64,000 nt of DNA, from the IMG/VR virus record IMGVR_UViG_3300042526_000097, positions 1-64,000 of that record. One strand, given 5' to 3'. Made by a program: the position numbers and the translations under genes. Origin of the DNA: a virus. This document shows positions 1 to 64,000 of the stretch, one piece after another (within the stretch, counting starts at the first letter, position 1; each line of letters begins with the position of its first letter). Under the pieces are notes generated by a model. The model worked only from the letters and a program-made list of their open reading frames with translations, was not told where the DNA came from and searched no databases.

Positions 1-71
1 AGTCAGGACAGGATTTGAACCTATATTCTCCCTCCCTTTAGAGCTGTGTTGCACAATTACACCACCTGACC
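1..71 (-). tRNA. tRNA-like element with degenerate anticodon arm (3' discriminator lies outside the window)
   Basis: Minus strand reads GGTCAGG-TG-GTGT-AATTGTGCA-ACAC-A-GCTCTAAAGGGAGGGAGAAT-ATAGG-TTCAAAT-CCTGT-CCTGACT. Acceptor stem, D stem and T arm all pair, but no canonical 5-bp anticodon stem can form. Confidence 0.7.
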
Positions 72-80
72 TATTATCAT

Positions 81-998
81 CTAATCATTCCATTGAATGT
101 AAATATAGTCATTGTTGTTGTGTTCATCACGGTGAACAGGATAAGAACTTGGATTTTCTTTACAGAATTTTATCACCCACTCAAATGCTGACAAAGACCA
201 TTGTTTGTTAGCAGTAGGTAAGTAAACAAGTATATGATCACCTTCAATCTGTACATTACAACTCCAATAATTAGGATTACCTGCTTTTTCTACAGCTAAT
301 TCAATAGCTGATTTAGTAACAGGAAAGCAATTAGGATGACTTAATTTAATGACGTCTTTCCACGCATCACAAGCTATATTGTGTAGTCTAATAATAGATT
401 CTACTGTTGTAGTGCCATCAACTTTAAAGTTGTCATTAATGAATTCTCTTTGAGATGCTGTAGCTGCTTCATAATACTGATTTAACAGCTCACGTGAGAT
501 TCGAATAGTTTTGGTAGTGTCCATACTTGGAGTTGTCGTTTTTGAGGTTATTGTTTTAAATTCTTCTAATGTAATAGTCCTATACCCTGAGTGGTTGTCT
601 AAGAAGGTTTTTATATCCCCACACCAATAATTGCTGTTATCAGTAGGATGTTCTGACAATAGTGTAAAGCTTACAATAGGTTCAGCAAAGACTGAGTTTG
701 GATTAGTCTTTTTCCACCAAGGTACTAAGATGTCTTCATTTTCTCTTGTTATCTCAATAACCCACTTGTCTGACTGAGACTTCCAAGGGGTATATACTAA
801 GTTCAAGAATGTTTCATAAGAGATGATAGGTCTAACCTGGTAGAATCCTTCATTGTCATTAATCCATGTTTTGTCATTAGTAATAAATCCATTACCTACC
901 CAACCAAAATTTCTCCATTCTAAAAGTTCAAGGGTGTCTGTATCTTTATTTTTACAAGCAACACACCATTGTTTTGGCAATAATTCTTTTTTACTCAT
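81..998 (-). CDS. Hypothetical protein with two copies of a small domain (KxWxI/V ... I(S/T)xExF)
   Basis: Long ORF; ATG at 998 (MSKKELLPKQWCV) follows an A-rich leader. Internal similarity between LPKQWCV...ISYETFL and DKWVIEIT...ITLEEFK. Confidence 0.75.
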   Translation of the reverse strand: MSKKELLPKQWCVACKNKDTDTLELLEWRNFGWVGNGFITNDKTWINDNEGFYQVRPIISYETFLNLVYTPWKSQSDKWVIEITRENEDILVPWWKKTNPNSVFAEPIVSFTLLSEHPTDNSNYWCGDIKTFLDNHSGYRTITLEEFKTITSKTTTPSMDTTKTIRISRELLNQYYEAATASQREFINDNFKVDGTTTVESIIRLHNIACDAWKDVIKLSHPNCFPVTKSAIELAVEKAGNPNYWSCNVQIEGDHILVYLPTANKQWSLSAFEWVIKFCKENPSSYPVHRDEHNNNDYIYIQWND

Positions 999-1061
999 TG
1001 TTTTATTATGTTTTAAAAGTTTAAGAAGAGAAGGCAGTTTCACACCACCTTCTCATAATGA

Positions 1062-1277
1062 TTATTTAATTCTACTGTTATGTTCTTCCATATCACACAT
1101 ACGTGCAAAAGGAATCCAAATGTAACACAAAAAAAGTGCATACATCTGACCTCCACTACAAAGAAGTTCTCTGTAGTTTGTGTTGCCTATAAAAGCAACT
1201 ACTCCTGTAAGGATTAAGTAGCTAAGAAAAGCAATTGAAAGATACTCTATAAGGTATCTTGTGTTTGAATACTTCAT
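1062..1277 (-). CDS. Small membrane protein (2 hydrophobic segments)
   Basis: 71-aa ORF with hydrophobic stretches; start overlaps the upstream stop (ATGA). Confidence 0.7.
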   Translation of the reverse strand: MKYSNTRYLIEYLSIAFLSYLILTGVVAFIGNTNYRELLCSGGQMYALFLCYIWIPFARMCDMEEHNSRIK

Positions 1278-1429
1278 ACTTTTTGTTTTAGAAGGTAAAT
1301 AAATAGGGTTATGATTAATAAGGTCAAGAGCTCAAAGGCTAACATAGAGTTTATGTTTGTAGTCAGCATTGAGTACATTAAGCCTGCCATAGACAGGACT
1401 AGTGCAAGGAATAAAAGGTTTTGTTTCAC
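1274..1429 (-). CDS. Small membrane protein, 51 aa (not in the ORF track)
   Basis: GTG at 1429 gives MKQNLLFLALVLSMAGLMYSMLTTNINSMLAFELLTLLIITLFIYLLKQKV*. Its TGA overlaps the next ATG, and it has an A-rich leader. Confidence 0.65.
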   Translation of the reverse strand: MKQNLLFLALVLSMAGLMYSMLTTNINSMLAFELLTLLIITLFIYLLKQKV

Positions 1430-1464
1430 GATGGTTTTGTTTTTAATGTGATAAATAGGGTTAA

Positions 1465-1734
1465 TTAGGCTTGCATCTCGTAGAAATTAACATTAGAGAA
1501 GTTCTCAATAAGGTAGGATATAACTCCAATAGGTAAACCACTTGCATAGTTTTTACCATCTGGAGATATAGTACCATGTATGAGTCTGAACTTATCTATT
1601 CTTAAAAAGTACTTCATCTTATCTGATGATTCATAGTAGTATTGGATACTCTCTTCAGGTACTACATCTACTTTTGTGATGTTGATGTTCATTTGATAGG
1701 CACAAGCATTGACAAGTAATTCTTTTGGCGACAT
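1465..1734 (-). CDS. Hypothetical protein directly downstream of the twister ribozyme
   Basis: 89-aa ORF; ATG preceded by the A-rich leader (AAAACAAAACT) typical of Bacteroidota. Confidence 0.7.
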   Translation of the reverse strand: MSPKELLVNACAYQMNINITKVDVVPEESIQYYYESSDKMKYFLRIDKFRLIHGTISPDGKNYASGLPIGVISYLIENFSNVNFYEMQA

Positions 1735-1761
1735 AGTTTTGTTTTGAATGTTTTAGAATGA

Positions 1762-2077
1762 TTGTTTAGTTATCCCTCTGCACTCAGTTGTAATCACTTT
1801 ATAACAACATCAGGCGGAATACCGCAATCAATGTTGGTCATCAGACTTACACTTTTTGTTACAACTGCTCACCCTTGGGAGCTGATTAACTTTAGTTACA
1901 GGCAATATTACCTTCCCCTACAGAGCACCCACTCTATTGTGAGATTTATCTATAGCTTCGTTTGTTAATCAGGTAGTTTCACATCTTAAATGTACTTGTA
2001 TTTCTACAAAGGGATAATAGTCCTTCAACCATTTAAGATGCTTATGCTACGTGAGTTGTGGTGCATTAATAAAACAA
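1762..2077 (-). ncRNA. Twister ribozyme (type P1) with large structured insertions in L4 and P5
   Basis: Minus strand reads TTA-T-T^AA-TGCA-CC-ACAA-CTCAC-[170 nt]-TCCC-AA-GG-GTGAG-CAGTTGTAA-[65 nt]-TTACAACTG-AG-TGCA-GA-GGGA-TAA. P1, P2, P4, P5 and both pseudoknots (TCCC/GGGA, CC/GG) pair in the order of the twister consensus. Confidence 0.85.
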
Positions 2078-2094
2078 GGATGTAGAGTCCTTGT
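2068..2094 (-). terminator. Terminator-like hairpin overlapping the 5' arm of twister P1
   Basis: ACAAGGA-CTCTACA-TCCTTGT followed by TTTATT on the minus strand. Confidence 0.4.
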
Positions 2095-2119
2095 GTGAGT
2101 CCTTTAAGTTAATAAAGGT

Positions 2120-2197
2120 TTAGTCGTTTACTTCTAAGAGCCACTGCTTGAGTGTACCTAAGAAGACCAGAGATCCCTGGTTGTCGTATACTGCCAT
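2120..2197 (-). CDS. Possible 25-aa peptide (MAVYDNQGSLVFLGTLKQWLLEVND)
   Basis: Short ATG-TAA ORF co-oriented with neighbours, upstream of the ribozyme; no other support. Confidence 0.3.
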   Translation of the reverse strand: MAVYDNQGSLVFLGTLKQWLLEVND

Positions 2198-2662
2198 GAG
2201 GTTAAAACATTATAGTTTATTAGTTATTTAAGGTTTGTTAAAGTAAGTGGAAGGGAATGATAGGGAGCTTGTAGGTGTATGTAAGGGATAGAATAGGTGG
2301 TTAAATGGTGTTGAAGGTGTAGGAAGTTGGAAGGATTTATAGTTGATTAAGGTGTTGGAAGTAGTCAAGAGGATAGGGATAAAGCAGTATAGAACTATAA
2401 GTCAGAGAGATGAAAGGACAAGAAGAGTTCTAAAAGACTGTTTTGATGGAGGGAAGTTCTAGGGTGTCTCAACCTGACATACAGACTAAAAAGATTGAAG
2501 AGTCTTTTATCTTTTATTGCTCTACAACCTAATGTCTATAGGACTTTCAAGTTGTCAGTAGTCTACAAGTCAGGGAAGGAAATAAAAGAGTTCTTTGTCT
2601 TTTATTATGCCACAAGTAGTCTTGACGTGACGGGAAGAAAAGAAAAGAAAAGCACGTTGGAG

Positions 2663-2780
2663 AACTTGCAGTTAGGAGGAAGCCTTGCACAAACTTGCAG
2701 TTCGGTCACGAAGTGACAAACTCCTGAGACTGTGTAGACGAAGTCGGAACAGTTGAAGGGTATTATGAGACGAAGTCTCA
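2663..2780. repeat. Array of triloop mini-hairpins (3x AC-GAA-GT core; 2x AACT-TGC-AGTT)
   Basis: GTCAC-GAA-GTGAC 2705-2717, GAC-GAA-GTC 2737-2745, TGAGAC-GAA-GTCTCA 2766-2780; AACTTGCAGTT at 2663-2673 and 2692-2702. Confidence 0.8.
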
Positions 2781-2790
2781 ACCTTTTAGG

Positions 2791-2826
2791 ACAACAAGAG
2801 AAGGAAGCCCATAACAGGCTCCCCTC
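2791..2826 (-). terminator. Probable intrinsic terminator after the 2881-3612 gene
   Basis: Minus strand GAGGGGAGCCTG-TTA-TGGGCTTCCTTC followed by TCTTGTTGT. Confidence 0.5.
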
Positions 2827-2880
2827 GTCTCATTGAACTCACACAAAACCTCATACTATCAGGTGTTGAACACCTTAGGT

Positions 2881-3612
2881 TTATGCGTCTGCAAGTGCAG
2901 AAATCTGTGCGTCTGACCAACCTGCTTGAGTCAAGGCCTCAACACTGTAAACTGTACCGTCACTCATCTTCTTCATAGAAGGTGGTGTAGGTCCTGCCAT
3001 TACAGGTTGTGGAACTCCTTGTGGTGCAGGTGCAGAAGGTGCAGAGATAGGTGTTGCAAGTGCAGTTCCAAAACTACGTTCTGTACTCTTAGCAACTTGT
3101 ACATTTGAACTTACTCTGTTCAATGTCCACGCAGATTTAACCTCTCCTGTCTTCGTGTCTGTCCACGTGTCCTTTTTCAACATACCCAATGCCTGTCCAT
3201 AATTCTTCAAGGCATTTAAGTCTGCATTGTCCTCCCAAATAGAGGCACGAACTGTGTACTTGTCTGCAATCTTATAGAATGCATTTCTACAATCCTCTGC
3301 TGTTGCAAATGGTTGAGTCAAGAATGCATTAATTTCAGTTGCGAAGGCATTGAAGTTCACAACAGTTGTAGAGGATACTACATACTTACCCTTTACACCG
3401 TTTGCAGTGTTTGCAGGTAATGCCTGTTGTTCTTTACCCCAAATCAATGAAGCCTCAACAGGTGTTCCCTCTACAGGGTCAATTTCCTTGAACTTCAAAC
3501 GCATAACTGCACTCTTTGCCTGCTCTACTGTCTGTGAAGAACGAAGTGAAGGCTGTTGTGGTGTTGCTGTGGATGCTGTGGGTGTCGGTGTTTGCTCAAT
3601 TAATGTAAGCAT
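2881..3612 (-). CDS. Hypothetical early protein, possibly ssDNA-binding-like
   Basis: 243 aa with a compact core, a Pro/Ala-rich linker and a short C-terminal module (YSVEALTQAGWSDAQI) resembling the tails of some phage SSB-like proteins. The function is inferred. Confidence 0.75.
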   Translation of the reverse strand: MLTLIEQTPTPTASTATPQQPSLRSSQTVEQAKSAVMRLKFKEIDPVEGTPVEASLIWGKEQQALPANTANGVKGKYVVSSTTVVNFNAFATEINAFLTQPFATAEDCRNAFYKIADKYTVRASIWEDNADLNALKNYGQALGMLKKDTWTDTKTGEVKSAWTLNRVSSNVQVAKSTERSFGTALATPISAPSAPAPQGVPQPVMAGPTPPSMKKMSDGTVYSVEALTQAGWSDAQISALADA

Positions 3613-3656
3613 ATCTGTGGTGGACTGTTATACTCCCGTCCGTGGAGTTAAGTTAG

Positions 3657-3699
3657 TACTATGGCAAGGAATCGAACCTTGCTAATAACCATTCATAGT
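3657..3699 (-). ncRNA. tRNA minihelix-like element (acceptor stem plus T arm only)
   Basis: Minus strand ACTATG-AATGGTTATTA-GCAAGG-TTCGATT-CCTTGC-CATAGT-A: canonical T loop on a 6-bp stem, coaxial with a 6-bp acceptor-like stem; D and anticodon arms absent. Confidence 0.6.
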
Positions 3700-3872
3700 T
3701 AAGACATTACAACATACGGTGGTGGTGGTGTAGGTAAGTTAAACACACTTACCAATCCTACTGCAGGATGACAGTATTCGTGCACCAATATGAATCCTTG
3801 TAACAAGAACAAGGTCTTTACTTCAGGGTAAGACAGCCCTCTTCCTAAGCAATAATCTTCTGTAAGTTGCAT
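3699..3872 (-). CDS. Small hypothetical protein (first gene of the leftward unit)
   Basis: 57-aa ORF from ATG 3872, co-oriented with neighbours. Confidence 0.5.
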   Translation of the reverse strand: MQLTEDYCLGRGLSYPEVKTLFLLQGFILVHEYCHPAVGLVSVFNLPTPPPPYVVMS

Positions 3873-3911
3873 AGTGTGTGTGTTCAGCACTCCTGTCCAC
3901 GAGTTTAGTTA

Positions 3912-4200
3912 TGTAGCCCTAAATTCCTTTCAACAGGAAACGTGTACGGCTACTTTCCACGCAAGAATTAGTAGGGGGGACTCATCCTAAGGTGGTCTCT
4001 CCTCTTTGACATACACATAGTTTTTTAAAATAAGAAGGTGGGGGGTGTCTTTATAGTTCTAACACCTAGGGGGTACTTTATGACCTTAAGGTACTAGGGG
4101 GCCTATGAATTTAAAAGAATTTTAAAAATTTCTTTACTACTCTCCCAAGGGTTTCAGAGGAATCCTATAGTTGCTTGTTGTTTGGTATGAAAAAAAACCA
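3912..4200. other. Divergence region between leftward and rightward gene blocks, with phased G-runs
   Basis: Gene orientation flips here; G5-6 runs at 3974, 4040, 4069 and 4097 in an AT-rich background. Confidence 0.6.
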
Positions 4201-4201
4201 T

Positions 4202-4209
4202 TAACTTTG
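4202..4209 (+). promoter_or_regulatory. Bacteroidota sigma-A type -7 box (TAACTTTG)
   Basis: Matches TAnnTTTG, with TTTG upstream at 4181; first promoter of the rightward block. Confidence 0.65.
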
Positions 4210-4244
4210 TGGGAGTGATTAACTACTTAAAACAACTATTTAAA

Positions 4245-4697
4245 ATGTCAGAAGATTTAAACCTCCCTGAAGAGATGGAACAACAAGAACCATCTACACC
4301 ACAAGTATCAGACTCTACAACTTCAATGCCTGAAGAGTATACAGTAGATAGTACTGAGACACCTCAGTTTGAAGAGCCTACTACAACTGAAGAACCAATC
4401 AAAGATGGTTGGGCAGTAATGAGAGATTATCTCTCTCAGTCTGAAGAAGTAGAACCTACTATCAAAGCATTAATGGACAAGTATGCTGACTCGCACGCTG
4501 TGAAAGTCTACAAGTCTGAAGATGAGAGTGAGTGGGAACTATTCCTAGTACACCGGTCTTCATTACCTACACACCAAACATGCAAGACACTTAGAGATAT
4601 TATCTCAAGTGGAGTTGAAGGACCTAACAAGTACGGAATGCACACGTGGATTCATGGTACTAAGGAAGAAGTCCTTGAGGCATGTACAACACTATAG
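4245..4697 (+). CDS. Acidic hypothetical protein
   Basis: ATG 4245 (MSEDLNL) after an A-rich leader; Glu/Thr/Pro-rich N-terminus. Confidence 0.75.
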   Translation: MSEDLNLPEEMEQQEPSTPQVSDSTTSMPEEYTVDSTETPQFEEPTTTEEPIKDGWAVMRDYLSQSEEVEPTIKALMDKYADSHAVKVYKSEDESEWELFLVHRSSLPTHQTCKTLRDIISSGVEGPNKYGMHTWIHGTKEEVLEACTTL

Positions 4698-4698
4698 T

Positions 4699-4929
4699 AT
4701 GCTTGAAAAAAAGACTTGTAACCTTAAGTTATACAAAGAGACATCTCTCAGAACAGGGATACCTCCTCACCAAGTAGAAGAATTCTTTAGAGTTGTATGC
4801 AACTACACTGAAGAGGTTATATCAAGAGGAGGGTATGAAACTGTTATGTGGCCTAACTTTGGAAAGTTTAAAGTAAAACCTAAACAAGTACAATACCTAG
4901 CCAATAAGGATGTCATACAAAAGATATGA
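4699..4929 (+). CDS. IHF/HU-like small DNA-binding protein
   Basis: Helix-helix followed by ETVMWPNFGKFKVK, matching the HU/IHF V.l.gFG.F motif; position near the terminase is typical of crAss-like phages. Confidence 0.65.
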   Translation: MLEKKTCNLKLYKETSLRTGIPPHQVEEFFRVVCNYTEEVISRGGYETVMWPNFGKFKVKPKQVQYLANKDVIQKI

Positions 4930-5594
4930 AACTATTCGAAGTAAATGAATTTGGGGAAGCCGTGGTTAACAAACCGTGGCTTTCTCTTATACCAGAGTTC
5001 CAGAACTTATTCAGACTAGCAGGTGGTAAAGTCTCTTATGAAAGATCAGATGGTAAGAAGTATATAGCTTACATCTACTTTATGTTAGACTTCTCTTCAC
5101 CGCTAAGGGAATGGGAGGAAGAAAAAAGAAGGTCTGAGGCTCTTAGATATACCGGCCTTACTGAAGCAGACCTTAAACAACCTAAAGTAAAAGCTGCAAT
5201 AGATTACTATGAGATGTTACAGACTTCTATCTGTAGAGCATTAAGGTCTTACAAGGCTGCACAGAAAGGACTTGATAAGATGGATGAGTACTTTGAACAT
5301 ATAGACTTTACCCAAGTAGATAAGCAAGGTAAACTCCTATACACTCCTAACCAATACATTGATAACATAGCCAAGACTAATAAGGCTTATGATGAACTAG
5401 AGAAACTAGCCAAGAGAGTCGATACTGAACTTACTCAATCTAGTGGTATCAGAGGTACTGCAGAATTAGGAGAAAGAGAGTTAAGACGTTCAAGAGGTAT
5501 AGCTGATGAAGGGGAAGAGTCTTGGAATGAAAAGACAGAACAAGCAGATAGCCCAATGAACTTTGTAGATCTAGGAGATATACTTAACAAATAA
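4926..5594 (+). CDS. Protein upstream of TerL (putative terminase small subunit)
   Basis: 222-aa helical protein immediately before TerL; assigned by synteny. Confidence 0.6.
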   Translation: MKLFEVNEFGEAVVNKPWLSLIPEFQNLFRLAGGKVSYERSDGKKYIAYIYFMLDFSSPLREWEEEKRRSEALRYTGLTEADLKQPKVKAAIDYYEMLQTSICRALRSYKAAQKGLDKMDEYFEHIDFTQVDKQGKLLYTPNQYIDNIAKTNKAYDELEKLAKRVDTELTQSSGIRGTAELGERELRRSRGIADEGEESWNEKTEQADSPMNFVDLGDILNK

Positions 5595-5598
5595 ACTG

Positions 5599-7680
5599 AT
5601 GTGGCATAATCTAGTAAATACTGAATACTTCAAGGAGGCAGCTAATGGCTTTAAGAAAAATGGAGGCAAGTACACTCTAGCCCCTAGAGGTTCTAAGGAC
5701 TACTTTGACTTTTGGCAGATGCATGAAGATAGATGTAAGAAAGGCTACAAGGTAGGTGGTACTTGGATTACAGGTAGACACTACTTCCATCTTAACTTCC
5801 AACCTATGTGGAAGACAGATGATGCTGTAGCATTAAGAGCATTTGAAGAAGCTAGAGATAAAGGTGGTAGGATATCTAAAAGAACTGCTGATAAGATATT
5901 AGACTTTCCAAGATTCCACGAGATGCAATATGAATGGTGGAGATTTAAACACATAGCTTGGAATGGTGGAACATTTATGGGAATAGACTCACCAGGGGGT
6001 AAGCACATGTGTTGTGCCAAGACTCGTGGAGCAGGATTCTCTTACATGGAAGCTGCTGATGGTGTGTACAACTACAACTTCATTCCCGGTTCTAAGTCAT
6101 ACTATTTTGCATCCACAGAACAATACCTAACAGTAGATGGTATTTTAGTTAAAGTACAAGAGGGACTAGATTGGATTAACAACCATTGTCCTTATTGGAA
6201 ACAGAACAGACAGAAGAAGAATACAATGATGCATCAGAAAGCATCTTACTTAGATCAGTATGGAGAAGAGCAGGGTTCTATGGCTGAGATTATGGGAGTC
6301 ATTGTAGACAACGCTAATAAGACTAGGGGTAAGAGGGGAAAGAAAGCAGTCTTTGAGGAAGCAGGTTCTTTTAAGAATCTTAAAGCTGCCTTAGAAATCA
6401 ACATGGGTTCTATGAGAGATGGTGACTTCTATGTAGGTCAGATATCAGTCTTTGGAACAGGTGGGGAAGAGGGCCCTTCAATTGAGGGACTTGAAGATGT
6501 CTTTATGAATCCTCATCAGTGGGACATGCTATCCTTTCCTAACATCTGGGAAGCTGGAGCAGACTCTGAGACAGGATACTTTGTTCCTTCCTTTAGGGCC
6601 AACTTTGTGTATACTGATAAAGATGGAAACACAGACATAGAGAAGTCACTACTATCTGATAATGAAGAGAGAGTTAAGAAGTCCAAGTCTAGAGATCCTA
6701 AAGATATTGATAGAAGAAAGGCTGAGTACCCACAAAGACCTTCTGAACTATTCCAACGATTACAACTCAATGACTTTAATGTCCACGAGATAGACCAACA
6801 GATTAAGAGGATTGAATCATCTACTACTATACAAGCCCTACTACGTCATGGTAACCTAGTATCTTCAGAATCTGATACAGCTTTAAATGGTGTAGAGTTT
6901 TTACCTGACAGCAAGGCTAAGCCTATAAACCAATACCCACATAAGAGAGGGGACGACCTTACAGGTTGTGTGACTATATGTGAAAGACCTTACAAGGACC
7001 AGAACGGTAAAGTACCATCAGGTATGTACAAGTTAGTCTTTGACTCCTTCTACAAAGATGATGCTGATGACCTTACTTCTTTATTTGACATTAGAGTCTT
7101 TAAACTAGACAACCCACACGATAGTTCCTACACAGGATTACCAATAGCTTGGTATACAGGTAGACCTAAACTAGCTAGGTGCCACGAGATACTATTCAAC
7201 CTATGTATGTACTATAATGCTACTGCTCAAGGGGAGATATCAGGTGGAGGACAATCAGTCTTAGACTATGCTAAGCAAAAGAGACTATTACATTGGTTAG
7301 ACTTTGAACCTGAGATGTTACACAACAAGGAGATAGCTTCAAAACAAAAGAACAGGTCTTACCTTATGAACATGACTACTGATAGAAAGAAGATGGGTAT
7401 GACTTATATGGCTGAGTGGCACATGGAGATTAGGGGAGTAAGAGCAGACCACACGCCTATCTACAATGTCCATCAGATATATGATGTAGGTCTACTAAGA
7501 GAAATGAGAAGAGGTGGTATACAGAACTCTGATAGAATGTCTTCTACACTTATAGCTATGTTTATGATTAAAGAGAATGTAGCTTATAGAGTAAAAACAG
7601 CACAAACAAAAAGTGACTTTTACTCAAGAACTTTGTTTACAGGAACATCCATTGCAGAAGACAATACATCTCTCTATTAA
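5599..7680 (+). CDS. terL: Terminase large subunit
   Basis: KTRGAGFSY (crAss-type Walker A), VFEEAG (Walker B), GTGG coupling motif, C-terminal RNase H-like acidic residues (VFDSF, SDRMS). Confidence 0.93.
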   Translation: MWHNLVNTEYFKEAANGFKKNGGKYTLAPRGSKDYFDFWQMHEDRCKKGYKVGGTWITGRHYFHLNFQPMWKTDDAVALRAFEEARDKGGRISKRTADKILDFPRFHEMQYEWWRFKHIAWNGGTFMGIDSPGGKHMCCAKTRGAGFSYMEAADGVYNYNFIPGSKSYYFASTEQYLTVDGILVKVQEGLDWINNHCPYWKQNRQKKNTMMHQKASYLDQYGEEQGSMAEIMGVIVDNANKTRGKRGKKAVFEEAGSFKNLKAALEINMGSMRDGDFYVGQISVFGTGGEEGPSIEGLEDVFMNPHQWDMLSFPNIWEAGADSETGYFVPSFRANFVYTDKDGNTDIEKSLLSDNEERVKKSKSRDPKDIDRRKAEYPQRPSELFQRLQLNDFNVHEIDQQIKRIESSTTIQALLRHGNLVSSESDTALNGVEFLPDSKAKPINQYPHKRGDDLTGCVTICERPYKDQNGKVPSGMYKLVFDSFYKDDADDLTSLFDIRVFKLDNPHDSSYTGLPIAWYTGRPKLARCHEILFNLCMYYNATAQGEISGGGQSVLDYAKQKRLLHWLDFEPEMLHNKEIASKQKNRSYLMNMTTDRKKMGMTYMAEWHMEIRGVRADHTPIYNVHQIYDVGLLREMRRGGIQNSDRMSSTLIAMFMIKENVAYRVKTAQTKSDFYSRTLFTGTSIAEDNTSLY

Positions 7681-7688
7681 AAGTTTTG

Positions 7689-7696
7689 TATCTTTG
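7689..7696 (+). promoter_or_regulatory. TAnnTTTG promoter box before portal
   Basis: TATCTTTG in the intergenic gap, 16 nt before the ATG. Confidence 0.6.
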
Positions 7697-7712
7697 TAAA
7701 AAATAGTGTATC

Positions 7713-10112
7713 ATGGGTGAGATAACCAGTTCTGGCAAACCAATGCAAACCCTTTTATGGGCTGATAAAATCAAAGACAACGGTAAGTGGTTTGAGAATT
7801 GCTGCAACTACTATGTAGGTGTAAGTAGATTCTACGGCCGTACAAGGAGTAATGATGCTAGAGACCTTAAAGTCTTGTATGATGTATACAATGCAAAGTT
7901 CCCTACTGATTGGTTTCTACAACATACAGATCCACTATCAGCTAAAGACCCTAAGCACAAACAGTTCCCGGCTAAGATAAGACCTGTTTGTATCCTTAGA
8001 ACCAACTTGGATCTTCTAATGGCTGAATACCCTAGGAGACCATTTATCTACCAAGTCAACAACATATCAGATGATGGGTACTCTAGATACCAAGAAGAGT
8101 TAAAGTCTCAGGTAACATCTAACATCACAGAGCACTTTAGGAACATGCTGATGAAACAGATGATGCAAGAAGGTTTACTTACTGAAGATGGACAACCTGC
8201 ATCAGAAGAAGCAGTTCAACAAGTTCAAGATAGACTAGACTCTCTAGAGATACCTGATGGTATTAAGAGTAAGTTCTCATCATCATACAAAGATGCAGTA
8301 GCTATCAAGGGACAAAGATGGTTAACTAGAATCATAGCAGAATCCTACCTACGTCAGAAGTTAAACAAGTGTTTTAAACATTGGGTAATAGTAGGGGAGA
8401 CTTACTCTTTTAAAACTATAGAGAACAATCAGTTTGTCTACAGAGCTATATCTCCATTGATGATTGACTATGATAAATCTCCTGAAGAGGACTTCATAGA
8501 AGATGGTGAGTGGGTAGTGTTTGAAGACTTTGTAACAGTCTCAGATGCAGTAGATAGATACTACACTGAACTAGTAGAAGATAACATTAAGAAGATGGAG
8601 CAGACTACCATCTATAACTCCCCTACACACCTCTATGACCATTTATCATCTACCCTTGAAACATCAAGAGGTAATAAGGTAAGAATACTACACACAGTTT
8701 GGAAGGGTAAGAAAAAATGGGGTATGCTGACTAGAATGAACCCTGAGACTCAAGAGGTAGAGACAATAGAAGTAGATGAGGACTACCCAGTAGATACAAC
8801 AACTGAATCAGTAGAATGGCACTGGGCTAATGAGATATATGAATGTACTAAGTTGTCTCACGACATCTACCTTAGGAAAAGAGCATTCCCTTTTCAACGT
8901 AACTCAATGTCTAACTTCTCTAAGACTAAACTACCTTACAATGGTAGGAAGTTCTCAGACACTCACTCACAGAATGTTTCTGTAATGGAGATTGGCCTTC
9001 CTCTTCAAATCATGTACATCATTATTACCTATACCCTTGAACGTACTATAGCAAGAAGTAAAGGTAAGATAGTACTATTAGATCAGAATGTAATACCAAG
9101 AGAAGAAGGATGGGATGAAGAGAAGTTCTTCTACTATGCAGAAGCTATGGGTTATGGTCTTATCAATAGAAACCAAGTAGGTGTAGATAAAGGATACAAT
9201 CAATACCAGGTTTTAGATATGAGTCTGTATGACTCTATTAAACAGCTGATAGATTTACAGATGCACTTTAAGTCTGAGTGGGATGACCTTATAGGAATCA
9301 ACAGACAACGTAAGGGACAAACCTATGCATCAGACTTAGTGGGAGTTAATGAAAGAGCTACCTTCCAATCTACAGTTATTACTGATATGATATTTAACCT
9401 ATTCGAAGAGTGGGTAGAAAGAGAACTACAGGGTATATTAGACTTGACTAAGTTCTTAGCTATAGATGGTGTCTACAAGGTATGGAATAGCACTGACCTT
9501 AATACTGAAATCCTAGAGATTGAACCTACTGAGTATTGCTCTGCAGACCTAGGTATTATGGTACAATCTTCTGCTGAAGCTATGGCTATTAAGAACAAGC
9601 TAGAAGGCAGTGTACAAGCAATGCTTCAAAACAATGTAAAACCTTCTACTATCTTACACATACTCAAGTCACAGAACATAGCTGACCTAGAGTCCAAGTT
9701 AAATCATATTGAAGAGATACAAGCTAAGGCAGAACAGCAATCAGCTCAATCTCAACAAGAAGCCGAAGCTGCTGCTGATGAACGTAAGAAACAGTTTATG
9801 GAATACCAAGAGTTGCTGAAGAGAGGTTCAATGCAAGAAGAGTATGATAGAAAAGAAGATATAGAGAATATTAGAGGAACTTTCAGTACTTTTACATTCC
9901 AAAACGGAGATGCAAACAATAATGGAATTCCTGATGCCACAGAAGTTGCTAAGCTTACTCTAGAAAGAGAGAAGTTTATGGCAACCCTACAAGGCCAAAG
10001 GGAAGCTAGAGTACATGATGCAAGAGAAAAAGAAAAGGACAGAGCACTTAAAGGTCAAGAGATTGCCTCTAAGGAAAAGATTGCAAAATCTAAACCTGCC
10101 CCAAAGAAGTAA
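7713..10112 (+). CDS. Portal protein
   Basis: 799 aa after TerL; crAss-portal-like segments (KLPYNG, IGINRQRKGQ) and a C-terminal coiled coil with DANNNGIPD. Confidence 0.9.
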   Translation: MGEITSSGKPMQTLLWADKIKDNGKWFENCCNYYVGVSRFYGRTRSNDARDLKVLYDVYNAKFPTDWFLQHTDPLSAKDPKHKQFPAKIRPVCILRTNLDLLMAEYPRRPFIYQVNNISDDGYSRYQEELKSQVTSNITEHFRNMLMKQMMQEGLLTEDGQPASEEAVQQVQDRLDSLEIPDGIKSKFSSSYKDAVAIKGQRWLTRIIAESYLRQKLNKCFKHWVIVGETYSFKTIENNQFVYRAISPLMIDYDKSPEEDFIEDGEWVVFEDFVTVSDAVDRYYTELVEDNIKKMEQTTIYNSPTHLYDHLSSTLETSRGNKVRILHTVWKGKKKWGMLTRMNPETQEVETIEVDEDYPVDTTTESVEWHWANEIYECTKLSHDIYLRKRAFPFQRNSMSNFSKTKLPYNGRKFSDTHSQNVSVMEIGLPLQIMYIIITYTLERTIARSKGKIVLLDQNVIPREEGWDEEKFFYYAEAMGYGLINRNQVGVDKGYNQYQVLDMSLYDSIKQLIDLQMHFKSEWDDLIGINRQRKGQTYASDLVGVNERATFQSTVITDMIFNLFEEWVERELQGILDLTKFLAIDGVYKVWNSTDLNTEILEIEPTEYCSADLGIMVQSSAEAMAIKNKLEGSVQAMLQNNVKPSTILHILKSQNIADLESKLNHIEEIQAKAEQQSAQSQQEAEAAADERKKQFMEYQELLKRGSMQEEYDRKEDIENIRGTFSTFTFQNGDANNNGIPDATEVAKLTLEREKFMATLQGQREARVHDAREKEKDRALKGQEIASKEKIAKSKPAPKK

Positions 10113-10127
10113 ACTTAAACTAGAAAT

Positions 10128-11237
10128 ATGAAGTTCGTAAAACTTTACAGAGAACCCGGCAGTCCAAGTTCCGGGGGAGGTGAACCATTACCTCCAAGCT
10201 TGGCAGACATAGACAACAATGCAGAACCTGTTAAGGTAGACCCACCTACAAACCTTGCAAACCTTACACAAGACCCACCACCTGAACCTGTAGAAGGATT
10301 AGATGCTGATGGTAATCTATTGGAAGGTTATGAAGAGTTAGAAGATGGTACAATCCAAAAGGCTGCAACAGATCCTGCTGAACCTGTAGACCCTGATGAA
10401 CCTATAGATTCTACAGAGTTTTGGACTAACGTAGACAACTTAACAGGTAAGCCTGTAGAGGTTGAATATGGAGATGTAGATCCCTTATCCCCTGAAGGTG
10501 TAGCTATGAGAGAATCAGTAGTAAGGGATTCTGCAGTTAAGGAATTTGATGAGTACATCAAAGGCCAATACCCTAGAGCTTACTCATACTTCTTACACGT
10601 GCAAGGAGGCGGTTCTGATGAAGAGTTCTTTACTGAACCTTCTCAAGGATTAGTAGACAGAGATACCTTTGAGTCAGACCCTGACATCCAAGCTAATTGG
10701 ATACTCAATGACTTCTATCGTAAAGGTATACCTGAAGAGGTTGCACAAGCTACCATAGACAACTACATAAAGAACAATCAACTAAGAGAACGTGCCCTTA
10801 AGGTTTACAATGAGCAAGAGACTTTTGACAAACAAAGACTAGCTCAGATGGAAGAACAGGACCGTGTAACTAGAGAGTCTTTCCAAAGTAATGTAAACAA
10901 CCTTTCAAGTGTACTTGATAAGACTATCAAGAATGATATGAAGGTAGTAGTACCTGAATCTAAGCAAGCAGACTTCAAGAAGTTTGTAATGGATAAGGTA
11001 CAACATGATGGACAGAAGTTCTTCTTTGTACAAGAAGTAGGTAGTGATGTGAATACAGCAATGGATGCATTGTACCTACAATATGTAAAAGGAGACCTAA
11101 ACTCTATCATAGAGAAAAGAGCACAGTCAAAAGCCGTACAGAGATTAGGACAACGTATCAAGTCTGATAGAAGTAAAAGTTCTGGGTCAGGAGATGACAG
11201 AAGTTCAAAAGGTTATGTAACTTTGGGTGAAATTTAA
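10128..11237 (+). CDS. Putative scaffolding protein
   Basis: Acidic, Pro-rich N-terminus and helical C-terminus; lies between portal and major capsid. Confidence 0.7.
   Translation: MKFVKLYREPGSPSSGGGEPLPPSLADIDNNAEPVKVDPPTNLANLTQDPPPEPVEGLDADGNLLEGYEELEDGTIQKAATDPAEPVDPDEPIDSTEFWTNVDNLTGKPVEVEYGDVDPLSPEGVAMRESVVRDSAVKEFDEYIKGQYPRAYSYFLHVQGGGSDEEFFTEPSQGLVDRDTFESDPDIQANWILNDFYRKGIPEEVAQATIDNYIKNNQLRERALKVYNEQETFDKQRLAQMEEQDRVTRESFQSNVNNLSSVLDKTIKNDMKVVVPESKQADFKKFVMDKVQHDGQKFFFVQEVGSDVNTAMDALYLQYVKGDLNSIIEKRAQSKAVQRLGQRIKSDRSKSSGSGDDRSSKGYVTLGEI
11218..11225 (+). promoter_or_regulatory. TAnnTTTG box upstream of the major capsid gene
   Basis: TAACTTTG 34 nt before the ATG, inside the end of the previous gene. 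Confidence 0.45.
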
Positions 11238-11259
11238 TTATTAACAAAAAAACTATAAA

Positions 11260-12774
11260 ATGGCAAATCAAGTTTATCCTGCGTATAAATACCAGGTACA
11301 AGAACAAATCTTCGATGCAAAGTCGATGCTAGATGAGACCAACTTTTATCATCAACGTCAGGGGGCTCCCTCTATTTTGACTGCTAAGTTGACCTACATC
11401 TTAGGTGATTACAACAAAGCTTTTCCTCTGTCTGGTATGACAGTAGGTGGAGTAGGGTACGGTGCTAACAACACTACTAAAGAGATTGATGACGTGCAGT
11501 TCACTTATCCAGTTATGGGTCGTGATGACAAGGCTTGTCCTATCTTAACTACTAACGGTGGTACAACACTAGGTATTGGTAACCAACCTTTCTACCTGAC
11601 GTTTGCAGACAACTGGATCAAACGATTCTACATCATTCAATCTCAAGGTGGAGCTCAGGCTTATGTACTTGAAGATGCTGAACCACAACCAACAGGTGGA
11701 TTCCGTTACAAAGTTGTATTGGATCCTGCTGGTCCTTCTGACTACCTTGCTGCTTCTGAAGCTACTGCAGGTTGTAACTGGGTTCCTTTACATACAGCTG
11801 TAGCAGAATCTGAGTCTCGTACTACAGAAACTGGTATGGTTATGCCGGGCTTGTTCAAGAACCAAATGGGTTTCATGAGAACAGGTATGAGTTGGGCAGG
11901 TAATGCTGCTAACAAAGTAATGAAGATTGACATTACTAACCAAGACGGAAAGACTACAAATGTTTGGATGGACTGGTTTATGTGGCAGTTTGAAAAGCGT
12001 TGGTTGTCTGACTGTGAGCACTACTACTGGTACTCTCGTTACAACCGTCTAGCTGATGGTACTATCCCATTGAAAGATATGTTGACAGGTAAAGTTATCC
12101 CACGTGGTTCAGGTGTTCTTGAGCAAATTGGTAACAAGTCTACTTACTCTAAAATGACCTACAACACACTTGCTAACAAAGTGGGTGATGCTTTATTTGG
12201 TCAGACAGATTCAGGTAGTATGTCTATCACTTTGATGACAGGTACAGGTGGATACCGTGAGTTTGACCGTGCAATGAAAGATGCAGGTGCTCAAATCCTT
12301 GGACCATTAGGTGCTGGTGATATTGCATCTCGCTTCGTAACAGGTACAGGTCGTAACCTTGCTTTAGGTGGCTTCTTTGATACCTTCTACCATATTGATG
12401 GATACACTATCAAAGTGAAGAAGAACCCAATCTTTGACGTAGGCCGTGTAGCTATTGCTTCACCTAAGCATCCTGAGACTGGTCTTCCTTTGGAGTCTTA
12501 TCGTATGGTATTCTTGGATGATTCTGACATTGATGGTCAGCCTAACATTATGCACGTTGCACAGAAAGGACGTTCTTTCATTGACGGTGTAATCCCAGGT
12601 CTTACTCCAATGCCTAAGTCTTTGCAAATCCTATCTGGTAACTCAGGTATGCAAGCTTCGAAACTCTTAGCAACTGATCAAGATAAATCAGCATACACTC
12701 GTATGAAGTCTGCTGGTATCCAGATCTTACGTGCTAATCGTTGCTTCGACCTACAATGTGTTGCTGGACTTTAA
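11260..12774 (+). CDS. Major capsid protein (HK97 fold, crAss-like)
   Basis: 504 aa; crAss-MCP-like motifs (GSGVLEQI, TGTGGYREF, HPETGLPLESYRM); biased codon use; followed by a terminator. Confidence 0.92.
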   Translation: MANQVYPAYKYQVQEQIFDAKSMLDETNFYHQRQGAPSILTAKLTYILGDYNKAFPLSGMTVGGVGYGANNTTKEIDDVQFTYPVMGRDDKACPILTTNGGTTLGIGNQPFYLTFADNWIKRFYIIQSQGGAQAYVLEDAEPQPTGGFRYKVVLDPAGPSDYLAASEATAGCNWVPLHTAVAESESRTTETGMVMPGLFKNQMGFMRTGMSWAGNAANKVMKIDITNQDGKTTNVWMDWFMWQFEKRWLSDCEHYYWYSRYNRLADGTIPLKDMLTGKVIPRGSGVLEQIGNKSTYSKMTYNTLANKVGDALFGQTDSGSMSITLMTGTGGYREFDRAMKDAGAQILGPLGAGDIASRFVTGTGRNLALGGFFDTFYHIDGYTIKVKKNPIFDVGRVAIASPKHPETGLPLESYRMVFLDDSDIDGQPNIMHVAQKGRSFIDGVIPGLTPMPKSLQILSGNSGMQASKLLATDQDKSAYTRMKSAGIQILRANRCFDLQCVAGL

Positions 12775-12781
12775 TCATAAA

Positions 12782-12809
12782 GGAGGGGCCTAAAAACCCC
12801 TCCACTTTT
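12782..12809 (+). terminator. Intrinsic terminator after the major capsid gene
   Basis: GGAGGGG-CCTAAAAA-CCCCTCC-ACTTTT. Confidence 0.75.
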
Positions 12810-12832
12810 AAAAACTCTAAATAATAATAAAC

Positions 12833-13456
12833 ATGAAAAAGATTCTTTTAGTCTTAGCCCTGACTTTAACGGGCTTCTTATCACAAGCTCAAGTAACAGT
12901 ATCATCAGGTGCACACCCTAACTGGAATCTTGACACAGCATACGCAACTGGGGCTGCTTCACAAACAGGTAGTTGGTTTGGAAAAACTATTAGTGTGCCT
13001 ACTAATTTCATTTTAAATATTGATGTTAAGATTGTAACAGACAGTACATGCGTAGCTTCAGGAGGATTGACTACAGGTACTAAAGTAATGATCTATGGTT
13101 CTATGGACAATGTATATTGGACAAAAGTAGGAAGTGCATCAAATTATAATCCTCCTATAAGTTGGTCAGTGTCACCACTAACTTCTTTTGATGTTGCTAC
13201 ATACCCTAATAATACTTATACGGCTTATGGAAGTTCAACCTCATTTGATATAGCAGCTTTAACGGCAGATGCTGCAGCCTTACCTACGGCTGTACCCCTA
13301 ATTGCTGGTGTTCATTCTGGTTATTTTATACATGCTACTATTAAACAGCCTGAGTTTTCCTACTACAAAGTAGTAGTACTTTTTGCAACTAATACTACTA
13401 CCGGTACTCATAGGGCAAAAGCTGCAGCTCGTTACTACTTACGTAAACCTTACTAG
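12833..13456 (+). CDS. Secreted/periplasmic beta-rich protein with Sec signal peptide
   Basis: MKKILLVLALTLTGFLSQA|Q is a classical SPI signal with +1 Gln, typical of Bacteroidota. Confidence 0.8.
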   Translation: MKKILLVLALTLTGFLSQAQVTVSSGAHPNWNLDTAYATGAASQTGSWFGKTISVPTNFILNIDVKIVTDSTCVASGGLTTGTKVMIYGSMDNVYWTKVGSASNYNPPISWSVSPLTSFDVATYPNNTYTAYGSSTSFDIAALTADAAALPTAVPLIAGVHSGYFIHATIKQPEFSYYKVVVLFATNTTTGTHRAKAAARYYLRKPY

Positions 13457-13476
13457 TTCTTACTTACTTTATAAAG

Positions 13477-13505
13477 AAAGCTCTGAAATACTTCAGGGCT
13501 TTTTT
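13477..13505 (+). terminator. Intrinsic terminator
   Basis: AAAGCTCTGAA-ATAC-TTCAGGGCTTT-TTT. Confidence 0.8.
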
Positions 13506-13533
13506 GTTTGTAAGATAAAGTACCATATCTTTG
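13503..13533 (+). promoter_or_regulatory. Bacteroidota promoter TTTG-N19-TATCTTTG
   Basis: TTTG at 13503-13506 and TATCTTTG at 13526-13533, at consensus spacing. Confidence 0.7.
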
Positions 13534-13552
13534 TAGCAGAAAACAGTATCTA

Positions 13553-14437
13553 ATGAAAAGCAAAACTTTAAACTCAAGAAAGATAACCATCTACCGTTCC
13601 GGTTCTTTCCTCTCTGTAGCACAGGGAAAAGATGTACAAGACTTCTTCTCTTCCTCTAAGAGGTCTATAGGCTCATACTTTGAATCTGGAGCTTCCAGAC
13701 GTATAGGTACTGGATTAAGCTTTGATGAAGAGGCTCTATTACTGCCACACATCTTAGATGTACCTGCAGAGCATACAGAGTTTAGAAAGAAGTTAAATGA
13801 GTTCTATCAAGACATGGACACCTCAGTGCCTTATGATACTGGTAGAATCTTAGAGATTGGATTAGACCACTCTAATACTGATAATGTATCTAAAGGTAAT
13901 ATGCCTCTAGACATCATGGACTACTTACGTTACAGGCATGCAATCAAACATCCACAGGTAGCCTTGAGTAAAGATACTGCAGATGGCAATACCTTAAAAG
14001 AGTTCTACATCTTTGACAAGTTTGAAGTATCTAAGAAGTCTTCTAAGCAATTGGAAGTTAAAGATGCTGCATTAGCTATTTACCAAGAAATCAAATCTGA
14101 TGATACTAAGGTTAGAATGGCTCTAGTGTTGTTAGGTATAAACCCTGATAGATTAGAATCTGGAGACCACATAGAGACACTACGTGGAGCTGCAGAGAAA
14201 GATCCTAAGAAGTTCTTAGAAGTCATGGGAGACAAGGAGTTTGAAATCAACTTCTGGATTCAGTCCATGGTAAACTACAAGATTGTAAAAGTCTTTGGTA
14301 AGAAGTACTTCGATGCTGAGACTGACAAGCTTATAGGTAATGACCTAGAAGAGACTATCTACTTCTTTAAGGATGATGTTAACTCTGACCTAATAGGTAC
14401 AATGAAAGCAAGACTACAAGACAAGCAGTTGTCATAA
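13553..14437 (+). CDS. Conserved crAss-like capsid-block protein (gene 75-like)
   Basis: 294 aa after the capsid gene; PLDIMDYLRYR..HPQVA and IGNDLEETIYFFK resemble this family; synteny. Confidence 0.65.
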   Translation: MKSKTLNSRKITIYRSGSFLSVAQGKDVQDFFSSSKRSIGSYFESGASRRIGTGLSFDEEALLLPHILDVPAEHTEFRKKLNEFYQDMDTSVPYDTGRILEIGLDHSNTDNVSKGNMPLDIMDYLRYRHAIKHPQVALSKDTADGNTLKEFYIFDKFEVSKKSSKQLEVKDAALAIYQEIKSDDTKVRMALVLLGINPDRLESGDHIETLRGAAEKDPKKFLEVMGDKEFEINFWIQSMVNYKIVKVFGKKYFDAETDKLIGNDLEETIYFFKDDVNSDLIGTMKARLQDKQLS

Positions 14438-14457
14438 TCTTATAGTTACTTAAGTAT

Positions 14458-14516
14458 ATAAACCGTATAGTAAGGATATGCCAAAAGCTGTCTTTAAACT
14501 ATACGGTTTATCTTTG
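14458..14516 (+). promoter_or_regulatory. 14-bp inverted repeat overlapping a TATCTTTG promoter box
   Basis: ATAAACCGTATAGT (14458-14471) and ACTATACGGTTTAT (14498-14511); box at 14509-14516, ATG at 14521. Confidence 0.7.
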
Positions 14517-14520
14517 TTGC

Positions 14521-15498
14521 ATGTCTAAAGTAAACATTGCACGAGAGTATCGTGACAAACATGGCATGGAGATGCCAACAACCAAGCTTGCTCGTATCAT
14601 GTACAATGAGAACAAGCTAATGTTTAAAGACGTTGAAGCTGCAAGAAGTTGTCTTCGAGATATTGAAGGAAAGAATCGTTCAAATGTCAAAGTGACTCAC
14701 AAAGTAGAGCATCCTAGACCAATGAACCCTTACAATCTACCTCCTTCAGAAGAAACAGACTACACTCCTTACAAGATATCAGGAGTTAAAAACCTAGGAG
14801 TTATCTGTGACTTGCATGCTCCATACCACTCAGTAGAAGCTACCTCTATTGCTATCAAGTATCTTAAAGATCAGAAGATAGATGGACTACTACTTAATGG
14901 GGATGCTATAGACTGTCACAAGTTAAGTAACTACGTAAGAGACCCTAAGAAAAGAGACTTCAAGTATGAACTAGATGTCTTTAAGAGTATCTTTGAAATA
15001 CTACAAAAGCAGTTAAAGTGTCCTATATTCTACAAGTTAGGAAACCATGAGGAGAGATATGAAAACTTCTTGTACACTAAGGCTAGTGAACTTGTAGGTG
15101 TAGAAGAGTTTGAATTCTGTAACATCCTTAAAGCTAGGGCAAGAGGTATAGAAATCATAAGTGACAAGAAGATTATACAAGCTAACAACTTGAACATAGT
15201 ACATGGCCATGAGTTCAGAGGAGGGATATCTGCTCCTGTAAACATTGCTAGAGGTCTGTACACTAAAGCTAAAGTCTGTGCCCTACAAGGACATAACCAT
15301 CAAACATCAGAACATACTGAACCTGACATGCTAGGCAATGTAACTACTACTTGGTCTGTAGGTTGCTTATCAGAACTTCATCCAGCTTACATGCCTATCA
15401 ACAAGTGGAACTGGGGAGTAGCTAGTGTTGAGTTAGATACCAATAAGAAAGACTTTATAGTACACAATAAAAGAATCTCTAAAGGTAGAATATTGTGA
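14521..15498 (+). CDS. Calcineurin-like metallophosphoesterase with a short N-terminal helical domain
   Basis: DLH, NGDAID, GNHE, HGH and GHNH metal-binding motifs in order. Confidence 0.9.
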   Translation: MSKVNIAREYRDKHGMEMPTTKLARIMYNENKLMFKDVEAARSCLRDIEGKNRSNVKVTHKVEHPRPMNPYNLPPSEETDYTPYKISGVKNLGVICDLHAPYHSVEATSIAIKYLKDQKIDGLLLNGDAIDCHKLSNYVRDPKKRDFKYELDVFKSIFEILQKQLKCPIFYKLGNHEERYENFLYTKASELVGVEEFEFCNILKARARGIEIISDKKIIQANNLNIVHGHEFRGGISAPVNIARGLYTKAKVCALQGHNHQTSEHTEPDMLGNVTTTWSVGCLSELHPAYMPINKWNWGVASVELDTNKKDFIVHNKRISKGRIL

Positions 15499-15908
15499 TA
15501 CTTAAAAAAGCCACTCCTGCAGATGTTAAGGAACTTAAAGTTCTTGATGACTACTGCTTCCCCGGTTGTGGAAATGAGTTTAAATCTAAAAGAATTTGGT
15601 GGCTTATAAGGGATAACAATTATATAGTTGCTTATTGTGGTGCTATCTTTACTGATAATATCTGCATCTTTAACAGAGCCTGGGTACATAATAACTATAG
15701 GGGTAGAGGCATACAAAAGAAGATGATAGCTGCAAGACTAAAAGAGGCTAGGTCACAGGGTTGCTACAAGGCAATAACATACACTCTACCATCTAATCTA
15801 CATTCTGCAAACAACCTTATGGATAAAGGATTTAGACTATACTACCCACAATACTGCTGGGTTGGATCAGAACAGTTGTACTTCTTTAAAGATTTGTTAC
15901 CTTTGTAA
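15495..15908 (+). CDS. GNAT-family acetyltransferase
   Basis: VHNNYRGRGI acetyl-CoA motif A; N..S.N.L...GF C-terminal motif. Confidence 0.88.
   Translation: MILKKATPADVKELKVLDDYCFPGCGNEFKSKRIWWLIRDNNYIVAYCGAIFTDNICIFNRAWVHNNYRGRGIQKKMIAARLKEARSQGCYKAITYTLPSNLHSANNLMDKGFRLYYPQYCWVGSEQLYFFKDLLPL
15898..15905 (+). promoter_or_regulatory. TAnnTTTG box
   Basis: TACCTTTG 14 nt before ATG 15920. Confidence 0.55.
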
Positions 15909-15919
15909 AAATATCAGAC

Positions 15920-17002
15920 ATGACAGTTAGAGAAATGCATATAGAGATTAATCAGTCTCTCCAAAAGGTAGCTGCTAACCTTACAAGAAAGTACTTATCT
16001 CCTGAGATAGACTGGGTACTTAATAAGATACAGAATAGATTCATACAAGAGTCTTTACGTCCTGTATCATTGAATGACCCTGCACTAGCAAAGTATAGGT
16101 TTGCAGATCAAATTAGAACAGATGCCTTAAAGAATCTTACTGTTACAGGTAGAACAATAGATGCATGGGAACTGCCTAGTTCTCAAGAAAGAGTAGCTTG
16201 TTTCTTACCTCCAGACTATATGTTCCTAATGTCAGATGTGAGTAACATGTATAACCTCTGTGGAGCTCTACAAGTAACTACACCTTTAACAAAGAGCTTT
16301 ACTACTTTAGAGTTGTCTCAAAGCTCTGCCGGTTCTGGGCCCTATTATGTAACTGGCAACTCTATAACTATAGGTACTACTACTACTATTAACATACCTG
16401 CAGGTTTACCTACATTTAATACATACACAGGGTATAACAAGAAAGAAGATGTTGTCTTTCTTAAAGACTTTATCATCTACAAGTTTAGAGAGTTAGGTAT
16501 TGATGTGTATTGGGAAAGATATGGTAATTTCTATAGACCTAACAAGTTCATAATCCCTAACAGTGTAAGCACTACTTTAGTGTGGGATAGTATAGCCGTA
16601 ACTAGCTCTGCTGTTGAAACTTTCAACATAAACTCTCTCACATTACCAACAGGAGTTCCTGCTGTAACTTACACTACAGATAACAGACTTACAAGCAACT
16701 ATGACATCTCTAGTATATATACACCATACTATGGTCCAAGTATAAAGAGCCCTGTATCTGAGTTGAGTGACCACATATTATATGTCTACCATGATAATAA
16801 CACTATAGTAAATAGTGTCAACATTTCTTATATTAGAAAACCTAAACCTATCTCTTTATCTTTGGGTCTGGATTGTGAAATATCAAGTGCTTTTCACCAA
16901 ACAATATGTGATCTTTCTGTAGAATACATAAAAGGTCAACAAGAAGATGGTACAGGAGTCGAGATAAAGAAACAAGACAATAACACAAGAGTAATTATAT
17001 AA
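15920..17002 (+). CDS. Tail ring protein (crAss gene 74-like)
   Basis: MTVREMH...EIDWVLNK at the N-terminus and YIRKP...CE...HQTICDL at the C-terminus, typical of crAss ring proteins. Confidence 0.75.
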   Translation: MTVREMHIEINQSLQKVAANLTRKYLSPEIDWVLNKIQNRFIQESLRPVSLNDPALAKYRFADQIRTDALKNLTVTGRTIDAWELPSSQERVACFLPPDYMFLMSDVSNMYNLCGALQVTTPLTKSFTTLELSQSSAGSGPYYVTGNSITIGTTTTINIPAGLPTFNTYTGYNKKEDVVFLKDFIIYKFRELGIDVYWERYGNFYRPNKFIIPNSVSTTLVWDSIAVTSSAVETFNINSLTLPTGVPAVTYTTDNRLTSNYDISSIYTPYYGPSIKSPVSELSDHILYVYHDNNTIVNSVNISYIRKPKPISLSLGLDCEISSAFHQTICDLSVEYIKGQQEDGTGVEIKKQDNNTRVII

Positions 17003-17021
17003 CAACTAAAAAACAAACATC

Positions 17022-18083
17022 ATGTTAAAAAACAGATTTTTCAAATCCACCCAAGGTGTACCTTACGAACTTGCAGTTTGTACTGTTCCACCTACATCTA
17101 CTGGTAATGAAACAACTACTTTTACAAGTATCATTGCTGGAGCCTCTACAGGTAACTTTTTTCTTTTACGTCAAAACCCTACTTCAGGAGTAGTAACTAT
17201 TGCTAGAAATGATGCAACTGGTGCAGCCGTTTTCCGTACAGGAGCTTACAAAAGCTGGCCTCACCAATTAGCTTGGTGTGTAGATGGTGCTACTGACAAG
17301 TTCTATTTGACTTCTCAGTTTGTTCCTGAAAGATGTGACCCTATTGAAGAGTACACAGCAGCACCTGCAGTAGCTCAAAAAAGTACTATGACTTCTAGTG
17401 TTATCCCTGTAGGAGTTAACCAAGAGTTGTTCTTTAAACTTGTAGAAACTACACCTGGTAATATTCCATTACCTTCTTGGGAGTATACAGTGTTAATGAA
17501 TACAACAGTTAATGAAGCAGCTGCTTGGACATATATTACTACACAAATCAACAAAGCTTCTGATGGTGAGTGGTTTGCAGCTGTAGCAGGTTCTAATGGT
17601 ATTACTATTACAGGTTCTACTGCTACAAGCCCTAATCAAGTAGGACGTACTTTTAAGTTGGTAGCTACATTGTCACCTACTAAATCTGACCCTATAGATT
17701 ATGGTGTTACATTCACTACTAACTACACTACAAGCCCTAACGTAGCAGCTTCTTTAGGAGTAGGTACAGTAGCAATGGCAGAAGACATGTTCACTGAAGC
17801 TTTGGTTCGTCAAGGTATTGGACACTTCTATACTCAAAGTGGTACTACTGCTGCTGAGTTTGGTGTGCCAGGTTCTTTAGCTAGTATTGTTGGATCAATA
17901 ACAGGAGACGGATCAGGAGGTATTTATAACATTTATAAAATATCTGGGTATAAATCTGAAACTTCTAAAACTCCAATGGGGGTATTAAGTAACAAGTTTT
18001 ACATCTTTATCTTAGTAGATGCTGATTCTACTGATGTAACAAACTTCAAAAAACAATTTGGGGGTACTTCTTACAACCTTTAA
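17022..18083 (+). CDS. Virion structural protein, probably auxiliary capsid protein
   Basis: 353 aa, Thr/Ala-rich beta protein followed by a strong terminator; synteny. Confidence 0.55.
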   Translation: MLKNRFFKSTQGVPYELAVCTVPPTSTGNETTTFTSIIAGASTGNFFLLRQNPTSGVVTIARNDATGAAVFRTGAYKSWPHQLAWCVDGATDKFYLTSQFVPERCDPIEEYTAAPAVAQKSTMTSSVIPVGVNQELFFKLVETTPGNIPLPSWEYTVLMNTTVNEAAAWTYITTQINKASDGEWFAAVAGSNGITITGSTATSPNQVGRTFKLVATLSPTKSDPIDYGVTFTTNYTTSPNVAASLGVGTVAMAEDMFTEALVRQGIGHFYTQSGTTAAEFGVPGSLASIVGSITGDGSGGIYNIYKISGYKSETSKTPMGVLSNKFYIFILVDADSTDVTNFKKQFGGTSYNL

Positions 18084-18107
18084 TGTTTAGTCTCTTTAAA
18101 AGACAAT

Positions 18108-18145
18108 AACAGTAGCCCCGGTCAAAAGCTGGGGCTATTGTTTTT
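18108..18145 (+). terminator. Intrinsic terminator
   Basis: AACAGTAGCCCCGGT-CAAAA-GCTGGGGCTATTGTT-TTT. Confidence 0.85.
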
Positions 18146-18158
18146 CTAAACTTTTTCT

Positions 18159-18166
18159 TACCTTTG
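18159..18166 (+). promoter_or_regulatory. TAnnTTTG box (near-leaderless)
   Basis: TACCTTTG directly after the terminator, 4 nt before ATG 18171. Confidence 0.7.
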
Positions 18167-18170
18167 CATT

Positions 18171-18824
18171 ATGACTCCCAATGAAATAACAACAGTACTA
18201 GCATCAGGTATGAATAAGACCTTTGATGTTCCATTCAGAACAATGCTGATGGAAAGAGTAGACATGTGGAGAGCAAGACACATAAAGAGCAGTCTTGATA
18301 AAACTCCTGCAGATAGAAAGTTCTTTAAGAGTACTATCTTTCTAAGTACTACTCAAACTCTTGAAGTCCCTTGTGCCCTACCAGTAACAGTTTGTGATGT
18401 ATGGGTAACAGGAAAGATACCACAACCTCTTAGAGCTAATTCAATGCTGTTTGATTATGTGGGAGCAGTAAATGGAATGAATCCTTTCTTAGAGTCTCAC
18501 CCTGGAACAGTGCAATACAAGAACAGTGGGAAGTACTCTAAAAATGTAGTACCATTTATCTATACCAATGAGAAGTTGTATATCTACAAGAAAGTCCCTA
18601 TGATTAGAGTAGACTTTATAGCTTCTACACCAACAGACCTACAAAACTACCAATGTGTTTCAGATGTAAATAAAGTCTGTAACTTCTGGGACACTGAGTA
18701 TCCTTGCACTCCAGAGATACTTCAATTGATATTCCAATCTATTAGAGAAGTAGATTTTAGACAAGACCCTACATTACTTGAACAATCAATACCTGTTAAC
18801 CCTGTAAATGACTTAAGCAACTAA
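18171..18824 (+). CDS. Tail ring protein
   Basis: 217 aa; WRARHIK and CNFWDTEYPC..I motifs resembling crAss ring proteins; synteny. Confidence 0.65.
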   Translation: MTPNEITTVLASGMNKTFDVPFRTMLMERVDMWRARHIKSSLDKTPADRKFFKSTIFLSTTQTLEVPCALPVTVCDVWVTGKIPQPLRANSMLFDYVGAVNGMNPFLESHPGTVQYKNSGKYSKNVVPFIYTNEKLYIYKKVPMIRVDFIASTPTDLQNYQCVSDVNKVCNFWDTEYPCTPEILQLIFQSIREVDFRQDPTLLEQSIPVNPVNDLSN

Positions 18825-19435
18825 TGAGAAAAGGCTCAGGTACATATCATACAAGAGATATATGGGAGTGGTATTCTTATAAACTTCTAGCAGCTAACCC
18901 TGAGTGGTGTGGTGTAAACAAGGATAAGATTATTAACTACTATATCTATGCAAAGTATGTAGATGAGAAAGGTAAAAGAAAGGTAGATGAGATACTATCT
19001 TACAAGGTCTTTATGGATACCATGAAGGTCTTCTTTGATTTGGCCAAAGACTCAGTTGTGTATGATGGAGGAGCTCTTAAGTTGCTAGGACGTTTAGGCA
19101 GTATAGCTGCTAGAAGAGTAGAAAGAGACCATTCCAAGAAGGTCATTAACTATGAAAGAACTAAGCAACAACCTAAGGTATGGAATGAAGAGAAGCAAAA
19201 AGAAGTACCCTCTAAGATTATCTACTTTACAACTGATGATTGGTGCAGGATAGGATGGCATAAAATAAGAAGGTGGGTACATAACCTTAATGTGTATGAG
19301 TTTAGACCTGCCAAAGATTTGAGGTCAGGTAAAGGGTTTGACCAGATTATGGTTAGGGCCCTTACAGAGACTCCTTCTATAAAGTACAAGTATGAATACT
19401 ACCCACTTAAAAAACGTAAAAAGACAACTACATGA
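18824..19435 (+). CDS. IHF-like basic protein (crAss gene 54-like)
   Basis: SYKVF..F..AKD.V..G..LKL.GRLGSI then INYERTK...IYFT...RIGW; located before the tail tubular gene. Confidence 0.65.
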   Translation: MRKGSGTYHTRDIWEWYSYKLLAANPEWCGVNKDKIINYYIYAKYVDEKGKRKVDEILSYKVFMDTMKVFFDLAKDSVVYDGGALKLLGRLGSIAARRVERDHSKKVINYERTKQQPKVWNEEKQKEVPSKIIYFTTDDWCRIGWHKIRRWVHNLNVYEFRPAKDLRSGKGFDQIMVRALTETPSIKYKYEYYPLKKRKKTTT

Positions 19436-20253
19436 ATTTCAGATCCACAACCATAGATGATGTAATTAGTCGTATCATACGTAACACTAGACTACAGGAC
19501 TCTTCCTACATACAAGATATGATGGAATGGATACCTGAGGCTATGGGACAGATGAAGACTAAGAACCCTTTAAGTTATAGCTATGCTGACATAGACATAA
19601 CCTTTCATAAAGGGAAGATGCCTTGTGGACTTATATACATACTTGCAGTAGAGTACCAAGGTAGAAGACTACCGTACTCTAGTACAGCTAAAAACTATTT
19701 AACAGGTCATGCAATTAATGACAAGAATCTGGAAGGGGATTCTAGTACTACTAACCTGTTTACCTCTGTAATCCAGACCAACCCCAACGATACATATTTT
19801 GATCAAAACAACATCATGTGGTCGTCCACATTTACACCCATGAACAACCCAGAGGTTGTTATGAAATGTGATAGACACCCATCCCACTGGTATGCTACGG
19901 AAATGGACTGGATTACAACATCTGTGATTGATGGTACTTTTAGATTGCACTACTATTCTCAACCTACTGATGAGAATGGTATGCCTTTAATACCAGACAA
20001 TGAAAACTACAAAGAAGCTATTTACTGTTATGTAAGAGCTAAAATGATAGGAGCAGGTTATAATGACCTAGCCTATAAGGAGACTGACTTAATGCAACGA
20101 TTCGAAACCTATGCAAGAAGAGCTATCAATGAGATTACTTACCCTACTCCTGACCAAAAAGAACAACAGTTTAAAACCCAAGTCAGACTAATTCCACCGG
20201 CCAACTACTATGAAAATTTCTTCAGAGTAGATGAACATGAAAAACCTTACTAG
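19432..20253 (+). CDS. Tail tubular/ring protein (Ttub, P22 gp4-like)
   Basis: EWIPEAM and Y..QPTDENGMPLIPDNENYKEAIYCYV motifs. Confidence 0.8.
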   Translation: MNFRSTTIDDVISRIIRNTRLQDSSYIQDMMEWIPEAMGQMKTKNPLSYSYADIDITFHKGKMPCGLIYILAVEYQGRRLPYSSTAKNYLTGHAINDKNLEGDSSTTNLFTSVIQTNPNDTYFDQNNIMWSSTFTPMNNPEVVMKCDRHPSHWYATEMDWITTSVIDGTFRLHYYSQPTDENGMPLIPDNENYKEAIYCYVRAKMIGAGYNDLAYKETDLMQRFETYARRAINEITYPTPDQKEQQFKTQVRLIPPANYYENFFRVDEHEKPY

Positions 20254-20254
20254 T

Positions 20255-23200
20255 ATGTATAGAGTTTACAGATATACCAAATACCCACAATACTGGCCAT
20301 CAGAAGCAACAGTCTATGTTGACTCTGCACCTGGTACTGTAGAAGAGTATGTAACAGATACTAATGGTACTCCTACCCTAGTGGGTAACTATATTGGAAC
20401 TGTAACCTATTCAACCCTTGCTAGTTTCCCAACTGTAGGAAGGACAAATAGACTCTACATAGATGGCTCTACTAATCTACTCTACAGATGGACTGGAAGT
20501 GCTTATGTATCTGTAGGAGGAACCCCTACTATACCAACTTTAAATCAAGTACTTACTTCAGGTAATTCATCTATTTTAGATGCTAATGTTGGAACTGTAG
20601 GAGTATGGGATAGTGTAGGAGGATATTATGTTCTTATAAGAAGGTACAATGGAGGTATGGAATTTAAAAGTCCTTTAGGAACTTTTTTTACAAGTAGTTT
20701 TAGTGAAATGTCTTTTGGAGACCCCTCTGCTATACTTAGTAATCTTAGTTTAACTGCTCCAAGAACTTATTCTTTTCCTGATGCATCTGGAACTGTTGCA
20801 CTAACTTCAGACATTACTATTACAGGAGTAACTGCATCTGCTCCTCTAGATTCTTCAGGAGGATCTACTCCTAACATAACTACCAAGATGCTTACTAATA
20901 AGCTAATAGGTAGAGGATCGGCAGGAACAGGTGTAATGGAAGAGATAACATTAGGAACAGGACTGTCTTTAACAGGAACTACATTAAATGCAACATCTAG
21001 TAGTGGAGGAATACCTCATGCTACTGCATCAGGGACAGATACTTATACCTCAACAATTGCAGGGGTTACAGCTTATACAGATGGAAATGCTTACCTAATA
21101 CAGTTTACTAACGGCAACACTACAACTTCTACTTTAAACATAAACTCACTAGGAGCTAAAACACTGTATAGAAATAATGATGGTGTTTTAATAGGTGGGG
21201 ATATAACAGCTAATGGGGAAATGTTATGTGTCTATGATTCTACACTACCAGGAACAGGAGGATTTAGACTTATAGGAACTTCTTCTAATGCTTTATTTTC
21301 TTATGTAACCAATGCTGATTCTGTTGCAATAACAAGAGGTATGCCTGTTTACGCATTTAGTGGTACAGGCGATAGAATGACTGTTAAAAGAGCATACAAT
21401 ACAACTGATGCTACATCTGCTCAGACTGTAGGGCTGGTGTTTTCTACATCTATTGCAGCCAATCAAAAAGGACTTATAATGATGCAGGGGTTGCTAGATG
21501 GTTTAAGTATTCTCCCAACATCTACTTTTTCTGATGGAGATCCTATCTACCTTGGAGCAACTGCTGGTACTATAACAAAGGTAAAACCTTATGCTCCAAA
21601 TCACCTTGTATATTTAGGAGTAGTTACAACAGCAAGTCCTGGTGCAGCAGGTAGAATGTATGTAAGAATTCAAAATGGGTATGAGTTAGATGAACTACAT
21701 AATGTACAAGCTCAAACTCCTACTGTTAATGATATTTTATACTACTTTGGTGGTAGTCCAGGACAATGGAAGGCAGCATCAATAGCTACAATATTAGGAT
21801 ACGCTCCTATACAACTATCTTCTCTAAGTGGAACAACTCCAGTAAGTTACAATAGTACAACAGGAGCAATCTCTATGGTTGCTGCTAGTGCTTCCAATGA
21901 TGGGTACTTAAAGTCTACAGACTGGACTACGTTTAACGGAAAGCAAAATGCTTTAAGTGGAACTGGGTTTGTTAAGATATCAGGAACTGCAATAAGTTAT
22001 GATAGCTCAACTTATTTAACAACCATATCAGGTATTACAGCAGGAGGTGAATTAAGTGGAACTTATGCAAATCCATCTTTAGTAAATTCAGCAGTAATAG
22101 GCAAAGTTTTAACTGGTGTTAATATAACAGGCGGAACGGTAGTTGCTACGGATTCAATATTAACTGCTTTTGGTAAAGTACAAAACCAAATCAATGGCTT
22201 AATAGGTGGATCAATTTATAAAGGAACTTGGAATGCTAGTACTAATACTCCTACTTTAACAAGTAGTGTTGGAACTTCAGGATATTATTATATTGTAAAT
22301 GTTGCAGGTTCTACTAACTTAAATGGAATTACTGATTGGAACATTGGAGATTGGGCAATATTTAATGGTGGTGTATGGCAAAAAGTAGACAATACTGATG
22401 CAGTAGTTTCTGTAAATGGTCTTACAGGTGCTGTAAGTTTAACAACTTCAAACATTACTGAAGGTACTAATTTATATTTTACTAATGTTAGAACAATAGC
22501 TTCTACTTTAACAGGTTATACAAGTGGTGCAGGAACAATAAGTGCAACTGATACTATTTTAAGTGCAATACAAAAACTTAACGGAAATATAGGAGCATTA
22601 ACAACAGGTGTTTCTAGTGTATTTGGAAGGACTGGTGCAGTAGTTTCAGTTAGCGGAGATTATACAACTTCACAAGTAACAGAAGTTACTAACTTATATT
22701 ACACAGATGCAAGAGCAAGAGCTGCATTAAGTTTTGGAGCAGGAAGCGGTGCGTATAATTCTGCAACAGGACTTATTACTATACCAACTAACAACAATCA
22801 AATTACTAATGGTTCTAACTTTATTACTTTAGCTTCTTTAAGTGGAAGCACAGGAATTAGTTATAGCAACACAACAGGTGTTATAAGTTCTACCATTACT
22901 CAATATACGGATGCTTTAGCAAGATTAGCTTTATCATTCGTAGCAGGTAGTGGTGCTTATAACTCAACAACAGGGGTTATAACAATCCCTACAAATAACA
23001 ATCAAATCACTAATGGTGCAGGATATACAACTAATGTAGGAACAGTTACAAGTGTTACGGGTACAGCACCAGTAAGTGTTGCTACGGGTACTAGTACACC
23101 TGTTATTAGCCTAGCTTCAGGTTATGGAGATACTCAGAATCCTTATGCCTCAAAGACTGCCAATTATATTCTTGCAGCCCCCAGTGGAACGGCAGGTGTC

Positions 23201-25327
23201 CCTACATTCAGAGCTATGGTAGCAACTGATGTCCCTACTTTGAATCAAAGTACTACAGGCAATGCTGCAACAGTTACAACTAATGCTAATCTTACAGGTC
23301 CTGTTACAAGTACAGGCAATGCAACAGCTATAGCTAATGGAGCTATTACTAATGCAATGCTAGCTAATGCAGCTGTGGGAAATCTATCAGGCACTAATTC
23401 AGGTGATAATGCTGTAAATAGTTTATACTCAGGATTAGTTAGTAATGCAACTCATACAGGAGATGCAACTGGGGCAACAGCTTTAACAGTTGTTGGATTA
23501 AGAGGTGTTACATTGCCAACTTTAGGGCCATTAGCAGGTTTGTTAAAATATACAGGAACAGGGACTAATACTTGGGTATTTGATACTTCAACTTATTTAA
23601 CAACAATAGCTGGAATTACTGCTGGGGGAGATTTAACTGGTACTTATGCAAGTCCAACAATAGCAACTGGGGCAGTAAGTTTAGCTAAAATGGCTGATCT
23701 TGCAGCTCACACTATTATTGGGAATGATACAGGTACATCAGCAACCCCTGTAGCTTTAAATGGAGCTCACGTAACTGCAATGCTTGATGAGTTTAATGGC
23801 ACAACAAAAGGACTTGTACCTGTTCCATCTGGACCAGCTACTAATGTATTTTTAGCTGCTGATGGTACTTGGCAAAAAATTGCAACATCAGCAATTGCAG
23901 ACCAATCAGGAAAAACATTACTTGCAAATACAACAGGATCTGCAGGAGCAGTAAGTGCTGTTGCAATATCTTCAATAACTACAGAATTAACAGCTGTTGT
24001 AGGAGATAGTGGAAGTGGTGGTACAAAAGGATTAGTACCAGCCCCAGCATCAGGAGATGCATCTGCTGGAAAATTTTTAAAAGCAGATGGATTATGGGCA
24101 GTACCAACTACTACAATAGGTACAAATGTAGTTACTAATAGTATGTTAGCTCAAGTTGCAACAGCTATTTTTAAAGGTAGGACTACAGCTGGAACTGGTA
24201 ATGTTGAAGACTTAACAGTTACACAAGCCACTGCAATGCTTAATACTTTTACATCATCATTAAAAGGTCTTGCACCTGCCTCTAGTGGTGGCACTACAAA
24301 TTTTCTTAGAGCAGATGGTACATGGGCAGCACCAGCAGGTGGAGGAGGTAGTGGAACGGTTACTTCGGTTGGTGCATTGACATTAGGAACTACGGGAACT
24401 GATTTATCAAGTACAGTCGCTAACCAAACAACAACTCCTGTAATAACATTAAATGTACCAACAGCAAGTGCTACTAATCGGGGTGCTTTATCAAGTACTG
24501 ATTGGACTACGTTTAACAACAAACAAGCAGCCTTAGTTAGTGCAACAAACATTAAAACAATCAACGGAACTTCAATTCTTGGGAGTGGTGATTTGGTAGT
24601 GAGTGGAGGTGGCAGTAGCGGACCAGGACTTGCAAAGGTATATTTATTTAATGATTTTATAAATAATAATGGAAGTGTTGCTTCTGACACTGGAATAAAT
24701 GTTGCATCAAATGCTGCTTCTTATTTGACAAATGCATTTGATATACCAAATAAAACAAATCAACAAGGGGTAATACAATTTCAAACACTTCAAGCAACTA
24801 GTGCTATTCATCATTATGGAGGTCAAAGTGGTACTGTTTGGCCTATTTCTTTTGGAGCAGGAGCTTGGAGTTATGAAACTTCAATAAACATAGGTAATTT
24901 AAGCATCGCAACTTCTAGATATAGAATGGTTTTTGGCTTTGGTTCTACAACACTATCTTTTCTTGGTGAGTCTGCTGGAGTATTTTTCACGTATGATGAA
25001 GGTGCTACAATGAACGGAACGGCAGCAAGTCTAAATTGGCAGTGTGTAACAAGTAATTCTAGTGTAAGGACAGTAACTACAACAGCAATACCTGTAACTA
25101 TAACATCTTGGATAAAATTAAGAATTGAAATAAACGCAGCAGCCACTTCAGCAGCTTTTTTTATAAACGGAACTTTAGTAGCCACTCACACCACGAACAT
25201 ACCTGGTCCTACTGTCAATCCTGGAATGTTTCAAAAAACAGGTATTCAAAAAATTAATAATACTTTAGCTGCTTACTTTTTTATTGACTATATTTTATAC
25301 GAATGCCCCTTAACAACTTCACGATAA
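20255..25327 (+). CDS. Long mosaic tail fibre / receptor-binding protein
   Basis: About 1690 aa, Gly/Thr/Ser-rich with duplicated modules, a YKGTWNASTNTP...GDW module and a beta-sandwich-like C-terminus; ATG 20255 follows the upstream TAG. Confidence 0.85.
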   Translation: MYRVYRYTKYPQYWPSEATVYVDSAPGTVEEYVTDTNGTPTLVGNYIGTVTYSTLASFPTVGRTNRLYIDGSTNLLYRWTGSAYVSVGGTPTIPTLNQVLTSGNSSILDANVGTVGVWDSVGGYYVLIRRYNGGMEFKSPLGTFFTSSFSEMSFGDPSAILSNLSLTAPRTYSFPDASGTVALTSDITITGVTASAPLDSSGGSTPNITTKMLTNKLIGRGSAGTGVMEEITLGTGLSLTGTTLNATSSSGGIPHATASGTDTYTSTIAGVTAYTDGNAYLIQFTNGNTTTSTLNINSLGAKTLYRNNDGVLIGGDITANGEMLCVYDSTLPGTGGFRLIGTSSNALFSYVTNADSVAITRGMPVYAFSGTGDRMTVKRAYNTTDATSAQTVGLVFSTSIAANQKGLIMMQGLLDGLSILPTSTFSDGDPIYLGATAGTITKVKPYAPNHLVYLGVVTTASPGAAGRMYVRIQNGYELDELHNVQAQTPTVNDILYYFGGSPGQWKAASIATILGYAPIQLSSLSGTTPVSYNSTTGAISMVAASASNDGYLKSTDWTTFNGKQNALSGTGFVKISGTAISYDSSTYLTTISGITAGGELSGTYANPSLVNSAVIGKVLTGVNITGGTVVATDSILTAFGKVQNQINGLIGGSIYKGTWNASTNTPTLTSSVGTSGYYYIVNVAGSTNLNGITDWNIGDWAIFNGGVWQKVDNTDAVVSVNGLTGAVSLTTSNITEGTNLYFTNVRTIASTLTGYTSGAGTISATDTILSAIQKLNGNIGALTTGVSSVFGRTGAVVSVSGDYTTSQVTEVTNLYYTDARARAALSFGAGSGAYNSATGLITIPTNNNQITNGSNFITLASLSGSTGISYSNTTGVISSTITQYTDALARLALSFVAGSGAYNSTTGVITIPTNNNQITNGAGYTTNVGTVTSVTGTAPVSVATGTSTPVISLASGYGDTQNPYASKTANYILAAPSGTAGVPTFRAMVATDVPTLNQSTTGNAATVTTNANLTGPVTSTGNATAIANGAITNAMLANAAVGNLSGTNSGDNAVNSLYSGLVSNATHTGDATGATALTVVGLRGVTLPTLGPLAGLLKYTGTGTNTWVFDTSTYLTTIAGITAGGDLTGTYASPTIATGAVSLAKMADLAAHTIIGNDTGTSATPVALNGAHVTAMLDEFNGTTKGLVPVPSGPATNVFLAADGTWQKIATSAIADQSGKTLLANTTGSAGAVSAVAISSITTELTAVVGDSGSGGTKGLVPAPASGDASAGKFLKADGLWAVPTTTIGTNVVTNSMLAQVATAIFKGRTTAGTGNVEDLTVTQATAMLNTFTSSLKGLAPASSGGTTNFLRADGTWAAPAGGGGSGTVTSVGALTLGTTGTDLSSTVANQTTTPVITLNVPTASATNRGALSSTDWTTFNNKQAALVSATNIKTINGTSILGSGDLVVSGGGSSGPGLAKVYLFNDFINNNGSVASDTGINVASNAASYLTNAFDIPNKTNQQGVIQFQTLQATSAIHHYGGQSGTVWPISFGAGAWSYETSINIGNLSIATSRYRMVFGFGSTTLSFLGESAGVFFTYDEGATMNGTAASLNWQCVTSNSSVRTVTTTAIPVTITSWIKLRIEINAAATSAAFFINGTLVATHTTNIPGPTVNPGMFQKTGIQKINNTLAAYFFIDYILYECPLTTSR

Positions 25328-25536
25328 TGAGAACAAAATACAGAATGATTACCGAGAATGGTTACATAGAAACACTTGATGAGCAAGAAGCCATTGAGTA
25401 TGGTAACTACATTGAAATAACAGAAGAAATTCCCAAAGAAGTACAACTACCGACACAAGAAGAAATAATTGCTCGAAAAGAAGAACAACTTCTTGAAATG
25501 TTTGAGGAATTGCAACGACTAAAAGGTAACAACTAA
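25327..25536 (+). CDS. Small acidic protein, possible fibre chaperone
   Basis: ATG overlaps the fibre stop (TAATG); 69 aa ending in an amphipathic helix. Confidence 0.6.
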   Translation: MRTKYRMITENGYIETLDEQEAIEYGNYIEITEEIPKEVQLPTQEEIIARKEEQLLEMFEELQRLKGNN

Positions 25537-25625
25537 CAGTGATTAATAACATATACATAAAAGTTGGCACAGACATAGGAGTATCAGGGTTTTAGATTAT
25601 TCAGTTTATAAATTCAAATATTTAG

Positions 25626-25633
25626 TATCTTTG
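25626..25633 (+). promoter_or_regulatory. TAnnTTTG box (near-leaderless)
   Basis: TATCTTTG 5 nt before ATG 25639. Confidence 0.7.
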
Positions 25634-25638
25634 TAGCC

Positions 25639-28600
25639 ATGAAACCCATCAAAGGATTATCACAGGATACTAGACCAGAAAGTCAACCAGAAGGAACTTA
25701 TCCTTTTGGTAAGAATGGCTTACAGTTTGATCTAGAGGGTTCTGTGACAAATGAGCCTGGCTTTAAGCAACTGACAAAGAACATAGTTCCTGCAGGTTAT
25801 ACTATCAATGGTATACTAGAAACTGATACTACAAAGGTCTTGGTCTTCTTTACAAATGACATAAACTCAGGGTTAAAACTCTATGACCTAGCAAGTAATA
25901 CAGTAAGTTTCTCTGTAATTGATACTGCTTTAACCTACAAACTTGGATTCAAAACTGAGAACTATATTACAGGTCAAGTACAAAGAAACAACCTAGGAGA
26001 ACTTGTATGTGCTTTTACTGACAAGGTTACATTCCCTAAGTTCATAAATCTTGATAAGCCTCAAATAGATGAACTCAGATCTTGGAACTTATTTCCTGAA
26101 TGTATATTTCCTACCATTACAAAGTCTATTGAAAGTGGAGGGTACTTGAGTGTAGGCTCATACTTCTTTGCTGTTAGATATTCAAGGTTAGATGGAACTG
26201 TAACAGGCTTCTCTGAAGTTTCAAGTGGTATAGCTATACTATCTGATATAAATGAGACGTTTGCTGATAAGGCAATACAGTTACTAATTACCAATGCTGA
26301 CACTACTTATGACTTTGTAGAAGTTGCAGTAATAAGTAAAATAAGTGGAATAGTAAAAGCTTCACTACTGAACAAGACTCCAATAGTTTCAGGTATTAGT
26401 AGAACTACCTTTACCGGTAATGAAGTTATTACAACTATATCAGTTGAGGAAGTATTAATCAACTCTGTCTTCTACAACAAGGTAGGTACAATAGGTCAAT
26501 TGAATGATGCTCTGTATATTGGCAAGTTAGAGAGAAGTGATGAGATTCTAGACATGCAACCTTATGCTAACCTAGTACAGTTGCTTTGGACTTCAGAACT
26601 TATTGATGTTGAAAACTGTCCTGAAGAACACAAAACAGGTCAGAAGAAAGGGTTCATGCATGGGGAGACTTATGCCTTTTACATTAGATACAAAATGTCT
26701 AATGGTAATATGACAATAGCTTATCATATTCCTGGGATAGAAGCAGATGCTACTGCTTTAGGAATTAGCTCTGTAGCTACTGCAGGAGGTTTAGGAAACA
26801 CCCCATTGTTTAAAGCTCAAGACTACATAAATACCTTTTCAAGTGTTACCCTTGAAGGCTTTACAGGTCCTTATTATAATGATACAGAAGTATACCCAAT
26901 TACTGATGACTTTAATTCTATAGCATTTGGAGGGTATGACCTTAGAGGTGAAAGAGTAAGACACCACAAGATGCCATCATTAAGATGGTGTCAGGAAGAA
27001 CTCTACTCTACACAGACTGATTATGGTTGTAAGAAGTTAGACATCTTAGGCATTAAGGCTATCAATGTAATTGTACCTACTAAGTACACTAATAAGATTA
27101 TAGGGTATGAGATTCTTTATGCTAAAAGGAATCTACAGAACATGACTATCTATGGTCAAGGATTAGCTATCTATGGGGCTACTTACTTAGATCCTTGGAG
27201 TCCTCAGTTATCAACTCTTACAGATGCCAAAGTTTACAGCAATGGAAACAACTGGGCCATAGCAGGCTATGCACCTAATCAAAGTTTTTTAAGGTTTCAT
27301 TCTTTTGATATCTTGTTTAATAAGCCTAAGATAGCCCCTTCTTTTATAGCAGCTCAGTACAAGTTAACAACAAAGCATGTTGTTGAAAGATCTAGTTATT
27401 CCTACATAACAGGTACTTCAATGGGAGTTACTGGTACAGGGTTTACTGTTACTTCATTAGATAGTATTGCTAGTGCTACAGTATCTACTGTGTCTGCTTT
27501 TAATATAAATGCTTTAAAAGACCCTAAGTATTTACTCAATGATACTAATGCTGTTACTAATAATGCTAACACTCCTTTTGGTACCTACCTATCATACTTT
27601 AATGGGTACTTAGAAACTGCTTATTCAGCCCAGTTATTGGGCCCACCATTGCCAATGTCTACTTATCCTGTATTAGACGATCAGGGAGGTTGGCCAACTT
27701 CTCCCACAAGTGTAGAAAATTACCTTACTAATTTGTGTGACACTAAGATAAACATATATGAAGCTTTCTATACTCAAGAGTTAGTATCTGCAGGAGATGT
27801 TAAAGCTCTCACAGATTCTAGTTCTTTTTGGGGAGGTGACATATTCTTATCTCAATACACTTTTCATACCTATGGACTATTAGACTATTACTGGGGGGTA
27901 CAAACTCGAAATGGTGTAGACTTTCCATTAGATAGAAGAGGCCATAGGGTAATTAATAGGTTTATATGTGAAACTGTAGCTAACCTTTATACTAGATATG
28001 AAATACCAGGTAACAACTACTCTTGGTGGTATCCTAAGAGACCACTAGGATCCGATCAAACTTTGTACCTACTAGATTACAATGGACATATAGACCCTAA
28101 TCAATTTGGATTTACTAAAGGTGCAGAAGCTATCAATGACTTTGCAGCTGATGAGATATTCAATCCTTACCAAGAATACATAAACAAGTTTCCATACCGT
28201 ATACATAGAGGAGGTAAGTTGTCTAGACAGACTACTAGATCTTGGAGAACCTTCCTAGCTTTAGACTACTATGAAATCCAAAAGAACATGGGATACATTG
28301 AGCATCTAGAAGGTATGGATGATAGAATGCTTGTACACATGACTAACTCTTTATTTGTTAGTCAAGACAAGGGTAAGTTAGAAGCTGGTATGTTGTCAAT
28401 TACTTTAGGAGCTGGAGACATTTTCCAGTTTGAACCACAAGAGGCTCAATCTTCTAAGTTAGGTTATGGGGGTACTCAACACAACCTAGCCTGTATAAGA
28501 ACTCCAATAGGGTATGTGTTTGCAGACTCTAAACAAGGGGAACTATATTTATACAAGTCTAAAGAGCTAAGTCTGTTAAACACAGGTATGCATAGGTTCT

Positions 28601-29793
28601 TAAGAGACTACTTAAAGATATTTGGAAAGAACCCTTTCACAGGTAATGGTATTACTCTAGGATGGGATCAGAGGTATAAACGTATACTAGCTACAGTAAA
28701 GAACATCAGACCAGCAGATGGAACTAATGTAGTAATCATAAATAGTCCTGCAGACATTCTAGAAGTAGTAGGTATAGTAGGTCCTCCAAACTACCCTGAC
28801 TGTCTTATAACTACTAATGGTATTGTTAAGATAGGAGATGTCATATTCTACCAAGGAAAGTATATGACTTACTTAGGCCAAAGTTCTAATACAGCTTATA
28901 GCTGTCCTGCAGATCCTTGTGATTGTATTGACCCTTATAACTTAAAGGTAGTCTTAATGAATGACCAAGTTTCCTCTCACGTTACATGGGGAGGAGTAGG
29001 AACATTCTCTTGGAATCTATATGAAGTAGGTACTCTTACTAATACCCTAGTACAGTCAGGAACAGCTACAGGATACTTTGTTGACTTTACTGCCTTATTA
29101 CCTGACACTGCTTATAAGTTTGAAATCTGGTCAGAGTGTGGACCTGAGTGTGTAAGTGGAATTAGATCTATTCAATGGTCTACTTCTCATGTAGTTAATT
29201 TACCTAGAAGCTATTGTTTATGGTATGCTGTGAACCCTGGGTTGTCTGACATCACAGTAACCTTAATGGACCAGTTATCAAACCCTACAATAGCTACATC
29301 TAACATACCTGTAACTATTTACAAAGTAGGTAGCACTGGAACTCTAATCGGTACTCTCACAGGTACAATTACAACTGGTAACTACTCAGTCAACATCTCA
29401 GTTGTATTAGGAACAGGAGAGTACTTAGCTGCAGGAACTGGTTATGCAGGGACTATCACAGACCCTTCTTATTGTGGGTTTGCTGTCTATGTTGTACCAG
29501 AACCTAAAGTATCTTACAAGTTCCACTTGTCAAGCAACTTGAATCGATACCCAGGATGGTCAGACACAGGGAATGTAGAGGTACTATCAAATGGTGTGAC
29601 ATACACAGGCTCTTTCAATTTAAACTCTATATCTAGTACATTTACTGCAGTTGTAAACTTGCCGGCACCTTCAGGTCCTGTAGTAGTAAGTATAGACCAT
29701 AACTTAATGGTAGGACCTACTAGTGTGGTTGAATCAGGAACAGGCTCTATAACACTTAACTCTAACAACTATATATCTTTAACTTACTCATAA
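25639..29793 (+). CDS. Tail stabilisation/muzzle protein (Tstab), N-terminal part with appended FN3/Ig-like domains
   Basis: KGLSQD, VRHHKMP, FWGGDIF, GYGGTQH and GWDQRYKRIL motifs; FN3-like LLPDTAYKFEIWSEC near 29100. Confidence 0.8.
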   Translation: MKPIKGLSQDTRPESQPEGTYPFGKNGLQFDLEGSVTNEPGFKQLTKNIVPAGYTINGILETDTTKVLVFFTNDINSGLKLYDLASNTVSFSVIDTALTYKLGFKTENYITGQVQRNNLGELVCAFTDKVTFPKFINLDKPQIDELRSWNLFPECIFPTITKSIESGGYLSVGSYFFAVRYSRLDGTVTGFSEVSSGIAILSDINETFADKAIQLLITNADTTYDFVEVAVISKISGIVKASLLNKTPIVSGISRTTFTGNEVITTISVEEVLINSVFYNKVGTIGQLNDALYIGKLERSDEILDMQPYANLVQLLWTSELIDVENCPEEHKTGQKKGFMHGETYAFYIRYKMSNGNMTIAYHIPGIEADATALGISSVATAGGLGNTPLFKAQDYINTFSSVTLEGFTGPYYNDTEVYPITDDFNSIAFGGYDLRGERVRHHKMPSLRWCQEELYSTQTDYGCKKLDILGIKAINVIVPTKYTNKIIGYEILYAKRNLQNMTIYGQGLAIYGATYLDPWSPQLSTLTDAKVYSNGNNWAIAGYAPNQSFLRFHSFDILFNKPKIAPSFIAAQYKLTTKHVVERSSYSYITGTSMGVTGTGFTVTSLDSIASATVSTVSAFNINALKDPKYLLNDTNAVTNNANTPFGTYLSYFNGYLETAYSAQLLGPPLPMSTYPVLDDQGGWPTSPTSVENYLTNLCDTKINIYEAFYTQELVSAGDVKALTDSSSFWGGDIFLSQYTFHTYGLLDYYWGVQTRNGVDFPLDRRGHRVINRFICETVANLYTRYEIPGNNYSWWYPKRPLGSDQTLYLLDYNGHIDPNQFGFTKGAEAINDFAADEIFNPYQEYINKFPYRIHRGGKLSRQTTRSWRTFLALDYYEIQKNMGYIEHLEGMDDRMLVHMTNSLFVSQDKGKLEAGMLSITLGAGDIFQFEPQEAQSSKLGYGGTQHNLACIRTPIGYVFADSKQGELYLYKSKELSLLNTGMHRFLRDYLKIFGKNPFTGNGITLGWDQRYKRILATVKNIRPADGTNVVIINSPADILEVVGIVGPPNYPDCLITTNGIVKIGDVIFYQGKYMTYLGQSSNTAYSCPADPCDCIDPYNLKVVLMNDQVSSHVTWGGVGTFSWNLYEVGTLTNTLVQSGTATGYFVDFTALLPDTAYKFEIWSECGPECVSGIRSIQWSTSHVVNLPRSYCLWYAVNPGLSDITVTLMDQLSNPTIATSNIPVTIYKVGSTGTLIGTLTGTITTGNYSVNISVVLGTGEYLAAGTGYAGTITDPSYCGFAVYVVPEPKVSYKFHLSSNLNRYPGWSDTGNVEVLSNGVTYTGSFNLNSISSTFTAVVNLPAPSGPVVVSIDHNLMVGPTSVVESGTGSITLNSNNYISLTYS

Positions 29794-30590
29794 TGGCACA
29801 AGGATGTAATCAAACTACTGCAGTCAACTTTGACCCAAACGCAACGTCTTGGGACCATTCTTGTGTCTACTTGATGAAGCTATCTTTCCCTAATAGCAAT
29901 TCTCAAACTGAATACTGTCTAGCCTTTGAAGACTTGGACTTAGAGGATTCTGTAGATAAGTCATTTACTATGTCTTACTCTGTCAAGGACGGTGCATGGG
30001 TATTCTTCCATGATTACATCCCTGACTTCTATTTCCATACCAGAGAAGCCTTGTTTACTTTAAAGGACAATGCCCTGTATAAAACTAATGCAGGTCCAGT
30101 AGGTCAGTACTTTAATGAAACCCCTAACTCTTTTTTTATAGACGTAGTGTTCAAAGCTGAAGGAGAACTTTTATTGGAAACAGTAAACTGGATCTCATCT
30201 GTACTGGAAGATAGTTCCGATGCCAGTACTGTTGGTAGTGAGTGGAATACACTTACTCACATCTCAATCTGGAACTCTCAGCAACACTCAGGTAGACTAG
30301 CTTTAAAAGACATCTTTGCAGACTTACAATACCAAACCTCTAGAAACACTAATGGCCAATGGAGTTTTAATGACTTTAGGAATATAGTCACTACCAGAGG
30401 AACAACCTTTATACAAGACCTATTCCATAACTATGCTCTCAATCCTGGAACGACTAGTACCAAAGATTGGTATGATGCTGAATTGTTACAGGACAAGTAC
30501 TTTGTAGTAAGGTTTGAGTTTGACAATACGTTGCAGAAACAACTGATATTACATGAAACAGCTGTACAAGCTATAAAAGCTAAAAGATAA
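29793..30590 (+). CDS. C-terminal part of the muzzle/Tstab protein as a separate ORF
   Basis: SFTMSYS...WVFFHDYIPD, WNSQQHSG and DKYFVVRFEFDN correspond to the usual Tstab C-terminus. Confidence 0.7.
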   Translation: MAQGCNQTTAVNFDPNATSWDHSCVYLMKLSFPNSNSQTEYCLAFEDLDLEDSVDKSFTMSYSVKDGAWVFFHDYIPDFYFHTREALFTLKDNALYKTNAGPVGQYFNETPNSFFIDVVFKAEGELLLETVNWISSVLEDSSDASTVGSEWNTLTHISIWNSQQHSGRLALKDIFADLQYQTSRNTNGQWSFNDFRNIVTTRGTTFIQDLFHNYALNPGTTSTKDWYDAELLQDKYFVVRFEFDNTLQKQLILHETAVQAIKAKR

Positions 30591-33115
30591 TGAGAAAGAA
30601 ACAAAATGGTGGCCCTATGCTGTTTGTTAAAAATGGAGGTAATCTTTCTGCCCCGTCTGATAGACCGGGTGGTCCATTGATTTCTTACTATGCCAAGAAA
30701 GGTGGGAAGATTCCACAAGCTAATTTTACTAACTACTCTGGAACTCAAATGTATGGGACAGGAGGAAACTTTGACTATAACTTACCAAGTATGAAATACT
30801 CACAAACACCTAGTGGACAGGCCTACAAGAATGGAGGTACTATACACATCAACCCTGCTAACAAGGGAAAGTTTAATGCTACTAAAGCTAGAACAGGAAA
30901 GTCTACTGAGGAGCTTACTCACAGTTCTAATCCTGTGACTAAAAAGAGAGCTGTCTTTGCACAGAATGCTGCTAAGTGGAAACATGAAAATGGAGGACCA
31001 CTATTAGTAGGTAATCAACATGTAGCAATGGGTGGGACCCTTAGGATGTATGACCAAGGAGGTGCACTTAATGTTGCCTATGGTAATGGAGGAATGATTA
31101 AACGTGCAGATGGTTCTTATTCCCAAAGAGGTTTATGGGATAACATCAGAGCTAATGCTGGGTCAGGTAAAGAACCTACAAAAGAGATGCTACAACAAGA
31201 ACGTAAGATTACTTCTAAGTATAAAAATGGAGGTATGATAAATCCTTATGCTATGAACATAGTAGGTAAAGGACTTAAGAAGTATTTACTTGGTGGGCCT
31301 GCTGATGAAACTGATGGAGTTATTTCAGGTAATCAAACTCCATTCTCTTTATGGTCTAGAAACCAAAACATGCCTGCACAGACCCAACAAGAGGGTGTCT
31401 TTAACACGGCTAGCAACCAACAAAGAAAAAACTTTGTAACTCCTGAATTTGCACCAGGTACAGAAGGTAAAGGCATGTCAATTCCAGAAACTCCAGAACC
31501 ACAAGATACGTTTAAAAATGAAAAACAAGCAGCTGCTCTGTACAGTGGGTCTATTCAAGCAGGTTCATCTTTTATAGGTAACTTTGCTGAGACAAACAGA
31601 CGTAAGTCAGAAGGGGCTCATGATACCGGTTTTGGGTCTGACGTAAAAGGAGCTGCTAAAGGTATGGGTACAGGAGCATCTATAGGTTCTACCTTTGGTC
31701 CTATTGGTACTTTTGCTGGAGCAGTTGTAGGAGGAGTAGCTGGGTACTTTAGTGGTAAAGCTGAGGGCAAGGTTAAGAAGAGAGCTTACGATGCATGGCA
31801 AGCTGACTACATGAAAGCAGAACAAAGTCGTATAGATTCCAATTCATCTAGATACCAAGATTTCCAATCTACTGGTAGTGGGTATTATGCTAAAGGAGGT
31901 AAGATGTATAGAGCAGGAGGCCAACTTCCTACTAAGTATGTAACTGACCCTAATGATAAAAGACTTAGAAACTATCAGGATAGTCTTAAACTTTACAATT
32001 CTTATGAAGATCTTAAGAAAAAACTAATAGACTCCAAGTATCAAAACCTCGGGACTGCAGGTTCTTTCGGAAAATTAACTGACAAAGAAGTTATTGAAGA
32101 GGCAACCAGAGACAAGTCAGATGACTCTATTCTAACCGATTATTTTGGAAAGTTTGTAGATAAAAGACCTTATATAAAAGCTAGTAAAGAAGGCTCTTTG
32201 TACAAAACTTTAGACTTCTACCCAGGTAAAATTAATGAAGAGTTAGGGTACCAATATTTTAGTACTACTATAAAGCCTAAGTCTGAGGAAGAGTGGCGTA
32301 GACATCGTATCCACGGGGATTCAAGGCTAGTTAAAAACTACTCTAACGTGAACCCTATACAACCCGTAGAACTATCTATGAAAGCTTCTCCAAGTAATCC
32401 TCCTTCAAAAGTAGTTCCTGGTTATAAGAGAATGATAAGTAGATTGCCTGATCCAAAGAAAACTTCTCCAAGTATGCAATCTTTGCATCCTCAACAGATG
32501 CAATCCTCTCCTGTTTCTATGCAAGGTCAACCTATGCAAATACAACCCATGACCTTACCTCAACAAAAAGGTAGACCAGTATATGGTCCAGGTAGTACTA
32601 TCATAGGGTATAACGGAGAAGATGGTAAAATGAGAAAAGCATACCAGTACACAGGTGCACCTAATAACGAACTCAACTTACAAGATAAGGCTTTACTTGA
32701 AGATAAAGACAAGTGGCAACAGTATTTGTCAAGTAAAGATAGTGGGTACAAGTTTGCAACAGGAGGTTCTATGGCTTCTAACTACATGGCCAATCAAAAG
32801 GCAGTAGGGGGAAATTTAGTTCCATTGTCTTCAGATGCTGTAGAAGTTAAAGGACCATCACATGCTAACGGTGGTGTTAAACTCCCTGAGATGGAAGCAG
32901 AAGTAGAAGGTAAAGAAGTAATCAAAGATGACTATGTGTTCTCAGAACAACTAGGATTTGCTAAAGAGGCCAAGAAATTGGCTAAAGCTAAAGGGCGTAT
33001 AGAAGAGAAACCTTCTACACCTGAACGTATAAACTCTTTAAAATTACTTGAAAGTAAAGAAAATCAACTTAAATTAGCACAAGAATTCATCCGTAAACAA
33101 AACAACTTACAATAA
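30590..33115 (+). CDS. Virion cargo protein with repeated xxGG motifs and a glycine-zipper segment
   Basis: About 15 Phi-x-x-G-G motifs; GASIGSTFGPIGTFAGAVVGG hydrophobic zipper; C-terminal GPSHANGG...AEVEGKEV crAss cargo motif. Confidence 0.75.
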   Translation: MRKKQNGGPMLFVKNGGNLSAPSDRPGGPLISYYAKKGGKIPQANFTNYSGTQMYGTGGNFDYNLPSMKYSQTPSGQAYKNGGTIHINPANKGKFNATKARTGKSTEELTHSSNPVTKKRAVFAQNAAKWKHENGGPLLVGNQHVAMGGTLRMYDQGGALNVAYGNGGMIKRADGSYSQRGLWDNIRANAGSGKEPTKEMLQQERKITSKYKNGGMINPYAMNIVGKGLKKYLLGGPADETDGVISGNQTPFSLWSRNQNMPAQTQQEGVFNTASNQQRKNFVTPEFAPGTEGKGMSIPETPEPQDTFKNEKQAAALYSGSIQAGSSFIGNFAETNRRKSEGAHDTGFGSDVKGAAKGMGTGASIGSTFGPIGTFAGAVVGGVAGYFSGKAEGKVKKRAYDAWQADYMKAEQSRIDSNSSRYQDFQSTGSGYYAKGGKMYRAGGQLPTKYVTDPNDKRLRNYQDSLKLYNSYEDLKKKLIDSKYQNLGTAGSFGKLTDKEVIEEATRDKSDDSILTDYFGKFVDKRPYIKASKEGSLYKTLDFYPGKINEELGYQYFSTTIKPKSEEEWRRHRIHGDSRLVKNYSNVNPIQPVELSMKASPSNPPSKVVPGYKRMISRLPDPKKTSPSMQSLHPQQMQSSPVSMQGQPMQIQPMTLPQQKGRPVYGPGSTIIGYNGEDGKMRKAYQYTGAPNNELNLQDKALLEDKDKWQQYLSSKDSGYKFATGGSMASNYMANQKAVGGNLVPLSSDAVEVKGPSHANGGVKLPEMEAEVEGKEVIKDDYVFSEQLGFAKEAKKLAKAKGRIEEKPSTPERINSLKLLESKENQLKLAQEFIRKQNNLQ

Positions 33116-33116
33116 C

Positions 33117-34385
33117 ATGGGAAAGTGGAAAGATTACTTCCAATCAGTGGAAGATGCAACAGGTAAAAAATTCAATCATGGGGACGGTGCCTTTGGTTCT
33201 TTTGGTTATAGAAAAACAGGGCATCTTAGAACTGTTTATGACAACTCCCCAGAGTTAAAAAGTAAATACAAATCTTATGATGACTTGTGGAATGTTATAA
33301 AATCAGGAGACTATAATAAACCTGAAGTACAAAGTATTGATGATACTTATGAAAAATGGTTACAAACAAAATCAAATGGAGATTTAATTAAAGCTGCAAA
33401 GTTTAACTTAAGTGATGCTAAGGTACCTGCAAACAATGACATATATGCCAAAAGAGTTGCTAAAGCTGCAAAGCTTGACACACAACCAGCAGCAATTATA
33501 ACAGGAGAAAAAGTTAACACATCACCAGGTTCTACTGTAACCTTTAATCCTACTTCAAATAACTCTAAGGTTGAAGGGCTAAGTCAAATGGCAAACCAAG
33601 GAGTTATACCTGAAAGAACTGTTATAGAACCTATGCAAAGACTAGGCACTACACCTTTAGTAGAGAAAAAAGAAACACCTCAAACACCTGAAGTTGTTCC
33701 AGTAGTAAGTAAAGTAAAAGCCCCACCTGAGAAACCTAGTAACCTTAAAAAGATATCTGAGCTTGCTATGAACACAGCTCCTTACTTATCTAACCTTTAC
33801 AGTGCTACAATAAAACCACCTGCTACTCCTTCTCCAATACTTAATGCCCCTACATCTTTACAAAGAGTAAGTATGGATGTAGATAGAACTCAGTTAGAAA
33901 GTGACTATAGAGATGCTTTAAGGACTAGCGACTTAGCAGATGTCTCTACATCTGTAAGAGCTAAGTTAGCTGCTAAGGCTCAGAAGTTTAATCAAATGTC
34001 TAAGATTAATGAGACTGAAAGAAATGCTAACTTAAACATCTCTAACAAAGAAAGAGAGATTAACACAGGTATAGACATGGCTAACCGTCAAGCCTTATAC
34101 AATAAACAGTTACAAGATGTTGAAAGAGAGAATGCTATGATAGCACAGAGGACTGCTAACGTAGCTAACTTCTCTGACAAGATAATTGCTCAACAAGCTA
34201 GAAAAGATCTGCAAGACTTGGAAGTAAAAAAGACTGAGATACTGGCTAACTCAGATACCTTTGGAAATCTTAAAACTTACCTAGAGAGTATGGGTGGAGA
34301 AAAGAAGACTATGGCTATGGGAGGAAAACTCTATACAGCTGGTAGATTTATGAAGACACTTAAACCGATTAAAACAATCAAATAA
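33117..34385 (+). CDS. Virion cargo protein, possible N-terminal lysozyme-like domain
   Basis: 422 aa with an Asn/Gln-rich coiled C-terminus typical of ejected proteins; synteny. Confidence 0.65.
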   Translation: MGKWKDYFQSVEDATGKKFNHGDGAFGSFGYRKTGHLRTVYDNSPELKSKYKSYDDLWNVIKSGDYNKPEVQSIDDTYEKWLQTKSNGDLIKAAKFNLSDAKVPANNDIYAKRVAKAAKLDTQPAAIITGEKVNTSPGSTVTFNPTSNNSKVEGLSQMANQGVIPERTVIEPMQRLGTTPLVEKKETPQTPEVVPVVSKVKAPPEKPSNLKKISELAMNTAPYLSNLYSATIKPPATPSPILNAPTSLQRVSMDVDRTQLESDYRDALRTSDLADVSTSVRAKLAAKAQKFNQMSKINETERNANLNISNKEREINTGIDMANRQALYNKQLQDVERENAMIAQRTANVANFSDKIIAQQARKDLQDLEVKKTEILANSDTFGNLKTYLESMGGEKKTMAMGGKLYTAGRFMKTLKPIKTIK

Positions 34386-34387
34386 CT

Positions 34388-36544
34388 ATGGGACTGTACG
34401 ACAACTATAAAGTAAACCTATCTAATACTGTTAGACCTTTTGCAGGGTCTGTAGTCCCTGAGCTAAGAGAGATGAAGAAAGACATGGACACTGCTTCCTA
34501 TAAAACTCTTGACCTCAACATGTCCACTCAAGATTTATTAGCTACTACTCCAACATTAGATATAGATAAGGATGCTTACAATCAAGTAAGTTCAGAAGCT
34601 TTAGGAAAGATTGATGCAATATCTCAAAGTGGGGAACTAGCTAGATCTTTACCTGATGCTCTTGCTGTAGCACATCAAACTGCAAGAAAATTAAACTCAC
34701 TTGCAAAACGTCAAAAGGAGATGGAAGATTATGAATCAAAGTTAACTACTATGACTCCAGATGTACGAGAGTATCTAGTAGCTGAAACTAAAAGACAAAA
34801 TGGACCTGCTCAGTTTGATAGTAGAACACAAAGAGCTAACCCGATAGTTCCTGTTATGCCGGCCAAACAGATTAAAGATGATGAGATGGTTCGTCAAGCT
34901 GTAATTTCAATAGTAAGATCTAAAGCGTGGTCAGTAACTGATAGTGATATGAATAGTATAACTCAAGACAAAGCAACAGGCAAATATACTGTAAAGACTA
35001 GTAATGGAATACAAGAGATATCTGCTAAGGACTTAATAGAAACAGTTGATAAGGCCTTAGTAAATAGTAAAGAGTGGCAAGCTTCTTTAGAGCAGGATGC
35101 CAAAGCAGAGTCTTATGGAGTTCATAAGAACCTATCAGAAGAACAAGCAAAGCAAGAGATTGACAACCCAACTTTAGGGTATGCCAAACGTGCTCAAGAT
35201 ATATTTTTAAAAGGCGGTGTTACAGCTAAGCAGGCTTTAGAAATAGCTGGTTCAGAAAAGATTAAGATGGACAAGATAACTAATCTTAAGACTTATGCAT
35301 CTGGGGCAGCTTCAAGAGAAGTTAGTGAAAGTAAAATGACTGGTACTATAGAGAAAGATGGTACTAGTGCTGCAGCAGCAAAGAGTAAAGAAACTTCTTA
35401 TCTTGTAGGACTTAATTTAGGTATAACAGCAGCTAGTACAACTGCCCAAAAAACTAGTGCGGAAATTAGTAAAACTGCAAATCAATATCAGGCAGATATA
35501 GATAATACAAATAATGAACTTGCTGTAGCTATAAAGAATTCTAAGCTACCTGGAAATGTTGGTATAGATGCACAAGCTGAAGTTGAAACTTTAAATAGAA
35601 AATTAAACGACTTAGCAGCTAGCAAAGCAATAGCAGAATCTGCTAATGCTGTTATACTAGATCAAGAAGCTAGAAGACTTAAAGGTAAATCTTGGGATGA
35701 ACTTAATACTGCTAATATGAATACAGCTTTAAAGAACATAAGTAGAGTAATAGGAAACCCTGAAGAGGCTAAGAAATTGACAACTGCTTTAATGAATGGG
35801 CAAGCAATACGTAGTGAACTAGATCCAAAGAGACCGTTTGCAGGAACTACCTTGACAGTAGGTAACAAAAAATACGATGTTGAAACTACAACAAAAATAG
35901 ATAAGGCTTTTAGAGCTGTTAGTAGTGATATATCAGATGTTTTAGATGCAGCAAGTAATAAAAAAGCAGCTCCTGATAATTCTAATACTATGTCTGTTCC
36001 AATTATAGGTACTATTAAAACTGCAATAGAAACTCAACTTCCTAATCTAACTTTATATGATGCTAGTAATATTAACAATGTGACTAAAGACAACTTAAAC
36101 ATAGATTGGAGTACAGCTCGGGTTACAAATTACATACCTAAACTAAAAAGAATACAAATTGTAACAGATAAAAAAGTGTTTTTAGCTGATGTAAGTAATA
36201 TGTCACAGCTTAGAGATCAAATAGCAGATGACATGCTTTCTACTTCAAGCCCTCAAGTAAGACAAGTTGGTTTAAACCTAAAACTTAATAATACTGAAGC
36301 TTATGAAAAGGCATTTAAAGTAGGTAGTACAGTTATATACAAACACCCTGCTACAGGAGATGACCTTCTAATTAGTGGCAATAATTATGGTATAAAAAGA
36401 ACAGCTAATAATACCTATGTATTTGTAAATCAAAAAACTGGTAAACCTGAAAAGATTATATATAGCAAGGCTAGTGAACCTAAGATGAACTTTCAATTTG
36501 CTGAGATTGAGAACATGCTCAATAACATGATACCAAAAAACTAA
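34388..36544 (+). CDS. Virion cargo/ejection protein (coiled coil)
   Basis: 718-aa helical protein upstream of the giant RNAP genes. Confidence 0.65.
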   Translation: MGLYDNYKVNLSNTVRPFAGSVVPELREMKKDMDTASYKTLDLNMSTQDLLATTPTLDIDKDAYNQVSSEALGKIDAISQSGELARSLPDALAVAHQTARKLNSLAKRQKEMEDYESKLTTMTPDVREYLVAETKRQNGPAQFDSRTQRANPIVPVMPAKQIKDDEMVRQAVISIVRSKAWSVTDSDMNSITQDKATGKYTVKTSNGIQEISAKDLIETVDKALVNSKEWQASLEQDAKAESYGVHKNLSEEQAKQEIDNPTLGYAKRAQDIFLKGGVTAKQALEIAGSEKIKMDKITNLKTYASGAASREVSESKMTGTIEKDGTSAAAAKSKETSYLVGLNLGITAASTTAQKTSAEISKTANQYQADIDNTNNELAVAIKNSKLPGNVGIDAQAEVETLNRKLNDLAASKAIAESANAVILDQEARRLKGKSWDELNTANMNTALKNISRVIGNPEEAKKLTTALMNGQAIRSELDPKRPFAGTTLTVGNKKYDVETTTKIDKAFRAVSSDISDVLDAASNKKAAPDNSNTMSVPIIGTIKTAIETQLPNLTLYDASNINNVTKDNLNIDWSTARVTNYIPKLKRIQIVTDKKVFLADVSNMSQLRDQIADDMLSTSSPQVRQVGLNLKLNNTEAYEKAFKVGSTVIYKHPATGDDLLISGNNYGIKRTANNTYVFVNQKTGKPEKIIYSKASEPKMNFQFAEIENMLNNMIPKN

Positions 36545-36554
36545 CTTGTAACTA

Positions 36555-39500
36555 ATGGCACTAGACCCTACAGACTTATATGATGAAAACTTAGGAGCTG
36601 GAGATAATCCAGATCCTAATACTGCACCCCCACCGCCTAGTAAAAAGGGGTCTATAGATTTTAGTGATATCTATGCTCCAGCAGCTCCTTATCAAGGGGG
36701 AGATATATCTCAAAGACAAGCTGTTGACTATACAGGTTATTTACCTTATGGTCTAATGGAAGCTGAAGGTAGAAACCCTGAGTTAGAAAGAGGTGAGGCT
36801 CAACCTATGTATGAGAAGTTTGGTAATGCGGCTATGCAGACTGCTGTTAAGTTTGGTACTCAGTTAGTTGATATGGCCGGTGGACTTACTTCTTTAGCTA
36901 CTCAGTGGGGAGACAATAGGGACTATCAGAATGGTTTTACTAAAGCAGCTGATGAGACTAATGCTTGGTTAGAAAAGAACTTTCCATTATATAGAAGTAC
37001 TGAAGGTACATTTGGTTTAACAGATGCTTCTTGGTGGTTATCCAATACTGCAGGACTAGCAGCTTCTGTAGGGGGTTTTGCAATAGGTGGTATGGGTATA
37101 ACAAGTCTATTTGGAGCTATAGGTAAGTCGGTAGGATTAAGTGCCAGATTAGCTAGTGGATTAGTACAAGCAGGTGCAGACTTAGGTACTGCCTCTAAGA
37201 TAGTTGGTACCGGAGCAGAAGTCCTAACAGCTGGGACATTAGCCTATGCTGAAGGAGCTATGTCTGGTAGAGTAGTATACAATCAAGTCTACAATGCAAG
37301 GATAGCAGCAGGGGATAGTGAAGAAACTGCTAAGCACATGGCTGCACAATCAGCTGCTACTACAGTTCAATTAAATACTATAGTCAATACAGGTATGAAC
37401 ATGATTGGTGGTATGGGTATGTTCTTTAACCATGAGAAGGATGCTGTTTATAGAGTAGGTAGAAATGTACTTAAAGCAACTGAAGGTCAAACAGAGAAAG
37501 AGGCTGTTGAGGCTATAGGTAAGATGAAAGCAAGTGACTTTGCTACAGAACTAGGAACTAACATGACTCCTACAGGAAGAGTTGAGCACATACTCAAACA
37601 TACCCGTGAAGCAGTTGCAGAAGGTGTAGAAGAGATGACCAATCAATTCGCTGAACAAGTAGGTACTGAAGAGGGTAAGAAAGGAAAGACTCATGGATTC
37701 CTAGAACAACTTAGCCAACTAGACAACTACTTTAAGTATACAATGAATGAAGAAGGGGCACTTAACTTTGTAATGGGAGCTCTAGCCGGTCCTATACAGA
37801 ATGCAGTTGCTTCTCACATACCAATGCACAGAGTAGAGACTGGTAGTTATAGAACTGATCCAGTTACAAAAGAGTTAGTTGACAAAGATGGTAAGCCTGT
37901 ACAGAATGCAAAAGATGCAGCTAAGGAATACTATGAGAATGGTAAAAGACTAACCTCTGCTAAGAGGAATAGAATAATAACTGAACAAGACTTTGAAGGT
38001 GTTAAGAATAGAATAGTAGAAGATCTTAAATACATTGGAGATCAGAAGGAACAACTGGCAGAAGCTACCAAGAATGGAGACATTAAAAAAGCAGATGAGA
38101 TACGTGGTAACATCTTCAGTCTTATGAATCGTAATGCTGTACAGAATGGTATGTCTGCAAACTTAAAAGAATCCTATAGGTCCATAGCTGCCTTAGACAA
38201 TACCAAGACTGATACACAAGAACTAACTGAAAAGTTAGAAGATGCTGCTAAGTCTAGAGAAGAAGTAAAAGCTCAAGGGGGTGATACTACTGAGTTAGAT
38301 GCTGAGATAACTCAACTACAAGATGCTGTAAATAAATCCAAGAATCAAACATCGGCAATGATGTTAGGGTTTGCAGGTAAAGTTGGTGATATGTCTTATA
38401 AAGATAAGGCTGAAAAAGCAATGAAAGACCTGGACAACCTACAGTCTCTTTATGATAAGACTTTTGCCAAGTTTGGTATGGACAAGGACCATGGTAACTC
38501 TGAAGAGAAACATGTGGCAGACTTTATCTATCAGCTAGCTGCTGACAAGTATTTAACTCAATCAGCATTAGAAGATGCTAGAGCAGAACTAGGTAAAGAA
38601 GACAAAGACTCTGAACCTAGTATAGATATAAATCTAATGCTAGACTCTTATGCTGCGGCACATAAAGCATTAAGAGACAGAGCTCGTATACTTAGAAATG
38701 CACCACAAAGAGTTATTAATTATAATAAAATAATTGAGGAGTTAAACAGATTGTCTAATGAACCTCCTAGCTTAGCTAGAGATATGAGGTATGAAGAAAT
38801 CCTAAATCAGTTTGGGGTCACTATGACTATGGAAGGTGAGTCAGGAGAAACTGCAGGAGAAAGACTCAAAAGTTCATTAGAAAAAATGGGGAATAAGTTA
38901 GAAACTACTATTCAGTCCGCCTTACAACAAAACCTAGATGACCCTGAATTCCAAGAGTGGAAAAAGTCTCATCCTAATGACACATTAGAAGACTATATTA
39001 AGCATGTGAATAAAAACATGACTGACTCTATTTATCAACAACAATTAACTGATACCGTTGGAGAGTTAGAAGATAAGATAGGGGCCCTAGACGAAGTCTA
39101 TACTAATACTACTTCTCCTAAAGGTCTAGAGAAGTTAATGAGAAACTCTGCTAACTTCTATAAAGAACTGAGTAAGAAGTATGAGACTTTACAAAAAGCT
39201 TCTCAAACTAAAAGAAGAGAAGCATTAGTCAATGAGTCTGAGAAACAAGCCTACAATAGAAAGGTACGTAAAAGACTTAGAGACATGTACATGAAGAAGA
39301 TAGATGCATTAAAAGTAAGTGTAACTAGTCTTAATGCTGAACTGCAAAGATTGGCCCAAGAATTAATAGACAATCCTGAGAAAGCAATCTACATTGTAGA
39401 CAATATTCAAATCTTAAGGGACAAGATAAACTTAATGACTCAGGACATTACTAACTATACTGAGTATATTAATAGTCTACAAGATTCACTAGTTGCACCT

Positions 39501-42464
39501 GCCCCTCCTTCACAGGCTACATCAACAAATCAAGCTCCAGGACCTGGGGCACCCCCACCACCTAACACAACTCCACCACCACCAGGTCAAGCACCTCCCC
39601 CTCCTGCTGATGGATCTACCACACCGCCTCCTTCTAATCCACCTCCTCCATCTAATCCTGTAGCTGATGCTGCTACTGCATGGCAAGAGACTTATGCTAG
39701 GATTGTAACCCCTGATATAGAAGCTGAAGTAAGTAGAATTCTAGGAGATGCAAAGGCTAACGGCTCTTATAGCTTAGGGGCTTTTATACCTACTGGACTA
39801 TCACAAGAAGAGAGCTCTCAGTTAATGCTTGCTTTTAAGAACTTTCAAGAAGCTATGGGTGTAGTTATGCAAGAGGTAGCTAGTACAGTAGGACAGGCTC
39901 AAGCTGCAATGGCAGTTACACCTGACCAAGATACTACTATAGACCCACTCTTTGCAAACTTACAAGAGAACTACTTAGAGCCTAACATGGAGAAAACTGT
40001 CTTACCTGATCCACAGAATAAACAAGGTGGAGTAAGAGGTAAGAAGCAAACATCTCCTCATGACTCAGGGGCTAGTAAGAGTACATTATACTTTAGACAA
40101 ACAGATGCTAGTGGAAAGATAACAGCTGTAAGCACAGACCAATGGTCCAATGGAGATAGTAGAGTAGTAAGACATGATCAGCTAACTCCAGGAACTGAAG
40201 TCACAGTAGCTATTGATACTGCATACAATGGTACTAGAAAGAACTACAATCAAACAGCTACAGCTAATCCTAAGGCCCCTGGAGAAATACCATTAAGGTT
40301 TGAAGATTTCCTAGATGATGCTACTGGTAAGTTAAAAACTGATAGAGAGAGTATAGAGAATGTCCCTATAAGCCTTACTCCTAAAGGCAGTACTACTCCT
40401 GCTCAATGGCTTCATGCAGTTCCTTGGGTAGAAGAGAAAGACCCTAAAGGTACAGGGGAAGATAGGTTCTTTAATGTGGCATCACCTGATCCAAGCATTC
40501 CAGTACAGTCTATAGTTGATGAAGAATCAAGAGCTTTATTCGAACTAAGAAGAGCTATAGTTGAGGCATACAATAGAGGAGTAACTGAATTGACTACTAC
40601 AGTATCTGATAAAGGTCCTGGCAGTTTTGTACTTACAAAGAATGATATACTAGCCTCTAACCTTAAAGAGACTAACATGCAAGGGGGAAAGACTAAAACT
40701 ACAGTAGTCCCACTATCTCTTGTAAAAGAAGGTAACTTAACAGGTATAGATGGTAGACCTGAGATAACTAGTAAGGTAACAGGACTAGAATCTTTTATGG
40801 ATAACAGGCTAGTAGCCTTAGTACGTATGGCTAATGGTTCAAGGGTCCCAGTACCTTTGGCCGGTAAGAAGTTAGCAGATACAGACAGAGTAGCTTGGCA
40901 GACCTTTAATAGAGTTACTCAACTGTTTCTAAACTCTTCTAAACCTACAGAACAGAATACAGAAGAGATCCAAGAACTTAAAGCTCGTACAGGCTTTGAT
41001 GTATCTACAAGAGATGGATATAGAAACTTCATACTACAATACTTTACTTACTTCAATAACCCGGGGTCTACTGCAACAGGAGCTAGATTCATATTTGAAA
41101 ATGATGTCCTCAAGGTATCATTAAGAACTACTGAGGGTAGTGTGGAAGAGTATCTAATCAATACAGATGAAGATGGAGAGTTGACTACAGATGCTACTAA
41201 AGGGTTGACAAGATTGTTTGCCAACCGTTATAGGAATGTACAGTACACTAATTCCAAGACAGGAATGAAAGGACTTAATAGTGAAGAGAAGTTTGTAGAA
41301 CCTATCTACTACCCTGGTCCAGATGGAGAGATGAGTTGGAGCTACAGAACCTATGACTTAGGATACAATGAGTTCATATCTACTTATGCCACTACCAATA
41401 TACAACCTATAAACATGTCTGATGGAGGAGTAACCTATACAGATGAGAACGGTGTAGAGCAGCAAGGATTATTCTATGGGTCTAACCCAGTAATCAAGTA
41501 TGACTTCAAAAAGATACTAGAGTCTACTAAGATACCTAACCCGGATACAACCCTAGCAGTTGATGTGGTTGCCTCAGATGCTACAATCACTACTGCACAA
41601 CAAGCAGCTATGAATTCCTTGTCTAGTATCCTTGAAGAGAATCTACCTGAAGAAATAAGACCAGGTGTAACAGAGGTGTTTGAGTCTAATCCTGAACTAG
41701 CTTCTATTGGTACACAAGAAGAGTATTCTCAGTATCTTAATACTATATTTCCTGATAGTAAAGTAAAGGATATTGTTTACAGAGGTGAAAACGAGAAACA
41801 ATATAAAGGAGAAAAAGAGTACCATTATTCTCCAATAAAAGATGCAACTATTGGATATGGGAATAGTCATGCTGCATTGCTCAATACTATTAACCCTTTT
41901 GAAGCAAAAATTCAAAGAGATACTCAAAATAAAATACCTAATGAATTTGATTCAGTATTAAATTATAATCCTAAAACTATTGATTTATCAATGGTTAAAA
42001 TGTCAGATAGATTTGATTTCTTTGAAAAAAAGTACCCTAGAAAAGAAGAAGAAACTGATAGAGAGTATAATAATAGAAGAAGAGCATTTGCTGTAAATGG
42101 GGTATTTAATGAAGAATACCTTAAAGGAAATGAACATGGTATAGTTCATTCAACTATAGGGAATGTTTTACCAGAAATTAAAGTATCTAAACCAGAACAA
42201 ATACACATATTAGGAAGTAAACAAGATATAGAAGGATTTAAAGAGTTTGTGAGTAAAGGACAACCTGTGGCAAAAACAGTCAGCAATTCTGTAGGTACTC
42301 AGTCCAAAGCAGCTGAAAGTTTGGACAGTCTGCAGAACTTACTTAACTTTACACCACAATCCGAAAGGAATGGGAAGACTGCTCAGGAGGTTCTGGACTA
42401 CCTTAAGGTTGCTCAGATATCACATTTACCTGAAGGGTACAACCCATTCAAGCGGTGTAGCTAA
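36555..42464 (+). CDS. Giant ejected protein associated with the virion RNAP
   Basis: 1969 aa with hydrophobic Gly/Ala-rich N-terminal segments, EGVEEM.Q motif, coiled coils, Pro-rich linker and a C-terminal ART-like module. Confidence 0.75.
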   Translation: MALDPTDLYDENLGAGDNPDPNTAPPPPSKKGSIDFSDIYAPAAPYQGGDISQRQAVDYTGYLPYGLMEAEGRNPELERGEAQPMYEKFGNAAMQTAVKFGTQLVDMAGGLTSLATQWGDNRDYQNGFTKAADETNAWLEKNFPLYRSTEGTFGLTDASWWLSNTAGLAASVGGFAIGGMGITSLFGAIGKSVGLSARLASGLVQAGADLGTASKIVGTGAEVLTAGTLAYAEGAMSGRVVYNQVYNARIAAGDSEETAKHMAAQSAATTVQLNTIVNTGMNMIGGMGMFFNHEKDAVYRVGRNVLKATEGQTEKEAVEAIGKMKASDFATELGTNMTPTGRVEHILKHTREAVAEGVEEMTNQFAEQVGTEEGKKGKTHGFLEQLSQLDNYFKYTMNEEGALNFVMGALAGPIQNAVASHIPMHRVETGSYRTDPVTKELVDKDGKPVQNAKDAAKEYYENGKRLTSAKRNRIITEQDFEGVKNRIVEDLKYIGDQKEQLAEATKNGDIKKADEIRGNIFSLMNRNAVQNGMSANLKESYRSIAALDNTKTDTQELTEKLEDAAKSREEVKAQGGDTTELDAEITQLQDAVNKSKNQTSAMMLGFAGKVGDMSYKDKAEKAMKDLDNLQSLYDKTFAKFGMDKDHGNSEEKHVADFIYQLAADKYLTQSALEDARAELGKEDKDSEPSIDINLMLDSYAAAHKALRDRARILRNAPQRVINYNKIIEELNRLSNEPPSLARDMRYEEILNQFGVTMTMEGESGETAGERLKSSLEKMGNKLETTIQSALQQNLDDPEFQEWKKSHPNDTLEDYIKHVNKNMTDSIYQQQLTDTVGELEDKIGALDEVYTNTTSPKGLEKLMRNSANFYKELSKKYETLQKASQTKRREALVNESEKQAYNRKVRKRLRDMYMKKIDALKVSVTSLNAELQRLAQELIDNPEKAIYIVDNIQILRDKINLMTQDITNYTEYINSLQDSLVAPAPPSQATSTNQAPGPGAPPPPNTTPPPPGQAPPPPADGSTTPPPSNPPPPSNPVADAATAWQETYARIVTPDIEAEVSRILGDAKANGSYSLGAFIPTGLSQEESSQLMLAFKNFQEAMGVVMQEVASTVGQAQAAMAVTPDQDTTIDPLFANLQENYLEPNMEKTVLPDPQNKQGGVRGKKQTSPHDSGASKSTLYFRQTDASGKITAVSTDQWSNGDSRVVRHDQLTPGTEVTVAIDTAYNGTRKNYNQTATANPKAPGEIPLRFEDFLDDATGKLKTDRESIENVPISLTPKGSTTPAQWLHAVPWVEEKDPKGTGEDRFFNVASPDPSIPVQSIVDEESRALFELRRAIVEAYNRGVTELTTTVSDKGPGSFVLTKNDILASNLKETNMQGGKTKTTVVPLSLVKEGNLTGIDGRPEITSKVTGLESFMDNRLVALVRMANGSRVPVPLAGKKLADTDRVAWQTFNRVTQLFLNSSKPTEQNTEEIQELKARTGFDVSTRDGYRNFILQYFTYFNNPGSTATGARFIFENDVLKVSLRTTEGSVEEYLINTDEDGELTTDATKGLTRLFANRYRNVQYTNSKTGMKGLNSEEKFVEPIYYPGPDGEMSWSYRTYDLGYNEFISTYATTNIQPINMSDGGVTYTDENGVEQQGLFYGSNPVIKYDFKKILESTKIPNPDTTLAVDVVASDATITTAQQAAMNSLSSILEENLPEEIRPGVTEVFESNPELASIGTQEEYSQYLNTIFPDSKVKDIVYRGENEKQYKGEKEYHYSPIKDATIGYGNSHAALLNTINPFEAKIQRDTQNKIPNEFDSVLNYNPKTIDLSMVKMSDRFDFFEKKYPRKEEETDREYNNRRRAFAVNGVFNEEYLKGNEHGIVHSTIGNVLPEIKVSKPEQIHILGSKQDIEGFKEFVSKGQPVAKTVSNSVGTQSKAAESLDSLQNLLNFTPQSERNGKTAQEVLDYLKVAQISHLPEGYNPFKRCS

Positions 42465-42466
42465 CT

Positions 42467-45400
42467 ATGAGTTGTTATACTTCCCCTATTACTGGCCAAC
42501 CTTCTGTGTTGGCTCAGTTGCTTGACACTAACTACGGTCCAATGAAAAGAGACCGTATTATGTCTTACATATACTCTGACCAGTTCCTTAAAGAACATGG
42601 AGACTTCAGAAGTCCTATTACCAAGATACCATTAGACAGTATAGGGAAAGAGCCTAGCTTTGAGTGGGTACAGTCTTTGATAATAAACAAGCAAGACAGA
42701 ACTACAGGTCTAAATGAATTAAGTCAAAACCTTTTGGGCTTTCTAGATAAGTTAAATGTATCTACAGAGTTTAGAAGTGAATTACAAAGTGTCTCTGGAT
42801 ATAATGCTGCTTCATTAACAGACTTACTGTACAAAACTGTACTAGTAAGAAATGATTATAAGAACCCAGGTTTAGTTAAAGAAACAGCTTATGTAGCCTA
42901 TTCTTTTTTAGGTAAGAAGAACAAGATTAGAACTGATCTTATTAACAGTATTGAAAACTTTAAAAACTATCCAGAGCTATACCAAAAATATAAAGCAGCT
43001 AATGGCAGGTTATCAGACTATAAAATAAAAGAACTTATTGTAATTGACTACTTAGCTGATGCAATACAAAATGATTTTAAACATCCTAAGGACAGTTACA
43101 TAAATAGAGAAGCTGAGTACTGGCAGTTAAAGTCTGATTCTAAAATAGGTAGAGCTTTAGAGATATTACTTATAAAGTTTAAAAACTTCATTACAAACTT
43201 ATTCAATGTAAAGTTATCTGAACAAGAGTTAGATGCCCTAGTATCAGACTTAGCCCATGACATACTTACTAAAAACTTTCGAAAGTTTGGTAGTGAGTTA
43301 TCAGCAAAAGACCAGTTAACTAACTATGAAGACACAGTAGCAAAAGACCCAGTTGCAGGTAATATTATAGATAAGTTTACTGATAAATTAAAACTAGTAC
43401 TTACTGGGAGTTTATCGGCCAGATCACAAGGAACTTTCTACAGAAGCACAGAAGAAAACTTACATGACCTAGATTTTACGTACCAAGGAGGTAATGACCC
43501 TCAAGTATCTAAGTTCATACTAGATGTATACAGGAAATCTTCCTTAATGCCTTATGCAGATCGGCCTGCTTTCTTAAAGAAAAAGAGTACAGAACTTTTA
43601 AAAAGATTTCAAAACCACCCAGTTCTTTTAGGCATTAAACAAGAATTCCCAGATTTTAAGATAGAGAATGCCTTTATGAATAAGTCTGATAGGTTTACTA
43701 TTTCAGGTAGCATTGGAGAGCATGTTATAGATTTATTCTTTACACTTGATACTGATGTAGATTCTCATACACCTATGTTTCAAGACTGGGAAGCTACCTT
43801 TATTCAAAAGATAATAATGGGTAGACGTAAAGACATTAAAGACTTTGCCAACTTTATACCTTTCTTTACAACTCAAGGAAAAATAGCTCAAACAAAAGGA
43901 TTTAGACACTTTACATTTAAACCTATACTTAATAACCTAGAAGAATTAAGTCCTGAGATAGAAGAACAACTGCCTAGTGCAGAAGTTACCTTTGAGATGT
44001 TGAACCCTCAACAAAAACAGGCTTATAACAACACTATTAACTTCTTAAGCTCTCCTGAACAGTTACGTACTTTGTCAGGGTATGCAGGTACTGGTAAAAC
44101 AACTCTTACTAAATTCATTGTAGCAGATTTAAAAAGAAAAGGCATAAACTTTAAACTAGCTTCACCTACTCATAGGGCTAAAGAAGTATTACAGTCAAGT
44201 ACAAATGAACCTGCTATGACTGTAGCAAAGTTACTAGGATTAGGACCTGCTACAGAATTAGAAGACTTTAACTTGGTAGATAAGATATTTCAACCTGCTA
44301 GACCTGATGCAATGCCTTCAGGTGGTATAGTTATTATTGATGAAGCAAGTATGATCAATGATGACCTATTTGACTATCTTACTTCTTTAGCTGCTAGAAA
44401 GGGTTCTAAGATATTATTCATAGGAGATGATGCCCAGTTAAAGCCGGTTAAACAGAGAACTATATCTAAAGTATTTTCAGTTGAAGGCCAAGATAAGTTA
44501 ACTGAAGTGATGAGAACATCTAATGGTAATCCCATGCCTTCTGTAGTTCTTCAACCTATTAGAGATAATCAGAATTCTACTAGGGATATGTTTCCTCACA
44601 CTACAATGTTAAGTCCTTTTGGTGAGGGTATTGAATTTACAAAAGATGTTGATAGCTTTTTAGAAAAGTTAAGTGTTAGTGTAAAGGAAATGGTAAATTC
44701 GGGTAACCTTATGGCAGTTAGAGCTGCAGCCTATACCAATAAAGAAGTGGCTAACCTTAATAGCTACATCAGAGCAAAGATGTTTGGATTTGGTGCACCC
44801 AAGTTTGTAGAAGGTGAACTGATGATGATGTATGAGAATAGATTTTTTAGTGGGGGAGATTGGGTATTACCTAATGGGATGGACTTACTAGTTAGTAAAG
44901 TTAGCAGAATAGAAAATAAAAAGATTAAAAACCCTATTACTAATGAGTATATTATTCTATCTGGTTTTGAGTTAGATCTTCAAGGTGCTAAAGAAAAAGA
45001 GTTTAGAGAAACTGTATTTGTACCAGACACTGTACCAAAAGAGTATTTAATTGCTTTAAATGAACTTAAAGATAGAGCTATAAAAGCTTACAGTGCTGCA
45101 GATCGAGCAGCAGCTTGGAAGGATTTCTTTTCATTTGATGAGAAAGTATTTAGTATAAACCCATACTACTTGTATAATGATAACGTACTAGCCTCTCCTG
45201 ATGATTTTATTAATTTACTTAGACAAAACAACCCATCTCTAAGTTCTAAAGAAATTGAAAAGATATTAAATCAACATAAGTTCAAAGACAGAACTTTTAA
45301 CTATGGCTATGCTTTTACTATCCATAAAAGTCAGGGAGGTACTTATGATGAAGTGTTTGTAAATGAAGATGACGTAGATATTGCTAGTTCTTTTACTAAC

Positions 45401-48400
45401 CCTGACTGGCAGATGATTAACAGTCTTAAGTATGTAGGATTCTCTAGGTCATCTAAAAAGACTACAGTACTTTCTAAAAAAACTGATAACACTAATGCTG
45501 TTATACCAGAGACAATCTATGAAAAGCCTACTGCTCCCCCTCCACCACCTCCACCTCCTTTAAGTAATCTTACTGAAGATGAAATAGAACAACAATACCA
45601 AGAACTAGAAGATGAGTTAGACTTAAGTGACTACCCTCTAGTATCTTACCTTAAAGAAGATTATGAGGATGACAGTGTATCTCTTTTAGAAAATACTAAA
45701 TATTGGATCTCAGAACTTGAAAAGTTTAATAGTTTAAAATCACAAATTACTGAAGCTTTACAAGCAGGAGACAACGAGACAGCTCTTAATCTTAAGAAGT
45801 CTTTAGATAGTCTTACTAATACTGGTGAGTTTAACTATATAACTAGTTGGTATGAGCCTGACAGGGAACAGTTTAGAAAGAGTTCTGACTACATACAAGA
45901 AAAAGTAGATGTAGTTAAGGGTGACTTGGAATACCTTAAAGAAAGGTTAGAAGATGAAAGACAAAACTTAGTAAACTCTTTAACTGCTAGACAAACTGAT
46001 ACTGAACTTGGAGTCTATGAAGAGTTTGGAACATACTACAAGTTCAACACATCTCCTAGTGGTGTTATAACAGGAGAGTACAAACAGGGTAAAGATGGGG
46101 AGTGGAAACCTTTAAACAATAAGACTGCCCAAGACAAGCATGAAAGATTTGTAAGTCCTCCTCAAGCTCCTGTTCAACTTCAGCAACAGACTCTACCACC
46201 ACCACCCCCACCTCCTTCAGTTCAAACAACAGAACAAATATATTCTCAATTAGGAGATAAAACAAAATCTAAAGAAGCTCCAAATGTAATTCTTCCTGAA
46301 GATTTAGGTTTAAAATTTGATGGGTCACATAAATCTAACATGTGGACTGTACTTTCTCCAAACTTTAAAAAACAATACCCAAATGGAGTAATTGCATATA
46401 GAGGAAAAGTAGACAGTTCAGCAATTGGTAATCCTTTTTCTGTAACAAATAGAGGAGAAGATACTGTAAAACAATTTATAGAGTGGATTATAACAGGTAA
46501 CAATTTTGGAGTTGAAACCATACTAATGGGAGGTAAAAATTACAAGTTATCTGACCTTAGAAATGAGTACATTAATATAATTAAAAAAGCTAAAGGAGAA
46601 AAAATATTATATTATAAAGAGTTGGGGAGACCTTCTCATGCTACAGCTTTAGATTACTTAATTAACAGGTATAATTGGAATCAACCAACTGCTCAACAAA
46701 CTTCCCTACCTCCAGTTTCTTCTACACCTGCTATTGCAAATAAAGCTACTACTCAACCATCTACTAGTGTTGAAGTAATTCCTCTAAATGAATCACAAAG
46801 ATTTACTAGAGAATCAGCTGACACAGATAGCGAGTATATGTATTTATTTACAGATAATGCTGGTAGAACATCAGGCTCAGGAGTTATTGACCCTAACGGT
46901 TGGTATGCTAAAAAATATGGTGCAGATAAAAAATATGCAAGTAAAACACAAGCTGTAGCAAGAGGTCTTAATAATGTTTATCCTATTACTACAATGGTAG
47001 ATGATAAAAGAACTCAATGGACAGATGCTCAATTTGATACCTATAAAAAAATCATTGATGATGAGATAGCAACTATTAAAGAAGCATCTAAAAATTATAA
47101 AGGAATTAAGTTTGGTGCAGAAATGCCTTTTGGTAAAGGTGCAATTTCTAATATGAAAGATAGTGCTCCTAAAATATGGAATTATCTTAATACAAAACTT
47201 GCTGAAATAGGTATTGATAATACAGGAGATATGCCTATACCTACTCAACAATCTGCTAATCCTACTCAGCCTTCTGGTAACACAGCTAGTCCTGTAACTA
47301 TAGAGCCTTTAATCTTACCAGACAGTTTAACTGTAACTAAAAGATCAGAAGTAACCCAGGCTAATATAGACTCTATGAAGTCTACATTAAAGTTAGCCTT
47401 TGTAATGAAGGCTGCAGAGAATCCTACTCAACAGTTTAAAGTTCCTTGGCAGAACCCTTCTGCTAATAAGACTGTAGACAACTATGGATTCAATCAGTCA
47501 GACTATGCAAGGATAATGGATGAGATTCGTATGGAGATGGGGGATAGATTTCCTAGTAACCTTATATTCTTTCCTGCCTTTGAGTTTGCTATGAATAATA
47601 ACCCTGAGAGGTTAATGAAAGTCTATGCAGATAGGATAAAAGAATTTACAGCAGGTAGGTCAGCTCTACGTCTCAATGACTTAGAGATGGCTAAGATGAC
47701 TTCTAAGATGGAGATATCTATAACTACACCTGATGGTACTGTTGTAGATTACTTTACAAAGAGGCATGGCAGTGGAGCTCAAGAGGCTGTAGGTTCTCTA
47801 ATGCTTACTGCATTTCTAGACTTATACAATAAAGCCAATGGAAGAGTATCAGCTCCTCACTTAATTGGTCAAATACTATTAATGGCTAAAGGCCACTCTA
47901 ATATTGCAGGGCCTAACCAATCTGTGTGGACAGATATTGTCTCAAGCTTTACATTCAAAGGAGATGATCCTAAGTTGGGTTTACTTGACTTACTCTTTGA
48001 GAACCTAGCTCATCTAGGATACCGTATAGACTACAACAGCAAAGTAGCCTTAAAGGACTACTTCTCTGAGAAAAAGAATGACCCGGGCTTTATGCAATCA
48101 AACTTTGATAAGACTCTTAACTTAGAAGACAGTAAAGACTGGGAAAGAGATTACAATGACTATCTAGAAGATACCATAGACCTTATTGAGGTGGATGATA
48201 TGAAAGCTAAGACCTTAAGAGATTGGCAGGATAGTGCATTTGAAAGAAGTAGTAAAGACCAAGCAACTGCTAGGCTTAAACTATTTGTAGCTAATCAGAA
48301 GTTGATGGAAAGCTTTAGTGTTGGTGCAGTTAAATATGACCCTACTGATACTACTGCCATAGACTTGACAGATTCTATTAAGACTGTAGATACTATGACT

Positions 48401-51400
48401 CTAGCACAGGCTAGACAGATCAATGGTAAAAAAGTAATGCATAAGCAGTTCAGCCCTGAATACCTTGAGAAGACTATACTTGCCAAGTTTCCAAGAATAC
48501 CACAGAAGGGTCTCTTTGGATTCCCTAGCATTGTTCCGTTTGATACCTTGTATGAGAATACACAAGGAGTACTGTCTTCAATTCCAGGACTAGAATCAAA
48601 CATCAGTAAAGCAGTAGAACTACTAAGAGCTGAAGAAGATCCTAACCTTACAGAACTAGCAGACAGATTAGAGAAGGCTGATGGAAGAACTCAAAGAGAA
48701 TTCATTAAGGTAATGAACATGCAGTACAATGAGTTCTATGTAGTCAATATCAATAGAAGAACTAATAACGGTAACAACTACTCAGAGTCTAGAGTCTTTG
48801 GAGCACAAAGATATTCCCAAGACCAGATGATTGTAGAGAGATGGAAACAGTCTCAAGTCTTAGCTCCTATCATTAAGATAAGACCTAACGGTGAAAGAGT
48901 AATAGATGTAGACAGAGCTAGAGTGCATGCAGAAGTTATAAAGATCCTAAGTAAGTTAGATAGAGTAGATGAACTTACTGATGAGAATGTAATACCTTAT
49001 GCTATGATGTTAGCTCAAGAGGTAAACAAGTCCCCAGAACTTCAACAGTTCTTTGAAGGTATCAATTTAGTAGAGTTAGTAAATGAAGAGAGGGTACGTA
49101 CTAGATTACCTAAAGAAGCACAAAGGCTACAACAGAAATCTCTTATAGCAAAGATGTTTGCTGAGCATGGTATAGACCTAAACAGTAAAGTGCTAGATGA
49201 CTTAGCAGCCTACTACTATAAAGATGGTAGAAGAATGGATGCAGTCTCTAATAGTCTTAAGAATACTAAGATGAGATCTTCTTGGATAGGACAGTTCTCT
49301 GAAACAGAAAGTACTGGTAAACCAAATGGTATCTTCTCTGCTTTCTTCTATGCAGCTGCAGGGATGTCTAACAGTAATGACATTGACTCTGAAGTAACAG
49401 AAGACCTTGAAAATTCAGTAATACAAAACAATCCACTCTATACTGAATCTACTACCACTAAGATCCTTGCCAAGTTTGCACGTAAGCATGTAGACAAGTT
49501 GTTCAATGCAGTTCATACAAACTTAGAGGGTAAACAGATATGGGATTACTCCCTACCTACTTCTTTGAGTAGAGCAGTACTGGACCTAACTACTAATCAT
49601 AACAACTACACTGAGAAGTTAAAAGCAAGTGTATGGGGTAATAATCACTACTTAAAGGAGTCAAGACTATCTAACTTAAAGCTAGGATACTTTGAAGGTC
49701 TTAAGGTTGATAACTCTCAGACTGGTACTATACGTCAAAGAATGTCTGATAGACAACAGCTATTGTCCTCTATTCTTCTCTACCAAAACCAGGGTAGAGA
49801 CAGTGCCTTTATGGTATCACTTACCCATTCAGATAAAACAACTACACCTGTATTCTCTGGTATACCTAAAGTAAATGTAGTCTCTGATGAAGGTGGTATA
49901 TCAAAAGATGTTATAGAAGCTTTCTATACAATCTTTGAAGGAGAGTGGCAACGTATACTTCAAGTACAGAAGTTAAAGAAAGATCAAGGTACTACAGGTT
50001 CAAAGTCTATGGATACTAGTGGTCAACACTTCTTGTTACTTCCTAGTTTAAACTTTGAGAGTTTATCTGATGCTGAGAAGTTAGTTCTATTTGATGAAGA
50101 TGGAAATGTAAAAAGCTTTTTAGATGAAGCAGGAGTTGAGTTCATAAAGAGTAAGATAGGAAATTACTTGAATGTAATCTTTGATGATGCTAAAGCATAC
50201 TGGGAATCCAATGGAATTACTAATGAACTCTTAGACAGTACTTATCTAACTAAGGCTTATAAAACCTTACAAGGTACTGCAGCCCAAAAAGCTGAGATGG
50301 CATTAGATACTGCAATAGCTGATTATGTTTTCAACTCTACACTTTGGAACATGTCTTCAGCTATAATGTTGATGGGTGATCCAGCCAATGCTGCTTGGAA
50401 AGGTAATGTTGAAAAGACTATGGCTGAGTACACTAAACGTCTTGCTAAGGATATTGCACCTAGACAGCAGTTAATGTTTGAAAGACAAAGCTACTCTCAA
50501 TTGACTGTAGCTGATGTGGAGATGAAGTATGAGTATGCAACTAAGTTTGGTAGTAATGTACAGAAGTCAGTAGCTACAGATGCCCAAGAGTTAACAACTG
50601 TAAGAGAGCACTTAGATGTGATGAGAGCAGCTGGTAAGGTATCAGATGATATGTACAAGACTCTTATAGCTAAGGTTAACAAGTTTGATACTAAAGAAGA
50701 AGAAGACTTTACACCTGAAGAGTTGACAGCAATGTTAGAAGATGGTAGTGGTCCTATGCAACCTAACAAACCAATATATGCTGGAGTAAGGTTTAAGAAT
50801 GGACTAGTGCTCTATGACTATATTAAAAGTTCATCTGTACCTTTATTTCCTCAATTCACTAAGAACTCTGAGCTAGATAAGGTAAGGTTACTTATGGAAG
50901 GTAAAGTACCAGGGTTAGACAGGTTTAGTAGATTAGTATTTGAATCAGGTAGTAAAAATGGTAACTCTAATGACCCTTTAAAACTCTTCAGTGCTGATGG
51001 ATCTTTCTTAGAACCTACTCCTGAAAAGCTTATGTCTAATACCCGTATGCTTGATAGAGCTAACTTTGGTATACAACAAGAGGTTCCATTTGATATGAAC
51101 AAGGATGAGGTCAATGTAATTACTCAGATGGATAAACTTATTGTAGAGGGCATCTTAGGTATGGGTAACTTTACAATTGGTAATCAACTTGGGGTGTCAG
51201 GTTCACAGGTAAGAGCTATGAAGGAAGATACTCGTATCAAAGCTGCTAGAATTAAACTTAAAAAACTCTATGAGAAGTTAGGTGTAGCTGACAACACTAA
51301 GACTATCCCTGCTAGCAAAGTAATCAAGATGCTTATAGAGGCTGCAAGAGAGAGTGAGTTCTCTCCTAATGACATAGCCTTACTTGAGGATACTTTAAAG

Positions 51401-54400
51401 ATTACTAATGATGACAATGCTGTAGAAGTATCAACCTACCCACTATTCTTTCACTCAGCTGTAGAAAGGTTTGAGAAGTTAATACTAGCTAAGGTCAAGT
51501 CTATCACAGAGTTTAAGATGCCTGGTAAGTCTTATGTACAGGTATCTAGTATAGGATTAATACGTCAAGACAACCTATCTGATAAAGCTAGATTAGGTGT
51601 TATAACTGTAGGTGACTTTGACATGAGTAAACCTTTACGTCACATGCAGATTGATGAGACTACGGGAGAAGTAATCCCTGCACAAGTTATCATGCCATTC
51701 AACTTTATGATTGATGGCAAGAAAGCAGACATAAGAGATTACATAGTAGATGGTAAAATAGACTTAGATAGAATACCTAGAGAGTTACTACAGTTAGTAG
51801 GGGCCCGTATTCCAAACCAAGGTCACAACTCTATGATGGCTATAGAGATAGTAGGGTTTACACCAGACTGGATGGGGGATGCAATAATTGTACCTTCAGC
51901 TATTACAGGACAGATGGGGTCTGACTTTGACGTGGATAAGTTATTTACTTACCAAAGACCTTACATGCACAACAGTGCTACAGGTAAGTTTGAAACATAC
52001 CAAGAGACTGGTACTAACATAGGCTCTTCTCCAGAAGAGTTTGACGAGTTAGAGAACTTAGCCAATAAGAGAATGGAAGCCTTAGGATACAAGAAGAATG
52101 ATGATGGTAGTTTCCCTAGAAGAGAAGTACGTAGAACTGTAGAGACTATAGCTAAAGAAAGGTATGGTGATGAAGTACCTACACACCCTATAGAAAGAGG
52201 AGAAAAAACCTTAGAGGAATTACAACAAGACTATTTCAATATACACTGGGGAGTTCTTACACATCCTGAGATGTACACTAAGGTTATGAAAGCTTTAGAT
52301 AAAGGAGATTTAGGATTTGATAAAGGAGCAGCTAACAACTTGTTTGAACGTAAGTCAGAAGGACCTAATATGTTTTTCTCACCTATATCTCAATTGAAAA
52401 CTTTTCAATCAGGTAAGGATGCAAAGGACCTTGTAGGTATGACATCATTGTCTTCTACTTTTGATTCTAATCTACAGAATAGAAGCTTAAGACTAGGTAC
52501 TTATGTAAAAGATACTAAGTCAGGTGAAGTTTCTGAAGTAGAAGATTCAGTCTTATTAGATGGTATTGATCTTACTACAATCTCAGGTGAGGCATTGTCT
52601 CAAGGGTATGAATCTAAGTTCAACCCTGATGGTACTCCAGACTTTAGTACTTGGTATTCTAAACATGATAATATTACCATAGACCAGTCAGGTGCAGTAG
52701 ATAATGCCAAAGATAGAAGGTTAGATAACCTCAACATTACTATGGCTACTTACCCAGCTTTTGATGCTATGAATAAACTTCATGGTGAAACCAAAGATGG
52801 TAATAGATCTGTAAGTAAGTTGTTCCAATGTGCCCTTTCCAACCAAGATATACTAGTAGAGTATACTAGAGAGTACAGAAAAGGTAATGATAGTCTAAGT
52901 GAAGAAGAGGAATACAGTGTAGACTTAAGAAGTACTATAGTTAAGTCTTTAAAAGAAAAGTATAAGAAGCTTTATAAAGAATTAACAGGAAAAGATGCTA
53001 CTTGGGATGATACAAATGCAGTTAACCTAGACATGAAAACTCTAACAAAAGCATTTAAAGAATCTCAAAAAGGTGAGGCACTTAGTCCTGAGTACTACTT
53101 AACACAGCTTAAAGTTTTAAGTACTTTTGATTATCTATCTTCTATAGGAGAAAGACTTAGAGAGTTACAGAAGACTCTTAACCAAGATACCAATGGTGCC
53201 GGTCCTAACCTACTTTATGTTTTACAACAACTAGATAACTTTGACAACTTATACAAACAGAACTCTACTAAACTGTTTTTAAATGAAGACAGTCTTATAA
53301 GTGGACAGATGAAAGAGTTGTTTGATATGACTGTCCCTGTAGCTAAGGACCTTTTAAGTTCTGTCTTTCCTGTAGAAGCTATTAAAAATGTAGTAGGTAC
53401 AGTAGCATCTTACCAAGGTAAATCAATGAGTCAGTTATCTTTAAAGACTCAGAAAGATATAGTAAGACAGATGAGATCTTTCACTGTTTCAAGTTCTCCA
53501 GCTCTTGCTGTAGACACTACAACAGAAAGGGCTAGACTCTTGTACGGTACGGATACAGTAGACTCTTTAGCTAAACGTGTTGAGAGAGCTAAGATGCTTA
53601 ATCCTGATAACACTTTCCTCAAAAGATTAGACACTAAGATAAACACTGTAGGTAGAGGCCCTGACTTTGTTTCTACTATAATACAACGTAGCGGTAGAAT
53701 GACTGACAATGCAGTTATACAAGACTTTGCAAGATTGTTACAATCAAATGACCAGTTCTTAAGAGAGCTAGGAGAAGACTTAGTAAACTATGCTTTAACA
53801 CTTACACCTCAAGCTAGTTCTACTTCTATTGTAAGTAAGATACCTGCAGGGGTAATACTTGGTACAGACATAGCATCTCAGTTACGTTTTGAGGACACTG
53901 TACTTAAAGCTATGGGTAACATGCCTAAAGGATACATTGACCAATTACATCAACACAGTCCTTCTCTAGCTACCAAAGTAAGTAAGAAGATTATAAAGAA
54001 AGGTCTTTCTCAGTATGAGGTAGATGGTAGAGAATATCCTGAGGTACTAGCCTTACAAGTTAAACACTTAACAGCAATAGAGAAGATTCAACTTAGAACC
54101 TTTAAGCCTACTCCTATTGAAGAGAAGTTTGCACCATACTTAAGGTTCTATAGTAAAGAAGAAGGTAAAACTATACTTTATAAACTAGTGTCAGAAGGAA
54201 ACTTCTTAACCTACCAACGTATAGATACCTTAGGTAAGAAAGGGGTAGTAGAATACAACTCAAGTGTTCAAGGGCCAGTACGTTCTTTGTTCCCAGAAAA
54301 TAGAGCAGCCTTTGACTATAAGTCAGAAGAGGTATTAAGGTCTCTAGAAGTTGCTACTGAAGATTTGATTAACAAGACTAGTGATCCAAACAATGCTTAC

Positions 54401-57400
54401 AGTAGATGGGGTATTACAGATGGAGGACAGGATGTTCTTACTAGAGGACTAGAGCAACTATCAGCTGATAGCAGTGTACCTACTTACTTAAGAACTTTAT
54501 CACAAGCCTTAGCAGAAACAGCTGAGAGAACTTCAGACTTAGAAGCTAGAATGTCAATGGACTACGCACTGAACCCTTTGACAGTTAAAACTACTACAAG
54601 TGGGGGTAGAGGCAGTTATAATGCTGGAAGTAATACTCTATCTTTACGTTTAAATGCTGATGTAAAGAAATCTGCAGTAGTCCTACTACATGAGACTCTA
54701 CATCAGAGATCTAGTGCACTGCTTCATGCATTAGGTTGGGTATCTAGAGAAAGGTTGAAGATACAGAATAGTGGTATGTCTGAAGAGACATTTGAAAAAC
54801 TGTGGCAAGAGTATCAGACTAAGTCGTTAGAGTTTGCTAAAAAGAACCCTGAGGTTTATGAGAAAGTAAAGGAGTTAGACAGATTACGTTTACAAGCATT
54901 TGAACAGTTAAAGGCTCAGCTAATATCTCAAGGTATTGACATGGATGCTAAGATGCAGGACATCTTTAGAGACAAAATAGATGGTAGTAAGGAAGACAAG
55001 TTACTCTACAGTCTATCTAGTATGTCTGAGTTCATAGCTCATAACCTTACTGACTCAGACATGATGGAGTTTCTCAACACTGTAGAGTCTACAACTGAAA
55101 GTTCTTTTATTGACAGGTTAATAGACAGCTTCCTTAACTTCTTCTCAGAGATGATTAATGCTCTAGGAATAAACTACAATGATAAGAGTATACTAAAAGA
55201 ATGTCTAGCACTGACTTATGACATCACCGGCTTGAATAATACAGAAAGACTACAAGGTATAAATGAAAACTTTGCACCTCAATCAGTCTTTGCAGACACT
55301 GAGTCAATGGCCAATCATCTACAGAATACTATAGAAAATGTATACAATCAGAATGTAGTTAGAACAGATAATCATCTAGGACATCTGTTGAACATAGAAG
55401 AGAAGTTACCTAGCACTCCATTTACAGGAGGAACTGAATTCTTTAATGAGACTATTAATAAACTCTCAAGACAACTCCAACAGTTAGACAATACTATGGC
55501 ACGTCCAGTAGTAACTGATGAAGACCGTAAGCGTAGAAACCAGGCTTTGTTAATATACAATGAAGCTAAAGAGGACTATGATAAACTGTCTACTTCTAAG
55601 GATGAGATGCAGATGATGGATACTGCTACAAGACAACTAGAGTGGGTTAAATCTGTAGTATCTAAACCTTCTATTCACTTACAAGAAGTTACAATAGCTT
55701 GGTCTATACTAGATACTTGGGGTAGTATGTCTGATATCTACACTACTAACTATATACCAGGTGATGTAGTTAAAGAGACTCTACAGAATGTAGAAGGTCT
55801 TGCTACTATACTCTCTAAGCAAATGCTTAAGCAAAGTATGTTCAGTGTAATTACAGCAGGAGAAAGACAAACAAATATTAAGTTAACTCCTGAAGACTTA
55901 GGTCTTAACTTAAAAGAGTTAGGGTGGCTAGAGAAAGAGGTTATAGCTTTAGAAAGAGATATGAACAAGGCTAGTCAGATGTTGACTACGTTTGCTCAGT
56001 ATCAAGTACAGAATGCCCAATCACAGTTTAGGGATTTAACTAATACACTTAAAGAGTTTAAGAAACTAGTTGATCCATCTGACTATAGTAAGTTCATACA
56101 AGAGAATGAAGAAGGAAGTGTCTTTGGTCTTGTACAAGAGTTACATCCTAACTGGTTTAAGAAGACAGCTGGTGCCAGGTATCAACTTAAGAGTTGGTTA
56201 GAGGGTATGTTTGGATTAGACATGAAAGATCCTCTTCAAAGAGCTAGAAGATTAGATGGTGCAAAGGCAGCATACAATGCTTTCTGGAAAGACATGTTAG
56301 CAACTGGGGAAGTAGTAAGAATAGATAAACTACTAGACCTTGCAACAGGAGACCTTAGAACAGATCCTGAAGCTTTAGCAGAGATAGCTAGACTTAAAGC
56401 TGCTTCTAGAGAGAATCTAGTAGATGATATCATAGCTAAGTCTCAAGCAGACTATAAGAAGTACCTAGGTCTTAAGGCAGCAAAGGAAGAAGAGATTGAT
56501 AACAGTGAAAAGACAGCTGACTTTAACCTTACGCCTGCTGAAGAGATAGCCTATATGGCAATGTCCCCTGCAGACCAACTGACCTTTAAGCTTAGTACTA
56601 TCTTAAGACTTACTGTAGCTATGAAGGAACAAAAGAAAAGAGAGTGGGAATACTTTAACTCTCCTGTCAACTTCCTTAATACTATGCCTCAAGCAAGTGT
56701 ATCTATTGATGAGAATCTCTACTTACAAAATGGTAGATTCAAACCTTGGTTTGTACCTAAGAACATACCTGAGAACTTTGATAAGAAGTATGACATCATC
56801 AACAATAATGCTAACCTTAAGAAAGGGTATGACATACTCAAAAACTTATCAGAACAGTTTAGGTCTTATTTACCACCTACAATAGCAGAGAACTTACATG
56901 AGAACTTCTTACCTATTATCAGTCCTGAGATGATGGCAGAAGCTAGTGGGACACTAAGCAGACTTAAACAAACAGGTGTAGGTAGATCAATGCTTAACTC
57001 TATTTCAAGCTCTAGGACAGAGACTATGAAAAGAGATGAGGGTGGTATTCCTATCTCTTATGTTAGTGAGGCCCCAAGAGTTATAGATTCAAGAGGTAAA
57101 AGAACTAAGAAGATAGACATGTCTAAAGTAAGTACTGACTTACCTAGAATGTTTGAGATGTTTGGTGAGATGGCTATACATTACAATGCTATGTACCCGG
57201 TTGGGGAGATCATGGATGTAGCTAAGAGGTTAGTTATGGAAGAGAACAAGAACCGTGCAGCTAGAGGAGATAAAGGCCTTCCTAATCTAGTTAACTTAAT
57301 GAAGTTCTATCAAGATGCTGTAGTCTATAGAAAGTCTAAGCAACTAGAGGGTGTAGATACTACTCCTGTATATAGCCTTAACCCTATGAAGCACTATGCT

Positions 57401-58930
57401 AGAAAAGCAGAGATGGCTGGTCTAGTAACTGAGTTAGGTAAAGTGAATGAAGAGATAATCCTTAAACGTGTAGATGCAGACTCAGATCCTAACAACCCTT
57501 TATTTCAAAGAAGGAAGGAACTAGAGGAACGTATCAAGCTTATACAAGGAGAAGCTAGGTATGTTACAGCCTCTAAAGTGGGTGATACTATGATTAACTT
57601 CCAACAGTTAAAGAGTATGTCATACAACCCATTCTCAGCAGTATCTAACCTTACCTTTGGGTATGTTGCTACATACATACATGCAAGGGGATTCAGAGCT
57701 GATAAGGATGGCTTCACTACTGGGGACTATACAAGACAGCAATTGCAACAGGCTTACAATATGATGAAAGGTAACATAGCCAACTCATGGTTAAAGGCCT
57801 TTGGGTATTCTCACTCTGACCTATCTAGAAAGATATCAGCACTCATCACAAGAGCTAATGCTATTGAGGCCTTAATAGATACTAGGTTTGGTGGTTCTAA
57901 TCTTACAGAAAATGCTAGCAATTTAAAGAAGTTCTTAGATCCTACAGCTGCTCAGAAGTCTGGTGACTGGTTAACTAAAGGAGCAGTCATTGTAGCTCGA
58001 GCCCTTAATACACCTGTACAAGTTACAGTTAATGGAGAAGTTAAAACTATCAATTTGTTTGAAGCTTTGAATATAGAAGGAGAATGGGATGCAGACAAGT
58101 ATGGTGAGAACAAAGAGTGGAGTTCTAAGAATCCTTCAGAGCAAGTAGGTTGGAATAAGTATCTCTTTAGAACTAGAAAGGTGATGTTATTAATATTTGG
58201 TAACCAAGATAAGAACATACCTCTAAGTGCTAGAAGTTCTATATGGGGTAGGTTGCTTGGACAGTTCAGGTTATCTTGGATTCCAGAAGGTATCAAGACT
58301 AGATGGGGAGCTAACCAAGGGTATGATGAAATACTAGAAAGAGAGTTAGAGGGTAGATACAGAACTATGCTACGTATGCCTGGCTTTGGTTTACCTTTAA
58401 TACTCAAGCAGATGGCTAGTGTAGTTACAGGTCAAGATGCCTTTGAAGGAACTAAAGTTACTTACACTGAGGGTGGTATAGAAAAGACTAGAGATATCAA
58501 AGACTTTGAAAAGGAGAACATGAGAAGGAATATGGCTGGTATGGCCTACACTGCTCTGTTTGCTTCAATGTACTATCTACTCAAGGCTGCAATACCTGAT
58601 GAAGAAGAACTTAGAAAGTTAAGAAGACAAGGTAAGAACCCTGCTACATCCTCTAGGATAGCTGCTAACATTGCCTATAGAAGCTTTCAGGATCTTATAC
58701 TGTATGCAAGTCCTGATATGTTTGAACAGATTACAGGTAATGTAGTTCCTGCATGGTCAGTAGTTTCAGACTTTAAGAAGGCTCTTGCTGCTTGGCATAG
58801 AATAGCTTTTGATGACAAGTATGAATGGGAAGACTTACTTCTTAAACAGACTAAAGCATTTCCATTTACTAACCTGGCTAACAAGTGGGAATTCTACTCT
58901 TCACATGATATAAGTGCTGCAGTAAGATAA
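42467..58930 (+). CDS. Giant multi-domain virion RNA polymerase (double-psi beta-barrel)
   Basis: 5487 aa; RIPNQG, GSDFDVDK (51917-51940) and AVDNAKD RNAP motifs; also SF1 helicase motifs, an NTase-like GS..DxD and a zincin HETLH. Confidence 0.92.
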   Translation: MSCYTSPITGQPSVLAQLLDTNYGPMKRDRIMSYIYSDQFLKEHGDFRSPITKIPLDSIGKEPSFEWVQSLIINKQDRTTGLNELSQNLLGFLDKLNVSTEFRSELQSVSGYNAASLTDLLYKTVLVRNDYKNPGLVKETAYVAYSFLGKKNKIRTDLINSIENFKNYPELYQKYKAANGRLSDYKIKELIVIDYLADAIQNDFKHPKDSYINREAEYWQLKSDSKIGRALEILLIKFKNFITNLFNVKLSEQELDALVSDLAHDILTKNFRKFGSELSAKDQLTNYEDTVAKDPVAGNIIDKFTDKLKLVLTGSLSARSQGTFYRSTEENLHDLDFTYQGGNDPQVSKFILDVYRKSSLMPYADRPAFLKKKSTELLKRFQNHPVLLGIKQEFPDFKIENAFMNKSDRFTISGSIGEHVIDLFFTLDTDVDSHTPMFQDWEATFIQKIIMGRRKDIKDFANFIPFFTTQGKIAQTKGFRHFTFKPILNNLEELSPEIEEQLPSAEVTFEMLNPQQKQAYNNTINFLSSPEQLRTLSGYAGTGKTTLTKFIVADLKRKGINFKLASPTHRAKEVLQSSTNEPAMTVAKLLGLGPATELEDFNLVDKIFQPARPDAMPSGGIVIIDEASMINDDLFDYLTSLAARKGSKILFIGDDAQLKPVKQRTISKVFSVEGQDKLTEVMRTSNGNPMPSVVLQPIRDNQNSTRDMFPHTTMLSPFGEGIEFTKDVDSFLEKLSVSVKEMVNSGNLMAVRAAAYTNKEVANLNSYIRAKMFGFGAPKFVEGELMMMYENRFFSGGDWVLPNGMDLLVSKVSRIENKKIKNPITNEYIILSGFELDLQGAKEKEFRETVFVPDTVPKEYLIALNELKDRAIKAYSAADRAAAWKDFFSFDEKVFSINPYYLYNDNVLASPDDFINLLRQNNPSLSSKEIEKILNQHKFKDRTFNYGYAFTIHKSQGGTYDEVFVNEDDVDIASSFTNPDWQMINSLKYVGFSRSSKKTTVLSKKTDNTNAVIPETIYEKPTAPPPPPPPPLSNLTEDEIEQQYQELEDELDLSDYPLVSYLKEDYEDDSVSLLENTKYWISELEKFNSLKSQITEALQAGDNETALNLKKSLDSLTNTGEFNYITSWYEPDREQFRKSSDYIQEKVDVVKGDLEYLKERLEDERQNLVNSLTARQTDTELGVYEEFGTYYKFNTSPSGVITGEYKQGKDGEWKPLNNKTAQDKHERFVSPPQAPVQLQQQTLPPPPPPPSVQTTEQIYSQLGDKTKSKEAPNVILPEDLGLKFDGSHKSNMWTVLSPNFKKQYPNGVIAYRGKVDSSAIGNPFSVTNRGEDTVKQFIEWIITGNNFGVETILMGGKNYKLSDLRNEYINIIKKAKGEKILYYKELGRPSHATALDYLINRYNWNQPTAQQTSLPPVSSTPAIANKATTQPSTSVEVIPLNESQRFTRESADTDSEYMYLFTDNAGRTSGSGVIDPNGWYAKKYGADKKYASKTQAVARGLNNVYPITTMVDDKRTQWTDAQFDTYKKIIDDEIATIKEASKNYKGIKFGAEMPFGKGAISNMKDSAPKIWNYLNTKLAEIGIDNTGDMPIPTQQSANPTQPSGNTASPVTIEPLILPDSLTVTKRSEVTQANIDSMKSTLKLAFVMKAAENPTQQFKVPWQNPSANKTVDNYGFNQSDYARIMDEIRMEMGDRFPSNLIFFPAFEFAMNNNPERLMKVYADRIKEFTAGRSALRLNDLEMAKMTSKMEISITTPDGTVVDYFTKRHGSGAQEAVGSLMLTAFLDLYNKANGRVSAPHLIGQILLMAKGHSNIAGPNQSVWTDIVSSFTFKGDDPKLGLLDLLFENLAHLGYRIDYNSKVALKDYFSEKKNDPGFMQSNFDKTLNLEDSKDWERDYNDYLEDTIDLIEVDDMKAKTLRDWQDSAFERSSKDQATARLKLFVANQKLMESFSVGAVKYDPTDTTAIDLTDSIKTVDTMTLAQARQINGKKVMHKQFSPEYLEKTILAKFPRIPQKGLFGFPSIVPFDTLYENTQGVLSSIPGLESNISKAVELLRAEEDPNLTELADRLEKADGRTQREFIKVMNMQYNEFYVVNINRRTNNGNNYSESRVFGAQRYSQDQMIVERWKQSQVLAPIIKIRPNGERVIDVDRARVHAEVIKILSKLDRVDELTDENVIPYAMMLAQEVNKSPELQQFFEGINLVELVNEERVRTRLPKEAQRLQQKSLIAKMFAEHGIDLNSKVLDDLAAYYYKDGRRMDAVSNSLKNTKMRSSWIGQFSETESTGKPNGIFSAFFYAAAGMSNSNDIDSEVTEDLENSVIQNNPLYTESTTTKILAKFARKHVDKLFNAVHTNLEGKQIWDYSLPTSLSRAVLDLTTNHNNYTEKLKASVWGNNHYLKESRLSNLKLGYFEGLKVDNSQTGTIRQRMSDRQQLLSSILLYQNQGRDSAFMVSLTHSDKTTTPVFSGIPKVNVVSDEGGISKDVIEAFYTIFEGEWQRILQVQKLKKDQGTTGSKSMDTSGQHFLLLPSLNFESLSDAEKLVLFDEDGNVKSFLDEAGVEFIKSKIGNYLNVIFDDAKAYWESNGITNELLDSTYLTKAYKTLQGTAAQKAEMALDTAIADYVFNSTLWNMSSAIMLMGDPANAAWKGNVEKTMAEYTKRLAKDIAPRQQLMFERQSYSQLTVADVEMKYEYATKFGSNVQKSVATDAQELTTVREHLDVMRAAGKVSDDMYKTLIAKVNKFDTKEEEDFTPEELTAMLEDGSGPMQPNKPIYAGVRFKNGLVLYDYIKSSSVPLFPQFTKNSELDKVRLLMEGKVPGLDRFSRLVFESGSKNGNSNDPLKLFSADGSFLEPTPEKLMSNTRMLDRANFGIQQEVPFDMNKDEVNVITQMDKLIVEGILGMGNFTIGNQLGVSGSQVRAMKEDTRIKAARIKLKKLYEKLGVADNTKTIPASKVIKMLIEAARESEFSPNDIALLEDTLKITNDDNAVEVSTYPLFFHSAVERFEKLILAKVKSITEFKMPGKSYVQVSSIGLIRQDNLSDKARLGVITVGDFDMSKPLRHMQIDETTGEVIPAQVIMPFNFMIDGKKADIRDYIVDGKIDLDRIPRELLQLVGARIPNQGHNSMMAIEIVGFTPDWMGDAIIVPSAITGQMGSDFDVDKLFTYQRPYMHNSATGKFETYQETGTNIGSSPEEFDELENLANKRMEALGYKKNDDGSFPRREVRRTVETIAKERYGDEVPTHPIERGEKTLEELQQDYFNIHWGVLTHPEMYTKVMKALDKGDLGFDKGAANNLFERKSEGPNMFFSPISQLKTFQSGKDAKDLVGMTSLSSTFDSNLQNRSLRLGTYVKDTKSGEVSEVEDSVLLDGIDLTTISGEALSQGYESKFNPDGTPDFSTWYSKHDNITIDQSGAVDNAKDRRLDNLNITMATYPAFDAMNKLHGETKDGNRSVSKLFQCALSNQDILVEYTREYRKGNDSLSEEEEYSVDLRSTIVKSLKEKYKKLYKELTGKDATWDDTNAVNLDMKTLTKAFKESQKGEALSPEYYLTQLKVLSTFDYLSSIGERLRELQKTLNQDTNGAGPNLLYVLQQLDNFDNLYKQNSTKLFLNEDSLISGQMKELFDMTVPVAKDLLSSVFPVEAIKNVVGTVASYQGKSMSQLSLKTQKDIVRQMRSFTVSSSPALAVDTTTERARLLYGTDTVDSLAKRVERAKMLNPDNTFLKRLDTKINTVGRGPDFVSTIIQRSGRMTDNAVIQDFARLLQSNDQFLRELGEDLVNYALTLTPQASSTSIVSKIPAGVILGTDIASQLRFEDTVLKAMGNMPKGYIDQLHQHSPSLATKVSKKIIKKGLSQYEVDGREYPEVLALQVKHLTAIEKIQLRTFKPTPIEEKFAPYLRFYSKEEGKTILYKLVSEGNFLTYQRIDTLGKKGVVEYNSSVQGPVRSLFPENRAAFDYKSEEVLRSLEVATEDLINKTSDPNNAYSRWGITDGGQDVLTRGLEQLSADSSVPTYLRTLSQALAETAERTSDLEARMSMDYALNPLTVKTTTSGGRGSYNAGSNTLSLRLNADVKKSAVVLLHETLHQRSSALLHALGWVSRERLKIQNSGMSEETFEKLWQEYQTKSLEFAKKNPEVYEKVKELDRLRLQAFEQLKAQLISQGIDMDAKMQDIFRDKIDGSKEDKLLYSLSSMSEFIAHNLTDSDMMEFLNTVESTTESSFIDRLIDSFLNFFSEMINALGINYNDKSILKECLALTYDITGLNNTERLQGINENFAPQSVFADTESMANHLQNTIENVYNQNVVRTDNHLGHLLNIEEKLPSTPFTGGTEFFNETINKLSRQLQQLDNTMARPVVTDEDRKRRNQALLIYNEAKEDYDKLSTSKDEMQMMDTATRQLEWVKSVVSKPSIHLQEVTIAWSILDTWGSMSDIYTTNYIPGDVVKETLQNVEGLATILSKQMLKQSMFSVITAGERQTNIKLTPEDLGLNLKELGWLEKEVIALERDMNKASQMLTTFAQYQVQNAQSQFRDLTNTLKEFKKLVDPSDYSKFIQENEEGSVFGLVQELHPNWFKKTAGARYQLKSWLEGMFGLDMKDPLQRARRLDGAKAAYNAFWKDMLATGEVVRIDKLLDLATGDLRTDPEALAEIARLKAASRENLVDDIIAKSQADYKKYLGLKAAKEEEIDNSEKTADFNLTPAEEIAYMAMSPADQLTFKLSTILRLTVAMKEQKKREWEYFNSPVNFLNTMPQASVSIDENLYLQNGRFKPWFVPKNIPENFDKKYDIINNNANLKKGYDILKNLSEQFRSYLPPTIAENLHENFLPIISPEMMAEASGTLSRLKQTGVGRSMLNSISSSRTETMKRDEGGIPISYVSEAPRVIDSRGKRTKKIDMSKVSTDLPRMFEMFGEMAIHYNAMYPVGEIMDVAKRLVMEENKNRAARGDKGLPNLVNLMKFYQDAVVYRKSKQLEGVDTTPVYSLNPMKHYARKAEMAGLVTELGKVNEEIILKRVDADSDPNNPLFQRRKELEERIKLIQGEARYVTASKVGDTMINFQQLKSMSYNPFSAVSNLTFGYVATYIHARGFRADKDGFTTGDYTRQQLQQAYNMMKGNIANSWLKAFGYSHSDLSRKISALITRANAIEALIDTRFGGSNLTENASNLKKFLDPTAAQKSGDWLTKGAVIVARALNTPVQVTVNGEVKTINLFEALNIEGEWDADKYGENKEWSSKNPSEQVGWNKYLFRTRKVMLLIFGNQDKNIPLSARSSIWGRLLGQFRLSWIPEGIKTRWGANQGYDEILERELEGRYRTMLRMPGFGLPLILKQMASVVTGQDAFEGTKVTYTEGGIEKTRDIKDFEKENMRRNMAGMAYTALFASMYYLLKAAIPDEEELRKLRRQGKNPATSSRIAANIAYRSFQDLILYASPDMFEQITGNVVPAWSVVSDFKKALAAWHRIAFDDKYEWEDLLLKQTKAFPFTNLANKWEFYSSHDISAAVR

Positions 58931-58934
58931 CACT

Positions 58935-58985
58935 ATAGTAAAAGCTGGTACTACAATTGAGAGTACCAGTTTTATACTATCTTTG
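58935..58985 (+). promoter_or_regulatory. Hairpin (probable terminator) overlapping a TATCTTTG promoter box
   Basis: AAAGCTGGTACT/AGTACCAGTTTT stem with outer ATAGTA/TACTAT; box at 58978-58985, ATG at 58993. Confidence 0.65.
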
Positions 58986-58992
58986 TACCACT

Positions 58993-59787
58993 ATGTTTAC
59001 ACCTAAGATCAGCATATCAGTCCCTAATACTTCTACTTCTGTAACTATTACAGACATTACAGGCACATACCCTACTGACAGCACCGGGTATGGACAGGGG
59101 TCTGGTTCCCCCGCTAGTAATGCTGTTTGGAATAAGTTAGTCTATGCTCTGTTCCTTGGAGATTCTCCTACCAAACTTAACTTTTTACCTTACACTACTA
59201 ATATAGATGTATCTGCTTCTTTAGTAGGTGACTTTAAAGATGGTATTTGGTTATTCACTCAATACTTTTGTGAAGAAGTTGAAAACTTAACCTATACACT
59301 TAACACTGCTAAAACTGTAATGACTAAGGGAGATGGTGATGTGTGGGATAGTTCTTCTACAGGTAGTATCTTCTCAGGAGTTTATGGTCTTATCTACAAT
59401 GGGTCTTCAACAGAACCTAGTGTCATAGATAATATAAGTGTAATCAACTCATTGACTAATCCTTCTATTACACTATCTTCTGCACTTACAGGAGCTTCTG
59501 CTAACTCTAATGTATGGAGAGTATATAGAGTACAGAAGTATGTACTGATAATGAATGAGGCAGAATCTAAGTTGATAGCAGATATTGGAGATATGTCCTT
59601 GAATGCTCTACACTGTGGAGTTGGATGTGATGCTGAGAAAGCTTCTAAGTTGTGGAATAGAATGTTATTAAAATACAGTGCTCAGATAAACATGTCTTGT
59701 GGTAACTACATTAAGGCACATAATGCTGCTGTACTTTTTGCTCAAACTTGTAGTGACCCTAACCCTAACTGTACATCCTGTGAGTAA
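58993..59787 (+). CDS. Putative virion protein with Cys-rich C-terminus
   Basis: Beta-rich N-terminal part (ITDITGTY) and a helical, Cys-rich end. Confidence 0.65.
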   Translation: MFTPKISISVPNTSTSVTITDITGTYPTDSTGYGQGSGSPASNAVWNKLVYALFLGDSPTKLNFLPYTTNIDVSASLVGDFKDGIWLFTQYFCEEVENLTYTLNTAKTVMTKGDGDVWDSSSTGSIFSGVYGLIYNGSSTEPSVIDNISVINSLTNPSITLSSALTGASANSNVWRVYRVQKYVLIMNEAESKLIADIGDMSLNALHCGVGCDAEKASKLWNRMLLKYSAQINMSCGNYIKAHNAAVLFAQTCSDPNPNCTSCE

Positions 59788-60094
59788 CTTATACAAAATA
59801 TCAGATTTTACAGGCTTTATCACTAATGAGGAGGTCTGTAAAGCTTTATCAGGAGCAGAAGCTAAGATGGCTGATGCAGCTTTAAACATGGGATACAATG
59901 AGTTGTATCAGTTGGCACACAACAAGTGCAGTCCTAGTGACAAGAAAGCTGTGTACTGCTTATTCTTATACATCTATGCTTTAAGTTCTTTCCCTACTAA
60001 TGGGGAGTCTGAATATACCTTTTTGACTGAAGACCAACTATCAGGTCTATTAATTAATGTAGAACAAATATCTAAATCCTGCTGCTGTGAGTAA
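59780..60094 (+). CDS. Small helical protein ending in CCCE
   Basis: GTG at 59780 overlaps the upstream stop, with the same junction as the next gene. Confidence 0.6.
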   Translation: MSNLYKISDFTGFITNEEVCKALSGAEAKMADAALNMGYNELYQLAHNKCSPSDKKAVYCLFLYIYALSSFPTNGESEYTFLTEDQLSGLLINVEQISKSCCCE

Positions 60095-61424
60095 CTGTAC
60101 AACTTGTGGAGGTTTCCTCCGAGACCCATTTGATTTATCTACTACTACCTCTAGTGGTTGTCAGTGCAATACTGGAGGATTAGTAACAGAAAGCTCAGCT
60201 TTACCTACAGATACTTGCTGTGTTAGCTCTGTAAATGGACAAGTAGGTGTGGTTACTTTGACTACAGCTAATGTAACTGCAGCTACAGGTTATAGTTATT
60301 ACAATGATACTTTAGTTGCAGCTTTTATAGATGCTACTACTCCAATAGTTTTTAATACAAGTACAGGAACTATTTCTCATGCTAACAGTGGTGCAACTGC
60401 TGGAACGTATGGTGGAAGTACTACTTACCCTGTCATTACAGTTAATGCTACAGGACATGTTACATCAGTTTCAAATCAATCTTTTTCAGCAGTAAGTATA
60501 GGTGCAGACCTAACTGCTATAGAAGCTTTAACAGGTACAGGGTATCTGATTAGAATAGGTCCAGACACTTGGGCTTTAAGATCTATTTCAGGGGCATCAG
60601 GCCGTGTTGTATTTACATACCCGGATGGAGTAACAGGTTCTACTGTAATAGATTTAGCTGCTAGTGGAGTAGTTGCAGGTACTTATGGCAGTTCTATTTC
60701 ATACCCTGTAATTAGTGTAGATACTTATGGTAGAGTTATTACTGCTTCAAGCTTAGTAATACCAACACCTACTCTTCCCGCACACACTCATACCCTAGGT
60801 GAATTATCTAATGTTAATGATGCAGTAGATACTACGGCAGCTGTTAATGATGTTTTATATTGGACAGGTACTCAATGGTCTTACAAGAGTATTGCTGCAG
60901 GTACAGTACTGTATGATAGTGTTACAATAACTCCTAATGGTTCTTGGACAGTATGTACAGGAGATGGAGATGTTGATACTAGTTTAATGGACCAACCTAT
61001 TAACCTTGTTAGGAAATTAGATGACCCTAAATTTGACAATGTAACTTACATTCATTATGCAGTTTATATTACAAAAGCTTCTTTTGCTGCACTTGCCACA
61101 TTAACCACTGTAGGAACTAGAAAATATTCAAATGATTTAGCTATAGGGACATTGCCTGTAAACTATAGACCTATTCATACAGTAAGTTTTCCTGGTACAG
61201 CAGTACTTTGGGGAGCTTCTTATTGGAGTACTGGTCATACTACACAGTTTGCGAATACGCAAGTTTTAGATAGCATCTCTATTGTTATTAAACCTAATGG
61301 AACAATATCAATGAATTTAGCTTATGCAGATGCAACAGTTTTATGGGCCACATTAGCAAGTGTTGATTATTTAATAGTACCTGTAAGTTGTTCATTCCCT
61401 TCTAAAAAGTTTGTAACATCATAA
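60087..61424 (+). CDS. Fibre protein (head or tail fibre)
   Basis: Cys-rich N-terminus, VSSVNGQVG, two AGTYG..YPVI.V...G repeats and an IGTLPVNYRP C-terminal fibre module. Confidence 0.75.
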   Translation: MSNCTTCGGFLRDPFDLSTTTSSGCQCNTGGLVTESSALPTDTCCVSSVNGQVGVVTLTTANVTAATGYSYYNDTLVAAFIDATTPIVFNTSTGTISHANSGATAGTYGGSTTYPVITVNATGHVTSVSNQSFSAVSIGADLTAIEALTGTGYLIRIGPDTWALRSISGASGRVVFTYPDGVTGSTVIDLAASGVVAGTYGSSISYPVISVDTYGRVITASSLVIPTPTLPAHTHTLGELSNVNDAVDTTAAVNDVLYWTGTQWSYKSIAAGTVLYDSVTITPNGSWTVCTGDGDVDTSLMDQPINLVRKLDDPKFDNVTYIHYAVYITKASFAALATLTTVGTRKYSNDLAIGTLPVNYRPIHTVSFPGTAVLWGASYWSTGHTTQFANTQVLDSISIVIKPNGTISMNLAYADATVLWATLASVDYLIVPVSCSFPSKKFVTS

Positions 61425-61425
61425 T

Positions 61426-61707
61426 ATGAGTTCATTAAGAAACATAGCAGAAGGATGGTATAACTTCATAAATGCAACATCTTATACAAAAAGATTAATG
61501 CAGTCTCGTCTAGAGATCTGTGACACCTGCCCTAGCAAGGAGCAGTTAAGTAGTATTGGAGAAAAGATAGTTACAACTATTAATAAGGAAGGTAACCTTT
61601 TCAAATGTAAAGAATGTGGTTGTCCATTGGCAGCAAAGACAGCTAACTTCAAAGAAAAATGCCCATTAGGTAAATGGGATATATCAGGAACCGAATCATA
61701 CTACTAA
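61426..61707 (+). CDS. Cys-rich putative Zn-binding protein
   Basis: RLEICxxC...CxxCGC...CPLGKW pattern. Confidence 0.7.
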   Translation: MSSLRNIAEGWYNFINATSYTKRLMQSRLEICDTCPSKEQLSSIGEKIVTTINKEGNLFKCKECGCPLAAKTANFKEKCPLGKWDISGTESYY

Positions 61708-61708
61708 C

Positions 61709-62209
61709 ATGAACACACTATCAATCTTCAAATACCCACTTCTACTTGTAACAGGAACATCCTTTGCAACATCTTTTGCCTGGTTATCAGTCAAGTATCT
61801 ACCCTCTTTGATGATATTCTTTTGGCTAGTCCTAGCTGTACTAGGAGACCTATTGACAGGACTTCTTAAAGCATGGGCCAAAGGTCAGGTCACAAGTTCA
61901 ACCGGCCTTAGAAGAACTGCTACTAAGATAGGTTCATACTGTGGAGCTATTATAGTAGTCATTATACTGATCAACATGCTAGGTATAGTTGACACTACCA
62001 ACAGTTATAATCTTAAGATTTTAATAGATGGCCTTATAGGTTTTATGGTATTCATTGAACTTTATTCTATTTGTGAAAATATATCAGAAGCATATCCAAA
62101 TAGTCCCTTAACTTTGTGGTTGATAGAACCTATAATGTTAAAACTAAAAGGTAAATTTTTTAAACCTCCAACACCCCTAGATGATGCAACTACTCCGTCA
62201 AAGCTTTAA
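61709..62209 (+). CDS. Holin (phage holin 4-like)
   Basis: Several TM helices; DLLTG..KA....SS.GL..K and E..SI.EN motifs; next to the lysin. Confidence 0.85.
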   Translation: MNTLSIFKYPLLLVTGTSFATSFAWLSVKYLPSLMIFFWLVLAVLGDLLTGLLKAWAKGQVTSSTGLRRTATKIGSYCGAIIVVIILINMLGIVDTTNSYNLKILIDGLIGFMVFIELYSICENISEAYPNSPLTLWLIEPIMLKLKGKFFKPPTPLDDATTPSKL

Positions 62210-62714
62210 TGTCTTTACTTTCTTTGTGATATTGTCATTGGCAGTATCCTCTTGCTACTCTTCTAAAGAGAAAGTACAAAAACTATTTGATAAATACCCT
62301 GTACAAACTGAGAGTGAGTGTGTATCTAGATACCCAGTCAATACTGAGTCATCTATAATACATGAGTTCATTCCAGGAGACACTGTCTACATTCCTAGTA
62401 ATGTCATAGACTGTGATTCAGTCATTAAGTCTACTAAGGGTATTACAGATACAGTTTACTTAAAGAAGTTAGTGCATGTCCCATGTCCTCCTTCAAGAAT
62501 TGTACATGATACTATGCATATCTCTGAGAAGAGTGTAGTAGAAGATACTAGGAAGATTGACCTACTCAAAGGACAGATTTCTACATACCAAACAAAGGTA
62601 GATGAAATGTCAAAGAAGTTAGACAAAGTCAAAGCTACTAGAAATAAATTTATAGGAGGCTTTCTAGCCTTAGGTATTGGCCTTCTCATTTTAATTTACA
62701 TAAGATTCAACTAG
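62181..62714 (+). CDS. Putative unimolecular spanin
   Basis: N-terminal lipoprotein signal (LAVSSC) plus a C-terminal TM helix; located between holin and endolysin. Confidence 0.65.
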   Translation: MMQLLRQSFNVFTFFVILSLAVSSCYSSKEKVQKLFDKYPVQTESECVSRYPVNTESSIIHEFIPGDTVYIPSNVIDCDSVIKSTKGITDTVYLKKLVHVPCPPSRIVHDTMHISEKSVVEDTRKIDLLKGQISTYQTKVDEMSKKLDKVKATRNKFIGGFLALGIGLLILIYIRFN

Positions 62715-62720
62715 CATTCC

Positions 62721-63260
62721 GTGATATATAGGTACAACAAGGCAACCTTAGACCTTATAAAAAGTTTCGAAAGTTTACATGATGGTGACCTTAAGACTAT
62801 TGGTCTACAACCTAAGATGGATCCAATAGGTATATGGACTGAAGGTTACGGCCGGGCTATGATAGACCCAAGGACCAAAGGACATCTTAGAGGTGTAAGT
62901 AATAAAGACTTAGCCTACAAGTTAGCTAGTATCAAGACAGAAGAAGAGGCAATTAAAGCACTGAATGATGACCTAACTAGACTAGCTTATAAACCAATAC
63001 TAGTTATACTAGATGGAGATAGATGGGTAAGTCTGACAGACAATCAACAAGGGGCCCTTTCTTCTTTTGTATACAATTGTGGAGTAGGTAGACCTCAATA
63101 CAAGATCTTCAATAACATAATAAAGTGGTTGGAAAAAGAGATGAGTAATGAAGCATTAGCTTCTTACTGGAACAGCTCTGTAGTTAAAGCTAATGGTAAA
63201 GAGTTAGCAGGTTTAGTACGTAGAAGAAGAGCAGAGTCTAACCTCTTCTTTCAAGCCTAA
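62721..63260 (+). CDS. Endolysin, GH24 lysozyme
   Basis: IKSFE, D..G.WT.GYG, ALSSFVYNCG and GLVRRR.AE motifs. Confidence 0.9.
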   Translation: MIYRYNKATLDLIKSFESLHDGDLKTIGLQPKMDPIGIWTEGYGRAMIDPRTKGHLRGVSNKDLAYKLASIKTEEEAIKALNDDLTRLAYKPILVILDGDRWVSLTDNQQGALSSFVYNCGVGRPQYKIFNNIIKWLEKEMSNEALASYWNSSVVKANGKELAGLVRRRRAESNLFFQA

Positions 63261-63268
63261 AGGTGATA

Positions 63269-63305
63269 GAAAAAAAACCCCATAGCCAAAGGCTACAGGG
63301 TTTCT
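63269..63305. terminator. Bidirectional terminator between convergent blocks
   Basis: AAACCC-CA-TAGCC-AAA-GGCTA-CA-GGGTTT with an A-run on the left. Confidence 0.6.
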
Positions 63306-63850
63306 GTGTAATCAACTTGTTTCTTAAAGAACATATAGTCTTCGGGAGCTTCTAACAGTTCAGTTGTTGGATCAGTGTCAAGAATAGAAAGTTCTCCTTC
63401 ATTATAAAGGTGTCTTTTCCACTCTTCAATTAGAACAGGACTTCTAGATAAGGCAATTAAACGAAAGTCACTAAACTGTAACCCATTTCGTTCTTCTTGA
63501 TACTCTAGTCCAGAATTAAGTCGTATGAAGTGCTTTGCACTATCAGACATTAAACTGTACTTTCCGTCCATAAAGTGCCTTACATCTTCTACCCATAAAT
63601 CTGGAAAGTAGAATTCTAGATACTCTTCTTTGTCAGTAGTCATAACTAGTACACTCCCTTGTCTTACACCCTCAGGAACATACTTGGCATTATAAACTCT
63701 AACATAAATTGACTCACCATCCTCTGACAAGAAACTGTTTATGAAGTTACTCTCCCCAAAGCTGTGCTCTGAGAGTCCTAGCAATGGTAGTAGAAAATAA
63801 GTACAGAGATTTACTTCTGTCATTGCTTTTATCATCTTTTGTAATTCCAT
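63293..63850 (-). CDS. Hypothetical protein
   Basis: 185 aa from ATG 63850; TYFLLPLL and F..GKYS motifs; preceded by a TACCTTTG box. Confidence 0.75.
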   Translation of the reverse strand: MELQKMIKAMTEVNLCTYFLLPLLGLSEHSFGESNFINSFLSEDGESIYVRVYNAKYVPEGVRQGSVLVMTTDKEEYLEFYFPDLWVEDVRHFMDGKYSLMSDSAKHFIRLNSGLEYQEERNGLQFSDFRLIALSRSPVLIEEWKRHLYNEGELSILDTDPTTELLEAPEDYMFFKKQVDYTETL

Positions 63851-63867
63851 AATTGTCTTATTTAGGA

Positions 63868-63875
63868 CAAAGGTA
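63868..63875 (-). promoter_or_regulatory. TAnnTTTG box on the minus strand
   Basis: TACCTTTG 17 nt upstream of ATG 63850. Confidence 0.6.
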
Positions 63876-64000
63876 CTACAGTTCTGGAAGGTCCAAGTCA
63901 ATATCAACCACCTCTATAGGTACAAAACCTGATAGCAGATTAGGATCCCATTGAGGGTGATTAGGGTTTAACAGTGTTACAGTCTGTGATGTTTCTTCAA
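63876..64000 (-). CDS. 3' end of a gene that starts beyond the window
   Basis: Open frame ...EETSQTVTLLNPNHPQWDPNLLSGFVPIEVVDIDLDLPEL* ending in TAG at 63876. Confidence 0.55.
   Translation of the reverse strand, partial: EETSQTVTLLNPNHPQWDPNLLSGFVPIEVVDIDLDLPEL

Follow-up and report, generated by a model that had tools for sequence, protein, structure and literature searches.

Three conserved RNA folds at gene boundaries of an uncultured crAss-like phage as candidate cut marks for RNase P, RNase Z and a ribozyme

In the genome of an uncultured crAss-like phage from freshwater, three RNA folds were found in a single leftward gene block, namely a tRNA minihelix, a twister-type RNA and a tRNA-like element (A), all on the minus strand and in ORF-free gaps. 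The folds are conserved with covariation and lie at gene boundaries. On the basis of this placement and conservation we propose, with moderate confidence, that in this phage, which has no decoding tRNA, they most likely mark sites of cleavage by RNase P, RNase Z and a ribozyme. Each is a member of an RNA family that is spread across phages and is not resolved by Rfam. The window analyzed is the whole stretch of 64,000 nt from the start of the virus record IMGVR_UViG_3300042526_000097. The genome record is 89,418 bp long with a 127-bp end overlap, so that window position 1 is an assembly breakpoint, and ARAGORN found no decoding tRNA genes in the circularized genome. The block is organized as follows (window positions).

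1..71, minus strand: tRNA-like A (Rfam tRNA, fold), 9 nt past the stop codon of the 320-aa ORF
81..1043, minus strand: ORF of 320 aa without family match, the final protein gene before tRNA-like A
1062..1734, minus strand: three small ORFs (89, 51 and 71 aa) without family match, downstream of the twister-type RNA
1770..2072, minus strand: twister-type RNA (23-sequence alignment), without Rfam match
2074..2094, minus strand: 7-bp hairpin followed by UUUUAUU, ending just ahead of the predicted twister cut site
2095..2799, minus strand: ORF-free stretch, with a GC skew of +0.85 at 2201-2400
2800..2826, minus strand: terminator-like hairpin of 12 pairs, 3' of the SSB-like gene
2881..3612, minus strand: ORF of 243 aa weakly matching Gp2.5-like ssDNA-binding protein (SSB-like), starting 44 nt past the minihelix
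3657..3699, minus strand: tRNA minihelix (acceptor and T arm, covariation)
3699..3890, minus strand: ORF of 63 aa, the final base of its UAA stop being the first base of the minihelix acceptor

Almost no annotation was obtained for the ORFs of the block with Pfam and PHROGs, and recoding of the ORF-free gap (TAG as Q or TGA as W) opened no convincing frame. Close strains are ~98% identical across 2049-2919. Searches of GenBank phages with the gene block and with the ORF-free gap gave no match, and a search with one family member gave weak Vibrio-phage matches only; a description of these phage RNA families was not found in the literature. No relatives were found via the SSB-like protein, and a TerL search led to one relative (L004), in which the left block differs and all elements are absent.

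The minihelix, which the first-pass annotation had placed at 3657-3699, is present there and is made up of the following parts.

3699-3694 with 3663-3658, minus strand: acceptor of 6 bp, ACUAUG/CAUAGU
3693-3682, minus strand: D-loop-like linker of 12 nt, AAUGGUUAUUAG
3681-3665, minus strand: T arm, CAAGG-UUCGAUU-CCUUG
3664, minus strand: unpaired C
3657, minus strand: discriminator A

The D-loop remnant reads AAUGGUUA. Genome-wide, a GGTTCRAWTCC-type T arm with a complementary acceptor strand occurs only here, at A and at a sister element, B, and a search with the minihelix model gave no second copy in the same genome. Nine further phage contigs carry the family; over the 10 members, 85.8% of the cells were paired, as against ~45% with the 3' partners slid, and double-change cells numbered 42 as against 5–11 after sliding, pointing to strong covariation. 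The recurrence in gene gaps anticipated by the first-pass annotation was borne out, with minihelices found in gaps between same-strand ORFs of unrelated phages and the upstream stop codon lying within ~10 nt of, or overlapping, the acceptor 5' end in six of nine distinct minihelices; in one contig two minihelices come after two successive small ORFs. A precedent is given by the t-elements of plant mitochondria, which direct RNase P and RNase Z cuts at mRNA ends (Forner et al. 2007, PMC1920247). The phage elements resemble these and the mitochondrial tRNA punctuation model in their GGTTCRANYCC T-arm motif, non-decoding tRNA-like fold and location at gene boundaries, features that the minihelix combines. 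They differ in that they belong to a DNA phage and cleavage is here predicted only, and the minihelix, at 44 nt, is far smaller than t-elements and has neither D stem nor anticodon arm.

Element A had likewise been described, at 1-71, as a tRNA without a proper anticodon arm, and closer analysis agreed. It has an acceptor (GGUCAGG/CCUGACU), a D arm and a T arm (AUAGG-UUCAAAU-CCUGU), its discriminator being genome position 89291, past the window start. The acceptor, D and T arms of the RF00005 cloverleaf are recognized above the curated score (Rfam tRNA 33.2 bits for the copy truncated at the window edge and 39.2 bits in full context, gathering score 29), and ARAGORN reports no tRNA. In the Rfam alignment the anticodon arm is passed over (15 nt vs. 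17 expected), and the site holds a 4-bp mini-hairpin with a 4-nt loop (CUCU-AAAG-GGAG) instead of the 5-bp stem and 7-nt loop of RF00005. The idea that the elements serve as decoys against anticodon nucleases, also raised in the first-pass annotation, is unsupported, since none of the three offers such a nuclease an anticodon loop.

The exact ends of A are common to at least 120 phage loci with unrelated interiors, and its 3' 21-mer is found in at least 120 viral loci. The family of A and B comprises 146 unique members forming 128 interior clusters, with up to seven copies per contig and mutually unrelated interiors of 17 to 162 nt; ARAGORN rejects 115 of the 146, and the anticodons that it proposes in intron mode are scattered over the family. 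Members resemble class II tRNA-Leu (RF00005) in their acceptor, T arm, Leu-type D arm (GCGGAAUGGUAGACGC in B) and discriminator (mostly A), and differ from it by their lack of a 7-nt anticodon loop and the range of their interiors. Conserved acceptor, D and T parts around a free anticodon region correspond to the footprint of RNase P and RNase Z and were counted in favor of cut marks. Against this, phages that differ greatly have the same acceptor, D and T sequences, which is more than the two enzymes need, and hairpins kept by compensatory change within interior sub-families hint at a further role.

These observations bear on a different explanation, which we consider unlikely, in which the tRNA-shaped elements, chiefly those of the A/B family, are stable scaffolds with swappable inserts (small regulators, aptamers or sponges), or sequester tRNA-handling host factors (CCA-adding enzyme, LeuRS, EF-Tu) or tRNA-sensing defenses, processing being the means and not the purpose. 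The identical ends around unrelated interiors, the multiple copies, the compensatory hairpin changes, the Leu-type D arm with its mostly A discriminator, a scaffold conserved in sequence beyond the needs of folding and a 135-nt folded arm in B (z = −2.9) would all fit such a role. However, the interiors of A and B had no homologue in ~190 loci, that of A is a 12-nt mini-hairpin offering little cargo, elements without an anticodon loop would be poor anticodon-nuclease decoys, and no protein family accompanies the A/B family with any consistency (commonest neighbor in at most 15 of 120 loci); the minihelix, with no room for an insert, would be left unexplained. For B itself, tmRNA identity (none with ARAGORN -m, no Rfam tmRNA match in L003), a group I intron in tRNA-Leu (no Rfam match at E ≤ 10) and an intron reading (ARAGORN solution inconsistent family-wide) were rejected.

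A and B bracket a conserved RNA of 215 nt, which in nine other phages is bracketed within 0–15 nt by real tRNAs or tRNA-like elements; because genuine tRNAs flank it in other phages, A and B occupy tRNA slots. In phage T4, species 1 and 2 (rnaC and rnaD) are small stable non-coding RNAs of unknown role, co-transcribed in the tRNA cluster and freed by tRNA processing. The likeness is one of arrangement, the flankers here being tRNA mimics in a phage without true tRNAs.

For the third fold, annotated in the first pass as a twister ribozyme at 1762-2077, the pairing scheme holds on 23 homologues and the limits were refined to 2072-1770.

2072-2070 with 1772-1770, minus strand: P1, weak (63.8% paired)
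2068^2067, minus strand: predicted cut, U2068^A2067
2065-2062 with 1782-1779, minus strand: P2, 4 bp (98.9% paired)
2061-2060 with 1874-1873, minus strand: T2, CC:GG
2055-2051 with 1872-1868, minus strand: P4 (100% paired, one covarying pair)
2050-2047 with 1976-1973, minus strand: inserted arm i1
1972-1965 with 1889-1882, minus strand: inserted arm i3
1881-1873, minus strand: L4 core
1879-1877 with 1776-1774, minus strand: T1, CCC:GGG
1867-1859 with 1793-1785, minus strand: P5

The 23-sequence alignment supports the twister layout of P2, P4, P5, putative T1 and T2 and a conserved A past the cut site, with P1, P2 and P4 in canonical order around internal loop L1. The scheme is 96.2% paired compared with 31–45% when slid, and compensatory change is seen at 10 pairs compared with 3–5; covariation is seen in P4 (C-G 17, U-A 4, U-G 1) and in arm i1 (A-U 11, G-C 11). 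The T1 (CCC:GGG) and T2 (CC:GG) complementarities are present and invariant in 23 of 23 sequences and so have no covariation support. A first fold of the 1770-2013 core (CAC:GUG as P2, with a GCUC/GAGC hairpin) was rejected by covariation, which in the core pairs CUCA(C/U) with (G/A)UGAG and G(U/C)(G/A)G with C(C/U)(A/G)C. Two A's follow the predicted cut in every sequence, and any of U, G, A or C can precede it.

In twisters the A past the cut is conserved and the base before it less so, and T2 is GC:GC (PMC5408937). The order P1-L1-P2-L2-P4-L4-P5-P2'-L1'-P1' of type P1 twisters with P5 (Roth et al. 2014 as reviewed in PMC5408937; RF03160) is kept here, as is the 4-bp P2; likely counterparts of further twister features are the invariant A after a variable base, the L4 core U-CCC-AA, the GAGGG of the L1 3' strand, the CCC:GGG complementarity (putative T1) and a putative 2-bp T2. 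Unlike in twister, T2 is CC:GG, P1 is weak, self-cleavage is predicted only, and ~170 nt with two conserved helices (i1 and i3) lie at the L4 5' side, between the P4 5' strand and the L4 core. With these two arms sitting in L4, P4 no longer closes a simple hairpin, and L4 is not the contiguous terminal loop of a canonical twister. Rfam searches of the window, the 1.2-kb gap and seven homologous loci (gathering threshold; E ≤ 10) matched the twister-type region to neither twister, twister-sister nor any other family. If the cuts occur, the RNA would represent an expanded natural twister architecture missed by standard catalogues. The base-by-base comparison of L4 and L1 was made with the rice twister sequence.

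In another alternative the elements would mainly be the edges of mobile gene cassettes, their RNA cores being recombination or homing landmarks and RNA cleavage secondary. In its favor, close strains share the ribozyme core and differ in the inserted arms with flanks nearly identical, relative L162 is 82% identical over 998-1452 and then divergent up to the core, tandem twister-type copies occur in several contigs, and GIY-YIG homing endonuclease genes are found in 12 of 120 tRNA-like loci. We nevertheless regard this as improbable, since the covariation implies selection on RNA pairing and not on DNA sequence, the strain homology break at ~3030 falls inside a gene, away from the elements, and the block has no recombinase or endonuclease gene.

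Under the cut-mark reading, transcription of the leftward block would yield a single long RNA or a few of them, later divided by three kinds of RNA-encoded signal. The minihelix, A and B retain only the parts read by RNase P and RNase Z, that is, an acceptor stacked on a T arm and the D/T-loop elbow. Cuts by host RNase P would fall at their 5' ends, ahead of A3699 and G71, and those by RNase Z past the discriminators, behind A3657 and genome position 89291. The minihelix cuts would part the 63-aa ORF from the SSB-like gene, the cut at A would end the message of the 320-aa ORF, and the cuts at A and B would together free the 215-nt RNA. Self-cleavage of the twister-type RNA at U2068^A2067 would leave a 3' hairpin on the upstream product and give the message of the four downstream ORFs a 5'-OH end and a folded ribozyme. 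A hairpin precedes the predicted cut in 19 of 25 twister-type members, usually ending 4–8 nt before it. Comparative placement (the minihelix gaps, the bracketing by A and B and this hairpin) fits the RNA punctuation put forward in the first-pass annotation, which is partly supported; transcription as long RNA, every cleavage and any effect on RNA stability we infer. The absence of a Bacteroidota-type promoter motif from the gaps of the block was counted in favor of cut marks. The sole RNA run, a metatranscriptome, consists of assembled contigs, so that transcript ends, strand and level are unreadable from it; 5% of sampled words were present, the depth stems mostly from homologues in other phages, and uncovered parts carry no meaning.

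Theta (HDV-like) ribozymes process phage tRNAs (Kienbeck et al. 2024, PMC10879173) and are comparable as small self-cleaving-type ribozymes acting as RNA-encoded processing devices in phage transcripts, a role here predicted; the present RNA differs in ribozyme class and in lying ahead of protein genes instead of a tRNA. Should the cuts occur, gene expression in a DNA phage would be organized in a mitochondria-like manner, through host tRNA-trimming enzymes and a ribozyme, many gene-free gaps in uncultured phage genomes would be explained, and two tRNA-mimic families would be new to Rfam, that of A and B being also absent from GenBank phages. The reading is specific, in that it puts cuts at five exact positions and assigns an end chemistry to each, all of which could be tested in vitro without the host. 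A broader and tentative possibility, to which we give limited credence, is that uncultured phages share an interchangeable toolkit of RNA cut marks (top-half tRNA mimics, Leu-tRNA-shaped shells and an enlarged twister) that replaces promoters and terminators, parcels transcripts and frees small RNAs, the hypervariable inserts of shells and twister arms being functional cargo under diversifying selection, e.g. against host defenses.

Further points were weighed against cut marks. On the side of the twister-type RNA these are the weak P1, the invariance of T1 and T2 and the lack of an Rfam twister match. An RNase P cut before A3699 would deprive the upstream stop codon of its last base, as it would in contigs L184 and L194, and the terminator-like hairpins at 2826-2800 and 2094-2074 may yield several short transcripts instead of one long one. 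The lack of any decoding ability, the weak P1 and the absence of the minihelix from the closest TerL relative would also be seen if the elements were what is left of decaying tRNA genes and of a ribozyme that no longer works, without a function today. We judge this very improbable, as neutral decay would not leave compensatory changes and near-invariant cores in dozens of unrelated phage contigs.

The full viral record, of which the window forms the first 64 kb, is 89,418 bp long, and the DNA runs containing this phage sequence are lake and freshwater metagenomes. The record ends overlap by 127 bp (window 1-127 = genome 89292-89418), a length that is also a common maximal assembler k-mer. Given the overlap, the genome is circular or permuted and was broken by the assembly at window position 1; the 127-bp "direct terminal repeat" is probably a product of circular assembly and does not mark real genome termini. 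The features considered are as follows:

5599-7680, rightward: terminase large subunit
7713-10112, rightward: portal
about 3900 down to position 1 and on into the opposite end of the record, minus strand: leftward gene block
3699-3657, minus strand: minihelix, with a T arm like that of a tRNA and a complementary acceptor strand
2072-1770, minus strand: twister-type RNA, from a 23-sequence alignment
71-1, minus strand: tRNA-like A, from the Rfam tRNA model and its fold
genome 89291-89076 (L003:1712-1926 in the stretch holding A and B), outside the window, minus strand: conserved ~215-nt RNA between tRNA-like A and B
genome 89075-88863, minus strand: tRNA-like B, 216 nt beyond A on the same strand

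The leftward block starts with two ORFs, one of 63 aa and one of 243 aa (the latter with a weak match to a Gp2.5-like ssDNA-binding protein), followed by a 1.1-kb ORF-free gap and then ORFs of 89, 51, 71 and 320 aa; it contains two terminator-like hairpins.

The tRNA with intact acceptor, D and T arms and no proper anticodon arm reported by the first-pass annotation was confirmed. Against the Rfam tRNA family (gathering score 29), tRNA-like A scored 33.2 bits when truncated by the window edge and 39.2 bits once its full context was included; ARAGORN, run on the entire circularised genome, called no tRNA. A has a regular acceptor stem (GGUCAGG/CCUGACU), D arm and T arm; its anticodon arm is left out of the Rfam alignment, and the bases there form a hairpin of 4 bp with a 4-nt loop. 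The boundary of the 127-bp repeat splits A at its last acceptor base. tRNA-like B shares the acceptor and T arm of A. Its D arm is of Leu type, a hairpin of 4 bp with a 5-nt loop stands at the anticodon position, and the variable arm measures ~135 nt; downstream of B come a terminator-like hairpin and its U run. The proposal that such elements are decoys for anticodon nucleases is unlikely, since an anticodon loop is absent from every one of them.

The 21-nt 3' end common to A and B (GGTTCRAATCCTGTCCTGACT) was present in at least 120 viral loci. Among the matches listed, some contigs carried up to seven copies, mostly within phage tRNA arrays, and no neighbouring protein family recurred in more than 15 of 120 loci. 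The same 21 nt had no match in GenBank phages and, among 185,579 prokaryote species genomes, occurred in 23 contigs only, all from metagenome-assembled genomes of scattered taxonomy. In a comparison of 146 unique members (54-212 nt), the first ~16 and last ~26 nt were conserved at 80-100%; ARAGORN rejected 115 of them and, with introns allowed, members gave scattered anticodons. The interiors fell into 128 clusters, within which compensatory change maintains hairpins; that the elements are decay products appears very improbable. Conservation of the scaffold sequence exceeds what folding needs, a weak point for a role in processing, and a scaffold carrying cargo or a sponge for some factor is an alternative of low probability. 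A tRNA-like element with another acceptor (CCAUUCU/AGAAUGG) and a long interior lies upstream of a ~215-nt RNA homologue in the compared stretch L015 (reverse strand, ~4000-4112), so that the anticodon-less design is not confined to the AGTCAGG acceptor.

The ~215-nt RNA, which starts with AAUGAGUAAGAGAUACUCAG and ends in a 3' terminal hairpin with the loop AAUCUCA, belongs to no Rfam family. All nine phage loci with a homologue have it sandwiched by tRNA or tRNA-like genes, and such a gene lies 0-15 nt away upstream in 9/9 and downstream in 8/9. As this phage has no decoding tRNA, A and B occupy tRNA slots, and this arrangement is the strongest hint that their role may be processing.

Across the whole genome, a T arm of tRNA type is joined to a complementary acceptor strand only in A, B and the single-copy minihelix, which reads ACUAUG, AAUGGUUAUUAG, CAAGG-UUCGAUU-CCUUG, C, CAUAGU, A. 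An exact search including the acceptor strand gave no match in viral contigs; patterns that left the acceptor out recovered eight more distinct viral elements and one metagenome contig. Among these relatives the acceptor and T stem sequences vary with pairing kept: paired cells reached 85.8% against ~45% in slid controls, double-change cells 42 against 5-11, and 0/500 shuffles matched the covariation score. Nine other elements with covarying stems bear out the earlier call of a tRNA minihelix. In the linker, the conserved GG takes the place at which D loop and T loop would come together in a tRNA; the minihelix therefore resembles a tRNA's upper half with the elbow retained. Minihelices are situated between same-strand ORFs, with the upstream stop codon within ~10 nt of, or overlapping, the first acceptor base in 6/9 and the downstream ORF starting 0-102 nt later (mostly 20-100 nt). 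The stretch L184 (3869-4168, minus strand) has two, 254 nt apart in a run of small same-strand ORFs, each after a stop codon (ORFs of 121 and 56 aa), and contig L176, which bears a ribozyme copy, also carries one.

The twister-type region matched no Rfam family. Three near-invariant blocks of its stretch 1770-2013 recur in phage loci, and the core AATCAGCTCCCAAGGRTGAG was found in 37 viral loci. An initial fold of our own built on these blocks was withdrawn because covarying pairings contradicted it. The pairing map of the first-pass annotation, with the 5' half further upstream, held: UAAUGCACC is present exactly or with one mismatch in 23 of 33 distinct members, with diverged versions visible in several others, and in the 23-sequence alignment the full twister scheme gave 96.2% paired cells (31-45% when slid) and compensatory change in 10 pairs (3-5 when slid). 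At the last pair of P4, C-G is found in 17 sequences, U-A in 4 and U-G in 1; a pair in inserted arm i1 is split evenly between A-U (11) and G-C (11), with zero mismatches. Stem P5 and arm i3 also covary. The layout is P1, the cut site followed by AA, P2, CC, a short junction, the P4 5' strand and arms i1 and i3, then the L4 core C-U-CCC-AA-GG, the P4 3' strand, P5, AG, the P2 3' strand, GAGGG and the P1 3' strand. At the predicted cut (U2068^A2067) the two A's that follow are invariant and the preceding base is variable, as in described twisters (PMC5408937). Unlike these, the RNA has a ~170-nt insertion in L4, a CC:GG pseudoknot T2, a weak P1 (64% paired) and invariant T1 and T2, which offer no variation to score; it is best called a twister-type variant and putative ribozyme. 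A hairpin ends a few bases 5' of the cut site in 19/25 members (here 2094-2074), and close strains share the core with different inserted arms. In L159, L161, L151 and L179, tandem twister-type RNAs lie upstream of the ribozyme copies, the 3' end of one (…UGCAGAGGGA) abutting or slightly preceding the next 5' half. In L159 and L176, arm i3 holds a T-arm-like hairpin (GGGTTCAATTCCC), a tRNA-like motif nested in a ribozyme insertion, and the family member at L174:218-511 accommodates an additional hairpin of 26 nt after P5 and before the P2 3' strand, indicating another tolerated insertion site.

RNase P and RNase Z read the acceptor/T-arm stack and elbow, not the anticodon. In the three tRNA-like elements, precisely this footprint is what is conserved, and the elements are positioned at gene borders or at the borders of a small RNA; that they are instead landmarks of cassette borders is rather doubtful. 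t-elements provide a worked example of recognition by both enzymes without an anticodon (PMC1920247). On these sequence grounds we lean towards the elements acting as RNA processing signals: the tRNA-like elements would be RNase P/RNase Z sites in leftward-block transcripts, and the ribozyme would, without any protein, make a further cut upstream of the group of four ORFs. The proposed RNA punctuation is partly upheld, by conserved folds at these borders; against it, the minihelix here overlaps the upstream stop codon, which an RNase P cut would truncate, and the two terminator-like hairpins may break up the transcription unit. The predictions of the processing model are sharp and testable. 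Literature searches returned t-elements, theta ribozymes and twister and nothing on these phage families.

The ~700-nt ORF-free stretch at window 2095-2880 had no homologue among ~190 phage loci or in GenBank phages. It shows extreme strand asymmetry (GC skew +0.85 at 2201-2400), and close strains are ~98% identical over 2049-2919 versus only ~88% over the ORF at 225-623.

Follow-up and report, generated by a model that had tools for sequence, protein, structure and literature searches.

A putative type-P1 twister-class ribozyme with a two-hairpin module in loop L4 in a crAss-like phage genome

What kind of RNA, if any, is specified by the minus strand of the ORF-free interval that runs from position 2880 to position 1735 near one end of a viral genome? 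The window analyzed here is the first 64 kb (64,000 nucleotides) of a viral record of 89,418 bp with a 127-bp terminal repeat. By its genes, the genome is that of an uncultured crAss-like phage, the marker genes being a large terminase (5599-7680), a row of big plus-strand structural ORFs and an ORF of 5,487 aa. A preliminary description of the interval proposed a twister ribozyme interrupted in loop L4 by a structured insertion. Our analysis supports, with a probability of roughly 0.7, a putative type-P1 twister-class ribozyme with a structural arm at minus-strand positions 2072-1770 (about 303 nt), together with a hairpin at 2094-2074.

Searches of the flanking ORFs against Pfam and PHROGs returned nothing informative besides the weak single-stranded DNA-binding protein (SSB) match listed in Table 1, and no match to window positions 1400-2900 was found by blastn in the GenBank phage collection. 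The SSB-like ORF protein led to no relatives and the large terminase to two loci, neither of which reaches the ribozyme region (L121 diverges upstream of window position 4500), and the 89-kb genome holds no second copy of the ribozyme. Between the terminator-like hairpin at 2826-2800 and the ribozyme lies a pyrimidine-rich, ORF-free spacer of 700 nt (2095-2795, minus strand), and a metatranscriptome contig from a relative spans positions 2468-3000 with 33 differences over the 533 nt of overlap. A weak tRNA-like element was also observed at the genome end (1-71, minus strand); it scores 33.2 bits with the Rfam tRNA model, is clipped by the window edge, has an odd anticodon loop, and is matched by ARAGORN only with a relaxed setting, across the terminal-repeat junction.

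Elements of the putative ribozyme core

Type-P1 twisters (Roth et al. 2014; described in PMC11662667 and PMC6765202) correspond to Rfam family RF03160. Like a type-P1 twister, the window copy has the order P1, U^AA, P2, 'NC', L2, P4, L4, P4', P5, P2', G-A-GGG and P1', the pseudoknots T1 (CCC/GGG plus a U-A pair) and T2 (2 bp), a guanine directly 3' of P2, and optional auxiliary stems P0 and P5 at their known places. The core elements named in the preliminary description (U^AA, P2, T2, P4, L4, T1, G1778 and P5) were all located where it had placed them on the minus strand, as were the two self-closing hairpin domains between P4 and T1 (Table 1); to these we add a fifth P2 pair, C2061-G1783, and the hairpin at 2094-2074. 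The putative general base, G1778, directly follows the P2 3' strand. The features by which twisters have been recognized manually, namely an NA cleavage site, the 'NC' for PK1, a complementary PK2, a general acid A and a general base G, are all present in the window copy (PMC11662667).

Table 1. Positions of the putative ribozyme, its auxiliary elements and its neighbours in the window
Feature	Positions	Strand	Basis	Details
Upstream ORF	2881-3612		Pfam, PHROGs	243 aa; weak Gp2.5-like SSB match
Terminator-like hairpin 3' of the 243-aa ORF	2800-2826	minus	terminator-like scan	
P0-like or terminator-like hairpin	2074-2094	minus	terminator-like scan	7 bp, ACAAGGA/UCCUUGU; 7-nt loop
P1	U2072-A2070 with U1772-A1770	minus	sequence	U2069 perhaps also in the 5' strand
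Predicted cleavage site	U2068^A2067	minus	sequence	followed by A2066
P2	U2065-A2062 with U1782-A1779	minus	sequence	UGCAC/GUGCA with the fifth pair
T2 (PK1)	C2061, C2060 with G1874, G1873	minus	sequence	CC/GG
T2 cytosine and L2 5' linker	2056-2060	minus	sequence	C2060, then ACAA
P4	2055-2051 with 1872-1868	minus	sequence, family covariation	CUCAC/GUGAG
Insert domain A	1973-2050	minus		closing stem GUAG/CUAC; internal loop CAUAAG/UGAAA
Domain A, inner parts	within 1973-2050	minus	energy prediction alone	11-bp stem; distal junction with GAAA hairpin
Insert domain B	1882-1972	minus		closing stem CUGAUUAAC/GUUAAUCAG; interior variable
Domain B, interior	within 1882-1972	minus	energy prediction alone	CUAUAGA/UCUGUAG
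Linker C1881	1881	minus	sequence	single nucleotide before the L4 core
L4 core	1880-1873	minus		UCCCAAGG: UCCC, T1 5' strand; AA unpaired; GG, T2 3' strand
T1 (PK2)	1880-1877 with 1776-1773	minus	sequence	UCCC/GGGA
P5 auxiliary stem-loop	1785-1867	minus		9-bp base CAGUUGUAA (1867-1859) with UUACAACUG (1793-1785); interior variable
3' block	1770-1784	minus		A1784; GUGCA 1783-1779; putative general base G1778; A1777; GGGA 1776-1773; UAA 1772-1770
First downstream ORF	1465-1734	minus		89 aa, no family match; ATG 35 nt past the ribozyme 3' end

In the window copy P4 encloses ...C-UCCCAAGG, and the twister L4 consensus is UCCCAAGN, carrying strands of both pseudoknots. In the rice twister Osa-1-4, P4 and L4 read CCGGUCCCAAGCCCGG, and the window L4 is identical to the rice L4, UCCCAAGC, at 7 of 8 nucleotides (PMC11662667). 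A pseudoknot-free minimum free energy (MFE) fold returns P2, P4, domains A and B and P5 unaided, with an energy of -84.7 kcal/mol (z = -2.2; 3 of 100 shuffled sequences fold equally well). P1 comprises only three to four A-U pairs, and since C2061 is used by both P2 and T2, the latter may amount to one firm G-C pair.

A subfamily of putative phage ribozymes outside the Rfam models

To place the window copy among its relatives, we scanned IMG/VR with a 16-mer across L4, P4' and the start of P5, which identified at least 119 viral loci; more than 100 IMG/VR viral contigs share the core. Nearly all of the 16-mer loci listed also have the 3' block (P5', P2' and GAGGG), at a variable distance, and most have the 5' block. 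Among the 122 instances listed, 77 are insert-free, at least 19 have an insert at the same spot and about seven are chance matches. The blocks that define the subfamily are, in order, UAAUGCACCA..CUCAC, UCCCAAGG-P4'-CAGUUGUAA and UUACAACUGAGUGCAGAGGG, and all of them are present in the window. In the 77 insert-free copies a single U separates the P4 5' strand from UCCC, at the position where the window has its 170-nt insert. Profiles built from only these 77 copies and searched against the 89-kb genome matched at 2073-2051 (E = 2e-4), 1884-1859 (E = 7e-7) and 1794-1770 (E = 9e-8), in the correct order, on the correct strand and split exactly at the insertion site, and nothing elsewhere in the genome fell below E = 1.

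Because the 16-mer set was selected on L4 and P4', further copies were sought in the same loci with nhmmer and in other loci through the A/B junction scan described below. The core tallies use filtered, parsed sets. Across these relatives the helices and both pseudoknots covary, as shown by aligned sequences. Ten or more fully complementary versions of P4 occur among copies that were not selected on P4, including CUCAU/AUGAG, CUCCA/UGGAG, UCAGC/GCUGA, CCUGA/UCAGG, CUAUC/GAUAG and CUACA/UGUAG, and P2 occurs as six pair sets (UGCAC/GUGCA, UGUAC/GUACA, UGUAU/AUACA, UGCGU/ACGCA, CACAC/GUGUG and UGCAU/AUGCA), with the fifth pair changing from C-G to U-A in two loci (L041 and L091). T1 is nearly invariant apart from a compensatory UCCU with AGG in L141 and L172, and T2 is CC/GG in 89 of 96 parsed copies, with UC/GA variants as well. 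The nucleotide at N-1 is U in 93 of the 96 parsed copies (the AA that follows it is found in every one, as the parser demanded it), and the segment from the T2 cytosine to P4 reads CAUU, CACAA or CAUAA in the same proportion (93/96). The 3' block motif (A/G)GUGCAGAGGG and the general-base motif GCAGAGGG are each kept in nearly all copies. The base of P5 is conserved family-wide, and P4 3' and P2 3' lie 25 to about 300 nt apart. The assignment to the twister class made in the preliminary description is thus borne out by family-wide covariation.

By the same sequence evidence, the putative ribozyme belongs to a large phage-borne subfamily that is uncatalogued in Rfam. A search of the window with RF03160 (a model of 68 positions with a cut-off of 67.2 bits) and its relatives gave no twister-clan match, either at the gathering threshold or at E <= 10. 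Similarly, the Rfam twister models gave no match, even at E <= 10, in compact relatives, in loci from metagenome-assembled genomes (MAGs) or in five whole records. The preliminary description had anticipated that covariance models would miss this RNA and had attributed this to the inserts; the miss is real, but RF03160 also misses compact, insert-free copies such as those at L070:3860-4010 and L018:1000-1300, so that the miss is a property of the subfamily rather than of the insert. A weak P1, a missing P3 and a long P5 probably account for it, and we read the silence of Rfam as reflecting a narrow model rather than as evidence against a twister fold. In addition to being undetected by the Rfam model even when compact, unlike RF03160 twisters, the subfamily differs from known twisters in its sequence-conserved P5 base (CAGUUGUAA/UUACAACUG), its fifth P2 pair overlapping T2 and its extra nucleotide at L4 position 1. 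A literature search turned up neither a phage twister subfamily nor an auxiliary domain in L4.

The subfamily was also sought beyond viral contigs. A scan of genome contigs for 17 fixed bases in 596 Gb gave 36 matches, of which about 10 are real, all in MAG contigs and none in isolate genomes; most of the matches are due to chance, as expected for a search of this size, and the idea of a wide distribution in cellular genomes was dropped. Parts of the stretch are contained in three aquatic metatranscriptome runs (shares of 0.05-0.08) as assembled contigs, which carry neither transcript ends nor strand. One contig of 160 nt spans positions 1897-2055 with three differences, and other contigs come from relatives, insert-free forms included.

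Several relatives depart from the usual single, complete copy. Five insert-bearing loci (L080:3611-3787, L131, L157, L144 and L176) are without the UAA site (e.g., CUCUUUGCAC) and/or the general base (GCAAAGGA, GCAGAAGAA) and keep domains A and B and P5, which indicates that the fold can persist without catalysis. Other look-alikes have a plain 4-nt loop in place of L4 (L049:655-677, L096:5656-5672 and 6116-6148, L077:2070-2087 and L115:3519-3557) and keep P2, P4 and the conserved P5 base; being without pseudoknot strands, these are presumably non-cutting three-way junctions. Back-to-back twister copies with no intervening ORF occur at L079:9874-10471 (minus strand), L041, L023:8242-8900 and L114. 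At the first of these, two insert-free copies are followed by one that bears the insert, and in L041 the GAGGG of one copy abuts the UAAUG of the next; cutting of such tandem copies would free ribozyme-sized RNAs of 200-300 nt. Two ribozyme classes share one intergenic neighbourhood in L018, where a Hatchet ribozyme (RF02678, 81 bits; positions 46-208) lies about 0.9 kb upstream of an insert-free twister (1089-1217) on the same strand.

The two-hairpin module in loop L4

The junction motif of domains A and B, used as an independent query, matched 86 loci; three of these are chance matches in coding DNA and about 83 are real, almost all of them inside the same twister-like core. The aligned loci show that the single nucleotide between P4 and T1 is replaced by domain A, domain B and one C in the window and in at least 80 other viral loci. 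The insert copies share one plan: the closing stem of domain A begins right where the P4 5' strand ends, that of domain B begins right where the 3' strand of domain A ends, and a single nucleotide separates domain B from UCCC; the domains thus adjoin P4 and each other with no linker. That last nucleotide is C in 54 of 61 insert copies. The junction consensus is AAGAUGUGAAAC-YRC-(A)CUGAU plus one linker nucleotide before UCCC, for which the window has AAGAUGUGAAACUACCUGAUUAAC and C1881.

Covariation extends into the module. Of 63 copies tallied with no requirement for pairing, 40 close domain A with GUGG/CCAC and 19 with GUAG/CUAC, and 4 are odd. In a formal count over 22 insert copies, 95.9% of cells are paired and eight pairs changed on both sides, two of the four pairs of the domain A closing stem and six of the ten pairs of the domain B closing stem (e.g., AAUAACUAGU/ACUAGUUAUU and AAUGAUUAA/UUAAUCAUU); the covariation score was reached by none of 500 shuffles, and slid controls were 28-42% paired in these 22 copies. 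Covariation of the two domains, for which the preliminary description proposed a test, is therefore found in the closing stems of both, and the structured two-domain insert that it placed in L4, between the P4 5' strand and T1, holds up across the family.

Beyond the attachment points, conservation is confined to the internal loop of domain A. Relatives throughout the family keep its 3' strand, AAGAUGUGAAAC, and the internal-loop consensus is AUAUAAAG...GAUGUGAAAC (3' side ...GAAA), from which the CAUAAG/UGAAA of the window departs. Identification of this loop as a K-turn, a UAA/GAN motif or an 11-nt receptor was rejected, since the window loop and the consensus fit no one motif consistently. 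Insert length varies from 67 to 202 nt among the 16-mer matches listed, domain A from 12 to 109 nt and the domain B interior from 29 to 82 nt across relatives, and the outer 30-110 nt of A and B differ completely between contigs in both length and sequence. The inner sequences of domains A and B of the window are common to no relative, and in minimal forms domain A is cut down to a 4-bp hairpin (L037, L085 and L010).

Two loci show further arrangements. One copy (L044:4080-4330, minus strand) has a hairpin at the P3 position (CCAUCCAGUAAUGGGUG) together with the L4 arm, which indicates that auxiliary sites can be filled together. In L178:1612-2100, ORF-like sequence of more than 400 nt follows the A/B junction motif where the 3' strand of domain B would be expected, and an inserted gene may have split the ribozyme at this locus.

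As judged by sequence comparison, the L4 module is a new conserved auxiliary module of the twister class. In the CHiTA survey of about 2,600 natural twisters, auxiliary stems occur only at P0, P3 and P5; unlike known twisters, the window copy has a 170-nt two-hairpin module at L4 position 1. The zero-length linkers suggest that P4, A, B and T1 would form a four-way-junction-like hub, with A stacked on P4 and B stacked on T1. In such a hub the arm would point off the active site and leave the core geometry intact, and the strand ends normally bridged by a single U would stay adjacent. The arm would then be a peripheral structural module, which may stabilize T1 docking or offer a surface for a partner.

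Peripheral domains are familiar from other ribozymes, as in the loop-loop contacts of hammerheads and the extensions of group I introns and RNase P. Like these, the L4 arm combines conserved attachment with variable outer parts, and by analogy its role may be to stabilize the fold at low Mg2+; unlike them, domains A and B have no identified tertiary contact partner. Natural allosteric ribozymes, of which glmS and the c-di-GMP-controlled group I intron are examples, have a sequence-conserved ligand pocket. The window ribozyme likewise has an added structured domain beside a catalytic core in a 5' leader, but in contrast to those systems only the junction stems and one internal loop are conserved in the L4 arm.

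Transcript context and competing explanations

The position of the ribozyme relative to genes is consistent across the family. Eighty-seven of 100 parsed copies lie outside ORFs of at least 50 aa on either strand, and the commonest distance to the next same-strand ORF among the 100 is 25-75 nt, a range that includes the window copy. On the 5' side, the U-rich tract that follows the hairpin at 2094-2074 runs into P1 and the cleavage site. Family-wide, the mean folding energy of the 45 nt that precede the cleavage site is -8.2 kcal/mol versus -6.0 and -4.7 kcal/mol for controls (Wilcoxon p = 1e-4 and 7e-10), and many of these segments are a hairpin followed by a U-run.

The layout of upstream unit, hairpin, cut site, ribozyme and ORF is consistent with cis-processing by which two transcripts are given separate fates, a role proposed for bacterial ribozymes (PMC6765202). 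On transcription of the minus-strand gene block, the RNA would cut itself at U2068^A2067, right after the terminator-like hairpin. The upstream piece would end in a hairpin with a 2',3'-cyclic phosphate, and the downstream mRNA would begin with a 5'-OH on a compact folded RNA whose 3' end precedes the ORF start by 35 nt, such that the cut would uncouple the fates of the two transcripts. The alternative suggested in the preliminary description, that cleavage produces the end of a larger noncoding RNA, does not fit this layout, as the ribozyme ends shortly before an ORF start in the window and family-wide. A putative self-cleaving ribozyme immediately 5' of an ORF in a viral transcript recalls those of eukaryotic RNA viruses; unlike these, which are mostly hammerheads, the window ribozyme resides in a DNA phage and is known from its sequence.

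The preliminary description also raised an allosteric or protein-controlled ribozyme. In such a gated ribozyme a protein of phage or host, a small molecule or an RNA would bind domain A or B and decide T1 formation, cleavage and downstream expression. The arm does sit exactly at the strand needed for T1, and the conservation of both closing stems and the domain A loop (AUAUAAAG...GAUGUGAAAC) over about 80 loci exceeds what helix maintenance would need. However, the outer parts of A and B are hypervariable in length and sequence, some minimal forms retain domain A only as a 4-bp hairpin, the domain A loop of the window is itself off consensus, about three-quarters of the family are without any arm, and no co-occurring gene was identified. 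We consider gating unlikely on this evidence. Hypervariable outer parts on conserved attachment points suggest a peripheral structural arm rather than a conserved aptamer, so that the L4 arm is probably not a ligand sensor, and we infer that a stabilizing or scaffold role ranks above allosteric control. Less likely than gating in general is its elaboration into a natural conditional twister, in which a factor of phage or host, or a trans RNA, at the A/B junction or loop would gate T1 and time the downstream genes, with the dead copies serving as decoys.

Another question is whether the RNA cuts at all, as it could be a folded leader (an mRNA stabilizer, translation element or protein scaffold) or a decaying ribozyme. 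The relatives that keep the fold and arm but have lost the UAA site or general base, together with the L4-tetraloop look-alikes, lend this idea its strength, but the window copy keeps every catalytic and pseudoknot residue, and most of the family keeps these residues nearly invariant, which would be difficult to account for in the absence of selection for cleavage; we regard a non-catalytic RNA as quite improbable. We give almost no credence to a chance resemblance or a protein-coding origin of the conservation. A plus-strand ORF of 68 aa is listed at 1762-1968 and the z-score of the fold is modest (-2.2), but this ORF has no Pfam match, conservation is limited to RNA-structure blocks with compensatory changes, the intervening lengths vary freely and include non-multiples of three, and more than 100 related loci have the same arrangement. 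The reading that best accommodates these data is that of a putative twister-class ribozyme whose L4 arm is probably structural.

Twister is among the best-studied small ribozymes, and to our knowledge its biological role in bacteria and phages is still unestablished. A whole phage subfamily, hundreds of members strong, missed by the curated model indicates that Rfam-based surveys undercount phage twisters. The L4-expanded branch shows that a loop holding both pseudoknot strands can accommodate a two-helix module of 70-200 nt at one precise position, which is a new design rule for the twister fold and a natural test bed for peripheral effects on pseudoknot docking, with the dead copies that keep the fold as built-in controls. 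Taken together, the fixed order of hairpin, cleavage site, ribozyme and, 25-75 nt on, an ORF provides a concrete hypothesis for the role that these putative ribozymes may play in phage transcripts.
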